64,000 bases of DNA, taken from assembly GCA_017474765.1 (NCBI GenBank), contig JAFVGW010000032.1, forward strand, positions 66,989 to 130,988, in the 5' to 3' direction. The notes beneath the pieces were generated by a model that was given only the letters and a program-made list of their open reading frames with translations, was not told where the DNA came from and ran no database searches. Below, piece after piece: positions 1-64,000 of the stretch (position 1 is its first letter; every line of letters starts with the position of its first letter). Origin of the DNA: Salinivirgaceae bacterium. Its GTDB lineage: Bacteria > Bacteroidota > Bacteroidia > Bacteroidales > SZUA-534. A program made the position numbers and the translations under genes.

Positions 1-85
1 ATATTTATCGGTATTTATGCGATTTCTGAATACCCATGGGCAGAAATAACGCTGATTCATTGAATTTTATATCCGATTTAAAGGC

Positions 86-119
86 AAACAAAAAGCCCCC
101 CTGCTGATGCAAGGAGGCC
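86..119 (-). terminator. putative intrinsic terminator downstream of the giant CDS
   Basis: Minus-strand hairpin GCCTCC-N11-GGGGGGC (one G:U pair) followed by TTTTTGTTTG, about 20 nt past the stop at 139. Confidence 0.4.
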
Positions 120-138
120 TTCTGTCATATTGTGATAA

Positions 139-381
139 TTATTCAACCACGAACTTGCTGACAGTCTGCCCGTTGTCGGTGAATACTTTTATCAAGTAAA
201 CCGATGGTTGCAAATTCCAATCGGCGGCATCAATCAGGATTGACGACATTCCTGCTGTGCCAATAGTGCGGTCGATAATGGTCTGACCACTCATGTCGGC
301 AACCACATAGCGCAACTTGCCGCCGCCGATACCTTTAACCGAAATCCTAATGTTCTGGCATTTACCAGGATTAGGCGCCAC
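139..381 (-). other. coding sub-region: T9SS (Por) C-terminal sorting domain of the giant protein
   Basis: Last ~80 aa (VAPNPGKCQNIRISVKG...YVVADMSGQTIIDRTI...PSVYLIKVFTDNGQTVSKFVVE) follow the NP..., D..G, Y.I.V... pattern of type-A T9SS CTDs. Confidence 0.7.
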
Positions 382-3300
382 ACTCGCCGAGAGAACCTGC
401 TGATCACTACTCTCGATAACAACAGCAGACCATTCTGATGCCACGGTTGTCTGTCCATCGAAATCAGTCTGAAGCAGACGGTAATAATGTGTGCCAACTG
501 GTTGGTTGATGTGCAGATAGCTATAATCGGCACCTTCACCAGCCCCACCCCTGGCTGCGATTGTGTCAACAATCACCAACTCGCCATCGAACATGTGTTC
601 AATGGTGAAGTATGCGTTGTTGTGCTCCGATGCGGTTGTCCACACAAGGCTCACATCAGTATTGTTGTCAGCAACAACGGCCTCGAACGAGACGAGCTCG
701 ATTGGAAGCGGATTGTCAACCCATTTGGTTGTGCCAAATGTGGCCATTACCCCTCCTCCATCGCTCAAAACATGAGGTGCGGAATTAAGTGTACGCCGTG
801 TGGTCTGTTGCCGCATAGAGCGAGGTGTTACCTTCCCGGAAATTGCGACTTTACTTCCAGACTGTATGTATCCGGAATTATCGCTGTTGAATTTTGAACC
901 TCCTGATGTCTGCCCTACGCTAACCCACTTGCTGCCATCGAATATCGAGACAAGCAGTGTGGACAGGTTGTTAATCTCATTGTATACAGAATTGGTCCAA
1001 TACAATGTCAAATAAGCTTCTGTTGAACCGCCGCTGCTTATGTTCCACGATTCCAGATGGCTGACTTTTTCCAAATCTGCATCCAGATTTGCAACCGACA
1101 CAGGTTTCTTGTTCGAGTATTCTGCAATGATGGATGTGGATTTTGTTATGCCTGACACGCCGAGTTGCGCCAATCGTTCTGTTGAACCAATTGGGAACAC
1201 GAATGGAGCCTGTCCAGTTTTTTCCATCTCACCAACAACATACGACTGAGGCTTACCTAACGATGATGTAGCAGATTCACCCAGCTTAAGCCTTGCCGAA
1301 GACGCGGAGTGAAGCAAGCCTTGTTCAAGTTGCAGATTACCGTTCACGACAATACCCGTTCCTAAATCGATTTGCGGACCATCATCGGCACTTCCTGTAT
1401 TGTTGATAGTCAAATTGTAAAGCGGCCGGTTAGGCGTAATAGACAGAATTTGCTTTTTCTCGCCAGCCAAAACAAATGTGCTGTTGGTTTTTGCCAATTT
1501 ACCATAAGTATTTATGGTCAGATTGCCTTTAAGAGTTACTTCATGGGTACCTGCATCGAGCTCAGTATAGTTGTCAATACTGAGCGAACCATTGATAACC
1601 ACATTGTTGCCCAATATTTTGCGATACTCATTCTTACTGTCCTTACCGCCTTCGATAATCAAGTTATAGCAGCTGCTCAACTCGAACGGTTGTTCGGTCT
1701 TGCCGCAAATACGCACCATCGAGCCCTCATCAGCCAAAACCTCAGCGCCTCTGGCATTGACATCTCGCATAAACAAGATTTGTGAGTTTTTGCCCAGCCT
1801 CAGAGTACCGTCAATCGTGGCATTACCATTAACCGTCAGCACAGCATTATCGGCCAGTTCAAGTATGCCGCCCGATTCTATTGTCATATCGTAGCAGGCA
1901 TTTTCGACTCCGGCTGCGGCTATCGGATGTTTTTTACCATCAGCAATTGCTTTAACCAGAATATTGACAATTGATGATGGCGCGTGCTTGCCTTCCCAGT
2001 TGGCCTTTGTTTTGTACTCCGATGTTGCCGCATTATCTTTCCAAATTATTGTCGGATAAGTAAATCCGAAAGTCAGATTGCCGAATGCATCTATAGGTTC
2101 CTGAGTAAAGATGTGCCCTGCAGATGTGTCACCCACCACAATAGGCACAATGTGATCCCGGCCTCCCGCACCCTGACGCTGCCACTTGCCGGCATTGTAT
2201 AGCACAACAGAAACAACATCGAAATCAGTCAACTCGCTGAACACACTATCCTGCCAATACAATTTGACTTTGGGTAGTGCGCCCGAACCGCTTGTAAGCG
2301 TCCAGTATTCTTTTTGGCTGACTCGGTTCACGTTGTTCTCTAAATTAGTGCGGTTTGCAGGTGTTTCGCTATGATAAATCGCCCTATATGTACCGGAAAT
2401 CTCGTTTATCTCAATTGGAGCATAACGGTCGCTGCCACCAATTGGGAAAAAGAAATCACCCGATGTGGCATCTTTTTCTACCGAGCCATTGATATAGCTT
2501 GTCGGACTTCCACCATCAATGACTGCCGTGCTTGTCAGACGAATTGGATTTGACTCGTTGCCAGTCAGAATGCCACGAGTGAGTTTCAAATTGCCCGATA
2601 TGGTTTGAATATAGGTGGTCAGTATCGAAGCTGGTGATGAGTTGTTAATCTCAATGTTGGTAAAGGTCTCAGGTTTTGCAATATTCTGAATTGTTGTGCC
2701 AACAAATTTCACCCATCCGGAACCGCCGGTAAAGTTATTGCTCTGCGAACCTGACGTTGGACGTTTCCAGTCGCCGTGGCAAATGATGTCGGCTGTTGGC
2801 GCACTGACCGCCGTGCCAACAGTTATGTCCTTATCTATGTTCAGACTGACATCAATCAGCTTGCTTCCAGAGCCAATCAGTTCGAGATTGTAGAATGACA
2901 ATGCGCCATTTGACGATGAGATGGTCTGGTTGCTTGCACCATTCAATTTGACAGTTCCACTGCCATGGACAAATGTTCCGTTATTGTTGGTGAAATTGCC
3001 GCCAACCTCAAGAGTGCCGCCATTGCAGTCAACAGTTCCGCTTTCGATTGTGAAATGGTTTTTAACCTCAAGCGACTTGCCGCGTTCAACAGCAAACGTA
3101 ACCGACGCGTTGTCATCGTTTTTAACCGTGAAATTATAGAATGCGCAGTTGTTCATCTCAATGTTGCGATTGCGCTTCGATTCCCAGATAATGGTCGAGC
3201 TGCCTCCATGGTCGAACGTGCCGGCATTAGTAAACTGACCTTTTACTGTTACAACATCCTTTGCTGTAAAAGTGGCTCCTGTGCCTATTGATATGCCAAG

Positions 3301-6300
3301 TGCGGCATCACCAACAGTCAGACTGTGACCTGCATTCTGCGTCAGGCAAGCGCCTTCGTAAATGTCGATACCCGCAGCAAAAGCATCGCCGCCATAATTG
3401 TCTGCATAAATGATTGGGTATTTGCCGTGCGACTGTTGATTAATAAACACGCGGGTTTCAGAAGTTGGTGAAGCAGCCACGCCTTTGGGGTTTTCCCAGT
3501 TATCTGGGTTGTCCCAACGGGTTCCATCGGTGTCGTTGCCCCTTGCATGATTACCTCTCCAGTAAAGTACATCGCCCGTATAGTCCCAAACAATCGCACC
3601 GCCATTGGCCGACAATCCATCGGCAGGGTCCTCTTCTTCAAAATAATAGCTGGCCACTACGCCTACCGCATCAATAATCGTAATCACACCGTTAGTTGAC
3701 GCGTTCGAACGTTTAACGTTGTGTGCCGGACCCGCATTGAAGTAAACATTGCTGACTTTAATGGTATCAGTATCGGCCGCACCGCCAAAGCTGTTTTCGA
3801 ACCACAGATATCGGCCGCCCGCCGCGCCGCTCACGTATTGCCCGTCGGACAAGTTGTCGGTGCCATCGATAACTGAACCTGCCAGCAAATGAACTCCGGA
3901 AGCGTTGATTCGCTCAACCTTATAATTGCGCGCTGCAATCCTGCCCTCGCTGCCAATGTTAACAGCATATGTACCCGATGTTGTTTGAGAAGTGATAATG
4001 GCCTCGTGATTCTCGACGCCCAAAAGCGAGAGTGTTCCTCCGCTGTTGGCATTGACTATAGCGTTGCTGCCCATCTTCAGCTTGCCATCGACACCCATAG
4101 CCAATAATCCTCCGTTAGTAATATTAACATTATCGATTCCTGTGCCATCGCCCAAGTTGATGATATTGCCAGCAACGTTTAATGTGCCGCCATCAATATC
4201 GAGGTTGCGAGTCAGATATAATTCATTATCAGTCAACGAATAAGCACCATTTTTGACGGCAATGTTACAATAGGTGCTAGAGCCAGGATTAAACTCATGG
4301 CTTCCAACACCATTAAGAATCAATGTTTTAGTTGACGCCGAGAATACACCTTCGTTGATGTAATCGCCGCCAACAGTTACATCGTATGACGAAACATCGA
4401 ACGTACCTTTCTTAATCAAGAAGTTACCTCCAACTTTCATAACCGACTGAGCCTGAATGGTTCCGTTATTATTGATTACAAAATTGTTAAAGTTGGCCAT
4501 TTTATTTTGAACGGTTTTAACGCCCACGCCGGTCATTTCAATGGTGCCATTACCTGCATTCAACTTACCCTTTGTTCCAATCACCCAGTTGCCATACAAC
4601 CGCAGCGAGTCGAGTTCGGAAACCATTGTAAGTGTACCATTCACAGTCACATCAGAAGTTGCTGTCAATGCACAAATAACAGTATCGGGCCGAGTTGTGG
4701 TGATTTGAATTGTGAGTTGAGCGTTGTTGCCGATAGTCAGACGTTTTGCACAGGCTGAGTCGCAGGTAATAATCGGGTAATTGCCTCCCGCCACTTGCGG
4801 AATGGTAACATTGTTGTCGGTTGATGGAATCTTTCCGGTAACAATGGTTTCGCCTGCGAGTTGCGCTCTCCAGTTTGCCGGATTGAACCAGTTTGTTTTA
4901 TCAGACACTGAGCCGGCAGTCCAAATATACTCAATGTCGCCAGTCCAAGTGATGAGGTTGTACGGGTCGTTCTCATAAAGCTCGCCGGCCAACAAGCCTG
5001 TTGCGTTGTAAACCTCGATATTGCCTGTTGCAGCCTCAACTTTTTTGATGTTGACGGCACCTCCGCCTGGATTGTTCGGGAACGATATGTTTTTGATTCT
5101 TCCGTCACCGCCAGTTCCTGTCATATCCTGCGTATTCCTGATATCGAGGCAAATACCACCAGAAACCACATTGCTGAACACTCCGTTGCTGAAATTTTGG
5201 TAACCATCAATTATCGCACCATCGGAAATAATCAAGCCTTGCTTTGCCAAATATGCGAAGTTGTAGTATTCGGCATTGATTTTGCCGCCACTTTCAACAG
5301 TGAAGAAATAGCGGTCGGAATTGTTTGTTATCTGAGCGTAATTCACCTCATCGCCAACAGCATCAAACACACCACCCGATTTCACCACCAGCGATGAGTT
5401 GCTGCCAATGCGGAGTTTACCGCCTGGTGTCACCTTGTATGTGCCGTATATCAAGATGTTGTCGAGCGAGTTACCCAATGTAGCCACATAACCATTTTGG
5501 TCGAAAATGCCTTTTTGAAGTGTAAAGTTGCCATAAACAGTGAGGGCATCGTTCAATTTAAACACGGTTTGGGTTTCTCCATTAATAATCAAGTCATTAA
5601 GAATTGAACCATTGGTTTGAATCCTGCATTCACCTGCCTGGCGACAGAGTTCATAGCTGCCCGACTGCGCAATAACACCCGAACCGGCTACCGTCACATT
5701 GCCACCCACGCGCACTTTAAAACCGCTTGAGCAACTCATTTTTCCGCTTGTCACATAGAGCGAACCTTGAACATCAAGATCGACACTTGATGCATAGAAT
5801 TGTTGATTTTCAGGTTTATTCACCTCCACATCGTAGAATGGGTTGTCGACCGAAACGCCCAAATATGCACATTGGGTTCCGTCAGTACCATTGAAAATTA
5901 CGCGTCCTGTTCCGGGAACGAACCTGCCGGAATACTGATTATACCAGTGTCCGCCCAGATATATGTTCTTATTATTGGCGAAGAGAGTGCCTCCATTATC
6001 GTAGAAATAGAGATTCCGTGTAACAATCACATCGCCTTCAAGAGTCTTGTTAGTATTGCTGTTCAAATAGAGCAGACAATATTTGGCCGCACGGATTGTT
6101 TGGTTCATCGGGCCATTGTAGTAAGCGTAAATGCTTGTGCCATTCACCTCATAATCACTGAATTTAGGATAGTTGTCGGCACCTCGGGCATAAACGTTTG
6201 TCTTTTCACCTGCCGTGAATGTTCCGCTACCCGTGATATGACTGACAAGCATGTCGAGCGTACAAGATGAAGTATTAAGATTACCCGTCATCACAACATC

Positions 6301-9300
6301 GTCGTTGATATATTTTGTGCTCAACGTCATATCCACATTGTGGAAGTGCCCACCTCTGATGTACTGGGCGTGATTGCCGCTGAACACCACCTTGCCCGAA
6401 CCGGTATAGGCGCCTGGAGCTTCCCAATAGTAACCCGTGAAAGTGTGTGTCTGATTGCCATCGTCGAAGGTTGTGCCTGAATTTATCAAAATGTTTCCTT
6501 TGATGTTGAGAGCGCAGCCTGCCGACGCTTTCATTGTTGCACCGTCTTCCACAATTATTGTCCAATTGGTGCGGGTGCTGTTGTTATATGATGCGTCAAA
6601 AGTTCCGGCAAGAGTCTTGATTCCTGCATTAGCAAACCGTACGCGACTGAAACAGCCATTAGTAATTGTCTGATTGGCTCCGGCAAACTTCACATAACCT
6701 GTGATATCTCGGTTAAAGCTACCACCAGAAATATTATAGTCTCCCTTAATGGTGTAGACATAGTTCGATGTTGATGGCCATACAATACCGCCGCTGATTG
6801 TGAAATCGCCGTTGAATTTGACAGCCGAGCCCATAAGCATATATGTGGCGCTGCCATCAAAAACCACATTATTGAAATCCGACTTGCGTGGTACGATTGA
6901 TACACTACCTCCACCTGCCGAGAATCGCACTGTTCCGTTTTGCGGGACAAAATAGCCTTTGTCAGCAATGCTCCAATCACCGATAACCCTAATGTCGGCG
7001 CTATTTTCAACTGCAAGTACGCCGCCATTCTGCACATCGACAGAGCCTTGAACGTCGAGCGAAGGATTTGTCGGGGCTGTTTTTGCGAAATCTTCAATGG
7101 TGAGTGAGCCATTGACAATGGTAAGGTTTTTGCAAACAGCCCCCTCCTTATATATAATAGGTGCGTTGGCCGTCAGCGGAATTCTGACCGATAATTCATC
7201 AGTCGGCACCTGCCTTGGCATCCAGTTGTTTTTATTGAACCAGTCGGTGCTGACAAAACCGGTCCATACGGTTTGTGTTATAGCCGGCCAGATGATTTTT
7301 GTCACCTCCTCGTCAGATGTCCGGTCTACCTCAAAATTCTTGAAACCCATAGTACCATTGATTGTGCCACCAAGAGTGATTGATTTCTCACGCTCATGGC
7401 TGCGCGCAATGTTGAAGTGCGAACCCTGCACAGGCGTTCCTCCATGGTTGAAAGCCAGATACATAATCGGGTTTTTCACTTCCTCAACTTCAATGGTCAG
7501 ATATACAAATCTGTCGTAAACAGTCAGATTGTCGGCTGGCGAAGTATATGTTTTGCTTGTGTACATATTCGACCAAATGCCGTTCGACAAGTTGTTGGTT
7601 TCATCGATAGTGGCACCGTGCTTAACCACAAAGCCCTGTGGCGCAAGATATTGAATCTGATAGTAGTTGGCGGCCAAATGTCCACCTTCATATATTGTTA
7701 TAGCCGTGCCACGGCCATCGTAACCACTCGAACTACGCGTGATTACCGCATTGGCTTCTGATGAGCCGACCATTGTCAGCGTGCCAAATACATCAAGACG
7801 GGTGTTGTCGTCCATGTGATTGAACCGTAACACTGCGCCACCGTCAATGCAAAGCTCGCCACCACTCTTAACCGTGATTTTTTCACCTGCCGGAACAAAC
7901 GGGATCTCGGTCGAGTTGGCATCGTCGTTACCTATTGTCAAAATGTTTTTGTTAAGATTCAATTTGGCACCAGGTCCTATTTCCATTGTGTCTTTCAACG
8001 ACATCTCATCAAGAAGGCTGAAAGTGTTTGCCGCAGATGTTGTTTTGTTAAAATCTACTGCGTTGAACGATTGCCCGTTCGATTTAATCTGGTGGTTTGG
8101 CTTGGTGTCAGTCGATTCGAAATAGACAATGTCGTTCTGACTCGTGAACGAGCCACTGCAAAGCCAATCGCCTGTTAGCGTAACAGGATGTGAATTATTT
8201 GCGTCAGAGCCAACCGAGAACGTCACCCCTTCGTCAATGGTCAGATTTGCAACATTCAGGCTGCCATTGAGAGTTTTGGTACCGGAACCCGAGAATTGAA
8301 TATTGCGGCAGGTGAGTTCAGGTATTGCCTGGGCGCCACCACGATTGAATGTCAGATTTGCACCTGCAGTAATCCACTCGCATCCTTCGGCCTGATCAAT
8401 TTGCGATGATGCAATCTTGTGGGTGTATGTGCCCATATCGAGTCTTGCATTTTTTCCCAAACTGAACACTCCAGTATTTACTGAAATACCATTATCGACA
8501 ATGGAAACATCTTCTCCGTCGCTCAGAGTAAAGCTGTTGAAAATGTTGTCGACACCCATTCTGATTTCATGATGTTTGGCACCGCTGAATGTGAAGGTGC
8601 TGCCATAGTGCCTGAAAACACCATTGTTTGTAATAGACGAACCACTAAAGTCGATTGGATCATTGCAGCTGAATGTTGTTCCGCTGGCAATATTAATATC
8701 GCCCATTATTCTGACGTTTGTCTCGTTGATTTCCTTCACTCCCGAACCCGACAGTGACAAATTGTTGAGTTTCAGCAATGTGAAGTTGCCACCTGCAGTC
8801 ACTTGCTGGTCACCATCGCTTTCCAAATAAACCGTTGATGTTGGCTCGTAGTTGCGCAAATCGTTTGTCGCACCACGCAGATGAAGCTCATGACCTTTAT
8901 CGTCAAGCGTCACACAATCGTTGTTGACATAGAAGTTTCCGCGGACCGTGATGTCACCGCCAAGTTCAACGGTACGTATCACTGAGTTGTTCAAATAAAC
9001 ATTACCGTATTCAACCTGGTCGTAAAGAATCTGGTCTTCATTGGCCACAAGATATGTGCTTGTGGTCTCGTCTATTTCAACATTCCCGAAACCCAATGGG
9101 AAGGCCACATCGTTGTTTTCTCCTTTGGGCACTGCACTGTGCAGTTGGCAGTTGACTCCCAATTTAAATGTTTTGCCGGCTTTACCAGTAACCTTGTTGC
9201 CCCGCATGTAGAACCGCGTCTCAGGATCGAGTTCAAGATTTCCGTTCACAGTCCATTCGTTGTTGGCATATAGGTATCCTGTTCCTTTTTTGTAGACGTT

Positions 9301-12300
9301 GTTGAGCACCTTGATGTCAGCATCAACATCCCACGTACCACCCACATGGACAACTGTTCCGTCTGTTCCCCAGTCTATTTGTTTGCCTCCGGTAGCAAGT
9401 GACAGATTGCCGGTCAGCGTAATGGTATGGTCGCCAACCACAAATGTTGTTATCGAGTCATTGATAACGATAGAACCTGTAACAGTGATGTCGTCAGCAA
9501 GAGTTTTGGTCACCTCATCCTTTATTCCATAAGTAGTAAAATAGTAATTATATAGGTACAAACCACTGTATTGAGTTGGGAATACAACTTGATCTATAGA
9601 GTCGCGATAGTAAACTGTGCCTGCATTCAACTCTATGGTATTCATATTTTTAGGGAAGTTGTCTTCACCATAAATCAGCAGAGCTCCACCATACGATGTG
9701 AACGAGCTTGCCAGTGTTGTACCTATTATGGCGCCCTTCCGGTTCAACGTGACATCAATACCTGCCACCATTTCAACCGAACCTTTCACATAGGCCGTGT
9801 CGCGGAAGACTTTGGTGCCAGTACCTTGAAGAACGATGTTGTTGAACGTTGTCGGGTAATATGTCCTTTTCGTCGTGCCTTTCGGATCGGGCGGTGTATC
9901 TCCCAAATACGATGTTCCACCATTGCAAATAACTGCGCCATCGCCTATTTGCTCAAAGGCTTCCTTTCCTATCTTATTGAGCCAGTTTGTCTGCCGGCCT
10001 GACAGGTAGATGTTTTGCGTCCCGGCACTCACAAGCGTTGCGCCGTCAAATATTCTGAAAGTCCGTTCAACCGATATGTCTTTAGTGATGGTTTTCTTTC
10101 CTGCATTTGAAAACCGTATTTCCCAGAAGTGTCCGCCATTGACAAACTGTTCTTTATCTGCACTGCAGAAATTAACAATCGATTCGCCCATATCAAACAA
10201 TCCGCCTTTTTCTATCCAGTCGCCACGAAGACTGATGGTATTGGTGTTGGCAAGTGTTCCGGCCTCAATGCGTATGCTGTCGGCAACCTTTACCTCGCCT
10301 GAAAGCGACAGTGTGCCGTTGGCACGGCTGTTGACTATCATCGCAGCCAATTCAACGTTTTTGTTCAAAGTGAGCTGATGGGTTCCGGCTCTGACATCAA
10401 ACACAGCAGGCACTCCGTTTGGACTATAGTTTCCACTGCAGTTCCATGTGCCGTGCAATATTAGCGAGTCACGCTTGTCGGCTTGCGACAGTGTCGAACC
10501 CTCCATCATTGTCAGTTTGCCTTCAACTTCAAGTCCGTCAAAATTGGCATCTTCAATTCCGACAAGGTTTACTGTTACACCTTCTTCAATAGTCAGGTTA
10601 TTGACGTTTGCACGCTTATCGATTTTAACGATGTAATCATCAACAACTTTAGTGTGGTCCAAAATAACATTATCGGTTACAGTTGGCACTTTGCCTCCAT
10701 CCCAGTTTGCGCCAGTGTGCCAACTGTTATCAATACCTCCGCCTCCAGTCCATACGAATCCTGTTGGGGCTTTCCAGATAATAAGACCTTCGCCGACGGT
10801 ATACTTAACTATGTCTTTTTCTTTCTCCTTTCCTGCCAACGTGCCACTATAGTTTGTAAATGTTATGGTTCCCTCACCGCTGGTACGCTGCACATTTGCG
10901 CTCGGCGAACTCTCGCGGACGTTGAATGTTACATTGTCAACGGTTATGCCCGTGCCCAAATCGAGCCCGGTAAGAGTCAGCAACGCGTTCCCTGTTGAGT
11001 TTGAGAACGTACCATTACACAGATTATGTGTTGGATGAATGGTTCCGCCCTGTATCTCCAAACCATTTGTACGCGTTCCCTCAATACTATATTGATCGGC
11101 CCAGAGTGTACCTTTTTCTTGTATTATGTAATAGTACCATGTGGCAGCTCCAGGTTGAATTTTTGCGGGCGAGTTGGGGTGTCCCATGAGTTTCAAAGTA
11201 CCTTTGTTTATCAAATAACGATTACTGTACATCGACAAAACCGCCGCCGAATCGAGTTGTAGTGTTCCGTTTTCCTCAATCAAGACGTTACCTGTTTCAT
11301 TGAAAGTTATGGTATGGTGATTGAGATTAAACTCACCATTTTTTATATCAATAAGGCTGTCTTGCTCTAAAGCTTCGGACATACCATATTGGGTATAATC
11401 ATTCATCAAGTTGTATTTTCCGCCGTTGGCTATCACAATGCGGCGGATGGTATTACTTGCACCTGGGTCAAAATCAAGATATTTAGCCGTTGGCGCCGAA
11501 CCAAGTATAAGTTTCGACATCGACTTATAGTGAGAGTTCATTGAGAATGTTCCTCCAACGTTACGCAAATTGCCTCCCACATGTATCGTGTTCCAATAAA
11601 CATAGAATATACCATTGTTGATTGTGAAATCGTTCAGGATGTTCATATCATTCGGCCCCGACTTTTCTCTCGCTTCGCCTTCAAGATGAAGCGGATACAA
11701 TTGCCGGTAGTATGTTGGGTCCGACAAGTTGACAACAACATCGTAGAAAGCTTTTCCCGGTTTACCGTTGCCATCGAAGTCAAGCGTGTCTCCTGTGTAT
11801 ATGGCGGCGTTGTTGCCGGTGAATGTAACAGTGCCTTTCCGCGGCACAAACTGTCCTGTCTTTCCGCTGGGGCTGAAGATATTGTTATACCACGCGCCGC
11901 TCAGAGCAATGTTGTTATATGTGTCACCATCGTCAGGGCTGACATCCAAAGTTGCCAATGAGTCGATTTTCAACCAACCTGTAAGGTTTATCATTCCGCT
12001 TAACCGTTTGATTCCCGTGCCGCCAAAGGTTACCTGATTAAAGGCAGAGCCACTAATCATCTGGTCGGCGCCATCGAATTCAACCTCCGACGAATGGTTG
12101 AAAGTACCCGCATTTTGCCAGTTGCCTGACACTTTAAGCTTGACGCTGGTTGTCACAATAGCGCCATTGTCAATTATCACATCTCCGTCAATATCGAAAG
12201 CGTTTGTGGCAGGACGCTTCAATGCACCGCCTGTAAACTGCATGGTTGGGTAGGTGTTGTTTGTGTTGCCGTTGCTGATTGTCTGCTCAATGGTTGCACT

Positions 12301-15099
12301 GTTGAAATGCAGCTTTGAGCCGTCCGTGTGAATAAGATTGCAGTTTTGATAGAAATAAAGATCACCGCCAATGGTAAGTGTATGGTTGGCAATGTCGAGA
12401 CTACCACGGTTAGTAGCCGTCATAAGGTTGCCGCCAACATAAACATCTGTATTCAACCGGACTGTGTCGTTTTTGGTCTTCTCAATGTAGAAGTTTTGAA
12501 ACTGAGTATTAGTAATGCTGGCACATTCAATTGTCTGGTTGTAACCGTCGCCACGCAAATTGATACGGCCGCTCAACTGGTGGAATTTTCCGCCGCCGCC
12601 ATCAGTATTGTAAAAATCGCCATACAAATTTATTGTGCGATTATCCGCATTGAATTCCGTGCCCGAGAACACACTGAAATCACCTTCTACCGTAAGTGTG
12701 CTTTTAAGCGTTTTTATGCCCGACCCGCAAATTTCCACATTAGGCAGTGTGGTACCCGCAATCTCCTGGTCCTCTCCGTTAAAAATCACTGTTGCGTCTT
12801 TGTTAATGTTCAGATAACTGCTACCCAGTTTCCAATCACCTTCAATCGTCAGCCGCACATCTTCATCGGTGATGGTCAATTTCGGAGTATATCCACTTTG
12901 ATCAATCCAGCCTTTGATTGTCAAATCCTGCTCAATTGTTTTGGCCGTGCTACCGTAGATGTAAACATTACCATAGTTGGCTGGCGGAATAATCTGGCCT
13001 ATTTTTGTGGCATCGAACTGAACAATGCTATTGTTGTCGAGCCTTACATCGCCAAACGACTCAAAAGTTGCACCCAAATTGTTCTCACCGCTCACCAGAA
13101 TACGGGTATTGCTTCCCATGGTGAAGACGTTTTCAAGTGTTTTAGAGCCGTTAATCACGTTGTCGTTAATGTCGAGAGCCAAATACAAGACCGCATTGTC
13201 GCTTCTGTTGGTCATTGTCAAAGCTCCGTTGACAGTGATTTCGCCGCCGATGGTTTTGGTTTGTGCGTATGTGGGGTCATCGTTTTCGATAATCAGATTT
13301 TTGAACGTATATGTGCCGGCAGTGCGTTTATAAATTGTTTGTCCGTGGCTGCCGGTGCTTTTCAGCGTGATTGTTCCGTTCGACACAAGCGATGTTGTGC
13401 CCTTGCGGTCGGGATTATCGTAGAAGTGATAACACAAAGTGTGCGAATAATCTCCAAAATCGACTGTTGATGAGCCATTTGTCATCGGGTACATATAAAG
13501 ATGCCCCATAATGGTGGTTGGTCCATTGAACGTCTTGTCGTAATAATCAAGATAGAGGGTGCCGTACGTCACACCTTCGCCGCCGTGAACCTCCTGGTTG
13601 AATTTCGAATCGTAATAGGTTGTACTTGACTCGTGCAAATTGACACTAGCGAAATTCTTCGGAAAATTGTCGTTTCTACCACGAATATATAACCGTGCGC
13701 CACTTGCAACAGTGAGTGTGTTTTCGGTGTTGCCAACCACTTCCGCCTGAAGTCCTTCGGCATTGCCGTTAAGCACAAACGAACCTGACTCAACGGTGAT
13801 ATTGCCTTTCACATTAAATGTGTCGCCGGCTTTGACATAAGTGTCGTTTGTCTGAATCGTTATATTACCCTTTCCCAATGAAAATTCGCCATTAGTGCTG
13901 GCTCCATCGTGATATCTCAATGTTCCGCCCCGTATTGTCATAGGATTTTGCAATTCCATATCACCGGTAACAATCGCGCCAACAAAGGTGTGGTGGTAGT
14001 CGCCTGCTACGTCAACAAGCCGCGTATTCTTATAAACCCTGACATACGATGTGGCGTTGATATTACCGATGTATGTTTTCTCGCCACTTTTCTCGTTACA
14101 ATAAAATCTCAAAACGTTGCAAGTGGCCTCGCCATCAACCCTGATTGTCTGATTCAACAAACCTTTAGAACCACCTTCACCACCAAAATCAGTATATCCT
14201 GTATTGGTATCATACTTGCTACCTTCATCGACAGTAAAGTTTGCATAGAAAATCAAATTGGCCGAACTGCTGACCGTAGAATTCCCTGTAATCAAAAAAT
14301 CTCCAAAAATCTTAACATCATTTGAAATCACCAGAAAACCTCCGCCTGAAACTGTAATGGCATTAAATTTAACAGCATTATCGCCAGATACCGATACCGA
14401 TTGAACTGCCCTGCCATCAAAAACAATAGTACTGCCTTTGTATGTTAAAGTACCCGTATTTGTGTAATTGCCAGTTAGTCGGATTGTTTTGTTGGTCACA
14501 TTGAGGGTCGCACCATTATTGATTGACAACGAACCTTTTATCGTTAAATTATTGCTTGCGGTAACCGTACCTGTGGCAACAGTAAAGTTGCTGAACAACG
14601 TCTTATTTTCTTCCTCATTCACTGCAACGGTCTGATTGGCACCATCAAAAATCACATTCACTGATTTGCCTGTACCTTTATGAAAATTCACCTCGCCACT
14701 GCTGGTGAACCCCTGCTTAACATGCAGCGTATGAGCACCATAAATATCCGAAACAACAGCATGACCGTCAGCCCCAACAGTGAACGCGCCATTCACTATT
14801 ATCGGCAGGTCGTTATCGTTTGTCTTACCAAATGCCAGTGTTCCATTGGTGACAGTCAAGTCATTCACATTCACCGAATCACCAATGGTTACTGTATAAC
14901 CGCCGCTGATGACGAACGTATTGCCTGGCGTTTGCGTTGCCGCCAGCATTTCTGCTGATGTCAAACTCACGCCCCATGTGGCCGGAGCACTAAAATCGCC
15001 AGAAGCAACTGATGTAAATGTATCAGCCAAAGCCGGAGTTGTTGCAAACATCACTGCAATCATTCCAGACATAATTCTTTGTAAAATATTCTTTTTCAT
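139..15099 (-). CDS. giant (4,986 aa) secreted repeat protein, parallel-beta-helix/adhesin-like, T9SS cargo
   Basis: Single uninterrupted 14.96-kb ORF. N-terminal signal peptide MKKNILQRIMSGMIAVMFATTPALA. G/N/T/S/V-rich degenerate strand repeats with recurring super-modules. C-terminal T9SS sorting domain. Confidence 0.85.
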   Translation of the reverse strand: MKKNILQRIMSGMIAVMFATTPALADTFTSVASGDFSAPATWGVSLTSAEMLAATQTPGNTFVISGGYTVTIGDSVNVNDLTVTNGTLAFGKTNDNDLPIIVNGAFTVGADGHAVVSDIYGAHTLHVKQGFTSSGEVNFHKGTGKSVNVIFDGANQTVAVNEEENKTLFSNFTVATGTVTASNNLTIKGSLSINNGATLNVTNKTIRLTGNYTNTGTLTYKGSTIVFDGRAVQSVSVSGDNAVKFNAITVSGGGFLVISNDVKIFGDFLITGNSTVSSSANLIFYANFTVDEGSKYDTNTGYTDFGGEGGSKGLLNQTIRVDGEATCNVLRFYCNEKSGEKTYIGNINATSYVRVYKNTRLVDVAGDYHHTFVGAIVTGDMELQNPMTIRGGTLRYHDGASTNGEFSLGKGNITIQTNDTYVKAGDTFNVKGNITVESGSFVLNGNAEGLQAEVVGNTENTLTVASGARLYIRGRNDNFPKNFASVNLHESSTTYYDSKFNQEVHGGEGVTYGTLYLDYYDKTFNGPTTIMGHLYMYPMTNGSSTVDFGDYSHTLCYHFYDNPDRKGTTSLVSNGTITLKSTGSHGQTIYKRTAGTYTFKNLIIENDDPTYAQTKTIGGEITVNGALTMTNRSDNAVLYLALDINDNVINGSKTLENVFTMGSNTRILVSGENNLGATFESFGDVRLDNNSIVQFDATKIGQIIPPANYGNVYIYGSTAKTIEQDLTIKGWIDQSGYTPKLTITDEDVRLTIEGDWKLGSSYLNINKDATVIFNGEDQEIAGTTLPNVEICGSGIKTLKSTLTVEGDFSVFSGTEFNADNRTINLYGDFYNTDGGGGKFHQLSGRINLRGDGYNQTIECASITNTQFQNFYIEKTKNDTVRLNTDVYVGGNLMTATNRGSLDIANHTLTIGGDLYFYQNCNLIHTDGSKLHFNSATIEQTISNGNTNNTYPTMQFTGGALKRPATNAFDIDGDVIIDNGAIVTTSVKLKVSGNWQNAGTFNHSSEVEFDGADQMISGSAFNQVTFGGTGIKRLSGMINLTGWLKIDSLATLDVSPDDGDTYNNIALSGAWYNNIFSPSGKTGQFVPRKGTVTFTGNNAAIYTGDTLDFDGNGKPGKAFYDVVVNLSDPTYYRQLYPLHLEGEAREKSGPNDMNILNDFTINNGIFYVYWNTIHVGGNLRNVGGTFSMNSHYKSMSKLILGSAPTAKYLDFDPGASNTIRRIVIANGGKYNLMNDYTQYGMSEALEQDSLIDIKNGEFNLNHHTITFNETGNVLIEENGTLQLDSAAVLSMYSNRYLINKGTLKLMGHPNSPAKIQPGAATWYYYIIQEKGTLWADQYSIEGTRTNGLEIQGGTIHPTHNLCNGTFSNSTGNALLTLTGLDLGTGITVDNVTFNVRESSPSANVQRTSGEGTITFTNYSGTLAGKEKEKDIVKYTVGEGLIIWKAPTGFVWTGGGGIDNSWHTGANWDGGKVPTVTDNVILDHTKVVDDYIVKIDKRANVNNLTIEEGVTVNLVGIEDANFDGLEVEGKLTMMEGSTLSQADKRDSLILHGTWNCSGNYSPNGVPAVFDVRAGTHQLTLNKNVELAAMIVNSRANGTLSLSGEVKVADSIRIEAGTLANTNTISLRGDWIEKGGLFDMGESIVNFCSADKEQFVNGGHFWEIRFSNAGKKTITKDISVERTFRIFDGATLVSAGTQNIYLSGRQTNWLNKIGKEAFEQIGDGAVICNGGTSYLGDTPPDPKGTTKRTYYPTTFNNIVLQGTGTKVFRDTAYVKGSVEMVAGIDVTLNRKGAIIGTTLASSFTSYGGALLIYGEDNFPKNMNTIELNAGTVYYRDSIDQVVFPTQYSGLYLYNYYFTTYGIKDEVTKTLADDITVTGSIVINDSITTFVVGDHTITLTGNLSLATGGKQIDWGTDGTVVHVGGTWDVDADIKVLNNVYKKGTGYLYANNEWTVNGNLELDPETRFYMRGNKVTGKAGKTFKLGVNCQLHSAVPKGENNDVAFPLGFGNVEIDETTSTYLVANEDQILYDQVEYGNVYLNNSVIRTVELGGDITVRGNFYVNNDCVTLDDKGHELHLRGATNDLRNYEPTSTVYLESDGDQQVTAGGNFTLLKLNNLSLSGSGVKEINETNVRIMGDINIASGTTFSCNDPIDFSGSSITNNGVFRHYGSTFTFSGAKHHEIRMGVDNIFNSFTLSDGEDVSIVDNGISVNTGVFSLGKNARLDMGTYTHKIASSQIDQAEGCEWITAGANLTFNRGGAQAIPELTCRNIQFSGSGTKTLNGSLNVANLTIDEGVTFSVGSDANNSHPVTLTGDWLCSGSFTSQNDIVYFESTDTKPNHQIKSNGQSFNAVDFNKTTSAANTFSLLDEMSLKDTMEIGPGAKLNLNKNILTIGNDDANSTEIPFVPAGEKITVKSGGELCIDGGAVLRFNHMDDNTRLDVFGTLTMVGSSEANAVITRSSSGYDGRGTAITIYEGGHLAANYYQIQYLAPQGFVVKHGATIDETNNLSNGIWSNMYTSKTYTSPADNLTVYDRFVYLTIEVEEVKNPIMYLAFNHGGTPVQGSHFNIARSHEREKSITLGGTINGTMGFKNFEVDRTSDEEVTKIIWPAITQTVWTGFVSTDWFNKNNWMPRQVPTDELSVRIPLTANAPIIYKEGAVCKNLTIVNGSLTIEDFAKTAPTNPSLDVQGSVDVQNGGVLAVENSADIRVIGDWSIADKGYFVPQNGTVRFSAGGGSVSIVPRKSDFNNVVFDGSATYMLMGSAVKFNGDFTISGGIVWPSTSNYVYTIKGDYNISGGSFNRDITGYVKFAGANQTITNGCFSRVRFANAGIKTLAGTFDASYNNSTRTNWTIIVEDGATMKASAGCALNIKGNILINSGTTFDDGNQTHTFTGYYWEAPGAYTGSGKVVFSGNHAQYIRGGHFHNVDMTLSTKYINDDVVMTGNLNTSSCTLDMLVSHITGSGTFTAGEKTNVYARGADNYPKFSDYEVNGTSIYAYYNGPMNQTIRAAKYCLLYLNSNTNKTLEGDVIVTRNLYFYDNGGTLFANNKNIYLGGHWYNQYSGRFVPGTGRVIFNGTDGTQCAYLGVSVDNPFYDVEVNKPENQQFYASSVDLDVQGSLYVTSGKMSCSSGFKVRVGGNVTVAGSGVIAQSGSYELCRQAGECRIQTNGSILNDLIINGETQTVFKLNDALTVYGNFTLQKGIFDQNGYVATLGNSLDNILIYGTYKVTPGGKLRIGSNSSLVVKSGGVFDAVGDEVNYAQITNNSDRYFFTVESGGKINAEYYNFAYLAKQGLIISDGAIIDGYQNFSNGVFSNVVSGGICLDIRNTQDMTGTGGDGRIKNISFPNNPGGGAVNIKKVEAATGNIEVYNATGLLAGELYENDPYNLITWTGDIEYIWTAGSVSDKTNWFNPANWRAQLAGETIVTGKIPSTDNNVTIPQVAGGNYPIITCDSACAKRLTIGNNAQLTIQITTTRPDTVICALTATSDVTVNGTLTMVSELDSLRLYGNWVIGTKGKLNAGNGTIEMTGVGVKTVQNKMANFNNFVINNNGTIQAQSVMKVGGNFLIKKGTFDVSSYDVTVGGDYINEGVFSASTKTLILNGVGSHEFNPGSSTYCNIAVKNGAYSLTDNELYLTRNLDIDGGTLNVAGNIINLGDGTGIDNVNITNGGLLAMGVDGKLKMGSNAIVNANSGGTLSLLGVENHEAIITSQTTSGTYAVNIGSEGRIAARNYKVERINASGVHLLAGSVIDGTDNLSDGQYVSGAAGGRYLWFENSFGGAADTDTIKVSNVYFNAGPAHNVKRSNASTNGVITIIDAVGVVASYYFEEEDPADGLSANGGAIVWDYTGDVLYWRGNHARGNDTDGTRWDNPDNWENPKGVAASPTSETRVFINQQSHGKYPIIYADNYGGDAFAAGIDIYEGACLTQNAGHSLTVGDAALGISIGTGATFTAKDVVTVKGQFTNAGTFDHGGSSTIIWESKRNRNIEMNNCAFYNFTVKNDDNASVTFAVERGKSLEVKNHFTIESGTVDCNGGTLEVGGNFTNNNGTFVHGSGTVKLNGASNQTISSSNGALSFYNLELIGSGSKLIDVSLNIDKDITVGTAVSAPTADIICHGDWKRPTSGSQSNNFTGGSGWVKFVGTTIQNIAKPETFTNIEINNSSPASILTTYIQTISGNLKLTRGILTGNESNPIRLTSTAVIDGGSPTSYINGSVEKDATSGDFFFPIGGSDRYAPIEINEISGTYRAIYHSETPANRTNLENNVNRVSQKEYWTLTSGSGALPKVKLYWQDSVFSELTDFDVVSVVLYNAGKWQRQGAGGRDHIVPIVVGDTSAGHIFTQEPIDAFGNLTFGFTYPTIIWKDNAATSEYKTKANWEGKHAPSSIVNILVKAIADGKKHPIAAAGVENACYDMTIESGGILELADNAVLTVNGNATIDGTLRLGKNSQILFMRDVNARGAEVLADEGSMVRICGKTEQPFELSSCYNLIIEGGKDSKNEYRKILGNNVVINGSLSIDNYTELDAGTHEVTLKGNLTINTYGKLAKTNSTFVLAGEKKQILSITPNRPLYNLTINNTGSADDGPQIDLGTGIVVNGNLQLEQGLLHSASSARLKLGESATSSLGKPQSYVVGEMEKTGQAPFVFPIGSTERLAQLGVSGITKSTSIIAEYSNKKPVSVANLDADLEKVSHLESWNISSGGSTEAYLTLYWTNSVYNEINNLSTLLVSIFDGSKWVSVGQTSGGSKFNSDNSGYIQSGSKVAISGKVTPRSMRQQTTRRTLNSAPHVLSDGGGVMATFGTTKWVDNPLPIELVSFEAVVADNNTDVSLVWTTASEHNNAYFTIEHMFDGELVIVDTIAARGGAGEGADYSYLHINQPVGTHYYRLLQTDFDGQTTVASEWSAVVIESSDQQVLSASVAPNPGKCQNIRISVKGIGGGKLRYVVADMSGQTIIDRTIGTAGMSSILIDAADWNLQPSVYLIKVFTDNGQTVSKFVVE

Positions 15100-15323
15100 A
15101 ACATTACAATTATTTCAAACACCATTTCAAACCGCAAAAATGTGGTTTGTGTTAAACGCACAAAGTAACTAATACCTATTTAAAAAAAGGAATTTTATGG
15201 CGAAACAACGCTACTTTTTGACCAATGTAGGGCAGCATTTTTTATGAACAAAATAAGAACAGATTATTAACAGCAGCCAATGTTTGCGAGGCTTTTGTAA
15301 ATTCGCAGCCAAAAACAAGAATC

Positions 15324-17279
15324 ATGGAACCTGACAGCAATTTTGAATACGTTATCGACCGCTTTGCCGACATCAAGATTATGCGGTACAAAGTACCTGA
15401 ATTTGAAAATCTTACACTTAACCAAAAGATATTCATCTACTATCTGAGCCAGGCGGCGCAGTGCGGACGCGACATTATTTTCGACCAGTTCTACCGCCAC
15501 AACCTGCTTGTGCGCCGCACCGTTGACGCCATTGTCAACAGTTATGGCGGCAATCGCGAAAGCGGTGATTTTAAGCAATTTATGGTTTACGCCAAACGTG
15601 TTTGGTTCAGCAACGGCGTTCACCACCACTACAGTTGCGACAAATTTTTCCCTGAAATTGACGCCGAAACATTTAAGCAACTGATTATCAATTCCGATTT
15701 CGGTCAAATGCCGAAAAACGAAGGCGAAACGGCAATGGATTTTGCCAATCGGGTAACCGAGATAATATACAGCAAATCAGACCTTAAGCGCGTCAGTCTT
15801 GACAGCAGCGGCGACGTGGTGAAGGCGTCGGCGTGCAATTTCTACAGCGGTGTGAGTCAGGCCGAAGTGGAAGCGTACAACGCCACTCTGCCCCAACCCG
15901 ACGCGGGTCGGCCACTGTCGAACGGACTCAACAGCCGTCTTGTGAAAAACGACGGGCGCATCACCGAAGAAACTTATCGCGTAGGCGGAAAATATGGCAA
16001 GGCTATCGAACAGATTGTCAGTTGGTTGGAAAAAGCTGCGCCTTACGCCGAAACTGAACAGCAGCGCCAATCGATTGAAAAACTCATCAGTTACTACCAA
16101 ACGGGCGACCTGCGCACTTGGGACGAGTATAACATCTTGTGGGTCAGCGACAACGTGCCGTTAGTGGATTTCGTGAACGGCTTTATCGAAGTGTACGGCG
16201 ACCCGCTCGGCATCAAGGCCACGTGGGAATCGCTCGTCAACTTCAAAGACCTGACGGCAACACGCCGAACCGAGATTATCAGCGGCAACGCGCAATGGTT
16301 TGAAGACCACGCACCCATCGACAGCCGTTTCAAGAAAAAGAGCGTTAAAGGTGTGACTGCCAAAGTGATAACCGCTGTTCAACTTGGCGGCGACTGCTAC
16401 CCGTCGACGCCCATCGGCATCAATCTGCCCAACGCCGACTGGATTCGCAAGGAACACGGCTCAAAGTCGGTGACCATCGAGAACATCACCTATGCCTACC
16501 ATCAGGCGAGCCTTGGCAGCGGAATGCTCGACGAGTTCTGCCACGACGAAGCCGAACGCGCCCGCTCGCGCAAGTACGGCTACCAGTCGAGCAACCTGCA
16601 CACCGACCTGCACGAGTGTCTGGGACACGGCTCGGGCCAACTGCTGCCTGGCACCAACCCCGACGCGCTGAAAAACTACAGTTCGACTCTGGAAGAAGCC
16701 CGCGCCGACCTTTTCGCGCTCTACTACATTGCCGACCCGAAGATTGTCGAGTTAGGATTATTACCTGACAATGAAGCGTTTAAGGCCGAATACGACTCGT
16801 ATATCCGCAACGGCCTAATGACGCAGCTCACACGTATCGTGTTGGGCAAAGACCTTGAAGAGTCGCATATGCGCAACCGCCAACTCATTGCCCGCTGGGC
16901 GCTCGAAAAAGGCAAGGCCGAAAATGTGGTTGAACTGCTGAAAATCGACGGAAAAAGTTACACCCGAATCAACGATTATGCGAAACTGAGAGAACTTTTC
17001 GGCAAGTTGCTGGCTGAAATTCAAAGGATTAAATCGGAAGGCGACTACGAAGCGGGCAAAGCCCTTGTCGAGACCTACGCCGTGAAAATCGACCGCACTC
17101 TGCACGCCGAAGTGCTGCAACGCTTTGAGAAACTGAACATTGCGCCATACGGCGGCTTTGTGAATCCTGTTTTGAATCCTGTTGTTGAGAATGGCAGAAT
17201 TACCGATATAACTATTGATTACACAGAGAGTTATACCGAGCAAATGCTGCGGTATGGAAGGGAATTCGGATTTTTGTAA
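15324..17279 (+). CDS. dipeptidyl-peptidase III (peptidase family M49)
   Basis: M49 zinc-binding motifs HECLGHGSG (HExxGH) and EEARADLFALY (EExRAD/E). 651 aa. Confidence 0.9.
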   Translation: MEPDSNFEYVIDRFADIKIMRYKVPEFENLTLNQKIFIYYLSQAAQCGRDIIFDQFYRHNLLVRRTVDAIVNSYGGNRESGDFKQFMVYAKRVWFSNGVHHHYSCDKFFPEIDAETFKQLIINSDFGQMPKNEGETAMDFANRVTEIIYSKSDLKRVSLDSSGDVVKASACNFYSGVSQAEVEAYNATLPQPDAGRPLSNGLNSRLVKNDGRITEETYRVGGKYGKAIEQIVSWLEKAAPYAETEQQRQSIEKLISYYQTGDLRTWDEYNILWVSDNVPLVDFVNGFIEVYGDPLGIKATWESLVNFKDLTATRRTEIISGNAQWFEDHAPIDSRFKKKSVKGVTAKVITAVQLGGDCYPSTPIGINLPNADWIRKEHGSKSVTIENITYAYHQASLGSGMLDEFCHDEAERARSRKYGYQSSNLHTDLHECLGHGSGQLLPGTNPDALKNYSSTLEEARADLFALYYIADPKIVELGLLPDNEAFKAEYDSYIRNGLMTQLTRIVLGKDLEESHMRNRQLIARWALEKGKAENVVELLKIDGKSYTRINDYAKLRELFGKLLAEIQRIKSEGDYEAGKALVETYAVKIDRTLHAEVLQRFEKLNIAPYGGFVNPVLNPVVENGRITDITIDYTESYTEQMLRYGREFGFL

Positions 17280-17365
17280 AGATTACGCGCAACTCAGAAT
17301 TAACTAAATATTTGTAGGACAAAACATCATCATCATTGCAACAATGACCTGGCGTACACACACTT

Positions 17366-18991
17366 ATGAATGATTCCCCAATAATATCGAATCCTCTTGT
17401 TGTGCACTGCGACACTTGTGGCGGCACGATTACCTACGACATAGAACGGGAAAAATATCGCTGCAAATCTTGTGGCGAGTTGTACGATTATTCGAAAATA
17501 AAAACAAACACAGAGCATTGGAAAGACATACACAAAATAACCATCAGTAAGGAAGCCAATAAGATAAAGATATTCAAATGCAAATCGTGCGGTGCCAAAG
17601 TTACGAGCAAGATAATTGGAAGCAATACTGCCGAGTGTCCTTTCTGCCGAAGCGTTTTAAAAGAGAGTTCTTCGGTAATGAATATCCCTGACATTATTAT
17701 TCCTTTCGAAATCTCGAAAGATTATGCCATCAAACAATTTGAGAAATGGTACAAAAAGCATAAGTGGCAAAAGGTTGCGAAACAATTATACAAACAGCGA
17801 ATGCTGCTACAAGGCTGCTACCTGCCCTACTACGTGACAAAAGGCATAATCAAAGCCGAGACAATCGCCGCATGGGGTGCCGCCGACGAAAACTACGAAC
17901 TTTTTGACAATGAATACACTAGCGAAAGTCCCGACCGACATACATTCCGAACATTCTTAAACGGAATTGCCGTCAACGCCTCTCATGATTTAGACAACAA
18001 CTGCCTTGACGCTGCAGAACCATTCGACTTTACGCGTGCACAAGGATTCGAATTCAAGTACTTGGCGGGAGAAAGAGCCAAAATACACGATATCAACGCC
18101 AAAGAAACCGAAGAAAGGATTAACACCGAAACTAAAAACAAACTATGGTTCTGCCTCAAACAAGTAATAGGCACAAGCAATTTCCGCATAAAAATCAACG
18201 AGACAGAAGCAGAAAGTTTCACAGCATTTTTGCCCATGTACATTTTCAAACTCGACAGCAAAACTGTGGCTGTTAACGGACAGACTGGTAAAGTTGCCGT
18301 ATCAACAAACAAAAAGAGCAAAGTCATTGAGCCATATAAAATTATAGTATTTGCGACATTGACAATTATAGGGGTAAACTGCATCTCTTCTTTTTTTGAA
18401 AGCAGCAATAAAAAGTTTATATTTTCAATACTATTCATTGCAATTATTCTCGCACTTGTAAAAAATGAAATAAAAAACACAGACGAGATACTGACATATT
18501 CCGACAAACACGAAAACGAAAAAAACAACGGACTGGAAACCTTGTTCTACCAAACTCAGGATAACAAGGAGACGCCTATAGTAATAAAATACCATGGGCT
18601 CTGGCAAACAACAAGGCTTATACTTGGCTCACTTATAACAATTTATGCCCCATTCATCGCCGCATATTTTGCAAGAATGACAGGACACGGCAACACGCTT
18701 CTTTTTTCTGAAGGAAAACTATATTATGGCGTAGCAGCAATCATTTCGGCAGTATATTGCCTTAAGCAAATTCCCCACCGCTACACACAATCCTCTACGT
18801 ACAAAATAAAAGCCGACGGAAAACCCGAAAGAACGCCTCCTATTAAATTTATATACAGACAATTACTAAAACAGAATGTTGATTTATTGCTTACCAACGA
18901 ATCTCACAAAAAAGCGGGCGGATACGCCATTTTTATACTACTAAGTATGCTTTTCGTGCTTTCTTTCCTCAAGATTTTAGGAATAAATTGA
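17366..18991 (+). CDS. double zinc-ribbon protein with multi-pass C-terminal membrane region, function unknown
   Basis: Two CxxC...CxxC pairs (CDTCGG...CKSCG; CKSCG...CPFC). Soluble middle ending VNGQTGKV. At least five hydrophobic segments follow (IIVFATLTIIGVNCISSFF, FIFSILFIAIILALV, LILGSLITIYAPFIAAYFA, YYGVAAIISAVYCL, YAIFILLSMLFVLSFL). Visibly A/T-richer than its neighbours. Confidence 0.7.
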   Translation: MNDSPIISNPLVVHCDTCGGTITYDIEREKYRCKSCGELYDYSKIKTNTEHWKDIHKITISKEANKIKIFKCKSCGAKVTSKIIGSNTAECPFCRSVLKESSSVMNIPDIIIPFEISKDYAIKQFEKWYKKHKWQKVAKQLYKQRMLLQGCYLPYYVTKGIIKAETIAAWGAADENYELFDNEYTSESPDRHTFRTFLNGIAVNASHDLDNNCLDAAEPFDFTRAQGFEFKYLAGERAKIHDINAKETEERINTETKNKLWFCLKQVIGTSNFRIKINETEAESFTAFLPMYIFKLDSKTVAVNGQTGKVAVSTNKKSKVIEPYKIIVFATLTIIGVNCISSFFESSNKKFIFSILFIAIILALVKNEIKNTDEILTYSDKHENEKNNGLETLFYQTQDNKETPIVIKYHGLWQTTRLILGSLITIYAPFIAAYFARMTGHGNTLLFSEGKLYYGVAAIISAVYCLKQIPHRYTQSSTYKIKADGKPERTPPIKFIYRQLLKQNVDLLLTNESHKKAGGYAIFILLSMLFVLSFLKILGIN

Positions 18992-19128
18992 GAGCGTTTC
19001 GGACGGATTTAAGTATTTTGATTCTGTCGGAATCTTGTTAAAATAGATAGATTCCGACTAAATCGAGATTCAAGAATGTTGAAATTATATCAGATACAGA
19101 TATTTACAACCAGCGAGCAGAAACTTCA

Positions 19129-19159
19129 TTTGAAGATTTATCGGATTTTTCTATCTTTG
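19129..19159 (+). promoter_or_regulatory. Bacteroidetes-type promoter for the RNA ligase gene
   Basis: TTTG (19129-19132), a 19-nt spacer, then TATCTTTG (19152-19159). This is an exact match to the -33 TTTG / -7 TAnnTTTG consensus, 58 nt before the ATG. Confidence 0.5.
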
Positions 19160-19217
19160 TAGAAAGCGAAAATTTTAGCGCTTTCTGACAACGAATTAAT
19201 CTTAAAACAAACTGTAT

Positions 19218-20261
19218 ATGAGAAAATTAGCAAGCATTCAGGTGATTAACGGCGTTGAGCCCATCGAAGGAGCCGACCGTATTGAACTTTGCCACGTTTT
19301 GGGGTGGCAGTGCGTGGCAAACAAAGGCCAGTTCAAGGTTGGCGACAAATGCGTCTATTTCGAGATTGACAGTTTTCTGCCCGTGAGGCCGCAATTCGAG
19401 TTTCTGCGCGCCACAAGCTACCGCAAGACCAACGTTATGGGCGAAGGTTTTAAAATTAAGACAATGAAGTTCCGAGGACAAATTTCGCAAGGCCTCATCC
19501 AACCGCTGAGCGCCTTCGGCGAACTTGCCGCAGACACCGAGATTGGCACCGACGTGACTGAAACTCTGGGTGTTAAGGAATGGGAAATTGAAGAGCGGGC
19601 AACCACTGGCGGCACAATTGTCGGCCAACTGCCATACGACGTGCCCCACACCGACGAGACGCGCGTGCAAGCCTGCCCCGAACTCATTCAGGAATTTGCG
19701 GGACTGGAATATTACATTTCGACAAAAATGGACGGTTCGTCGCACTCTATCAGCCTGGACCAGAACGGATTCCACGTCACAGGCCACAACTACGAATATA
19801 AAGACGACGACACTTCGGACTTCTATAAACTTGTGAAAGAGCGGGGCTACGAGTCGGCCGCTCGCAACTATTTTGAAACCAATGGGTTGCAAACGCTCAC
19901 CATTCAAGGCGAGTTTTGTGCGCCTGGAATCCAAAACAACCGCCTGAAACTGCTGAAACCAGAATGGTACGTATTCACCGTGCGCGTGAACGGCCAGCGC
20001 GTTGGGCTGCGTAAAATGCAGGAAATCTGCACCGATTTGAATCTGACAATGGTGCCTATTGAAGAAGTTGACACCGACCTGCCGACCAAATATCCGACTG
20101 TAGAATCGCTGCTCGCGCGGTCTGACGGCCAGTACCCCAACGGCGGCAAAAAAGAAGGTATCGTCATCCGCCCCACCGAGCCAGTTTTCAGCACGCTAAT
20201 CAGCGCCAGCCTGTCAATGAAGGTGGTGAACAACAACTATTTGCTGAAGAACGAGGATTGA
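19218..20261 (+). CDS. ATP-dependent RNA ligase, DRB0094/Rnl5-like
   Basis: N-terminal OB-like module RKLASIQVINGVEPIEGADRIE...GWQCVANKGQFKVGDKCVYFEIDSFLP. Nucleotidyltransferase motif I KMDGSS, motif IV EGIVIRP, motif V MKVVN. Confidence 0.85.
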   Translation: MRKLASIQVINGVEPIEGADRIELCHVLGWQCVANKGQFKVGDKCVYFEIDSFLPVRPQFEFLRATSYRKTNVMGEGFKIKTMKFRGQISQGLIQPLSAFGELAADTEIGTDVTETLGVKEWEIEERATTGGTIVGQLPYDVPHTDETRVQACPELIQEFAGLEYYISTKMDGSSHSISLDQNGFHVTGHNYEYKDDDTSDFYKLVKERGYESAARNYFETNGLQTLTIQGEFCAPGIQNNRLKLLKPEWYVFTVRVNGQRVGLRKMQEICTDLNLTMVPIEEVDTDLPTKYPTVESLLARSDGQYPNGGKKEGIVIRPTEPVFSTLISASLSMKVVNNNYLLKNED

Positions 20262-20333
20262 TAATTCACTGCAAACTGCAGAGATAGCCCAACCTGCAAA
20301 AGCCACAAAACTGCACTAATACTTAGAACAAGG

Positions 20334-21575
20334 CTACTTCAGCACGCACTCAATGCGTTCAATCTGGCCGTTGCTGTGCGCTGGCGCGATTTCCAGAAGT
20401 CGGCACAGAAGTCCGTAAACATCTGTGTTATAGAGTTGTGGCGCGGCAAAGCCTTGCTTGAAATCGGGGCCGATGGCATAGAAAATGCCGTTCATAAGCC
20501 GATTGGCATTGTCGTAGCCGTGAGCGCCCAATGGCAGCGGGCGTTTGCCTTTGTAAATCTGCATTTTACCGCTATTCGAAAGAATCACCACATCGCCAAT
20601 TCGCGCACTTGCCGAGCAATGGAAACGCTCAGGCAAATCGGCTCGCAGGCAAGCCGTAACGCCATCAACGCCCTGCAAAGCCGAAACAACCGAGTCGGCA
20701 CAATGTTTCTTGCAATAAGCCAGCGAGATAGCAGGCGAATAAATCAATGTATCAACCCAACTGTCGCGCACATATTTTTTCAAATCAACAACGTTTTGCG
20801 CATCGGTTTGAATCATTCCGTGGTCAGAGATAATGATAAAATTTATTGAATCACAAAAACTTAACGTCGATAATTGCTGACAGAAGTAACCCACCAAACT
20901 GTCAACTTGTTGGATAGCTTCAACAATTTCGGGCGAATCGGGGCCGAACTTGTGACCAATGGTGTCGGCAGCCTCAATATAGCACATTGCCAAATGCGGG
21001 CGCTTGTCATAATCAACTGACAACCACTTGATTACAGAATCAATTCGCGCCTTATACGGTTCACTTGCGCTGTATGGTTTCCATTTTGTCGGGCGGTAGC
21101 CTTTTATTTGCGCGTCGCAACCAACCCACATATTCACTGCCGACTTAATTCGCTGTGATTCAGCCGTTACCCATATCGGTTCACCGCCATACAATTTGTC
21201 GGCAACCATCGATTTCACTTTGCCGTTCGAATAGCACTGTTTAATCTGCGGAACCATAAACTTATTCGCCACAATTCCGTGATTTTCAGCATATAAGCCC
21301 GTCGCAATCGTGTAATGATTGGTAAACGTGAGCGACGGAAAAACAGGTTGCAAACCTGCCGCCCTCACCCCTGTCCGCTCAATTGAATCGAGCGTTGGTG
21401 TATTGGCAATATCCTGATAATCAAAGCGAAATCCATCGAGCGACAGAACAACCGTATAGTTGCGCGGCTCAACTTTGCGGTTGCGTAAATGACTCACGTA
21501 GGCATCTTGCGCCGCAACAATCGCAAGAAAAACCACAAAAAGCACAAATGCTACTCTTTTCAGCTTCATTTTCAA
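20334..21575 (-). CDS. ectonucleotide pyrophosphatase/phosphodiesterase (alkaline-phosphatase superfamily)
   Basis: Signal peptide. Motifs VVLSLDGFRFDY and FPSLTFTNHYTIATGLYAENHGIVAN are typical of NPP-family enzymes, and IISDHGM is the metal site. Confidence 0.85.
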   Translation of the reverse strand: MKMKLKRVAFVLFVVFLAIVAAQDAYVSHLRNRKVEPRNYTVVLSLDGFRFDYQDIANTPTLDSIERTGVRAAGLQPVFPSLTFTNHYTIATGLYAENHGIVANKFMVPQIKQCYSNGKVKSMVADKLYGGEPIWVTAESQRIKSAVNMWVGCDAQIKGYRPTKWKPYSASEPYKARIDSVIKWLSVDYDKRPHLAMCYIEAADTIGHKFGPDSPEIVEAIQQVDSLVGYFCQQLSTLSFCDSINFIIISDHGMIQTDAQNVVDLKKYVRDSWVDTLIYSPAISLAYCKKHCADSVVSALQGVDGVTACLRADLPERFHCSASARIGDVVILSNSGKMQIYKGKRPLPLGAHGYDNANRLMNGIFYAIGPDFKQGFAAPQLYNTDVYGLLCRLLEIAPAHSNGQIERIECVLK

Positions 21576-23333
21576 TTATTTAGTTTCGTCAGGGAAACGC
21601 AGTTTGTCGCCAGCGTCGTTCACAACCGAGCGCATCCATTTTTCGTCGTAGCCAGGCTGCTCAACTTTCGGCGCGTAATATTTATAGCCCGCAGGCACTT
21701 CGCGCGGCGTTTTCACGTTGCCGTCCATATATTTGACAAACAGATATTTATAAAAATCTTTCCAATCACGAACCAATTGTTCGGCAGTGTTAACAGAGAA
21801 ATCAGTCAGATACTCAACTGCCACATTCTGATTATCAGCAAATAACGCTTGCGCAGCCTTGTCAACAGCCTTCACACAAGTCTCAAACTTGCTCTCGAAA
21901 GCCGTCTGCTTGGCCTCAACCTCGGGGTGAATCAGGTTGTAGCGCGTGTAGGCGAAGTTCGACACCTGATTGAACACCCAAAAAGCCGCCGTTTCCGAAA
22001 ATTCCATCATCGAGCCGTTGCCCACCGCAAAACAGTTCGGCACTGTGGTCATGCTTGCGTACATCGGGCAATAGACGGTGCTGCCAGTGTCGTCGGTGCC
22101 GAACCAGAACAGGCCGCCAATCTTGTTCGGCAACCAGCCGCGGCACTGTGCGACAAACGAGAAGCCCGTCTGCTGCGTGGCTGTGGTGCGCTCGTTCACA
22201 TATTTTTTGCCGTCAACCTCGAAATCCATCGGACGCCAGCGGTACGGGCAGTGCCACGGCCCCGCACCCACATCTTGCGACATATCCAACTCTGTGCCTT
22301 CCAGGTGGTTACGCATATTGTGCATCATCTGCGCCAACGCAACTTTTGCTTTCGGCTTAACCCAAAGCGGCATTCTGTTGCTTGCGTAACCAGTTGATTC
22401 ATCGTGCTTTATATCAACGCCTTTGGCATAATCCCAATATTGCGCCATTCCGTCGGCCACATCGTTGAAGAACGCCCAGACGCGAATCTCACAAGCACGT
22501 GCTCCTACAAAATCAACAGGTGCGTATGTATCTGAAAAACTGAAATTTGACTTATTAACTTTGTCGTTGATATAGCCTTTCGCACGCGCGAAATCCATCA
22601 CATCAGCGGCATAAACGGTGGTGATTTTCTTGTCGAAAATGCGGTCCATTTGGTCCGACGAAATCGAAGTCGGGTCGTCATTCCACGGGAAAGTGGTGAT
22701 TCGTGCCTGATTTGCGTGGGCGCAGACATATCCGTCAGGGATTTGGCGAGCCACCCAAACGGCACCTTTATTCTTGTTAATCAAGCCTTTCTTGGTTTTC
22801 TGAATATCCATTCCCTTGCCAATCAACTCGAAAATCCAAACCTCGTTGGGGTCGGCAATCGAGAACGACTCGCCCTCACTTGCATAGCCGTATTTAGCAA
22901 CCAATTCAGTCATAATCTTAATGGCCTCACGAGCCGAAGTGGCACGTTGTAAAGTAATGTAAATAAGGCTTCCGTAATCCATAATGGCAGTCGAGTCGCC
23001 CCAAAGTTCCTCGCGGCCGCCGTAGGTAGTCTCGCCTATAACCACCTGATTTTCATTCATATTGCCGATTACGTTGTAAGTCTTGGCGGCCTGCTCAATC
23101 TGCCCCATATACTTGCCTGTGTCCCAATCATATACATCGAGCATTGTACCTGCGGGATAAGTGGCTGCGGGCCAATGATATAGTTCACCATAAAGCACGT
23201 GCGAGTCAGCGGCATAACTCACCATCGACGAGCCGTCGGCCGAAGCGCCAGGTGTTACAAGAAAATTTGTGCAAGCCAGCACCTGCCCTACTGCAACCGA
23301 CATTGAAATTGCCAAAAATGCTTTTATCTTCAT
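21576..23333 (-). CDS. C69-family dipeptidase
   Basis: Signal peptide followed directly by the nucleophile context ACTNFLVTPGASADGS. 585 aa. Its stop codon abuts the start of the next gene. Confidence 0.9.
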   Translation of the reverse strand: MKIKAFLAISMSVAVGQVLACTNFLVTPGASADGSSMVSYAADSHVLYGELYHWPAATYPAGTMLDVYDWDTGKYMGQIEQAAKTYNVIGNMNENQVVIGETTYGGREELWGDSTAIMDYGSLIYITLQRATSAREAIKIMTELVAKYGYASEGESFSIADPNEVWIFELIGKGMDIQKTKKGLINKNKGAVWVARQIPDGYVCAHANQARITTFPWNDDPTSISSDQMDRIFDKKITTVYAADVMDFARAKGYINDKVNKSNFSFSDTYAPVDFVGARACEIRVWAFFNDVADGMAQYWDYAKGVDIKHDESTGYASNRMPLWVKPKAKVALAQMMHNMRNHLEGTELDMSQDVGAGPWHCPYRWRPMDFEVDGKKYVNERTTATQQTGFSFVAQCRGWLPNKIGGLFWFGTDDTGSTVYCPMYASMTTVPNCFAVGNGSMMEFSETAAFWVFNQVSNFAYTRYNLIHPEVEAKQTAFESKFETCVKAVDKAAQALFADNQNVAVEYLTDFSVNTAEQLVRDWKDFYKYLFVKYMDGNVKTPREVPAGYKYYAPKVEQPGYDEKWMRSVVNDAGDKLRFPDETK

Positions 23334-23366
23334 ATCTTACTAATATTAAGTGTTTTACATTTATAA

Positions 23367-24458
23367 TTAATCGTCAGTTTCCGATTGCTTGCAAGCGCGG
23401 TAAACGGCACCACCAATGGTATCGCAAGCAGCGCCAGTGACTGTTTTCCAACAGTTTACAAGTCCATAGTAACGCAACGCACCCAAAAATGCGAAAATTA
23501 TTGCCTCCTTGCACTCGACCACTGCGCTGTCAGGAATCACCACCTTGCATTTAGTGCTATTTTGCAGACATTCAATAAAATATTCGTTATACGCGCCTCC
23601 ACCTGTTACCAGAACAGTGCTTTTGCCCTCGGCAGACATTGCCTGCGAAATCTGATGGGCGGCGTGATGGTAATATGTAGCTAAAAGATTTTCAATATCA
23701 GTACGTTGACCGAACAATGGCAATATTTCCGCATCAACAAACTCTCGTCCGAGCGATTTTGGCGGTTGCTGTTTATAATATGGTATGGCGTTCAGTTTGG
23801 CAAGTAACTCTTTATCAACCACGCCTTTACGCCCGAGTTCACCATCTTTGTCGAACTCAAGTCCAATGCGGCGGGTGAGCGTATTGGCAACAATGTTCAG
23901 CGGACAAACATCAAACGCAACTCGCTTAATTTCAGCATTATCGTACGAGATATTGGCAAAACCGCCCAAATTCAAGCAAAAGTCGAAACTGCCATAGAGC
24001 AACTTATCGCCTATCGGCACAAGCGGTGCGCCGTTGCCGCCGTGAGCCACATCGGCTGTGCGGAAATCGCAAATGGTATCGATTCCCGACACAGCCGCAA
24101 TCTGCGCGCCAGAGCCGATTTGCAGCGTCAGGCCTTTCCGCGGCTCGTGAAAAACGGTGTAGCCGTGACTCGCCACGAAAGCAGGCTTGCAATTATTTTC
24201 TGCAACAAAATCTTTTACCAGTCCACCAAGAAAACGTCCATAATCGACATCGAGTTGCGCCAAATCGTGCCCCGAAAGTTCGTGGCTATGTTTCAGGCGT
24301 TCAAGCATTTCGGACGGATATGGATAGACATTGCCTGCAAGCGGTATCCAAGACCAATGGCCGTCATCACAAACGAAATTGCAATAAGCAATGTCAACAC
24401 CATCGAGCGAAGTGCCCGACATTACGCCTATCCCTTGTATTTCAATGCGTTGCGTCAT
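23367..24458 (-). CDS. anmK: anhydro-N-acetylmuramic acid kinase
   Basis: GVMSGTSLDGVDIA N-terminal ATPase motif. Start moved to the ATG at 24458 (MTQRIEIQG...), which overlaps the upstream stop as ATGA. Confidence 0.9.
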   Translation of the reverse strand: MTQRIEIQGIGVMSGTSLDGVDIAYCNFVCDDGHWSWIPLAGNVYPYPSEMLERLKHSHELSGHDLAQLDVDYGRFLGGLVKDFVAENNCKPAFVASHGYTVFHEPRKGLTLQIGSGAQIAAVSGIDTICDFRTADVAHGGNGAPLVPIGDKLLYGSFDFCLNLGGFANISYDNAEIKRVAFDVCPLNIVANTLTRRIGLEFDKDGELGRKGVVDKELLAKLNAIPYYKQQPPKSLGREFVDAEILPLFGQRTDIENLLATYYHHAAHQISQAMSAEGKSTVLVTGGGAYNEYFIECLQNSTKCKVVIPDSAVVECKEAIIFAFLGALRYYGLVNCWKTVTGAACDTIGGAVYRACKQSETDD

Positions 24459-26155
24459 TGGAATTTGGTTTTGGGAAGCCGTTCGGAATAGTTGGCAACA
24501 TTGCCGCAATTGTCGGTAACCATCAACTCAAGTTGGTATGAATCAGCCATTTTCAAATACTCATCGGCTTCGTAGGTTATCGACTTTGTTTTCGGGTCGT
24601 ACTTGAGCAGAATCCACGCTCCGTTTATTGATGCAGAATAGGATTTTATGCCCGACAAATTATCGCTGATTGTGAATTTCAACATGTTGACAGGCATATT
24701 TGCAACAGTTTTAATCGTTGGTGGAACACTATCCGCCTGAATACGATACGTCCCGAATCCCGACAATGAGGCCTCCATATAGCCGTTTTTGTACTTACCG
24801 CCCATGCTCGACACACGGTTGCCGTTCACTGCCACAATCAGCAGTTTCGATGTCGGGATGTTATCGCCCACACATTTAATCTTCAAATTATACGATTTAA
24901 CCAGCGGAATAGTAATGTCGCCAACCTTATATGTTGGTGAATACGAGCCAACTACAATGTTTGTGTCGACTTTGAAATCGAAATATACGGAATCGAAGAA
25001 TGTGTTTTTGCCAAAATCGATGGCTATTCCTGCCGTATCAAACTTATGTGCGTCTTGCCACGAAAGCAACTTACCCTCAGGCTTTTGCGCTTCAGCATTT
25101 AGCGCAACTCCTCGCAGATATGTTTCAAAGGTCGATTTGTTGCCGTATGCGTCATAAGCATCGATTTTCACTTTTTTAACCTCTCCGACAGGCACCGTTA
25201 TGTAGCCCTGATTTTTAAGTTTCGGATAGAGCGCGATTTTATTGTTATTCTCTACAAACAATCTATAAGCCACTGTACTACTGTTGATTAACGCCTCATA
25301 ATCAGCAATGCTGCTCACATATTTTGTCTGCGCAAACGGCACCCCGTCAATCTGCATTGTAAGCACAATCTGATTGCCGTCCCAAACATCGAATTTATAG
25401 ACTCCGCAGCGGTTGCTCGAGCCGTTCAAATAGTCATCGCATTTGATACCAAGCCCCACAGTGCCGCAAACTTGAATGGTATCTGCCCCGACAGGTTTGT
25501 AAATTTTACCGCTTTTTTGAACCTTAACGGTGCTGCGGGCATATTTCCCAGCCACCTGAGAGGCTGTATTGCCAGGAAATACTGTGAACGACTCCATTTT
25601 CGGAGCAATATCATCCTTGATGTCGAACCCGAGGAACAATCCATTAAGCGGACAAGCATCGCGGGTGTCGCGAATCTCAAAATGCAAATGCGGTCCACCC
25701 GACGAGCCCGTATTTCCCGACAAACCAATCACATCACCAACTCTGACGGGCATTTCGTCTGGTTTCAGAAACAAATCGACCGAGAAACTTTTCTGCTTGT
25801 ACTGAGCGGCACGAACATATCGTCCAATCTGGATATTGTATTCGCGCATGTGGCCGTACAGCGATGTGTATCCATCGGGATGGGTGATGTAAACCGCATG
25901 TCCATAGCCAGTTGGCGACACTTTGATTCGCGAAATGTAACCGTCTTTCACCGCATAAACCCGATACCCCTCTTTGCCCTGGGTTTTTAAATCAAGGCCC
26001 GCATGGAAATGTCCGCTCCTAAGTTCCGCAAAATTACCCGATAGGAAAAGCGGAATGTGTAATGGCGATTTCCAACCCAAAGTGTCCAGTTTGAGCTGAG
26101 CCATAGCGGGATTTGCCATGATAGCAACAAAAAACAATGTGAATAATTTATTCAT
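24455..26155 (-). CDS. M23-family metallopeptidase (peptidoglycan endopeptidase-like) with long C-terminal extension
   Basis: HFHAGLDLKT (HxxxD) and GPHLHFEIR (HxH) motifs. Start set at MNKLFTLFFVAIMANPAMA (signal peptide). Confidence 0.85.
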   Translation of the reverse strand: MNKLFTLFFVAIMANPAMAQLKLDTLGWKSPLHIPLFLSGNFAELRSGHFHAGLDLKTQGKEGYRVYAVKDGYISRIKVSPTGYGHAVYITHPDGYTSLYGHMREYNIQIGRYVRAAQYKQKSFSVDLFLKPDEMPVRVGDVIGLSGNTGSSGGPHLHFEIRDTRDACPLNGLFLGFDIKDDIAPKMESFTVFPGNTASQVAGKYARSTVKVQKSGKIYKPVGADTIQVCGTVGLGIKCDDYLNGSSNRCGVYKFDVWDGNQIVLTMQIDGVPFAQTKYVSSIADYEALINSSTVAYRLFVENNNKIALYPKLKNQGYITVPVGEVKKVKIDAYDAYGNKSTFETYLRGVALNAEAQKPEGKLLSWQDAHKFDTAGIAIDFGKNTFFDSVYFDFKVDTNIVVGSYSPTYKVGDITIPLVKSYNLKIKCVGDNIPTSKLLIVAVNGNRVSSMGGKYKNGYMEASLSGFGTYRIQADSVPPTIKTVANMPVNMLKFTISDNLSGIKSYSASINGAWILLKYDPKTKSITYEADEYLKMADSYQLELMVTDNCGNVANYSERLPKTKFQ

Positions 26156-26397
26156 CTTCTTGATTATAAATTCAATACAAACCATGCCGTCATATATCAG
26201 CATAAGCCGCAAAATAGCAAAAAACTCAACGTGGGGACATCGGAAATCGTTTCATTTTCGCATCACAAAACCATGCATGAACATACCATTCTGATAGTCA
26301 GGGCGGTTGAAATTGTACCGATTACCTCATATACCTATTCCATTATGCAAAAGCAGCTCGTGATGATATTGGAGAAAACAGTTATGTTTAGCCGAAC

Positions 26398-28986
26398 TCA
26401 AAAGTTAATTTTTGTTTCTTTTCCTTCATATTCAATGCTTTGCGCGATGTCTGTTCCCGCAATTTTCACGTTGAAAGTGCGTTTTTCGGGCATTCCGGCA
26501 AACTCACCTTTGCGCTCGCCAATGGTCAGTGTGCGCTCTGCATCGTTCCAAACAAATTGTATTTCAGACGATTGGTCTTTCAGGTAATCGTTGTTCGAGC
26601 CTTCGTCTTCGTATAGTGTGAATGTGGCGTCAGCTTTCGGGAAAATGGTGATATCCAATTTCTTATAATCGATATTGCTGGTCGATTTGGCGGGTTTGCA
26701 TTGCGGCAGAATGCTGCCTGCGCGTGCAAAAACCGGAATAGCTTCTAGGTTGACGGGAATGCTAACTGTCTGTCCGCCTGCAAGATGCTCGCAAGTGGCA
26801 AAATCGTACCAGCCGCTTTCGTTTTGCGGCAGATAAACAACAGTCTGCGAACATTTTGGCTCGATAATTGGGCATACAAGCAGCGCCGGACCGAACATAA
26901 ATTCGGTTTGCTGGCAGAGCGCAGTTGAGTCAGCTGCAAAATCCATCACCAGCGGACGCATCAAAGTGCCACCTTCGGTGACGGCCGCAGCCTGCGAGTA
27001 AATGTATGGTAACAAACTGTAACGCAAACGGATAGCATTGGTAGCGATGCGCTCTGTCTCGCGGCCATAACGCCAAATTTCGGTGTCGCTCATATAGCCG
27101 TGCACGCGCATCATCGGCAAGAACGTGGCGGTTTGAATCCAACGCAACATACATTCTTGGTAATCAGCATTTTTATATTGGTCGAACGGACGGAAGAATC
27201 CACCAGCGTCATAGGTCCACCACGGGTGTCCGGCAGCCATAAGACCCAGTCCGCCAACAATTTGACGACGCAATGTTTCCCAATCATTGCCCACATCGCC
27301 CGACCACAATGCCGAGCCGTAGCGGTGGATTCCGGCAAAGCCGCTGCGAGTGAGAATGAGCGGACGACGGTCGGGGTCATCTTTCATAAGTCCTTCATAC
27401 ACAGTTCTATTCACCATATTTGGATAGATGTTGCGCACCATCTCGCCTGGCAGCGTGCTCTTCATCACGCGGCGACCAACAAGGTCGTCGTTCTCGGGCT
27501 CGGTTGCGTCCTGCCACCAAGCGTCGATGCCATAAGGCTTGAGTAGGCGGCTGCTGAAGTTTTCCCAGTAGAATTTTGCCGCATCGTTGTCGAAAAAGTC
27601 AATCCACGACGTGTTTTTAATGTAGTGCCCTTGCTCGGTGGCCAGTTTGCCCACTTCCGAATTCTCGTCAATCTTCGACCACACCGAAATCATCAGCCTT
27701 GCGCCGATTTTGTGCAAGTCGTCAACAAGTTTTTTCGGGTTTGGGTAGAAGGCTTCGTCGAAGCGCATTGCGTTCCAGCCGTAGCGGCCCCAATACTGCC
27801 AGTCCTGCACAATCACGTCCATCGGAATCTGGCGGCGGCGGAACTCGCGGGCCGTGCCGACGATTTCTGACTGCGAGTGGAACCGCTCGCGGCAGTGGAT
27901 GTAACCCAGAGCCCAGCGCGGCATCAACGGTGCGGGGCCGGTTACGGCACGGTAGGCGGCAATCACGGCGTCGGCCGAGCCGGCAAAAACAGTGTAATCA
28001 ATGCCGTCGGCCACTGGCGAATTGTATGTGGTTGAGTTTGTTACAAGTTGATACCATACCACCGGGCGGTCGTTTCCAGTGAGTTCGGCGGCAAGTGTGT
28101 GCGCGCCTTTCTCAAGTTCGACAATTGTGGACGATGTTGGCGGCAACCAAACGTTACGCATTTCCATAACAGTCTGTCCGTCAATCTGTAAATTGTGCCG
28201 GCGCGCCATCGACTGCCCAACATCGAGCAGCAGCGCGTAGCGACCGCTTTCGGCAATCTCAACAGTTGCTTCAAAGCGGTTGTTCTCACGGCGCTCGCGG
28301 CGGGTGCCTTCGGTTGTCGTTACATCAACTTCAACGGCTTCACTTTCAACGTTTTTCTTTGTCAAAGAAACGCTGTCGGCAGGAATGTTGAAGTTGGTCA
28401 GGCCATAATTGTTCCAAAGCAAGCCGTAGCCCTTGCTCGACAGCACAAACGGTATGGAAATCTGCGTGTTAACCTGCGTCAGGCGGCGTGGCAACTGGCG
28501 CACGTCGAGATAGCCGTCCTGAAACTGGCCAAGTCCGTAAAGATGCTCATCGGCTGGCGAATCGAACGTTTCCGTAACATTGAATGTGGCGCGGTCCTGC
28601 ACTGAATCGGCCACAACGCTTCGACTTAATTCATTGAGAATCAAATTGCCATCAGCGTCGTAAAAACTGATTCTGGCGGTTGTCTTGTCAATCTTTGCCG
28701 ACATCTGCGGAAGCGTCACCACAATCAGGTTGGCGTAGTCCTTCACCTTCATTTGCGGCTTTTTGTCGTTTTCAACGTAAATCCACTCGGGCAGCGACTG
28801 CACAGGCTTGGTTTGGAATTTCACTCGCAACGCATTGTCGTCCAACGCTTTCAATATCAGTTTGCCATCGCGCATTCCGATGGTGGCCACATCGCCGTCG
28901 AGCGAGATTGATGTTACCTGATGGCGAACACACGATGTAGTCAGCACGATGGTTGCCAGCAGAATTGATAAAAATGAGAATTTCAT
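26398..28986 (-). CDS. glycoside hydrolase family 31 (alpha-glucosidase/alpha-xylosidase type), lipoprotein
   Basis: GIDAWWQDATEPE nucleophile region is equivalent to the WxDMNEP signature of GH31. Lipobox-like N-terminus LTTSC. 862 aa. Confidence 0.9.
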   Translation of the reverse strand: MKFSFLSILLATIVLTTSCVRHQVTSISLDGDVATIGMRDGKLILKALDDNALRVKFQTKPVQSLPEWIYVENDKKPQMKVKDYANLIVVTLPQMSAKIDKTTARISFYDADGNLILNELSRSVVADSVQDRATFNVTETFDSPADEHLYGLGQFQDGYLDVRQLPRRLTQVNTQISIPFVLSSKGYGLLWNNYGLTNFNIPADSVSLTKKNVESEAVEVDVTTTEGTRRERRENNRFEATVEIAESGRYALLLDVGQSMARRHNLQIDGQTVMEMRNVWLPPTSSTIVELEKGAHTLAAELTGNDRPVVWYQLVTNSTTYNSPVADGIDYTVFAGSADAVIAAYRAVTGPAPLMPRWALGYIHCRERFHSQSEIVGTAREFRRRQIPMDVIVQDWQYWGRYGWNAMRFDEAFYPNPKKLVDDLHKIGARLMISVWSKIDENSEVGKLATEQGHYIKNTSWIDFFDNDAAKFYWENFSSRLLKPYGIDAWWQDATEPENDDLVGRRVMKSTLPGEMVRNIYPNMVNRTVYEGLMKDDPDRRPLILTRSGFAGIHRYGSALWSGDVGNDWETLRRQIVGGLGLMAAGHPWWTYDAGGFFRPFDQYKNADYQECMLRWIQTATFLPMMRVHGYMSDTEIWRYGRETERIATNAIRLRYSLLPYIYSQAAAVTEGGTLMRPLVMDFAADSTALCQQTEFMFGPALLVCPIIEPKCSQTVVYLPQNESGWYDFATCEHLAGGQTVSIPVNLEAIPVFARAGSILPQCKPAKSTSNIDYKKLDITIFPKADATFTLYEDEGSNNDYLKDQSSEIQFVWNDAERTLTIGERKGEFAGMPEKRTFNVKIAGTDIAQSIEYEGKETKINF

Positions 28987-29166
28987 ACTTCTATGTTTTT
29001 GCCGTAAATAAAGAGAATTGGTTCGATATAGCCAATTTCTTTTTTTGATTTTCGCCCGTCAATTCATTTTCTTACTGATTATAAACATTTTAAGCAATTA
29101 TCATTTTTTAGACGCACAAAATAAAACAAGGTTGACCCAGAATGTTGCATAATATTCAAAAAGAAG

Positions 29167-29174
29167 TAATTTTG
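29167..29174 (+). promoter_or_regulatory. candidate -7 box upstream of rplS
   Basis: TAATTTTG matches TAnnTTTG. Only a weak TTG lies at the -33 position. It would give a leader of roughly 85 nt. Confidence 0.3.
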
Positions 29175-29261
29175 TGGCCGATTTACGATAATCTCTTTCA
29201 GCGACATAGGAGCCTGATACATTACGTAGACAATTTATTGAATTTTAATATTTTTACTACA

Positions 29262-29627
29262 ATGGATTTAATGAAATTAGTTGAGAAGGAAATCACTGCA
29301 GAGACATCCTTCCCCGAGTTCAAGGCTGGTGACACTATCACCGTGAACTACAAAATCAAAGAAGGTAACAAAGAGCGTATCCAACAATTCCGCGGCGTTG
29401 TTATCCAGCGCAGAGGAAAAGGCGTAACTGCCACATTTACAGTTCGCAAAATGTCTGGAAATATTGGCGTTGAACGTATCTTCCCTGTCAATTCACCATT
29501 CATCGACAGCATTGAGGTAAACAAGGTTGGTGCTGTTCGTCGTGCACGCATCTTCTACTTCCGCGACCTAACTGGAAAGAAGGCAAAAATCAAGGAGAAA
29601 AAGAACGTGGTTGCCAAAGAGGATTAA
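29262..29627 (+). CDS. rplS: 50S ribosomal protein L19
   Basis: [35 protein letters not shown]...[19 protein letters not shown]...[11 protein letters not shown]. Start set at the internal ATG (MDLMKLVE) of ORF 29142..29627. Confidence 0.95.
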
Positions 29628-29648
29628 TTATTCGCAACTCGATAAAAA

Positions 29649-29680
29649 ATCCGAAACCAAAAGGTTTCGGATTTTTTTTG
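29649..29680 (+). terminator. intrinsic terminator after rplS (A-tract upstream, so potentially bidirectional)
   Basis: ATCCGAAACC-AAAA-GGTTTCGGAT followed by TTTTTTTT. Confidence 0.85.
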
Positions 29681-29730
29681 TTTGGTATAAACCACCGAAC
29701 AACGCGACTCTAAGATTAATTTACCATAAC

Positions 29731-29760
29731 AAAAAAGAGGAGACCATTCATGACCTCCTC
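29731..29760 (-). terminator. intrinsic terminator after the 78-aa gene
   Basis: Minus-strand GAGGAG-N12-CTCCTC followed by TTTTTTG, 28 nt past the stop at 29788. Confidence 0.55.
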
Positions 29761-29787
29761 ATTACAATAATTGCCAAATTTTCTAAC

Positions 29788-30024
29788 TCACTTCGAATTA
29801 ATAATGCTGATGATTTCGTCAAGCGTTTTTTTCGAATTAGGCATAATGTTCTCTGGAACTGGCTTACCTGTTGCTTTCGCAGCAAGAAAACGTTTGCATT
29901 CCTGATACTTTCCTGGAACAAGGCAGAACATATTGCGATAAGCCACTCCTGTATAATCATTAACAAGAACGCCTTTTACGAAAATCGGGCACTTCTCAAT
30001 ATTTTTACATACATCGTTTTCCAT
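29788..30024 (-). CDS. small (78 aa) cysteine-containing hypothetical protein
   Basis: Non-overlapping ORF downstream of pepC with its own terminator. Four Cys (CKNIEKC ... C ... C). Confidence 0.55.
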   Translation of the reverse strand: MENDVCKNIEKCPIFVKGVLVNDYTGVAYRNMFCLVPGKYQECKRFLAAKATGKPVPENIMPNSKKTLDEIISIINSK

Positions 30025-30102
30025 ATCATTTTTTATTTATCCAAGCCCCATATACGACAATATCGCTGGCAGGTTACATTTTTTTCAAGAAAAACGTATT
30101 TT

Positions 30103-31500
30103 TTACTTTTCTTCAGCAAACATCGGGTCCCAGGCGGGAAGTTTGACTGGTTTCTGCTTCAAAATTTCAAGAATCTGCTCCGAACAATATTTCCTGTTCA
30201 CAACCACGCGGAACATATACTCGTTGAACCATTCATCGGTCATAATCAGATGACCAGCATGCCCGTTCGACGCGCCCCAACTGTTCTGAACCTTCCATTT
30301 CACAGGCTTTCCGTCGGAGTTTAAATCAACGGCCACGAGCGTCATGGCATGGCTCGATCCGCTGTCGAATGTCAGAATTCGCTGCTTCTTGTTCATGCCG
30401 AAAGTTGTGCCAAGAAGGCTTTCGTAGTCGTAGTTTTTCAGGTCGAGAATACCAGTCGCACGGTTAAGGCTTTTGGCTACATCGCAACTGAAATACATTG
30501 CCGAACTATCTTTCAGACTGGCAATGACCAGTTGCTTGAGGTCATCGAGTTCAAGATTGACATACAGCCAGTTATGTCCATCATAAAGGTGGCGGTCGTA
30601 GTCTATTTCATAAACTTTGTTGTAGGGGCGCGATGGGTCGTTCATAAGCATCACGTAGTCGGCATAAAGGTCGTCGACCGGGCCACAAGCTTCTTTGTAA
30701 AACTCAAGCGGAGTGTAAGTTTTCGGTTCGCTTTTGGGCTTGCCGCTGCCGTCTTTGGGAGCCCAACTGAACTGCGTAACAGGCTCGCCGTAAGCCATTA
30801 CAAGCATCCGATAGATGGTTTTCAGCTGTTCGGTTTTCATTTGCTCAAGCGCCTTCTGCCCCGCCCCGCCTTCGGCTTTCTCGCGCAAAGCAATGCCAAA
30901 CTCGCGCAACTTGCGTTTCAGCACATTGTCGATTTCCGATGTGTTGTTACTGTTATACGTTTCTGCCATAACATCTTGTGGTACAAGGCCATATTTCATT
31001 ACAAGGTCAGCAACTCCAGTGTATGTTCCGCCATCGCTCAACGGATTTTGGAAGAGCCAGCGCACCATTTGGTCGTCGATTGGCAGCGAGCGCGTGTCGA
31101 TTATGCCCTGCAGAAACAGATTGCTTTTCTCTAACTGGTCGTAGAAGAAAAGATGTATCTGACTGAAAAAGAAATTGTTTACTCCGAACTTTTGCATTGC
31201 TCTGGCGCGAAGCACGTTGGTGCCGGCAAAGAGCCAGCAGCGCCCGCTGCTTTTTTGGTCGGAGATGCCGCTGTAAGGGACTTCTACATTGAAATAAGTG
31301 TCGGGTGTGGCAGTGTTGGCGCGGTTCAGTGCCAGCGATTTGAGCGGGTTGGCACTTATGGCGTTGAGCAAAGCCTTGTCGGTTGGCGAATTAGTGTAAC
31401 TCTGCTGCAATGCTTGCAACACCTGCGGAGTGATTGTCGGTTGAGCTTGCGCGGACAGCGTCAATAGCGCGAATGCCGAAATAAATAGCCGTTTGTTCAT
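30103..31500 (-). CDS. pepC: aminopeptidase C / bleomycin-hydrolase-like cysteine peptidase (C1B) with signal peptide
   Basis: Active-site context QKSSGRCWLFAGTNVLR. C-terminal HAMTLV...VQNSWG. 465 aa. Confidence 0.9.
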   Translation of the reverse strand: MNKRLFISAFALLTLSAQAQPTITPQVLQALQQSYTNSPTDKALLNAISANPLKSLALNRANTATPDTYFNVEVPYSGISDQKSSGRCWLFAGTNVLRARAMQKFGVNNFFFSQIHLFFYDQLEKSNLFLQGIIDTRSLPIDDQMVRWLFQNPLSDGGTYTGVADLVMKYGLVPQDVMAETYNSNNTSEIDNVLKRKLREFGIALREKAEGGAGQKALEQMKTEQLKTIYRMLVMAYGEPVTQFSWAPKDGSGKPKSEPKTYTPLEFYKEACGPVDDLYADYVMLMNDPSRPYNKVYEIDYDRHLYDGHNWLYVNLELDDLKQLVIASLKDSSAMYFSCDVAKSLNRATGILDLKNYDYESLLGTTFGMNKKQRILTFDSGSSHAMTLVAVDLNSDGKPVKWKVQNSWGASNGHAGHLIMTDEWFNEYMFRVVVNRKYCSEQILEILKQKPVKLPAWDPMFAEEK

Positions 31501-31576
31501 CTCGATAAAATTTTAACTCTCCAAATCTATAAAACATTTGCTTGTTGTGCTACTTTCGCAGCTCAATTCAGACAAG

Positions 31577-32554
31577 ATGGCGCAACTGCAAGCTTTTTTC
31601 GATTATGTGTGGCACCGCGGCAAGAACTCTTGCCTGACGCTATTCAAGTTTATGGTGCCTATCTCGATAATAATCAGATTTATACAACAATGGGGACTGC
31701 TCACGTATGCGTGCGACTATCTTGAGCCGGTGATGCAGATTGTGGGACTTCCTGCCGAGACTGCAATTGTGTGGCTAACTACCATGGTTGTAAATATTTA
31801 CGGCGGTTTCCTAACTCTTTTCAGCATCTATCCGCAGATGGAACCGATGACTGTGGCGCAGATGACCACTCTATTTACAATGATGCTGGTGGCGCACACC
31901 TTCCCCATCGAGATTACCATTGCGCAGAAAACGGGCGTCAAGGCGTGGGTGATGACTGCCATCCGTTTTGTTTTCGCCATTCTGCTTGGCATTATGATGT
32001 CAAGGATGTACATCGCGCTCGGTGCCTTGCAGGACGAAGCCACCATATCGCCGTTCCTCACCACCACGCAAACAAGTTGGGGCGCGTGGGCACTGAACGA
32101 GTTAAAAAACTATGCCATAATCACTTGCGTGATATTCACTTTGGTAATCTTCTTGCATTTGCTCGATGTTACGGGACTAATCCGCATTGTGAACAAAGTA
32201 ATGGAACCCACGCTCAAATGGTTGGGAATCAGCCAGAAAGTTCTGCCGATTACCATCATCGGCCTCACACTTGGCATCGCTTACGGCGGCGGTCTGCTGA
32301 TTGAAGAAAGCCGCCAGAAGGACATCGACATAAAAGGCATCTTCTACTCAATGACGCTTATGGGGCTGTTCCACAGCATTATAGAAGACACGCTGCTAAT
32401 GCTCTCAATGGGCGGCCATTGGACGGGCGTGGTGCTGTTCCGCTTTGTCTATGCCTGCACCATCACCTTCATTTTTGTGAAATGCACCAACCGTATGCCC
32501 ATCGACAAATTCGAGCGTTTGTTTATGACTAAAGCGGTGAAAAACAGAGAGTAA
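31577..32554 (+). CDS. nucleoside-recognition (Gate) domain membrane protein
   Basis: Polytopic membrane protein. LEPVMQIVGLPAETAIVWLTTMVVNIYGG is typical of Gate-domain proteins. First ATG at 31577 is preferred over the TTG at 31538. Confidence 0.8.
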   Translation: MAQLQAFFDYVWHRGKNSCLTLFKFMVPISIIIRFIQQWGLLTYACDYLEPVMQIVGLPAETAIVWLTTMVVNIYGGFLTLFSIYPQMEPMTVAQMTTLFTMMLVAHTFPIEITIAQKTGVKAWVMTAIRFVFAILLGIMMSRMYIALGALQDEATISPFLTTTQTSWGAWALNELKNYAIITCVIFTLVIFLHLLDVTGLIRIVNKVMEPTLKWLGISQKVLPITIIGLTLGIAYGGGLLIEESRQKDIDIKGIFYSMTLMGLFHSIIEDTLLMLSMGGHWTGVVLFRFVYACTITFIFVKCTNRMPIDKFERLFMTKAVKNRE

Positions 32555-32621
32555 CCAAAAACGCCGCACAAATCAGAATTCGCACGGCGTTAATGGTTAT
32601 CGTATTGACAATCAATGCTCA

Positions 32622-33368
32622 CTACAAGCCCATAAACTTCTTCGCATTGTTGTAGAAGATATTTTCAAGTCCCTCGTCGTCGACGCCGCAAGCCGCAACT
32701 TTCTGAATCTCAACAGTTGGGTGGTTAAACGGCGAGTCGATACCGAACATCACGCGGCCGTGGCCGACAGTGTCGTATGCGTTCTTAATCTGACAACTCA
32801 TTGACGTGCCCGACGTTTCGAGCCAGATATTGCTATAGCGGCGGGCCATAGTTATCGCCGCATCGACATACACCCCGTGGGCGTGGCCCATATGAATCAT
32901 CACAATGGGCAGGTGCGGGTGACGCTCGGCCAGAAGCCCGATTTGCCACGGCAGCGAGAAAGGCGGGTGCCCCGAATGCACAAACAGCGGACGGCCGTAT
33001 TTCTCGCAGAGTTCGGCCACAGGGTCAACGCACGGCGCGTCGGCGGTGTAGCCATCGAAGAGCGACTGCAGTTTGGCGCCCGCAAAATGCTCGTCGCGCA
33101 GATAATGCTCGAGCAGGTCGTAGGCGGGCTGCCCCTGCGCGCAGTTCACCCACATCAGCGGCACAATCTTGTCGGGGTGCTGACGGTAGGCCGCCAACGT
33201 ATCGTCGTTCGAGTAGGCGCTCGACGCGCAAAGAATGGTCCTCTCGATATTGTATTCCGCCATCTGCTCAAGCAGCCGCTCGGTGTTGAAATCGATATTG
33301 AACGGACTGCCGAACGCTCCAATATGCGTGTGTGCGTCAATCTTTTTGAATCTACTGAAATCGTTCAT
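32622..33368 (-). CDS. amidohydrolase-family metal-dependent hydrolase (TIM barrel)
   Basis: N-terminal IDAHTHIG metal-binding motif, HSGHP, MIHMGHAHG, C-terminal FGIDSPF. Confidence 0.75.
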   Translation of the reverse strand: MNDFSRFKKIDAHTHIGAFGSPFNIDFNTERLLEQMAEYNIERTILCASSAYSNDDTLAAYRQHPDKIVPLMWVNCAQGQPAYDLLEHYLRDEHFAGAKLQSLFDGYTADAPCVDPVAELCEKYGRPLFVHSGHPPFSLPWQIGLLAERHPHLPIVMIHMGHAHGVYVDAAITMARRYSNIWLETSGTSMSCQIKNAYDTVGHGRVMFGIDSPFNHPTVEIQKVAACGVDDEGLENIFYNNAKKFMGL

Positions 33369-33466
33369 TTATAGCGTTTTATTTAAAAGGTGTAAAGATT
33401 AAAATGATTTTAATCCAATGGCGCAAAAGTAACTGATTGCAGCAGTTTTTTTTGCAGAATTTCACG

Positions 33467-33506
33467 AAAAAAATCCGCCGCAAGAGCACTTTCCCCCTTG
33501 CGGCGG
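33467..33506 (-). terminator. intrinsic terminator after pstS
   Basis: Minus-strand CCGCCGCAAG-N12-CTTGCGGCGG followed by ATTTTTTT. Confidence 0.75.
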
Positions 33507-33530
33507 GTTCAATCCGCGAAAGCGTTTATA

Positions 33531-34508
33531 TTATTTATTTTCAAGCAAATCCAGCGCTTTCTGAATCTTTTCTTGAGTGATTTCGATATAGCCCACGGGC
33601 TCGTTCTTTTTCTGACCGTCGGTGAGCACATATTTCAGGAATGCCACAACCACGGGGTCGGTCGGGACGCCTTTGGTGACAAGGTACAAATCGCGGGCGG
33701 GCGGCGACGGATAGCGGCCTTCGGCAATGGCCTTCGTCACGTTGTCCTTCAGGTTGTAGAACTGCTCATCATCTGATATTGAGCCGTTTTCATCGGTATC
33801 GACAGGAAAAATCTGAAGGTCGGCGTTCAGGTTGTGCGTGTCGTTGTCGTAGGCGTAACCGATATTGTTGAAGCCGATTCCGTAGATATCCTTCTGAATG
33901 GCTGCGGCAAGCCCAGGGTCGCCGAAGACGGCCGTTCCGCCAAGGTCTTCCTGCTTGGCGCCGAACCAGTTGGCAAACGTTTCGGCAGCGCCGCAAGCGT
34001 CAGAGCGGGTGTAAATGTGAATCGGCGTCTCATCGTCGGTTCCGAGCACATCGCCCCAAGTCTTCACATCGCCGTCAATCCAAATGCGGCGGGCTATCTC
34101 TTTGGTGATTCCGTGCTCAAGTATCTTGCTGATAATCGGGTTATTGGCGTTGATTGTCGGCACCACGGCATCTTTAGCCGACGGGAAACCAACGGCGCCA
34201 TTCTCCTGCTCCTGCGGATAAACTTCGCGCGAAACCATTCCGAAATCGACCACGCCAGCAAGCACGTCGGTCATTCCCTTGCCCGCGCCGCCAGCCGACA
34301 CATCGACCTTCACGCCAGGATTCAGTTGTTGGAACTCTTCGGCCCAGACCACCGCCAGCGGATAGAGCGCAAACGCGCCCGACAGCGACAGTTCGCCCTT
34401 CAGTTTGCCGTCTTTTGTAACCTTGTTGCCCGACGTGCTACCGCCGCACGAGTTGAGTGACGCCGCCGCTACGGCCGCAATCACCACGTAATTTAAAATC
34501 CTTTTCAT
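33531..34508 (-). CDS. pstS: phosphate ABC transporter substrate-binding lipoprotein
   Basis: Lipobox AASLNSCGG. PBP-like fold motifs LSGAFALYPLAVVWAEEF...VSAGGAGKG. Confidence 0.85.
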   Translation of the reverse strand: MKRILNYVVIAAVAAASLNSCGGSTSGNKVTKDGKLKGELSLSGAFALYPLAVVWAEEFQQLNPGVKVDVSAGGAGKGMTDVLAGVVDFGMVSREVYPQEQENGAVGFPSAKDAVVPTINANNPIISKILEHGITKEIARRIWIDGDVKTWGDVLGTDDETPIHIYTRSDACGAAETFANWFGAKQEDLGGTAVFGDPGLAAAIQKDIYGIGFNNIGYAYDNDTHNLNADLQIFPVDTDENGSISDDEQFYNLKDNVTKAIAEGRYPSPPARDLYLVTKGVPTDPVVVAFLKYVLTDGQKKNEPVGYIEITQEKIQKALDLLENK

Positions 34509-34672
34509 TTTTAAAGTTTTAAGTATTTGAAGTTTAAAGTTTTAAGTTAAAAGTTTAGAAGGTTAGGCGCTTCGCTGTTTAGAAGGTTTAGTTGAAAGTT
34601 TAACAAGTTGAAAATCATCATTTTTAATTGTTAATTGTTAATTCCTAATTTCTAAATCCTAATTCCTAACTA
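34509..34672 (-). repeat. intercistronic A/T-rich word-repeat element, copy A (porin -> pstS)
   Basis: Shares TTTCAACTTGTT(A/C)AAC, AGCGAAGC(G/A)C(C)TAA(A)CCTTCTAAAC and AATTAACAAT..AAAAATGA modules (sense strand) with 46915-47036, and the 5' module with 40146-40347. Confidence 0.7.
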
Positions 34673-35740
34673 TCAATATTTCACCGTCACCATAAAGTAA
34701 ATCCCGTTGCGGTTGTCGCGGCCCTTGTTGTTTTCGAGAGTGTAGTTCAGTTTTAAATCAATGGGTTTCACGGGGTTATAGTCGAGACCGACGGTGATAT
34801 CTTGCTCCGAATAGTCGCTGTTGTCGGTGTCGTCGTCGAAGAAATCGTAGCGGGCAACCAACGACAAGCCTTTCACAAATTGGTATCCGCCAGCAACATA
34901 GAAGCCTTGCGAGTTCAAGTCGCCAGTTTTTCCTGCAATGTATTCAGCGCGCGCAAATGCCTTTGCCGATTTGTATGCCACGCCGCCGCCAAAGCGGTTC
35001 ATCGAAACGTAGAGATTGGTGTCCTGCGCCGCAAACTTGCGTGTGGCTTCGTTGTAGCCAGGCAGCGCGCCTTCGCCCCATTGGAAGTAACCCGCAATCG
35101 AAAGTTCCTTTATCGGATTGACAATCAATCGTCCAACAATGTCCTTCGACTCGTTGTTGTCGTTAGCGTTAAGCGTGTGGCCGTTGAAAATGGCCAACTC
35201 GTAGTTCAACAACGAATAACCGTCCTTCTTGAACGCGCTGCCCAAGAACTCAAGGCCAAGGTCGCGACCGTTTTGATTGTAACCCGAAAGGTCGTTCTTG
35301 CTCATTCGCACAAGCCGTTGAACCACAAGAGAATAGTTAATAAACTCAAGTTTCACAGGATTGTATTCCGAGTTCTCGATTGATAGCGGCGATTTGTACT
35401 GTCCCAACCGCACGCCAAACTCGTTGATAGGCTTGTAGCGCACAAACAGGTCGAGAATTTTTGGCGTTCCAGTGAGTTCGAGTTGCAGTTTGTAGTCAAC
35501 CTTGCCAGCGTCGCCTTTGTAAAGGTCGCCCTGCAAAACGAGCCTTGCGCGGCGAAGCAGGAAGGTCGATTGCGGCGCGTCGGTGTAAGTGTAGCCCGCC
35601 TGCAAAAATCCCGACGGCGTTACAAGTTTCTTAATCTGCCCAGCCAGTTCACTCGTGGTTGGCTCGGCGCCTTCGGTTTGAGCAAACGCTCCCACCGCAG
35701 ACAACAGTAATGCTGTAATAATCAAATTTGTACGTTTCAT
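34673..35740 (-). CDS. phosphate-selective porin O/P family outer-membrane protein
   Basis: Signal peptide, beta-barrel-like alternating pattern, LLRRARLVLQGDL motif, C-terminal aromatic residue. Lies upstream of pstS. Confidence 0.8.
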   Translation of the reverse strand: MKRTNLIITALLLSAVGAFAQTEGAEPTTSELAGQIKKLVTPSGFLQAGYTYTDAPQSTFLLRRARLVLQGDLYKGDAGKVDYKLQLELTGTPKILDLFVRYKPINEFGVRLGQYKSPLSIENSEYNPVKLEFINYSLVVQRLVRMSKNDLSGYNQNGRDLGLEFLGSAFKKDGYSLLNYELAIFNGHTLNANDNNESKDIVGRLIVNPIKELSIAGYFQWGEGALPGYNEATRKFAAQDTNLYVSMNRFGGGVAYKSAKAFARAEYIAGKTGDLNSQGFYVAGGYQFVKGLSLVARYDFFDDDTDNSDYSEQDITVGLDYNPVKPIDLKLNYTLENNKGRDNRNGIYFMVTVKY

Positions 35741-35772
35741 TTTAAATAGTTTTTAGTTTTTTCAATCTTTAT

Positions 35773-35877
35773 TAACCTATCGAATTAATAGGTTATTCGT
35801 CGGCAAACATACAAGGATTTTGTTTCTGCCTATCGGTTTGGTAGGGGAATTTTGGAAAAATACGATTTTATACTTAC
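35773..35877 (-). promoter_or_regulatory. leader signature of the porin-pstS operon: palindrome plus conserved 21-nt box
   Basis: TAACCTAT-N7-ATAGGTTA (35773-35795) and AAAATACGATTTTATACTTAC (35857-35877). The box is identical to 41317-41337. Confidence 0.45.
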
Positions 35878-36118
35878 GGGGTGTGGCGGAAATACGTAAG
35901 TTGAAGAAGGCGGTATGAGGATATTTTGCTTTAAATTTAAAAAAACGAAATAGAAGCACGCGGCATAAGCCAAAGGCAATAAGGCTTATCTATTTGGTAG
36001 TTAGATTGCGGCGGTGCAGTAAGCAAAAACCGCCACAGGCTTCTCTCCCACGGCGGCTAGTATAATTATTGGGCTGATACATTACCTCATATGCTGCCCG
36101 CACCAGCAGTGCCCGCAA

Positions 36119-37198
36119 TTAAGAAACCCAACTAAATTCCCTACTCGATTTCCTGAGTAAGCGCCTGATTCTACGTCTCCGCATATTCAACCAATGCTCG
36201 AGCGCCAGATTTTCAACCTCATAGTTGTCAAGAGCCGTTTTGCGGCGCCGCTCCGATTGAAAAGCCTGAATAATGTACGCACCAATATGGCGCCTCATCT
36301 TTTCGCGATAGACCGCATCGAAAGGAATAAGTATCCCTGTGTCTTCAATGTTGTGCATCAATCGGTTAACCGCAGTGCCGAACATCATCATCTGCGAAGA
36401 CGCTGAAATATAGGCGGTTACATTCGGCGGAACGTTCACCCCGCGCATCCTGACAGCGGCTTTCAGCAATCTGAAGTCTTCCGCAAGGTCGTCTTTATTC
36501 ACTATCAGGTTCATCAGGTCGGAATCGGAATCGGGCATTACCGATTGGTCGTCCCAGGGGCGGATAAGTTCTTCTTTATCACCAAAATGCTTCCAAAGGA
36601 AATGGTAAATCAAATCTCTTGAAATATGGTCGTATGACGGATAAATGGTAATCTTTCCGAAGAAATACAACAGTTTGGGATTCTTCATAATAATGGCCAC
36701 AAGGCCGTCCCACAGGTTGTCGAAGGCGAAAATGGAATTTGCGCCGTTTCGGGAACTCTGATATTCGGGTGCGACAAAATTGCGCCCGAGTTCAATGGCG
36801 TATGGCAGATAGTCGTCGATAAACTTCTGCGAAAAGCGGAATTGGTGCGAACTTGCCAGAATCGGCTGACCGCTCTCGTCAAACGCAGCCTCCGAACCCA
36901 AAAGGAATCGGTAGCCACCAATAATCGCCTCGTTGTCAGGGTCCCAGACAATCAGTTGCTTGTAAGGCTTCTCCATCTTATCGTACTCATCAAGGTCAAT
37001 GGCATTGCCTGTGGAACCTCCCGCCTGACGGAATGCCACTTCGCGCAAGCGGCCGATTTCCGTAACAACATTCGGCGAATCGTGCCACGTGACAATGTAG
37101 AGTTCGTTGTGGCCCTTGTTGGTGTCTTGCAGTTTCTTCGATTGGGTGAGTTCCGCCTTAATCAGTTCAACTGGTACGGGTTCAATAATTGTGTCCAT
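36119..37198 (-). CDS. GNAT-type amino-acid N-acyltransferase (OlsB/GlsB-like, hemolysin-like)
   Basis: LREVAFRQAGGSTGNAIDLDEYD motif of the OlsB-like family. Paired with a PlsC-type acyltransferase immediately upstream. Start at MDTIIEP (37198). Confidence 0.75.
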   Translation of the reverse strand: MDTIIEPVPVELIKAELTQSKKLQDTNKGHNELYIVTWHDSPNVVTEIGRLREVAFRQAGGSTGNAIDLDEYDKMEKPYKQLIVWDPDNEAIIGGYRFLLGSEAAFDESGQPILASSHQFRFSQKFIDDYLPYAIELGRNFVAPEYQSSRNGANSIFAFDNLWDGLVAIIMKNPKLLYFFGKITIYPSYDHISRDLIYHFLWKHFGDKEELIRPWDDQSVMPDSDSDLMNLIVNKDDLAEDFRLLKAAVRMRGVNVPPNVTAYISASSQMMMFGTAVNRLMHNIEDTGILIPFDAVYREKMRRHIGAYIIQAFQSERRRKTALDNYEVENLALEHWLNMRRRRIRRLLRKSSREFSWVS

Positions 37199-37209
37199 AA
37201 TGAAAAAAT

Positions 37210-38067
37210 TCAATCTACGCCTGACGGCCAAGGATTTGAGACAATGCCCGCCATATCAAGCATCGCTTTATGTGCAACATCACGCATCCGCGCGGGTTCA
37301 TCCTTCCGCGACGCTTTAACATCGGGGATAATCGGGTCGCCAACGCGAATGGTGAGCAGCGGCTCGTTTTTACTGATAAACTTGCGCCAGCCAGTGCGGG
37401 GCCTGAACGAAATCATCAACGGCACTACAGGAAGCGAGTACCTGTAAGCCATATTGAATGCTCCTATTTTGAAAGGCCGAAGCGGCGCGTAGAATTTCCA
37501 ACTGCAACTTTCGGGGAAAATGTGAATCCACTGCTTGGCTTTGTGCAAGTCGTCTAATGCCTGCGCGAACTTTGTAAGCCCGCCATACTCATCGGGAATG
37601 GCTATGCCGCCAATGGCTTTCATTACGAATCCGTCTTTGCCGTTGAAGGGCTGTGAGTACATTGGAATCCACGCCTTGCGGAAACGCATTGCCTGCATAA
37701 CGCATATCATATCCCAACGGTGAACGTGGTTGCAGACGGTCATCACGCCATTGGCGAAAAGTTTGCGGTTGCGACGGATTTTCTCGCGGCCTTCAATCTT
37801 AAGGCCATACCTGATTCGGTTCACGGGGAAAGCCACTGCCCAGGTAATAAGATAGATAACCGAATGTATTATTTTGAATTTCAGCGATTTGTCGAGATAG
37901 GTATAAGTCTCATCGAATTTAATGTCCTTGTTTTTCCCGCGTATGGGCGCCATTCTTGTGAATGGATTATCACCCGAAAAATCCGCATCGGGTTCAGGAA
38001 CATACACGCCTTCCCTCACCTTGAAATTCCGATACGCAGGGCCGTACGCTGAATAGTCCATTAACAT
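37210..38067 (-). CDS. lysophospholipid/lyso-lipoamino-acid O-acyltransferase (PlsC family, OlsA/GlsA-like)
   Basis: HX4D motif NHVHRWD and FPE (IFPESCSW) block. Start trimmed to MLMDYSAY to remove the overlap with cysH. Confidence 0.75.
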   Translation of the reverse strand: MLMDYSAYGPAYRNFKVREGVYVPEPDADFSGDNPFTRMAPIRGKNKDIKFDETYTYLDKSLKFKIIHSVIYLITWAVAFPVNRIRYGLKIEGREKIRRNRKLFANGVMTVCNHVHRWDMICVMQAMRFRKAWIPMYSQPFNGKDGFVMKAIGGIAIPDEYGGLTKFAQALDDLHKAKQWIHIFPESCSWKFYAPLRPFKIGAFNMAYRYSLPVVPLMISFRPRTGWRKFISKNEPLLTIRVGDPIIPDVKASRKDEPARMRDVAHKAMLDMAGIVSNPWPSGVD

Positions 38068-38098
38068 CAAGTTTATCAGATATTTAATTGGACTGTTA

Positions 38099-38794
38099 TT
38101 ATCTCTTGTGCAGTCCGCACTCCCTATGTTCGGGATTTTCCCACCACCAGCGGCCCGAGCGAATGTCCTCACCAGGCTCGACGGCGCGGGTGCACGGTTG
38201 GCAACCGATTGACGGGAATCCCTTGTCGTGCAGTTTATTGTATGGAACGCTGTGCTGTTTCACATAGGACTTCACATCGTCTTCGGTCCAGTTAATCAGT
38301 GGGTTGAGTTTCACAAGGCCGTTGTTGGCGTCCCACTCAACAAGTTGCATATCCTTGCGCGTAATGCTCTGCTCGCGCCGAAGACCACAAATCCACACCT
38401 TCAGCCCCTTCAGGGCACGCTGCAGCGGCTCAATCTTGCGCACATTGCAGCACAGGTGGCGCAGTTCGACGCTCGTGTAGAAAAGGTTCATACCGTGCTC
38501 GGCAACCATTTTCTGAACATTATGATAATCAGGAAAATAAACTTCAAGTTTGATTCCGTAGCAGTCGTTGGTGCGCTCAATGAGCGAGTAGGTCTCGGGA
38601 AAGCAGCGGCCCGTGTCGAGCGTGAAAATGCGCGTCGATTTGTCGATTCGGCATATCATATCGGTCAGCGCTTGGTCCTCGTAACTCAGGCTCGACGAGA
38701 GTGCAATCGCGCCCCGAAATTCCTTCAGAAAATACGCCAGAACCTCTTCCGCCGACGCGTTTTCAAACTGCTTGTTCAGTGATTCTATGTCCAT
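38099..38794 (-). CDS. cysH: adenylyl-sulfate (APS)/PAPS reductase, thioredoxin-dependent, Fe-S (APS-reductase) type
   Basis: PAPS_reduct fold, C-terminal ECGLH motif, plus the two Cys pairs HLCCNVRK and SIGCQPCT characteristic of Fe-S-containing assimilatory APS reductases. Confidence 0.9.
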   Translation of the reverse strand: MDIESLNKQFENASAEEVLAYFLKEFRGAIALSSSLSYEDQALTDMICRIDKSTRIFTLDTGRCFPETYSLIERTNDCYGIKLEVYFPDYHNVQKMVAEHGMNLFYTSVELRHLCCNVRKIEPLQRALKGLKVWICGLRREQSITRKDMQLVEWDANNGLVKLNPLINWTEDDVKSYVKQHSVPYNKLHDKGFPSIGCQPCTRAVEPGEDIRSGRWWWENPEHRECGLHKR

Positions 38795-38818
38795 TTTTTG
38801 TTTAGTGTAAAGTGTAAT

Positions 38819-38865
38819 GAGTAAAGTGTAAAGTTATCGCATGCGGCAACCTTTACTCTTTACTC
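38819..38865 (-). other. strong intercistronic hairpin between cysN and cysH
   Basis: 15-bp stem with one mismatch built from GTAAAG words (GAGTAAAGTGTAAAG / CTTTACTCTTTACTC), 17-nt loop containing GCATGC. Confidence 0.6.
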
Positions 38866-38873
38866 TTAAAACA

Positions 38874-40145
38874 TTACTCATTATCAATCATTCCCGCACC
38901 CAGCGTGTCGTTGGTATCGGGGTCAACAATTATCAGGCTGCCCATCACCTTGTTGGTGTGGTACGGCTCAAACACCAGCGGACTCGCTGTTTTCAGTTGG
39001 ACGTGCGCTATATCGTTCATAATCAACTGACTGACATCGGCGATTTTGTCTTGCGAATTAATGTCGATTTTGTAGTCGATAGCCTTGAACATCCCCACAA
39101 CTTCCTGCGTGGCGTGGCGCACAATGTAGCGTTTGCCCAATTGCAACGGCGTCTCACGAAACCAGCAGATATTCAGCGACATAGACTGCCCCACCTCGGG
39201 CAGATTACCATTGTCGGCGCACAGAACGTCGCCGCGGCTAATGTCGATATCGTCTTTCAGGCAGACGGTAACAGAGTCACCTTCAACGGCTTCCGCGAGT
39301 TGCTTGTCGGCGAACCAGAGCGAAGCCACCGCCGACGTCTGCCCCGACGGCAGAACGCGAACGCTGTCACCAACCTTCACCTTGCCGCTCGCAATGCGTC
39401 CAGCGTAGCCGCGGAAATCAGCGTATTTGTCTGATATGGGGCGAATTACATACTGAACAGCCATTCGGAAGGCTTCTTCGGTATCGTTTTGAATTTCAAC
39501 GGTTTCCAGAAATTCAAACAGCGGTTTTCCGTTGAACCACTGCATATTAGCGGATTTGTTCACCACATTGTCGCCCAATTTGGCCGAAATCGGGATAAAA
39601 TCGACCTTGCCAATGGGCAGGTGCGCCGACATCGCCTTGTAGTCGGCAACAATTTTCGCAAACACATCTTCCGAAAAATCCACCAAATCCATCTTGTTCA
39701 CGCAGACCACTATCTGCTTGATAGCCAGCAGTGCAGCCACATACGAGTGGCGGATTGTCTGTTCCATAATTCCGTGCCGCGCATCGACCAGAATCACCGC
39801 CAAATCGGCCGTGGAAGCGCCCGTCACCATATTCCGCGTGTACTCGATATGTCCAGGAGTGTCGGCAATAATGAATTTGCGGCGCGGCGTGGCAAAATAG
39901 CGGTAAGCCACGTCGATTGTGATTCCCTGCTCGCGCTCGGCACGCAGTCCATCGGTCAGCAATGCAAGGTTAACTTCCTCGTTTCCACGACTTTTCGAAG
40001 CCGACTCAACCGCTTCCATTTGGTCCTCGAAAATCGACTTGCTGTCGTAGAGCAACCGCCCAATGAGCGTGCTTTTGCCGTCGTCGACACTGCCCGCGGT
40101 GGTGAACCGCAGCAGTTGCATATCTAAATATCCGTTGTTAGCCAT
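38874..40145 (-). CDS. cysN: sulfate adenylyltransferase subunit 1 (GTPase), no APS-kinase fusion
   Basis: G1 motif GSVDDGKSTLIGRLL, DTPGH, NKMD. 423 aa. Confidence 0.9.
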   Translation of the reverse strand: MANNGYLDMQLLRFTTAGSVDDGKSTLIGRLLYDSKSIFEDQMEAVESASKSRGNEEVNLALLTDGLRAEREQGITIDVAYRYFATPRRKFIIADTPGHIEYTRNMVTGASTADLAVILVDARHGIMEQTIRHSYVAALLAIKQIVVCVNKMDLVDFSEDVFAKIVADYKAMSAHLPIGKVDFIPISAKLGDNVVNKSANMQWFNGKPLFEFLETVEIQNDTEEAFRMAVQYVIRPISDKYADFRGYAGRIASGKVKVGDSVRVLPSGQTSAVASLWFADKQLAEAVEGDSVTVCLKDDIDISRGDVLCADNGNLPEVGQSMSLNICWFRETPLQLGKRYIVRHATQEVVGMFKAIDYKIDINSQDKIADVSQLIMNDIAHVQLKTASPLVFEPYHTNKVMGSLIIVDPDTNDTLGAGMIDNE

Positions 40146-40347
40146 TTTTTATTTTTGATTTCTGATTTTTGATTGAACGCAGATTTATATCGTTTCTAAC
40201 CGATTTTATCAGATTCTATCAGAATAAGTTATCGGTTAAAATCGGATTGAATCGGTTAGCGACTATCTCTCATCGTCTGCCTTCATTTTTAATTATTAAT
40301 TGTTCATTTTCAGACAATTGTCCACTGTCAATTTTCAATTGTCAATT
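40146..40347 (-). repeat. intercistronic A/T-rich word-repeat element, copy C (cysD -> cysN)
   Basis: Sense-strand 5' module GAATTGACAATTGAAAATTGACAGTGGACAATTG...AACAATTAATAATTAAAAATGAAGG closely matches the 5' module of 46915-47036. The 3' part is built from ATCGGTT/GATT words. Confidence 0.65.
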
Positions 40348-41241
40348 CTAAAAATATCCCAACTTCTTGCGGTCTTCCATCGCTGTTTCTGAGCGTTTGT
40401 CGTCGGCGCGGCCGCCACGTTCGGTGACGCGGGTTGCGGCAATTTCGGCAACAATATCCTCGAGCGAGTGAGCCGTGGAAAGTGTTAATCCTGTGCAAGT
40501 TATGTCGCCAATGGTTCGGCAGCGAACTTCCTTCTCAACCACCACTTCCTCGGGGCGGCGCCGAATGCAATCTTCGGCGGCAAGCCACTGTCCATCTCGT
40601 TGAAACACTTTGCGTTTGTGAGTGTAGTAAAGCGACGGCAGTTCGATTTTTTCCTGAAGAATGTACTGCCAGACGTCCATCTCGGTCCAGTTGCTGATTG
40701 GGAACACGCGGAAGTGCTCGCCCATATTCTTGCGTCCGTTGAAGATATTCCACAGTTCGGGCCGCTGATTTTTGGGGTTCCACTGCCCGAAATCGTCGCG
40801 GTGCGAGAAAATACGCTCTTTGGCGCGGGCTTTTTCCTCGTCGCGGCGGGCGCCACCAATGCAGGCATCGAATTTATGGCGTTCGATAGTGTCGAGCAAA
40901 GTGGTGGTTTGCAGTGCGTTACGACTTGCATTGAAGCCCGTTTCCTCTTTCACGCGGCCAGTGTCAATCGATTCCTGAACCGAACCCACAATCAGTTCGG
41001 CGCCCAACCGCTTCACCAGCGCGTCACGGTATTCGAGCGTCTCGCGGAAATTGTGTCCCGTGTCGATATGCACCAGCGGAAACGGCAGCCGTGCAGGATA
41101 GAAAGCCTTGTAAGCCAGGTGAGTAACCACAATCGAGTCCTTTCCACCCGAAAAGAGAATTGCGGGCCGCTGAAACTGCGCCGCCACCTCACGAAGAATG
41201 TAAATCGACTCTGCCTCAAGTTCTTGTAAATGCGTTTTCAT
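40348..41241 (-). CDS. cysD: sulfate adenylyltransferase subunit 2
   Basis: PAPS_reduct/ATP-PPase fold. ILFSGGKDS P-loop-like motif. 297 aa. Confidence 0.9.
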   Translation of the reverse strand: MKTHLQELEAESIYILREVAAQFQRPAILFSGGKDSIVVTHLAYKAFYPARLPFPLVHIDTGHNFRETLEYRDALVKRLGAELIVGSVQESIDTGRVKEETGFNASRNALQTTTLLDTIERHKFDACIGGARRDEEKARAKERIFSHRDDFGQWNPKNQRPELWNIFNGRKNMGEHFRVFPISNWTEMDVWQYILQEKIELPSLYYTHKRKVFQRDGQWLAAEDCIRRRPEEVVVEKEVRCRTIGDITCTGLTLSTAHSLEDIVAEIAATRVTERGGRADDKRSETAMEDRKKLGYF

Positions 41242-41288
41242 ATCTCAAAATCATATTTTGCCGCAAAATTAGAGAGATTATCCGTATT

Positions 41289-41337
41289 AACCTATCTATT
41301 TAATAGGTTTATGTGCAAAATACGATTTTATACTTAC
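41289..41337 (-). promoter_or_regulatory. leader signature of the cysDNH operon: palindrome plus conserved 21-nt box
   Basis: AACCTAT-N7-ATAGGTT (41289-41309) and AAAATACGATTTTATACTTAC (41317-41337). Confidence 0.45.
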
Positions 41338-41385
41338 TGAACAGGGCGAATGTGCGTAGTTGGGGGGGCGCAGGGAAATTATTAC

Positions 41386-41422
41386 CCATCCATAACTCAA
41401 TATTTTTTCGAGTTATGGACGG
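41386..41422. repeat. hairpin repeat copy 1 (12 nt downstream of the ATPase stop)
   Basis: CCATCCATAACTC-N11(A/T-rich)-GAGTTATGGACGG, followed by TGAATATTT as in copy 3. Confidence 0.8.
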
Positions 41423-41433
41423 TGAATATTTTT

Positions 41434-42861
41434 CTAATCAGCGAACAAATCGTCCATAACTACCTCATTATTAACAATTCCCGAGTGAACGCCAGGCAGA
41501 ACGCCGTAGGTTGTAATCATTGTCAGGGAAAGCGGTTTGTGCGTTTTGGTTTCCTCAATGAAATAGGCCATTTTCATTCTGAGATTAGCCTCGTAATCCT
41601 TTGATATTGAATATGGTGTCTGTGAGAATTTTATTTCGCAAACATTGATAATGCGGTCGGCGCGGTCAATAAGCAAATCAATTTGAATGCCTTGCGAAGC
41701 GGTGGTGCCAGCCTTCCGCCACGAGCAGGAATTGGTGGCTATTCCGCTGATTCCCAACTTCCTTTTTACTTGTGCAAGGTGCTGAATACAAACTGTCTCA
41801 AAACTGAATCCCTGCCAGGCAACCACTGTTTGCGACGAAAGATTGTTGGTCCAAAAAAGATTGTCCTTCGAGTTGTTGCCACGCACAAATTTGAAGTAAA
41901 AAAGCAGATAATTGTCTGATATTCTGTAAAATGAATTTCTACTTGTGCTCTTGAATTTCGAGTACGACGTTATAAAATCGCAGCGCTCAAGATTGTCGAG
42001 AACCTTTGACAGGCCGCCCCCCGAAAACGACGTTTCGGCAATGATTTCAGCACGTTGCAAGCCTTCGCGCTTTTGGGCGAGAGCCGAAACCACCTCAATA
42101 TATTTATCTGCCTGATTGAAAAGGGCGTTGAAAAGTTCGTCAAATTCGTTTTTCATCACCGCATTCTTCTCGAAAAACAGGCGGTTAATGTTCTGTGCAA
42201 GGCTCTCGTCGGGCTTCAAAAGGCTTAAATAGAATGGCACGCCGCCAAAAGTCATATAGCATTGAACAATGGTGTATCTATCCCACATACAGCCACTTGC
42301 GTGAAGCATCTGCTCGCACTCGCCAAGCGTGAAGGGGCGCAAATATATCTGCGCGGTAATGCGGTTGTGCAGACCGCCCTTGTTTTCAATGAGCTTGTCC
42401 ACCATCCACGACGTTGCCGAGCCGCAGGCCACAAACATAATGTCGGTGCGTTGCGCCGCCCACGAGTTCCAAAAGTATTCAAGCGCCGCAACGAAACTGC
42501 TTTTATGAGTGTCTATCCAGGGCATCTCGTCAAAGAAAATCACCTTGCGTTTTGCCGCAGGAAGCGTGATTATCAGCGTTTTAAGTTGATTAAAAGCGTC
42601 TTCCCAGTTTTTCAGTTCGGGTGCGAACTTCGATTTTGAAAACAGTTTCAATTGCTCGGCAAAATGTTGTAATTGAACTCGTTGCGGCTGATTTCTAGCG
42701 CCTGTATATGCAAAAGTCATACGTTTTGCGAATGTCGAATTCACAAGGAATGTCTTTCCAATACGCCGCCGCCCGTAAACAATGACGAATTCGGAACGTT
42801 TTGATTTATAAAGCGTTTCCAAACTCTCAACTTCTTTTGCCCTACCTATGATACCACACAT
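41434..42861 (-). CDS. AAA+ ATPase of the archaeal-ATPase/DUF234 type
   Basis: Walker A GRRRIGKTFLV, Walker B VIFFDEMPW. C-terminal region is DUF234-like. 475 aa. Confidence 0.85.
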   Translation of the reverse strand: MCGIIGRAKEVESLETLYKSKRSEFVIVYGRRRIGKTFLVNSTFAKRMTFAYTGARNQPQRVQLQHFAEQLKLFSKSKFAPELKNWEDAFNQLKTLIITLPAAKRKVIFFDEMPWIDTHKSSFVAALEYFWNSWAAQRTDIMFVACGSATSWMVDKLIENKGGLHNRITAQIYLRPFTLGECEQMLHASGCMWDRYTIVQCYMTFGGVPFYLSLLKPDESLAQNINRLFFEKNAVMKNEFDELFNALFNQADKYIEVVSALAQKREGLQRAEIIAETSFSGGGLSKVLDNLERCDFITSYSKFKSTSRNSFYRISDNYLLFYFKFVRGNNSKDNLFWTNNLSSQTVVAWQGFSFETVCIQHLAQVKRKLGISGIATNSCSWRKAGTTASQGIQIDLLIDRADRIINVCEIKFSQTPYSISKDYEANLRMKMAYFIEETKTHKPLSLTMITTYGVLPGVHSGIVNNEVVMDDLFAD

Positions 42862-42908
42862 TTTGCTAAATTTTAACAGAACAAATATATGGATTTTTCA
42901 ATTATTCT

Positions 42909-42945
42909 CCATCCATAACTCAATATTTTTTCAAGTTATGGACGG
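42909..42945. repeat. hairpin repeat copy 2 (upstream of the ATPase)
   Basis: CCATCCATAACT-N13-AGTTATGGACGG. Confidence 0.8.
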
Positions 42946-42962
42946 GTAATAATAATTATTTG

Positions 42963-42999
42963 CCGTCCACAACTCGATATTTTTGTGAGTTATGGACGG
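42963..42999. repeat. hairpin repeat copy 3 (upstream of the ATPase)
   Basis: CCGTCCACAACTC-N11-GAGTTATGGACGG followed by TGAATATTT. The 22-nt direct repeat GAGTTATGGACGGTGAATATTT is shared with copy 1. Confidence 0.8.
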
Positions 43000-43150
43000 T
43001 GAATATTTCAGTTTAGCGAAAGAAAATTTACGGTTATGTGATTGATTGTCAAATCAATTAACATACCGATACCCAACCAAATCATACCTAAAAAGGTTGG
43101 CTATCGCCATAAATGCGGATTTTTGAGCCCGTTTGCGGAAAAGGCGCGGA

Positions 43151-44071
43151 CTAAAGTTGTTCCAGACGCAGCATCTCGTCAATGCTGTGGCGGGCGGCTG
43201 TGAGAGTGGCGGTATCGAGCGTGATTTCGTCACCGCCAATGCCCCTAACGCACTCATACACATCGCCTAACGTGGTTGCCTTCATATTGTGGCAGACGCA
43301 GTTTTTCGACAGGGCGAAGAACCGCTTGTCGGGGCAGGCGAACTGCAGGTGCTGCACAATGCTGTTTTCGGTGCCGATAATGAATTCGGTGGCAGTGCTT
43401 CGCTTTGCGTAATCCATTATCTGCGTTGTACTACCAATATAATCAGCAAGTTGCACAACCTTTGCCGAGCATTCGGGGTGGACAAGCAGCAATGCGCCAG
43501 GGTGCTTCTGACGAGCCTGCTCAACGTTTTGCGGCGTAATGAGCAAATGCGTGGGGCAGCCGCCAGGCACAAACTGAAACTGCTTTTCGGGAATCTGCTG
43601 CTGCACCCAACCGCCCAAGTTACAGTCGGGTATGAACAGAATCTTATCGTTTTTGATATTCTTTACAATCTTCACAGCCGACGACGACGTGACGCACACA
43701 TCGGTCAAGGTTTTCAGGCTTGCGGTGGTGTTTATGTACGAAACCACCGTGTGGTCGGGATATTTGGCCTTCAGTTGCAAGAGCAATTCGGGCTTCACCT
43801 GCTCGGCCATCGGGCAGCCTGCTTCGGCATTCGACAGAATGACACGCTTTTGCGGCGACAGAATCTTCACCGTTTCGGCCATAAACCTTACGCCGCACAT
43901 CAGCACGGTTTCGGCATCCGACTTGGCCGCCTGTTGGCTCAATCCGAACGAATCGCCCACATAATCAGCTACTTCCCAAATGTCGTGGCTTTGGTAGGCG
44001 TGCGCCAAAATGCAGATTCGCTTTTCTTTTTTCAGGCGAATGATTTCCGATTGCAGTTCACTTGTCAGCAT
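43151..44071 (-). CDS. nadA: quinolinate synthase
   Basis: ILAHAYQ, FMAETVKIL, HPEC and CxxM motifs typical of NadA. 306 aa. Confidence 0.9.
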   Translation of the reverse strand: MLTSELQSEIIRLKKEKRICILAHAYQSHDIWEVADYVGDSFGLSQQAAKSDAETVLMCGVRFMAETVKILSPQKRVILSNAEAGCPMAEQVKPELLLQLKAKYPDHTVVSYINTTASLKTLTDVCVTSSSAVKIVKNIKNDKILFIPDCNLGGWVQQQIPEKQFQFVPGGCPTHLLITPQNVEQARQKHPGALLLVHPECSAKVVQLADYIGSTTQIMDYAKRSTATEFIIGTENSIVQHLQFACPDKRFFALSKNCVCHNMKATTLGDVYECVRGIGGDEITLDTATLTAARHSIDEMLRLEQL

Positions 44072-44103
44072 AAATTCAAGATTTTGTGGGGCAAATATAT
44101 TAT

Positions 44104-45078
44104 TTATTTCCGCTGACTCTTCGGAAAGAGCTTTTTGAATCCTGTGAGCAGGTGCGGTAGCTTGCCGTCGGCCACTATCACCGTAACGGCCAAAATAATG
44201 AGAATCAAGCCGATAGCTTCACGGCAAGTGAGCTGTTCGCCAAAGACGGTGATTCCGAAAAAAACAGCGGTGGCGGGTTCGAGCGCGCCTAAAATGGCTG
44301 TTGGCGTTGAGCCGATATGCTGAATGGCAATGGTGGTGCACGAAAGCGATAAAACGGTGGGTATCAGCCCTAAAGCTATCAGATTGAACCACAAATACCA
44401 CCTTTCGGCCGACGGCACGTGAAACTCGCCGCGCAGCCCGATTCGGGCCACAAACACGGCCAATCCGAAAAGCAAAACGTAAAATGTAACCTTCAGCGTC
44501 GGTAACTCATTGAGTCCGTGGCGGTTGATTCCAACAAGATAAATGGCGTAAGTGAGTGCGGAACCGAAGACCATCAGGGTGCCGAAAACGTTGAGCGTGG
44601 CGCCGTTGCCCTGCCGATAGAGCAGCAGAATGCCCGTCAGCGCGGTGACAATGCTCGCCACGGTCTGCCATTTCAGCTTCTCGCGGAAGAAAACCGTCAT
44701 TATGACCGCCACCATTATCGGATAGACGAAAAGCAGCGTTGACGCTATGCCCGCGTCCATAAAGTTGTAGCTGACAAACAGACAGAGCGACGAGAGCGCC
44801 ATCATAACACCATAGAAAATCAGCGGGAAAAGGTTGCGCCGCCCGAGCGCGAAAACCGTCAGGCGGCTGCCGTACTCGCCCGTCTGCCCGACGTGCTTGG
44901 GTTGGCGCCAAAAGAGCATCGCCGCAAGAATCAGTACACCAATAAAATAGCGGAAGAAAAGCACCGAATCGGCGTCTAAACCGTCGTGGTAGAGCGGCAG
45001 CGCGAACAGCGGATTCATTCCGTAGCTTATGGCCGCCGCCGCGCCAAAAAAGTAGCCTGTGAGTTTGCCTTTTGCCAT
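44104..45078 (-). CDS. EamA/DMT-family transporter
   Basis: About ten hydrophobic segments in two EamA-like halves. First ATG at 45078 (MAKGKLTGYFFG). Confidence 0.8.
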   Translation of the reverse strand: MAKGKLTGYFFGAAAAISYGMNPLFALPLYHDGLDADSVLFFRYFIGVLILAAMLFWRQPKHVGQTGEYGSRLTVFALGRRNLFPLIFYGVMMALSSLCLFVSYNFMDAGIASTLLFVYPIMVAVIMTVFFREKLKWQTVASIVTALTGILLLYRQGNGATLNVFGTLMVFGSALTYAIYLVGINRHGLNELPTLKVTFYVLLFGLAVFVARIGLRGEFHVPSAERWYLWFNLIALGLIPTVLSLSCTTIAIQHIGSTPTAILGALEPATAVFFGITVFGEQLTCREAIGLILIILAVTVIVADGKLPHLLTGFKKLFPKSQRK

Positions 45079-45226
45079 CTGACGAACGTTTTGACGGCGC
45101 AAAGATACTACTTGCGCGTCACCGACTGCCTGTTTTTCCGATTATTTAACCGCGGCTTGCCGTACGTTATAACATTCAGTTTATCAGATATTTGAATCAA
45201 GATAAGAAGAAATCGATTCCAAAAAA

Positions 45227-46069
45227 TCAACTTATCGTGCCCGAAAGATATTTCTGCGTGAGTTCGTGCTTCGGATTTTTGAAAACCTGCTGCGCATCGC
45301 CAACCTCAATCACCTCGCCCATATAGATAAATATCACATAATCAGCGATTCGCAAGGCCTGACGAAGCGTGTGCGTCACCATCACAATCGAGTATTGCTC
45401 TTTGAGTTTGACAAACAAATCCTCGACAATCTTGCTCGAAACGGGGTCGAGCGCAGAAGTGGCCTCGTCGGCGAGAATGAACTCGGGCTCGACGGCTAGG
45501 CTTCGGGCAAGGCAGAGACGCTGCTGCTGACCAATCGAGAGTTTGGTGGCAGGGCTTGTCAGGCGGTCCTTCACCTCGTCCCAAAGGCCCACAACTTTCA
45601 GATAATGGCGCACAATTTTCCGCAACTCGCGGCGGCTGCTGACACCGTGAATCTTGCAGCCGTAGGCAATGTTGCCGAAAATGGACATCGGCAGCGGTGT
45701 GGGACGTTGCGGCACAAGGCCGATACGGCGGCGCAGGTCAACCAAATCGGACGCCGAACAGTTCACAATGCTTTTGTCGCCAATGCGAATGTCGCCCGAC
45801 GTGCGCACGCCCTCAATCGTGTCCGACAGGCGGTTCAGGCTCTTGAGCAGAGTGGATTTTCCGCAGCCCGACGGTCCCACAATGCACGTGATTTTGTTGG
45901 CGGGAATGGTCACCGACACGTCTTTCAGAATGGGCGAGCCCTCAATCGACAGGTTGAAATGGTCGACCGTGAGTTCGGGCGCCACATCGGGGTGCTTGAA
46001 CTTTGCGTCGGGCACAAACGGCTCGTTGTAGTCGTTGGCGAAGATTTTTCGCAATATGAGTTTTCTCAT
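45227..46069 (-). CDS. pstB: phosphate ABC transporter ATP-binding protein
   Basis: Walker A GPSGCGKST, signature LSIGQQQRL, Walker B FILADE. 4-nt overlap with pstA. Confidence 0.9.
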   Translation of the reverse strand: MRKLILRKIFANDYNEPFVPDAKFKHPDVAPELTVDHFNLSIEGSPILKDVSVTIPANKITCIVGPSGCGKSTLLKSLNRLSDTIEGVRTSGDIRIGDKSIVNCSASDLVDLRRRIGLVPQRPTPLPMSIFGNIAYGCKIHGVSSRRELRKIVRHYLKVVGLWDEVKDRLTSPATKLSIGQQQRLCLARSLAVEPEFILADEATSALDPVSSKIVEDLFVKLKEQYSIVMVTHTLRQALRIADYVIFIYMGEVIEVGDAQQVFKNPKHELTQKYLSGTIS

Positions 46070-46914
46070 CGTAGTTTATGTTTTGAGAATCGGTTTGTTA
46101 TGAATCGACCTAAAAGACTGATTACAAGTACAATAATTGTCAATACAACGGCGGCGGCGTAGGCGCGGTTCTGCACTTCGGCCTGCGGCGCGCTCAATTG
46201 GAAGAAGATTGACAGCGGCAGAGTGGCCGTCTGCTGCGAGAGCGACGTGGGGATTGTGTCGGAAAAACCTGCGGTGAACATCACGCCCGCCGCATCGCCG
46301 ATTGAGCGCCCCACCGAAAGCAGCGTTGCGGTGGCGATTCCAGGCGCTATCTGCCTCATTACCACACCCATAGTTTCCCAACGTGTCGCGCCAAGCGAAA
46401 ACGAAGCCTCAAGCAAATCGCGTGGAAAGTTCTTCGCCACCTCGTCCATCGAGCGGATTAGAATGGGAATAATCAGCAGAGTTTCAACCAGAATGCCGCC
46501 CAAAAGCGACGTGCGCAGACCGAAATAAATCATCAGTGTGAAGGCAAACGCACCGTAAACGATTGACGGAATGCCAAATAGCACATCGAAAGCCAGTCGT
46601 GCCACGTAGGCCAGCCGCGACTTCGATTTCAGATAAACATTCAGGAAAAAGACCACAGGAATACTGATTATCAGTCCGATAGCCGTTGACGACAACACAA
46701 TGTAGAGCGACCCGACAATGGCGTTCAGGAAGCCGCCCGACTTGCCAATGTAGAATCCGCCACCAGGCAGCGACGTGACCATTTCCCACGTCAGGCTACG
46801 CGCGCCGCGCTTGAAAACCGTCCAGATAATGCTGCCCACCAGCAGAATGACAGCCGCTATCGACAAGTACATCGCCACACGCGCAATTCGTTCTTTTACA
46901 ACAAGTTTGTTCAT
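46066..46914 (-). CDS. pstA: phosphate ABC transporter permease PstA
   Basis: Six-TM BPD-transporter permease with EASFSLGATRWET (EAA-like) loop. Gene order is pstC-pstA-pstB. Confidence 0.9.
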   Translation of the reverse strand: MNKLVVKERIARVAMYLSIAAVILLVGSIIWTVFKRGARSLTWEMVTSLPGGGFYIGKSGGFLNAIVGSLYIVLSSTAIGLIISIPVVFFLNVYLKSKSRLAYVARLAFDVLFGIPSIVYGAFAFTLMIYFGLRTSLLGGILVETLLIIPILIRSMDEVAKNFPRDLLEASFSLGATRWETMGVVMRQIAPGIATATLLSVGRSIGDAAGVMFTAGFSDTIPTSLSQQTATLPLSIFFQLSAPQAEVQNRAYAAAVVLTIIVLVISLLGRFITNRFSKHKLR

Positions 46915-47036
46915 TAAAAGTTTAGAGTTTAACGTTTAGAGTTTAGAAGGTTTAGTGCTTCGCTGTTGAACAAGTTGAAACGAGTCATTCTTCATTATTA
47001 ATTATTCATTGTTAATTTTCAATTGTCAACTGTCAA
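46915..47036 (-). repeat. intercistronic A/T-rich word-repeat element, copy B (pstC -> pstA)
   Basis: Sense strand: TTGACAGTTGACAATTGAAAATTAACAATGAATAATTAATAATGAAGAATGA...TTTCAACTTGTTCAACAGCGAAGCACTAAACCTTCTAAAC... Confidence 0.7.
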
Positions 47037-47924
47037 TTACTTCCTTTCTATCTTTCTCAAAACCAATCGCGAAGCAAGGTTGAACACCAGCACCACCACG
47101 AAAAGCAGCAGCGCGGCGAACATCAGCGCTGACTCGTACATCGGCAGCGACAGCATCTCGCCGTAGTTGTTAGCAATGAGTGCGGGGATTGGGTAGCACG
47201 CATCGAAGACCGAATGCGGCACGGCGGCCATATTTCCGCACACCATCAGCACGGCAATGGTCTCGCCCAACGCCCTTGAAACGGCCAGCACAACCGACGC
47301 GAAAACGCCAGGCATCGATTTCCGCAGAACAACGCTTTGTGCTGTCTGCCAACGAGTTGCGCCCAATGCGTACGACGAGTCGCGAAGGTCGTTGCCGACG
47401 CTTGAGAAGAGTTCGACAAACAGACTCACCAACAACGGTAAAATCATAATACTCAACACGATACCCGCTGCCAGAGTTGTGTATCCCGACGAGAAACTGA
47501 CGAAATACGGCGCCAACTTGTCCGAAATCCACGGCACAATGACCAGCGTGCCCCACACGCCATAAATAACCGACGGCAGCGAAGCCAAAATATCGAGCGC
47601 GGGATAGACGCATTTTTTCACCCATCGGCGGGCGTATTCGGTCAGAAACACAGCGGTGAAGAGCGACAGCGGCAGCGCAATGACGACGGCAATCAGCGTC
47701 ACCCAAATGGTGCCCATCACAAACGGGAAGAACCCGAATTTGTTCTTGAACGGCTGCCACGTAGAGTCGGTAAGCAAGTCCCACAGCGGGATTTCGCTCA
47801 AAATGGGCGCCGATTTCCGATAGAGCCCCCAACCCATCACCAGCACAAACGCCAGCGCCACAATGGTGACCGTCCGCATAGCGCCGCTCGCCGTTCTGTC
47901 CTTGATAATCCGTAAGTTACTCAT
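47037..47924 (-). CDS. pstC: phosphate ABC transporter permease PstC
   Basis: Six-TM permease with DSSYALGATRWQT loop. First gene of pstCAB. Confidence 0.9.
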   Translation of the reverse strand: MSNLRIIKDRTASGAMRTVTIVALAFVLVMGWGLYRKSAPILSEIPLWDLLTDSTWQPFKNKFGFFPFVMGTIWVTLIAVVIALPLSLFTAVFLTEYARRWVKKCVYPALDILASLPSVIYGVWGTLVIVPWISDKLAPYFVSFSSGYTTLAAGIVLSIMILPLLVSLFVELFSSVGNDLRDSSYALGATRWQTAQSVVLRKSMPGVFASVVLAVSRALGETIAVLMVCGNMAAVPHSVFDACYPIPALIANNYGEMLSLPMYESALMFAALLLFVVVLVFNLASRLVLRKIERK

Positions 47925-47939
47925 TTTCGCCTTGCTTTT

Positions 47940-48042
47940 ACCTATTATATTGATAGGTGAATCGGCGGCAAATGTATGCTTTTTGGTTATTCAGCCTACC
48001 AAATTAATGGGTTAAAAGGTAAAAACGGGTATTTATACTTAT
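47940..48042 (-). promoter_or_regulatory. leader signature of the pstCAB operon: palindrome plus degenerate copy of the conserved box
   Basis: ACCTAT-N7-ATAGGT (47940-47958). AAAAACGGGTATTTATACTTAT (48021-48042) shares TTTATACTTA and the CG..TTTT part with the other two boxes. Confidence 0.4.
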
Positions 48043-48097
48043 TTGAAGGGGGGTGAAAATGGGTAAAATGGAAATCAGAAATAAGTAGCGCGATGCT

Positions 48098-48134
48098 GAA
48101 AAACTGCCGTGCATGATTGCAACATGCACGGCAG
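48098..48134 (-). terminator. intrinsic terminator after the DUF4139-like gene
   Basis: Minus-strand perfect 12-bp stem CTGCCGTGCATG-N7-CATGCACGGCAG followed by TTTTTC. Confidence 0.8.
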
Positions 48135-48228
48135 CTTTATCATTGAAGGAAGCCAAAATAAGGACATCAAACCAAAATGTCATCAAATAGCATGACGTTT
48201 ATAAAATTGGCTAACAATTAATTATCTG

Positions 48229-50136
48229 CTATTCTACCGAGAAATTGTAAGTCTTCGGATACTTAACCTCGTAACTGAACCTTAGAACCTTCTTCTCTTG
48301 CGGGGCAAGGTTGAGTTTCCACGTTAGTTTGCCCGTTTCCGCATTAACTTCGGCGCCGCCCTTGTCGGTAAGGTCAACTTTTATGTCGGAGAATTTCGGC
48401 AGCGGATATTGGTCGGTCAGTTCAACCGAAACAGCCTCGTTCTTATTGTTTTTAACCGTTATCTCGTAGCATTTCACAACTTTAACTGTTGTGCCGATAA
48501 TCTTTTTGGAGGTGAATTCCTTCACTGCTTGACGATTGACGGCAATGTCTTTGTCGCGGCCAATGGTGATTGCGAATGTGTCGGCGGCAAAGTCGGGCGC
48601 AATCTCGCACTCGCCCTGATAGGCGTTGTCAAGATAGATATATGCATTGCCCTTCAGCAGCGGGTACTGCGAAAAATCTTTCAAATCGGCCATCAGGAAC
48701 ACGTCTTTCGAACTGCGCGGCAGGCAAGTGAAACGATAACCAGCATCAATATGGTAGGTCAGCATCGAAACATCGTACTGCTTTCCGTCGCTTGGCACGG
48801 TGTACGGAACATCAATCTTGAACTCGGTAGTTGTTTGAGATTGAGCCAATTGCAATGGCACATTCTTTACAGGCTCACTATATTTCAACTTTTCTGGTGC
48901 GCTATTGGCTCCCCTGACCATAACTGGCGCGTAAGGTGATGGAGCCGCAACCTCCTTGTTTTGTACACCATAGCCAACAACCACAACTTCATCAAGTCCA
49001 GTAACATCTGGAGTCAACGAAATTTGCATATTTTCTGATGGTTTCACCTTCTCGGTTACATACCCTATATAACTGAACTCCAACTTGTTGTTAATATCCT
49101 TCATCTCTAAATTGAACTTGCCGTCCTGGTCTGTAATCGTGCCATTGACAGTTCCTGATTCAATGACATTTGCGCCAGGTATCGGTTCATATTTTTCATC
49201 TGTTACAATGCCGTACACAGTTCTTGAAACTGGCGGTGTCCATTTTTTCACTGTCGAAGTTCGTCTGACAGGCGGCAGATACATCGGGGCGAAATCGGGT
49301 GCGGCGTTGTCCACAGACGGGTCACCCGTTGATACTGTGAGTTTTACGCCGTTCCAATCTTCGGTTGACGATTGACTGATATGGGCACCGTAAACCAAGT
49401 CGAGAGGCTTGTTAACCGCTTCGGCGCGCACTTCGTAATATGGCTCCCATTTTGCGCTGAAAATGAGATAACTAAGTGTTACGGGTACATTCTGAGCCGC
49501 CGCATCGGCCGATAGCACGAGTTTCACGCGGCTGTCTTTCTTCTGCAACTCTTTCTGGCTGTTCTGCTTTTCTTGTGTCAGTTTGTTGAGTTCGTCCTTA
49601 CAGCGCTTAATTCGCTTGTTAACAGCAATTTTCTTTGTTGCAATCTCGTTTAGTTCCTTCTTGTAGAAATCAGTCATCGCCTTCAGTTCGGCCGCCGACA
49701 CACCGTTTTGCTGACCGCCAATATTCTTGTTTGAACTGATAAGCCCCTCCTCGCTTGCTAGAATCGAGAGTTGCGCGTTATAGTAACTGAGCGAATCTCT
49801 CAAAACATCCATTCGCTTATCTCTGGCAACATCCTGTTTCTGAGCCTTTTCATTATCAACAACATCAATCTCGTGCTTCACCGAAAGAATTTTCACGCTA
49901 TGGTTTTCAATGCCAACCCTCAACGTGTTCGGATCGAGTTCGGTGCTTAAATTGTTGAGATAGAGCGTTGTATTCCCTTTCGGGACATTCAAAACGCCAT
50001 TGCGGCTAACCATTGCGCCGTTGCGGTAAACGGTTACCGATTTAATCTCGGTTTTAACATTTTGAGCGTTTGCTGAAACGGTTGCCAGCAGCAAAGCTCC
50101 AGAAATCAGGAGTTTAAAAGAAAAGTTGTGTTTCAT
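48229..50136 (-). CDS. DUF4140/DUF4139 (MuiA-like) secreted protein with an inserted CarboxypepD_reg-like domain
   Basis: Signal peptide at MKHNFSFKLLISGALLLATVSANA. Central coiled-coil. Insert VYGIVTDEKYEPIPGANVIESGTVNGTITDQDGKFNLEM...FSYIGY. Confidence 0.75.
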   Translation of the reverse strand: MKHNFSFKLLISGALLLATVSANAQNVKTEIKSVTVYRNGAMVSRNGVLNVPKGNTTLYLNNLSTELDPNTLRVGIENHSVKILSVKHEIDVVDNEKAQKQDVARDKRMDVLRDSLSYYNAQLSILASEEGLISSNKNIGGQQNGVSAAELKAMTDFYKKELNEIATKKIAVNKRIKRCKDELNKLTQEKQNSQKELQKKDSRVKLVLSADAAAQNVPVTLSYLIFSAKWEPYYEVRAEAVNKPLDLVYGAHISQSSTEDWNGVKLTVSTGDPSVDNAAPDFAPMYLPPVRRTSTVKKWTPPVSRTVYGIVTDEKYEPIPGANVIESGTVNGTITDQDGKFNLEMKDINNKLEFSYIGYVTEKVKPSENMQISLTPDVTGLDEVVVVGYGVQNKEVAAPSPYAPVMVRGANSAPEKLKYSEPVKNVPLQLAQSQTTTEFKIDVPYTVPSDGKQYDVSMLTYHIDAGYRFTCLPRSSKDVFLMADLKDFSQYPLLKGNAYIYLDNAYQGECEIAPDFAADTFAITIGRDKDIAVNRQAVKEFTSKKIIGTTVKVVKCYEITVKNNKNEAVSVELTDQYPLPKFSDIKVDLTDKGGAEVNAETGKLTWKLNLAPQEKKVLRFSYEVKYPKTYNFSVE

Positions 50137-50226
50137 AAAAGTGTCTTTTGTGGTGTAAATGTAGTAAATGTTTTGGATTGTTGCTTTTTTGTGAGGCAAC
50201 AAAGCAATAACGCTGTTCGAGCACGC

Positions 50227-50835
50227 TTATTCTACAATTTTCTCGGAAAATTCTTTCAGCAAGTCGGGTGTGTAGATTTTTGCACGTGTCGAGTTTCTCA
50301 CTTCGCTCCAAAGAGTTGCCGCAATTTTCAGTTTGTTGCGGTATTTTGCGGTTTGCGGGTCGGCGCAAAAATCCTTCACAAAGCGATTCCACTGAAGGGC
50401 GGAATTGTCGTATTTCGCGTATGTCTTTTTGCCAAGGTAAATGTCGAGAAGGTCGTTGAGAGTGAATGATTTATCTTCGTCCGCCTTCACTTTTTTCACC
50501 GTTGCCACCATGTCCGCGTTGAATTTGAAGTTCTTAATGCCAGTCTGTTCGGCAAAGAAATCACGGAAACGAGGCCCAAAGGTGAATCCGCATTCCAGAA
50601 GCTTTGTATCAGGCGAAAGATTTGTGATTGTGGACTTTACGCGTTTCTGTGCCTTTTTCCCAGGTATTGCCGCACCATTAAAATAAGCCTCGATATTGCG
50701 TTGAAGCTCAATTTTCATTCCCGTTGAGGCTATACCTAACTGCTTGCAAATCTGCACTAATTCGTTTCGGTACCAATAGTATTTCGCAAACTCCTGATAC
50801 GATTTTATTTCGGCGAACGACGGGCGTGCGGTCAT
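50227..50835 (-). CDS. SAP-domain-like hypothetical protein
   Basis: ELVQICKQLGIASTGMKIELQRNIEAYF resembles a SAP helix-extended-helix. Start is the ATG at 50835, overlapping the upstream stop as ATGA. Confidence 0.6.
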   Translation of the reverse strand: MTARPSFAEIKSYQEFAKYYWYRNELVQICKQLGIASTGMKIELQRNIEAYFNGAAIPGKKAQKRVKSTITNLSPDTKLLECGFTFGPRFRDFFAEQTGIKNFKFNADMVATVKKVKADEDKSFTLNDLLDIYLGKKTYAKYDNSALQWNRFVKDFCADPQTAKYRNKLKIAATLWSEVRNSTRAKIYTPDLLKEFSEKIVE

Positions 50836-51881
50836 TTTCTGTGAGCCGTTATAATGGTATAACTCAGCGCGTTGACGGTGACTGTAATGCCGTTGGCCTT
50901 GCAATACCAGTTTTTGCCGTTGCGTGTGATTTTGCAGTCGGTCGAGGCAATCGTCTCTTTGCAATATTTAACAACGTCAGTATCAGTAAGTTTTAGGTTT
51001 CTTCTGATTCTGTCGGCACCCATCGGTGTGGTGTGGATTTTGTCGAGGTTGCGCAGTAAAGTCTCGGGGTGAGCATCAGCGTTATCAATCAACCTTTTCC
51101 CAATTTCTATCGAAAATTTGTCGGCATCGAGAATTGTAGGGAATTTCTCGCGGAAAGCATTCAGTTTGCTCAGCGAAATTGTTGCACGCCCGACTCCCGA
51201 TTGGCCTTCGGGCAAGCGGCTCGCAACGTTCCCGTATATGTCAACCAGCACACTGCCTCCCGAATAGTCGATACCAAGTCCGTCGGTGCCCACACGGTTA
51301 ACGCCAACCGTATAACATTGGTTTTCAATGGAACGGGCGCGGAGCAGAGGCTCGAAAACATTGTGGCGCGCTGTCGGCCAGTTGGCAACACACACAAGCA
51401 GGTCGTAGCTGTTGCCAACGTTTCGCAACCAGACGGGGAATCGCAAATCGTAGCATACAACGGGGCGGATTCGCCAGCCTTTGTATTCAAAAATCTTTAT
51501 TTCGGTTCCAGGGCTTAGGGTTTCGTTCTCGCAGCCCATGCGGAACAAGTGCCGTTTGTCATACCAATCAATGTGTCCGTCGGGGAAGACAATGAGCATT
51601 CGGTTGTAGAAAAGCTCTCCGTCGGCAACAATCTGGCTTCCCATAACAACTGATTTTTTTGCCGAGGCCGTATGGCTCATCCATTCAACTACCGAGCCGT
51701 CCATGGCCTGTGCGGTTCCTTCAATCTGGTTAGTGAACCCAGTTACGAACATTTCGGGCAGAACAATCAAGTCGGCGTCATTTATATCGGCCAACATATT
51801 GTCGTACTGGCGCAAATTGCCTTCAATGTTGTGCCACTTAATGTCGGGCTGCACGTAGGCAATATTGAGTAGGTCGGTCAT
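50832..51881 (-). CDS. carbon-nitrogen hydrolase (nitrilase superfamily, YafV/omega-amidase-like) fused to a DUF3781-like C-terminal domain
   Basis: E-K-C triad contexts LPEMFVTGF, WYDKRHLF, VCYDLRFP. An extra ~85 aa tail (HTTPMGADRIRRNL...KNWYCKANGITVTVNALSYTIITAHRK). Confidence 0.85.
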   Translation of the reverse strand: MTDLLNIAYVQPDIKWHNIEGNLRQYDNMLADINDADLIVLPEMFVTGFTNQIEGTAQAMDGSVVEWMSHTASAKKSVVMGSQIVADGELFYNRMLIVFPDGHIDWYDKRHLFRMGCENETLSPGTEIKIFEYKGWRIRPVVCYDLRFPVWLRNVGNSYDLLVCVANWPTARHNVFEPLLRARSIENQCYTVGVNRVGTDGLGIDYSGGSVLVDIYGNVASRLPEGQSGVGRATISLSKLNAFREKFPTILDADKFSIEIGKRLIDNADAHPETLLRNLDKIHTTPMGADRIRRNLKLTDTDVVKYCKETIASTDCKITRNGKNWYCKANGITVTVNALSYTIITAHRK

Positions 51882-52438
51882 AGGCGCACGCAGTCGGTCG
51901 AAAATTGTTTGGGGTGCCGCGCTGTGGGGTTTTTCTCGATGTAATAATTCCGAATATGCTCCATGTCGGCGTCGATGTTGTCGGTTGTCAGAAAGCGTTC
52001 TCCAATCGTCATGGTTTTCGCCTTATAGTCGAGAACGCTCAGATAGATTGGTACATTAGCTTGGCGGGCGATAAAATAGAAGCCACGCTTCAGTCTGTTA
52101 GTAAGCTTGCGAGTGCCTTCGGGCGTTATGCAGACGCAGAATTCATCGTTTTTGTTGAAATACTCAATAACCTGCTCAACCATTCCGGCCGAACGGCTGC
52201 GGTTGATTGGAATCGCTCCCAAAGCCTTCAGCAGCAGCCCCATAGGGAAAAAGAACATCTCTTTTTTGATGAATATCGATGGCGAAAAACCAGCGTACCA
52301 GAAAACCAGTTTGCCCCAGACAAAATCCATCATGCTTGTGTGCGGAAGCGCAATAACCACAAATTTCTTGTCAGTTGGAGGATTGTCGGTTAATTTCCAA
52401 CCGAAAAGTTTGATAATGAATCCGCTAAGTCGTTTCAT
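51878..52438 (-). CDS. PlsC-family acyltransferase
   Basis: HX4D motif PHTSMMD and TPEGTR block. 4-nt overlap with the downstream gene. Confidence 0.8.
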   Translation of the reverse strand: MKRLSGFIIKLFGWKLTDNPPTDKKFVVIALPHTSMMDFVWGKLVFWYAGFSPSIFIKKEMFFFPMGLLLKALGAIPINRSRSAGMVEQVIEYFNKNDEFCVCITPEGTRKLTNRLKRGFYFIARQANVPIYLSVLDYKAKTMTIGERFLTTDNIDADMEHIRNYYIEKNPTARHPKQFSTDCVRL

Positions 52439-52455
52439 AATGATAAATAGGCTTA

Positions 52456-52947
52456 TTAGTCATGCATATACAGAATTGTGATAGCCTGGACAGACGAGTC
52501 GTTTCTAAAAAGAATTTGCGGAATTGTATCGTAATATGTCAGTGTTAGTTCCGACTTGTTTAGCGTAACAATATCCATCATAACCGAATCGGGGCTGCCC
52601 GGATTCAGTATTATTCCTTTCTCATCATGGGTGAACTGCCACAAACCGCTATGCTGGAATTTGAAAATCTGCACATTATTAGCGCAGAAATCCTCGCCGA
52701 GCAGAATTTCATACTCACCCCTACTGAAAATCTCAAGCTGATCATCCTTCAGACATTCAGGACATTTGGGCAAATCAAAAATATTGACTTCCTCCGAGTT
52801 ACCTGTCGTATCGGTATAGGTTGTGACAATACCGCTCAAATTCCACAATCCTGTGGCCAGCATGTTCAGATTCGATTCTGGTTCGTTATCCGTGCTGCAC
52901 GCAGCCAACAGCGAACCAATAATCATTATCGCGAAGATTCGTTTCAT
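52456..52947 (-). CDS. small lipoprotein, lipocalin-like, function unknown
   Basis: Lipobox LLAACS. 163 aa. 1-nt overlap (TGATG) with the upstream gene. Confidence 0.6.
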   Translation of the reverse strand: MKRIFAIMIIGSLLAACSTDNEPESNLNMLATGLWNLSGIVTTYTDTTGNSEEVNIFDLPKCPECLKDDQLEIFSRGEYEILLGEDFCANNVQIFKFQHSGLWQFTHDEKGIILNPGSPDSVMMDIVTLNKSELTLTYYDTIPQILFRNDSSVQAITILYMHD

Positions 52948-53870
52948 CAGTTGATTATTGAAGAATGGGGTTTCCCGTTTTTAAATGTCTCTATCAGAAT
53001 CGCTTGCAGAACAACATCATCATACGACAGATTCCAATTCTTGTTGTTTAAGAGTTTTTTATACGAGTCGTTACCAACATATTTGCTTCGAGTCAAATCA
53101 ATATGCACCCCATTTGTCGACCAGCGGTAGAACTCATATTCGTAGTCACTCTCTTTCGACCACTGGCGCATTGGTCTGTACTCAGGTGCATTGCCCAACT
53201 TCTCCGACACCACGTTCATCACCTCTTTGATTTTGTAATCTTCAATTTTCCGACGTTCGATTGAGAAAATGTGATTGTAGCCTATTATCCTAAAACTCAA
53301 GTTTTTATCATTCACATGCTCGCAATCCTCAATGGTATAGTTTGAATAATTGTATATTCCGACGGTCTTGAGCAACGAACGGTCAATTTGATCACCTATC
53401 GAAAAATCAGAAATTTGGAATTTGACAGGTACAAAATTGTTTGTTTCTTCAATTTCAAGACGCTTGTCGGTTGAAAGAATGGTTGGGAACGGATCGGTGT
53501 AGATAATCAGTTTTGGACGTTTGTTGATGAACTTAATGTCGTAGCGGACAGTATCAACATTCAACTCACACCCCTTGATATGGAAAATGTGTTTTTCGTC
53601 GTACTCTCCAACGGGTTTATATCTCGACAGAACCATTGTTGAATCGGTCAGACGAAGCGGTATTTTAGTCGGATTTGAGAACTGGTCCAGCACGGTGTCA
53701 TAACTCATATACGAGAACGAAGAGTCGTTTTGTATCACCAACATAGTATCAGAATACCAGCTAACATCAGTGAAAGCATTGATGTTTTTCAATTGACGCT
53801 TACAACTGGTTGACAGTGCCAATAATGCAAACATTGCCAATCCGATTTTCATTAATCTGTTACTGTACAT
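52947..53870 (-). CDS. lipoprotein, function unknown
   Basis: Lipobox LSTSC. 307 aa. No recognisable catalytic motif. Confidence 0.6.
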   Translation of the reverse strand: MYSNRLMKIGLAMFALLALSTSCKRQLKNINAFTDVSWYSDTMLVIQNDSSFSYMSYDTVLDQFSNPTKIPLRLTDSTMVLSRYKPVGEYDEKHIFHIKGCELNVDTVRYDIKFINKRPKLIIYTDPFPTILSTDKRLEIEETNNFVPVKFQISDFSIGDQIDRSLLKTVGIYNYSNYTIEDCEHVNDKNLSFRIIGYNHIFSIERRKIEDYKIKEVMNVVSEKLGNAPEYRPMRQWSKESDYEYEFYRWSTNGVHIDLTRSKYVGNDSYKKLLNNKNWNLSYDDVVLQAILIETFKNGKPHSSIIN

Positions 53871-53888
53871 GTTATAAATAGTTTAAGG

Positions 53889-56800
53889 TTATTTTGTCTC
53901 TTTAAAGAACACTTGTGCCGATATACTTCGACCATCACGGAAATAATATGTTCCATAAGAATATTTCGCTTCGATATACTCGTGGGCGATACCGTCACGG
54001 TTGACAATCACACGTTTGATTTTCTTATTCTGCGAGTCGTAGTTCTCAGTTGTAATACCCTCAGGATATTGTTTTGCAAGGTCGTTGAGGAAGTGGTCGC
54101 TACGCTGGCCTGTAGGAACTTCGAACGACTTTTTGTCGTCGAACGAGTTTTGAGCGGCGGCCAGTTGTTCCTTGCGCTGGCGTTCAGCCTCGCTGTCGGC
54201 CAAAGCTTTTGCCTCCTGTACCCTCTTCTCACACAGTTCAACCTGGTCTTTCGGGTATTTCTCGTTCGGTTTTATTGCCGAAGCCGAACGATAGAGACCG
54301 ATAGCTGCCGAATAGTCCTTAGTTTTAAATGCATTGTCGGCCAATGTTATAGCATTCTTATAATCTGCATCGATTTTTGCAAGACGCTCTTTCTCCACCT
54401 CTGCCTTTAAGTTAGCAGTGATTTGGGCAATCTGCTGGTCAGGATAGGTTTCGTCTGGCTTGATGGCTTTTGCCGCATTGTATAGTTCAATTGCGTTGTC
54501 ATAGTTGTGGGCATTGAAGGCACGGTCAGCCTCTGCAACTTTGGCCTTATATGTGCGCAGTTGGTTCTCCTGTTCTGCTTTCTTTTGGGCGGCCTCGGCC
54601 AACAAAGTGTTAATCTGATCGATACGGCTTTTAGGATGCTGTTCGTCAGGCGATATTTGCAATGCCTGCTCATAGATAGGTTTGGCGTTTGCGTAATCTT
54701 TCTGGCTGAACAGATTGTCGGCCTTTGAAATCAAGTCTGCATATTGCTGGCGTTTTTGATTCTCTGCGTTTATAATATTCTGAGCCTCAGTGATTTTCTG
54801 CTTAGGATAAGCCTCATTCGCTCTGATTGCCAATGCCATGTTGTATGCATTGATAGCCTCGGTGTATTTCTTTTCACCAAAGAATCCGTCGGCAGTTGCA
54901 ATTGCCTGATTGTATTGGCGTTCCTCTTCGGCAGCTTTAGCAATCAAATTGTCAATCTCCACCATCCGACTCTTCGGGTAAGCCTCTTCAGGTTTTACTG
55001 CGGAAGCCTGACCATATAGCGTTTTAGCTTGTGCGTATGCTTTTGCGTTAAATTGTGCGTCGGCTTGCGAAATCAAGTTGTCGTACTCTGCATTTGTCTT
55101 TGCAGCCTTCTCTGCCACAACTTTTTGCTCGGCCAGGCGTTTGTCGATTTCAGCAATCCTTTCCTTCGGATATGTCTCTTCAGGTTTCAGCTGCGATGCG
55201 TTGACATAGTTGTTGCGTGCCTCGGCATACTGCCCCGACGAGAATTGGTCGTCGGCAAACGAAATCAGATTGATATACTTGTCGTCAGTCGCTTTCTGCG
55301 CTGCCAGCAACTTGTCAATCTCATCAATCTTCTGCTTCGGATATTTTTCAGCCGCCTTCACTGCCAAAGCCTGGTTGTAGAGGTTCTTCGCATCCTGATA
55401 TATCTTGATATTCAGCAGACTGTCGCCCTTGCGCACTGCATCGGCGTAAGCCTTGTCGCGGGCACGCTGCTGCTCTTCGGCGTTCTTCATGGCGAGCAGG
55501 CGGTTGGTGATGTCGTTTATGCGGTCCTGCGGATACTGCTCGGTCGGGAACACTGCCAGAGCCTCACGGTAAGCGGCCTCAGCCTCTGTCCACTTCTGCT
55601 CTTTATATAATTTGTCGGCTTTTGTAAGGGCTGCATTATACTGAGCCTTCTTGGCCGCACTGTCGGCCACAAGTCTGTCAATCTCCGCAATCTTGTCTTT
55701 CGGATATTGCTCGTTTGGCTTAATTGACGAAGCCTGCTGATAGGCCGATTTTGCAGCCTGGTACTCGTTCTTGGCAAATGCTTCGTCGGCAACTTTTATA
55801 AAGCCGTTGTATTTTTCAGTATTGGCTTTGTCGGCGGCCAACTGCCTGTCGATGGCATTGATTCTTGTCTGCGGATAACTCTCGGCAGGTTTTATCTCCT
55901 TGGCCTTCACATATTGTGTGCGCGCCTCAGTCAGTTTGTTCTGATTGAACAGATTGTCGGCGGCGGCAATGGCATCGGCATAGGCTTTCTCGATGGCTGC
56001 TTTGTTGGCGGCATCAGCTTCCAGACCTGCCATCAGCGCGTTAAGTTCAGCAATCTTGTCTTTCGGATACTGCTCATTGGGTTTTATGCCTGCGGCCTCG
56101 CTGTATTTTCCGAGCGCAGCCTCATATTGTTTGGCCGCGAAACTCTTGTCGGCGGCGGCAATGGCATCTTTATAGGCTTTCTCTTTTGCGGCAAGAGCAG
56201 CATCGGCATCATTCAAATCGCTCAAAATCTTGTCAATCTGCAGCAACTGGTTTTTGGGGTACTGGTCGTCCTTATATGTCAGCGCACGCTTATAATACAT
56301 TCTTGCATTTTCATATTGCTGAGTGTTGAAGAAGCCGTCGGCCAACTGAATATTCTTCTGATAGTTCTTCTCAATGTTCTGATTCTTGGCCAGAATCTTC
56401 TTTATGGCATTAATCTGATTGTCGGGATAAGGGTCGTAAGGGTCAATGTCAATGGCTTTGTCGTACAGACCGATGGCCTCATCGTAGTTTGCCTGACTGA
56501 ACTCAGCATCTGCCTGAGCGATAATCTTTTCGTACATCGCAGCACGCTTTTGCTCATAGTCTTTCATCATGGCTTTGATGCGTTTCTGCATCTCAGAAGT
56601 ATAGGCTTCGTCGTAGTCGAAATCGCCCATCTTATCAACGAATTTTATCTTACCGATGGGCTGCCCCATTATTGTGGCGTCAAAGCCTTCAACCTCAGGC
56701 AGCAGTTCCACACTGAACTTGTAATTCCAGATTCCAACATCCTCCACTGGAACGTTGGTGTTGAATTCAAGTTTCTTGCTGTAATACCCCTGCCGTGTGA

Positions 56801-64000: not shown

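Follow-up and report, generated by a model that had tools for sequence, protein, structure and literature searches.

Why should a single ATPase gene, lying between two housekeeping genes, be bracketed by copies of one imperfect hairpin? The locus belongs to a 64,000-nt stretch of a Salinivirgaceae genome (the window), for which a sequence-only reading had offered two kinds of answer: a gene cassette delimited by attC-like or REP-like repeats, or an autoregulatory operator duplicated at both ends of the gene. The second alternative fits the evidence best. The palindromes are probably cognate autoregulatory operators, and the gene, with a copy duplicated at its other end, forms a direct-repeat cassette subject to deletion or exchange. 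The features of the locus are as follows.

40348..41241, minus strand: cysD-like gene (PAPS_reduct), flanking housekeeping gene, by profile match
41377..41431, no strand: unit 1, downstream copy, core 41386-41422 (repeat family D1; DNA fold z -4.15 and -4.84)
41434..42861, minus strand: ATPase gene, 475 aa, by Pfam, PADLOC, and structure models
41451..41461, no strand: extra half-site CGTCCATAACT within the gene's 3' coding end (codons for ..VMDD..)
42882..42889, minus strand: putative -7 promoter box TATATTTG, 20 nt upstream of the ATG, consensus TAnnTTTG
42900..42954, no strand: unit 2, promoter-proximal copy, core 42909-42945, by repeat search and promoter distance
42954..43008, no strand: unit 3, distal upstream copy, core 42963-42999, starting 54 nt from unit 2
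43151..44071, minus strand: nadA, flanking housekeeping gene, by profile match

The three 37-nt hairpins described earlier are all present on inspection of the sequence, as the cores listed above, and the neighbors are cysD and nadA as claimed, with all three genes on the minus strand. Hairpin 1 lies 11 nt from the ATPase stop codon, hairpin 2 lies 47 nt from the ATG, and unit 1 is 135 nt upstream of the cysD start. The arm pattern CCRTCCAYAACTC, with at most one mismatch, has six matches in the window, which are exactly the six arms; shuffles of the window gave a mean of 0.30 matches, and none of 100 gave six. While the 37-nt palindromic core stands, the repeat unit is longer than had been stated: the repeat search delimits 55 nt. 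Identity to the reference copy is 87%, and successive copies start 1523 and 54 nt apart. The 22-nt direct repeat GAGTTATGGACGGTGAATATTT was likewise recovered on both sides of the gene (41410-41431 and 42987-43008). A seventh half-site at the locus, CGTCCATAACT, was absent from the sequence-only reading and is retained in orthologs. Folded as single-stranded DNA, each unit has a z-score of -4.2 to -6.8 relative to shuffles.

Such stable hairpins in intergenic DNA could be generic REP- or MITE-like repeats, or terminators of nadA and the ATPase gene, with no relation to the protein. This explanation is hardly credible. Across the 3.6-Mb genome, the arm has 65 matches at up to two mismatches, of which only the seven at this locus form palindromes. 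Because paired arms are confined to this locus, the palindrome is not a generic repeat; each paralog, moreover, has its own. Searches with 12-mer half-sites at one mismatch returned many chance matches genome-wide unless a palindrome was required. The units also have no T-run behind a G+C-rich stem, and the upstream copies precede the promoter. Three more specific identities were rejected. The terminator scan reported none of the three units, whose loops are 11-13 nt, as an intrinsic terminator. An IS element or MITE does not fit a single locus with no transposase domain and an empty site that retains a whole unit. For known RNA families, an Rfam scan of 41200-43200 returned only sub-threshold eukaryotic miRNA models (20-31 bits, against cut-offs of 61-230).

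The encoded ATPase-nuclease

The product had been called a DUF234-type AAA+ ATPase. The AAA+ assignment holds, as residues 7-213 match Pfam ATPase_2 (PF01637) above the gathering cut-off (57.7 bits vs. 33.2). The C-terminus is weakly DUF234-like, scoring 15.2 bits against PF03008, below the gathering cut-off of 22.5; a paralog (G000:C34:157114-157350) scores 23.4 bits. The domain order is an AAA+ ATPase (~7-215), a helical lid, a winged helix (~250-330), and a PD-(D/E)xK nuclease (~335-470). The PADLOC PDC-S27 profile (PDLC04984) matches the protein over its full length (E 1.7e-200; residues 2-473 on positions 2-473 of 474).

The AF2 model (pLDDT 85) has Foldseek matches to 2qen, 2fna, Apaf-1, CED-4, NLRs, and Orc1/Cdc6 structures, including 2qby, which is Orc1/Cdc6 on origin DNA. 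In the model, the AAA+ domain plus winged helix resembles PAB2304, SSO1545, Orc1/Cdc6, and STAND proteins, and the order of AAA+ core, helical lid, and winged helix places the predicted structure in the ORC/Cdc6-STAND clade. A sequence search of the PDB returned TnsC alone, with an E-value (0.07) that is not meaningful. The Walker motifs GRRRxGKT and FxDE are invariant in the family alignment. The winged helix is the least conserved domain, with a mean pairwise identity of 39% vs. 47% for the AAA+ domain.

The C-terminal domain is modeled with a pLDDT of 94.8 as a restriction-endonuclease-like fold. It matches AF1548 (E 3.5e-4), and other fold matches include R2 endonuclease, McrC, MspJI, SduA, LmuA, NucS, and Hjc. 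Across 46 sequences, residues E355, D395, E409, and K411 (E23, D63, E77, and K79 in domain numbering) are invariant, and the domain is a predicted PD-(D/E)xK nuclease with the E...D...ExK residues. The dN/dS ratio of the ATPase gene is 0.045-0.060. As purifying selection acts on the nuclease residues, which are invariant, self-regulation is not the protein's whole function.

Paralog-specific palindromes and promoter phasing

One check proposed in the sequence-only reading was to see if the flanks recur at other paralogs. Instead of these flanks, each paralog has an analogous palindrome of its own, which is the more informative outcome. All ten paralogs in the genome have an upstream palindrome, each different and in one to six copies, and all share the same build, with arms of ~13-20 nt around an A/T-rich spacer of 11-19 nt. 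Tandem arrays reach six copies, ~53-54 nt apart. A further copy lies right after the stop codon in six of the ten by score and in a seventh by eye. Because each cassette has one protein product, recognition specific to a cassette can come only from that product. Paralog-specific sites in single-gene cassettes thus point to putative operators, which would be bound by the protein encoded beside them and would affect its transcription.

The association extends across the family. Among 70 family loci with full flanks, from many lineages, an upstream palindrome scoring at least 10 occurs in 55, compared with 26 of 400 control ORFs, and one scoring at least 12 in 36, compared with 9 of 400, although the family loci are mutually related and these statistics overstate independence. 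The other 15 loci have no palindrome at a score of at least 10. The median distance from the palindrome center down to the ATG is 84.5 nt, and an A4+ or T4+ tract occurs in 40 of the 55 spacers. A TAnnTTTG box, which we take to be the Bacteroidetes-type -7 box and which was applied as such to TATATTTG, occurs at a median of 31 nt before the ATG in 47 of the 55 palindrome loci; eight have no box.

The spacing between palindrome and box is periodic. Of 79 upstream regions examined, 55 contain both elements, and in 44 of these the proximal palindrome lies no more than 75 nt from the box. Within these 44, the distance from palindrome center to box is 37-38 nt in 10, 47-49 nt in 13, and 57-59 nt in 9, with a Rayleigh R of 0.63 at a period of 10.3-10.5 bp vs. 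0.16-0.19 at 7-8 bp. At the window locus, the distance is 38.0 nt, as the center of unit 2 lies 38 nt upstream of the putative -7 box. Distance classes of ~38, 48, and 58 nt indicate helical phasing with the promoter, insofar as the TAnnTTTG consensus marks it. The site stands beside the gene's own putative promoter in a fixed register, which is the arrangement of an operator.

These features suggest how the locus might work. The 37-nt palindrome, within its 55-nt unit, would be a private recognition site for the protein whose gene the copies enclose. Most likely, a dimer or larger oligomer of this protein would bind it through the winged helix. The tandem pair of copies immediately before the gene's promoter, with which it keeps a constant rotational register, would then most likely serve as operators through which the protein controls its own transcription. 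Covariation between winged helix and half-site gave no domain-specific signal among 65 family members (2080 pairs; Spearman 0.08 vs. 0.11 for the AAA+ domain); in this set, high half-site similarity was found mostly among close orthologs.

Family members also occur on plasmids of bacteria and haloarchaea (153 records matched). Of five plasmid-borne relatives outside Bacteroidota, two, from Butyrivibrio and Desulfosarcina, have a palindrome at threshold. Those from Paracaedimonas, Malaciobacter, and Halorussus have an upstream palindrome by eye only, below threshold. The palindromes of these plasmid-borne relatives are suggestive and were not counted toward the main reading.

The plasmid records, together with the fold, raise another role for the sites. 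The palindromes might nucleate or park an ORC-like oligomer whose job is other than transcription, either with the nuclease kept inactive on self DNA until a phage signal or with the palindromes as the origin of an excised-cassette mini-replicon. The modeled fold matches Orc1/Cdc6 and the STAND clade, the tandem arrays with up to six copies resemble iterons or ORB arrays, the spacers are A/T-rich, and the three palindromes of the window locus provide six half-sites. This role is nevertheless very improbable: the 11-19-nt spacers are far shorter than known unwinding elements, nothing ties the family to a helicase or loader, and phasing with the -7 box is more simply explained by transcriptional control.

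Empty sites, exchange, and mobility

Autoregulation by itself leaves the copy right after the stop codon unexplained. In the operator reading, this third copy would be a duplicate of the unit that brackets the gene with direct repeats, a role that we infer for it. Recombination between the repeats, probably by host machinery, would delete the gene and leave one solo unit, and the same repeats would allow cassette alleles to be exchanged between lineages at the same site.

Both outcomes have counterparts in related genomes. The sequence-only reading had predicted an empty cysD-nadA site in which one hairpin remains, and such sites were found in three relatives (G003, G014, and G010), where a single unit stands between the left and right flanks and the ATPase gene is absent. 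Solo units occur likewise at two other paralog sites, making three sites in all, and bear out the cassette-like behavior that had been proposed. In a tree of the cysD and nadA flanks, genomes with a solo unit do not form one clade, G003 and G000 are sisters (support 0.91), and the outer branches carry occupied genomes. The tree weakly favors repeated deletion, in a recombinant region of low divergence. The site also accepts other genes: G007 carries an AAA_21/AbiEii-like gene and a RhuM-family gene between cysD and nadA, and G013 a YhcG nuclease.

Cassette divergence is decoupled from that of the flanks. G000 and G011 differ at 7 of 1428 positions in the ATPase ORF, compared with 31 of 894 in cysD and 21 of 921 in nadA, and the core types of units 1 and 3 are swapped. 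For G000 and G002, the counts are 207 of 1428 in the ATPase ORF and 24 of 894 in cysD. For ortholog pairs in unrelated contexts, the homologous DNA spans the stretch between the outer edge of the upstream palindrome(s) and the stop codon (-104..+1 for L035/L040; -144..-10 for the window locus and G015), and in L092/L094 it includes the downstream copy (-100..+47). Homology of the window locus to orthologs in other genomic contexts stops at the outer edge of unit 3 (query 1097-2658). By sequence comparison, then, the palindromes travel with the gene.

Could the protein itself drive this movement? The ATPase-nuclease would then bind its own palindromes and cut at or beside them, so that the gene is excised and a solo site is left; the gene would re-insert at a matching or another palindrome, with host ligation or repair completing the reaction. 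Several observations are compatible with such a cycle. Direct copies bracket the gene in six to seven of the ten paralogs, and an upstream repeat is shared downstream in 18 of the 70 family loci. Solo units are found at three different sites, and the unit boundaries are the outer palindrome edges and the stop codon. Cassettes diverge independently of their flanks, with unit cores swapped between two near-identical genomes, and the catalytic E-D-ExK residues are invariant. Nested arrays also occur in G009:C135 (two palB, ATPase-B, two hpA, ATPase-A, palB) and G000:C6 (two palB, two palC, ATPase-C, palC, palB).

Self-mobilization is nonetheless unlikely. None of the protein's domains is a transposase, integrase, or HUH domain, and PD-(D/E)xK enzymes hydrolyze DNA without rejoining it. 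No repeat is common to the upstream and downstream sides in 52 of the 70 family loci, and no hybrid palindromes are found where cassettes of different type abut in the nested arrays. At the C61 paralog site, the clean empty alleles of G008 and G013 have no palindrome, and the insert extends beyond the palindromes by ~95 and 130 nt. At C34:47475, the ends of the shared segment vary by genome (2085, 2183, and 2216) and take in part of a neighboring gene, and this variation indicates general recombination. Deletion between direct repeats of 55-115 nt needs no dedicated enzyme, and the helical phasing with the promoter points to a role in regulation. In metagenomes (four runs, 40900-43500), assembled contigs break inside the hairpin units, and one contig each in X12 and X13 departs from the reference at 41365. 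None joins the flanks through a single unit, which, in assembled contigs only, has no bearing on excision.

The place of these genes among defense systems is also at stake. PDC-S27 and PDC-S01 are described, in the cited passages, as among the most abundant defense candidates in bacteria, archaea, and rumen microbiomes, PDC-S27 being an ATPase fused to a PD-(D/E)XK domain (PMC12988326; 10.1101/2025.11.08.687337). The defense label is unproven, a point in favor of self-mobilization: in the cited passage, one representative of each family, assayed in E. coli B against T7, T5, and T4, is not among the four protective systems (10.1101/2024.09.26.614923). A broader proposal is that PDC-S27 and part of PDC-S01 are selfish, self-recognizing cassettes rather than primarily defense genes, which excise, re-insert, and swap, or replicate as an ORC-like mini-replicon, through their private palindromes and without a transposase or integrase. 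We consider this distinctly unlikely; if it were true, the abundance of these genes in defense islands would reflect where cassettes land and are tolerated.

The operator reading has consequences of its own. If each copy has a private palindrome by its promoter, often repeated after the stop codon, each protein has a predicted DNA ligand, and binding, cleavage, and regulation become directly testable. A direct-repeat cassette would explain why such genes are easily lost with solo units left behind, and solo units would serve as a sequence signature for past insertions. The question is then whether these families are defense genes at all or self-propagating cassettes.

Comparison with known systems

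One of the closest known systems is PADLOC PDC-S27, which the window protein matches over the full profile and whose kind of setting, a variable, defense-rich site, it shares. The difference is that defense is a candidate label only, and the cited passages make no mention of cognate palindromes (PMC12988326; 10.1101/2025.11.08.687337). Likewise, the main text of the presumed source of the candidate approach does not contain "palindrom," "inverted repeat," or "PDC-S" (10.1101/2024.01.29.577857). No published description of cognate palindromes was found for the DUF234/ATPase_2, DUF4143, COG1672/COG1373, or PDC-S27/PDC-S01 families. PDC-S01 is the PADLOC candidate for the AAA_14+DUF4143 relatives.

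Among AAA+ initiators, archaeal Orc1/Cdc6 (ORB inverted repeats) and DnaA (DnaA boxes) have sites that lie beside their own genes. The window family resembles them in combining an AAA+ domain with a winged helix or HTH, in having inverted or tandem sites directly upstream of its own gene, with A/T-rich DNA between half-sites, and in having separate sites for each paralog. Unlike the initiators, it has a C-terminal nuclease, a spacer of just 11-19 nt, and a copy after the stop codon. With ten or more copies per genome, the palindrome loci cannot all be origins. Iteron plasmid Rep proteins are winged-helix proteins that repress themselves through tandem repeats and an inverted repeat over their own promoter. 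The window locus shares the winged-helix protein and the tandem and inverted repeats by its own promoter, but its protein is an AAA+ ATPase with a nuclease, from another family, and its repeats bracket the gene.

REPs are dispersed in tens to hundreds of genomic copies, and RAYT is a Y1 HUH enzyme. As in REP/RAYT systems, the gene is flanked by its own cognate palindrome, and palindromes differ by gene lineage. However, the proposed REP-like identity fails because the palindrome occurs nowhere else in the genome: paired arms exist at a single locus, at their own gene, and the flanked gene encodes an AAA+ ATPase with a REase fold. Integron attC cassettes share more of the architecture, being single-gene units with imperfect palindromes, arrays, variable spots, and presence/absence polymorphism. 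The attC-like identity was also rejected. In integrons, attC core sites are conserved and one integrase reads the structure, whereas here the arms are private and vary from cassette to cassette, no core sites are common to cassettes, and only the A/T tract of the spacer is shared. The palindromes also lie upstream of a gene that bears its own promoter, and no integrase is nearby: contig C24 has no tyrosine recombinase, and the four PF00589 matches in the genome are all on other contigs. Solo LTRs offer the remaining parallel. The repeats here are operator-like units of 55-115 nt rather than retroelement ends, yet in both cases empty sites retain exactly one unit between unchanged flanks.

Palindromic units and the protein between them

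The three hairpins that the sequence-only reading placed around the ATPase gene are borne out, and their 37-nt core is shorter than the repeat unit, which spans 55 nt.

41434..42861, minus strand: ATPase gene, open reading frame of 475 aa
41377-41431: unit 1, 55-nt repeat copy
42900-42954: unit 2, 55-nt repeat copy
42954-43008: unit 3, 55-nt repeat copy

The unit copies share 87% identity with the reference copy, and their starts are spaced 1523 and 54 nt apart. Arm pattern CCRTCCAYAACTC has six matches in the window at up to one mismatch, which are exactly the six arms (shuffles averaged 0.30 matches, and 0 of 100 attained six). Two core types are distinct in their loops, AATATTTTTTC and GATATTTTTGT. 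Folded as single-stranded DNA, each unit has a z-score of -4.2 to -6.8. Tandem units 2 and 3 (42900-43008, minus strand) are also able to pair mutually into one 109-nt structure (-27.6 kcal/mol, z -8.6). An extra half-site, CGTCCATAACT, lies at 41451-41461 within the gene's last codons (..VVMDDLF..), and orthologues preserve it as TCGTCCATAAC[T/C]A. At a paralogue of the source genome (C34:47475) with a 115-nt repeat unit, the downstream copy starts inside the gene's last codons. Based on these two cases, the repeat and the 3' end of the ATPase gene may have a common origin.

Across the 3.63-Mb assembly (62 contigs), the arm has 65 matches at up to two mismatches. Seven of these form palindromes, all at the window locus, and the proposed REP-like reading therefore fails. 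This confinement also makes a generic repeat highly improbable, as does, for a terminator, an intrinsic terminator scan in which none of the three units was terminator-like. An Rfam scan at the locus returned 0 families above threshold.

The encoded protein matches ATPase_2, AAA_16, and AAA_14 above the Pfam cut-offs. Weak, sub-threshold matches are to the winged helix HTH_34 (residues 256-315) and DUF4143, and DUF234 (residues 343-414) is likewise sub-threshold at 15.2 bits versus a cut-off of 22.5. The AlphaFold model (pLDDT 85) has predicted structural similarity to the Walker-type ATPases PAB2304 and SSO1545, the STAND proteins Apaf-1, CED-4, and plant NLRs, and Orc1/Cdc6 bound to origin DNA. 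An ORC-like role, in which the palindromes would serve for nucleation or parking, is improbable. Residues 333-475 were modelled separately from 46 sequences (pLDDT 94.8), and this model matches the restriction-endonuclease-fold proteins AF1548, R2 endonuclease, McrC, MspJI, SduA, LmuA, NucS, and Hjc. The invariant residues of this predicted nuclease domain are E355, D395, E409, and K411. PMC3424549 includes DUF234 and DUF4143 in its PD-(D/E)XK family lists. Purifying selection acts on the gene (dN/dS 0.045-0.060 against three orthologues).

Upstream palindromes and promoter phasing

A tblastn search found ten gene copies in the source genome (40-53% identity), including the window copy. The other paralogues do not carry the window gene's flanks: one to six copies of an analogous palindrome lie upstream of all ten, but the arm sequence changes from paralogue to paralogue. 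Their common build is arms of ~13-20 nt around an A/T-rich spacer of 11-19 nt. Six of the ten by score threshold, and a seventh by eye, also carry their own unit within ~30 nt past the stop. One paralogue (C55:25043-26119, L021) is missing ~115 residues, the Walker A motif among them, and still has its own palindrome on both sides.

All 1346 ORFs of 300-900 aa in the source genome were screened for a repeat present both in the 300 nt preceding the ORF and in the 150 nt following it. The 24 positives comprise 6 paralogue ATPases, 7 AAA_14+DUF4143 ATPases, and 11 unrelated ORFs, several of which adjoin a dispersed GTAGGGACGCG-type repeat. Another dispersed palindromic repeat, of the GTAGGGACGCGAT...ATCGCGTCCCTAC type, is found in several intergenic regions and explains some of the non-ATPase positives. 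Examples are:

C6:15992-16056: dispersed palindromic repeat
C14:20442-20506: dispersed palindromic repeat
C31:75174-76406: dispersed palindromic repeat in the flanks

The pattern extends across the family. A scan covering one genome per species yielded 587 relatives, from which 79 loci were retained, 70 with full flanks. Bacteroidota supply most of the retained loci and Kiritimatiellae, Lentisphaerae, Succinatimonas, and Lachnospiraceae some; the loci are not mutually independent. An upstream palindrome scoring at least 10 between -200 and -40 is found at 55 of 70 family loci, compared with 26 of 400 random long ORFs of the source genome (36/70 versus 9/400 at a score of at least 12). In these 55 loci, the palindrome centre lies a median of 84.5 nt before the ATG. 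Spacers and arms both have a median length of 15 nt, and tracts of A4+ or T4+ occur in 40 of the 55 spacers. A repeat shared between upstream and downstream flanks occurs at 18 of 70 family loci and 10 of 400 controls, and the downstream copy is recurrent in independent lineages. Plasmids carry relatives too: 153 records, among them ones from Firmicutes, Campylobacterota, and haloarchaea (e.g., NZ_CP146964.1, L149; NZ_CP087953.1, L152; NZ_CP096663.1, L153). In a Butyrivibrio plasmid copy the palindrome is clear (TTTTGGCGGAATATA-N14-TATATTCCGCCAAAA, at -93..-50), and a haloarchaeal plasmid copy has a short one ~60 nt upstream, seen by eye only.

The -7 box consensus TAnnTTTG, which we take to be a Bacteroidetes-type promoter element, is present in 47 of the 55 loci at a median of 31 nt before the ATG, marking an inferred promoter. 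In the window, the corresponding feature is:

42882-42889: inferred -7 box, TATATTTG

Phasing was measured in 79 upstream regions (70 family loci and 9 paralogues), using the palindrome nearest the box. Both elements are present in 55 regions and lie within 75 nt of each other in 44. Ten of these 44 have a centre-to-box distance of 37-38 nt, 13 one of 47-49 nt, and 9 one of 57-59 nt; the distance for window unit 2 is 38.0. For periods of 10.3-10.5 bp, the Rayleigh R reaches 0.63, with a nominal p of ~2e-8 that takes no account of relatedness; for 7-8 bp it is 0.16-0.19. A palindrome fixed on one helix face relative to the putative promoter looks like a transcription-factor operator. Because each cassette has one gene and cassette-specific arms, its own protein is the sole candidate reader. 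A test for covariation between winged helix and half-site gave no informative signal.

The palindromes are probably the protein's own operators. The cassette protein would read them at its promoter, where they would be placed to control its expression. The copy after the stop would turn the gene into a direct-repeat cassette, readily exchanged or lost with a solo unit left behind.

Occupancy and exchange of the cassette

The 3.7-kb window locus was searched in forty relatives (G, genome, with G000 the source; C, contig; L, compared locus). The single-hairpin empty site predicted between cysD and nadA was found in G003, G014, and G010, where both flanks border exactly one unit without the ATPase. 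The cassette is present in G011 and G002, flanked by one unit downstream and two upstream. It is also present in G007 (C20, L101), where an additional 4.7 kb, with genes for an RHS-repeat protein, an AAA_21/AbiEii-like ATPase, and a RhuM-family protein, separates unit 1 from cysD. In G013 (C25/C30, L103, L104), nadA still adjoins units 2 and 3, beyond which lie other genes: a Sel1+RNase_T protein adjoins the units on the nadA contig, and a YhcG/DUF1016 nuclease and a BspA-type LRR protein lie beside cysD on a separate contig. Units 2 and 3 are also retained next to nadA in G006, where a Y1 (IS200-like) transposase-like gene adjoins cysD on another contig (C86, L102). The cysD-nadA gap of G008 is ~20 nt, without a hairpin. 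This varied occupancy marks the site as a variable hotspot. The three solo genomes do not form a clade in a tree of cysD+nadA, where occupied genomes take the outer branches; the tree is weak and favours repeated deletion from a presumed occupied ancestor.

Cassette and flanks have diverged separately. Between G000 and G011 (L002, C67), differences number 7/1428 in the ATPase ORF, 31/894 in cysD, and 21/921 in nadA. Unit 1 differs at 7/55 and unit 3 at 6/54 positions because the two core types have swapped positions 1 and 3. The exchange endpoints for G011 lie in or near the units. G002 has the reverse pattern (ORF 207/1428, dS 0.84; cysD 24/894; EamA gene 14/999). Its divergent tract (L003, C1; window 41250-43650) takes in the cassette together with some of nadA over ~2.4 kb, diverges by 9-67%, and does not end at hairpins; the bordering cysD and EamA gene are 1.4-2.7% diverged. 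The tract points to allele replacement, and the decoupling from the flanks indicates cassette exchange at a fixed site.

Cassettes also occur in other contexts. An 81%-identical gene with two upstream hairpins is found elsewhere in G015, G009, and G007; its homology to the window starts at the stop codon and reaches as far as the outer boundary of unit 3 (query 1097-2658; -144..-10). In unrelated contexts, homology spans -104..+1 for L035/L040 (96% protein identity), -165..-10 for GGTGCGGAAA-type genes, and -100..+47 for L092/L094, downstream copy included. Nested arrays, with palB, palC, and hpA denoting palindrome types, are palB x2, ATPase-B, hpA x2, ATPase-A, palB (G009:C135, L107) and palB x2, palC x2, ATPase-C, palC, palB without ATPase-B (G000:C6:3500-9600). 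One hotspot by a conserved secreted-protein gene holds different cassettes in different species (G009:C135, G000:C6).

In the main rival explanation, the nuclease would mobilise the cassette by way of the palindromes. Such a mechanism would explain why the gene is bracketed, along with the solo units, nested arrays, and sharp unit edges. It is unlikely: it has no rejoining enzyme, and the promoter phasing and other paralogue sites speak against it. The C61 site is occupied in G010 and G004, has a solo palindrome adjoining other content in G002 and G014, and is cleanly empty without a palindrome in G008 and G013; the extra DNA of G000 extends ~95 and 130 nt past the palindromes. At C34:47475, G003 is an exact solo, and shared-segment ends vary between genomes and include a neighbouring-gene fragment. 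Their raggedness favours general recombination and counts against any precise mechanism of transposition.

PDC-S01 relatives and candidate defence systems

All seven AAA_14+DUF4143 ATPases with the repeat (L118-L124) have Pfam-confirmed domain content, and C3:27309, the one scanned against PADLOC, is PDC-S01. They are 7 of 27 with enough flank among 28 AAA_14/DUF4143 ORFs in the genome:

C3:27309-28439
C10:82775-83971
C49:26890-28023
C58:102511-103632
C60:20575-21960
C34:69104-70393
C61:172391-173671

Their downstream repeat lies within ~75 nt past the stop, starting within 30 nt in 5/7, and some repeats are direct, not palindromic. The pattern occurs in a subgroup of ~375-400 aa and is mostly absent from one of 430-460 aa.

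In the literature searched, cognate palindromes at PDC-S27/PDC-S01-type genes were not found described, and the main text of one study (10.1101/2024.01.29.577857) is free of the terms 'palindrom', 'inverted repeat', 'PDC-S', DUF234, and DUF4143. In E. coli B, one representative each of PDC-S27 and PDC-S01 was challenged with T7, T5, and T4, and neither is among the four protective systems in the accessible text (10.1101/2024.09.26.614923). Validation of most PDCs is described as pending in the accessible portions of three sources, which present PDC-S27 and PDC-S01 as abundant single-gene defence candidates that fuse an ATPase to a PD-(D/E)XK domain (PMC12988326; PMC13356809; 10.1101/2025.11.08.687337). 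The window protein is a full-length member of PDC-S27 (E 1.7e-200).
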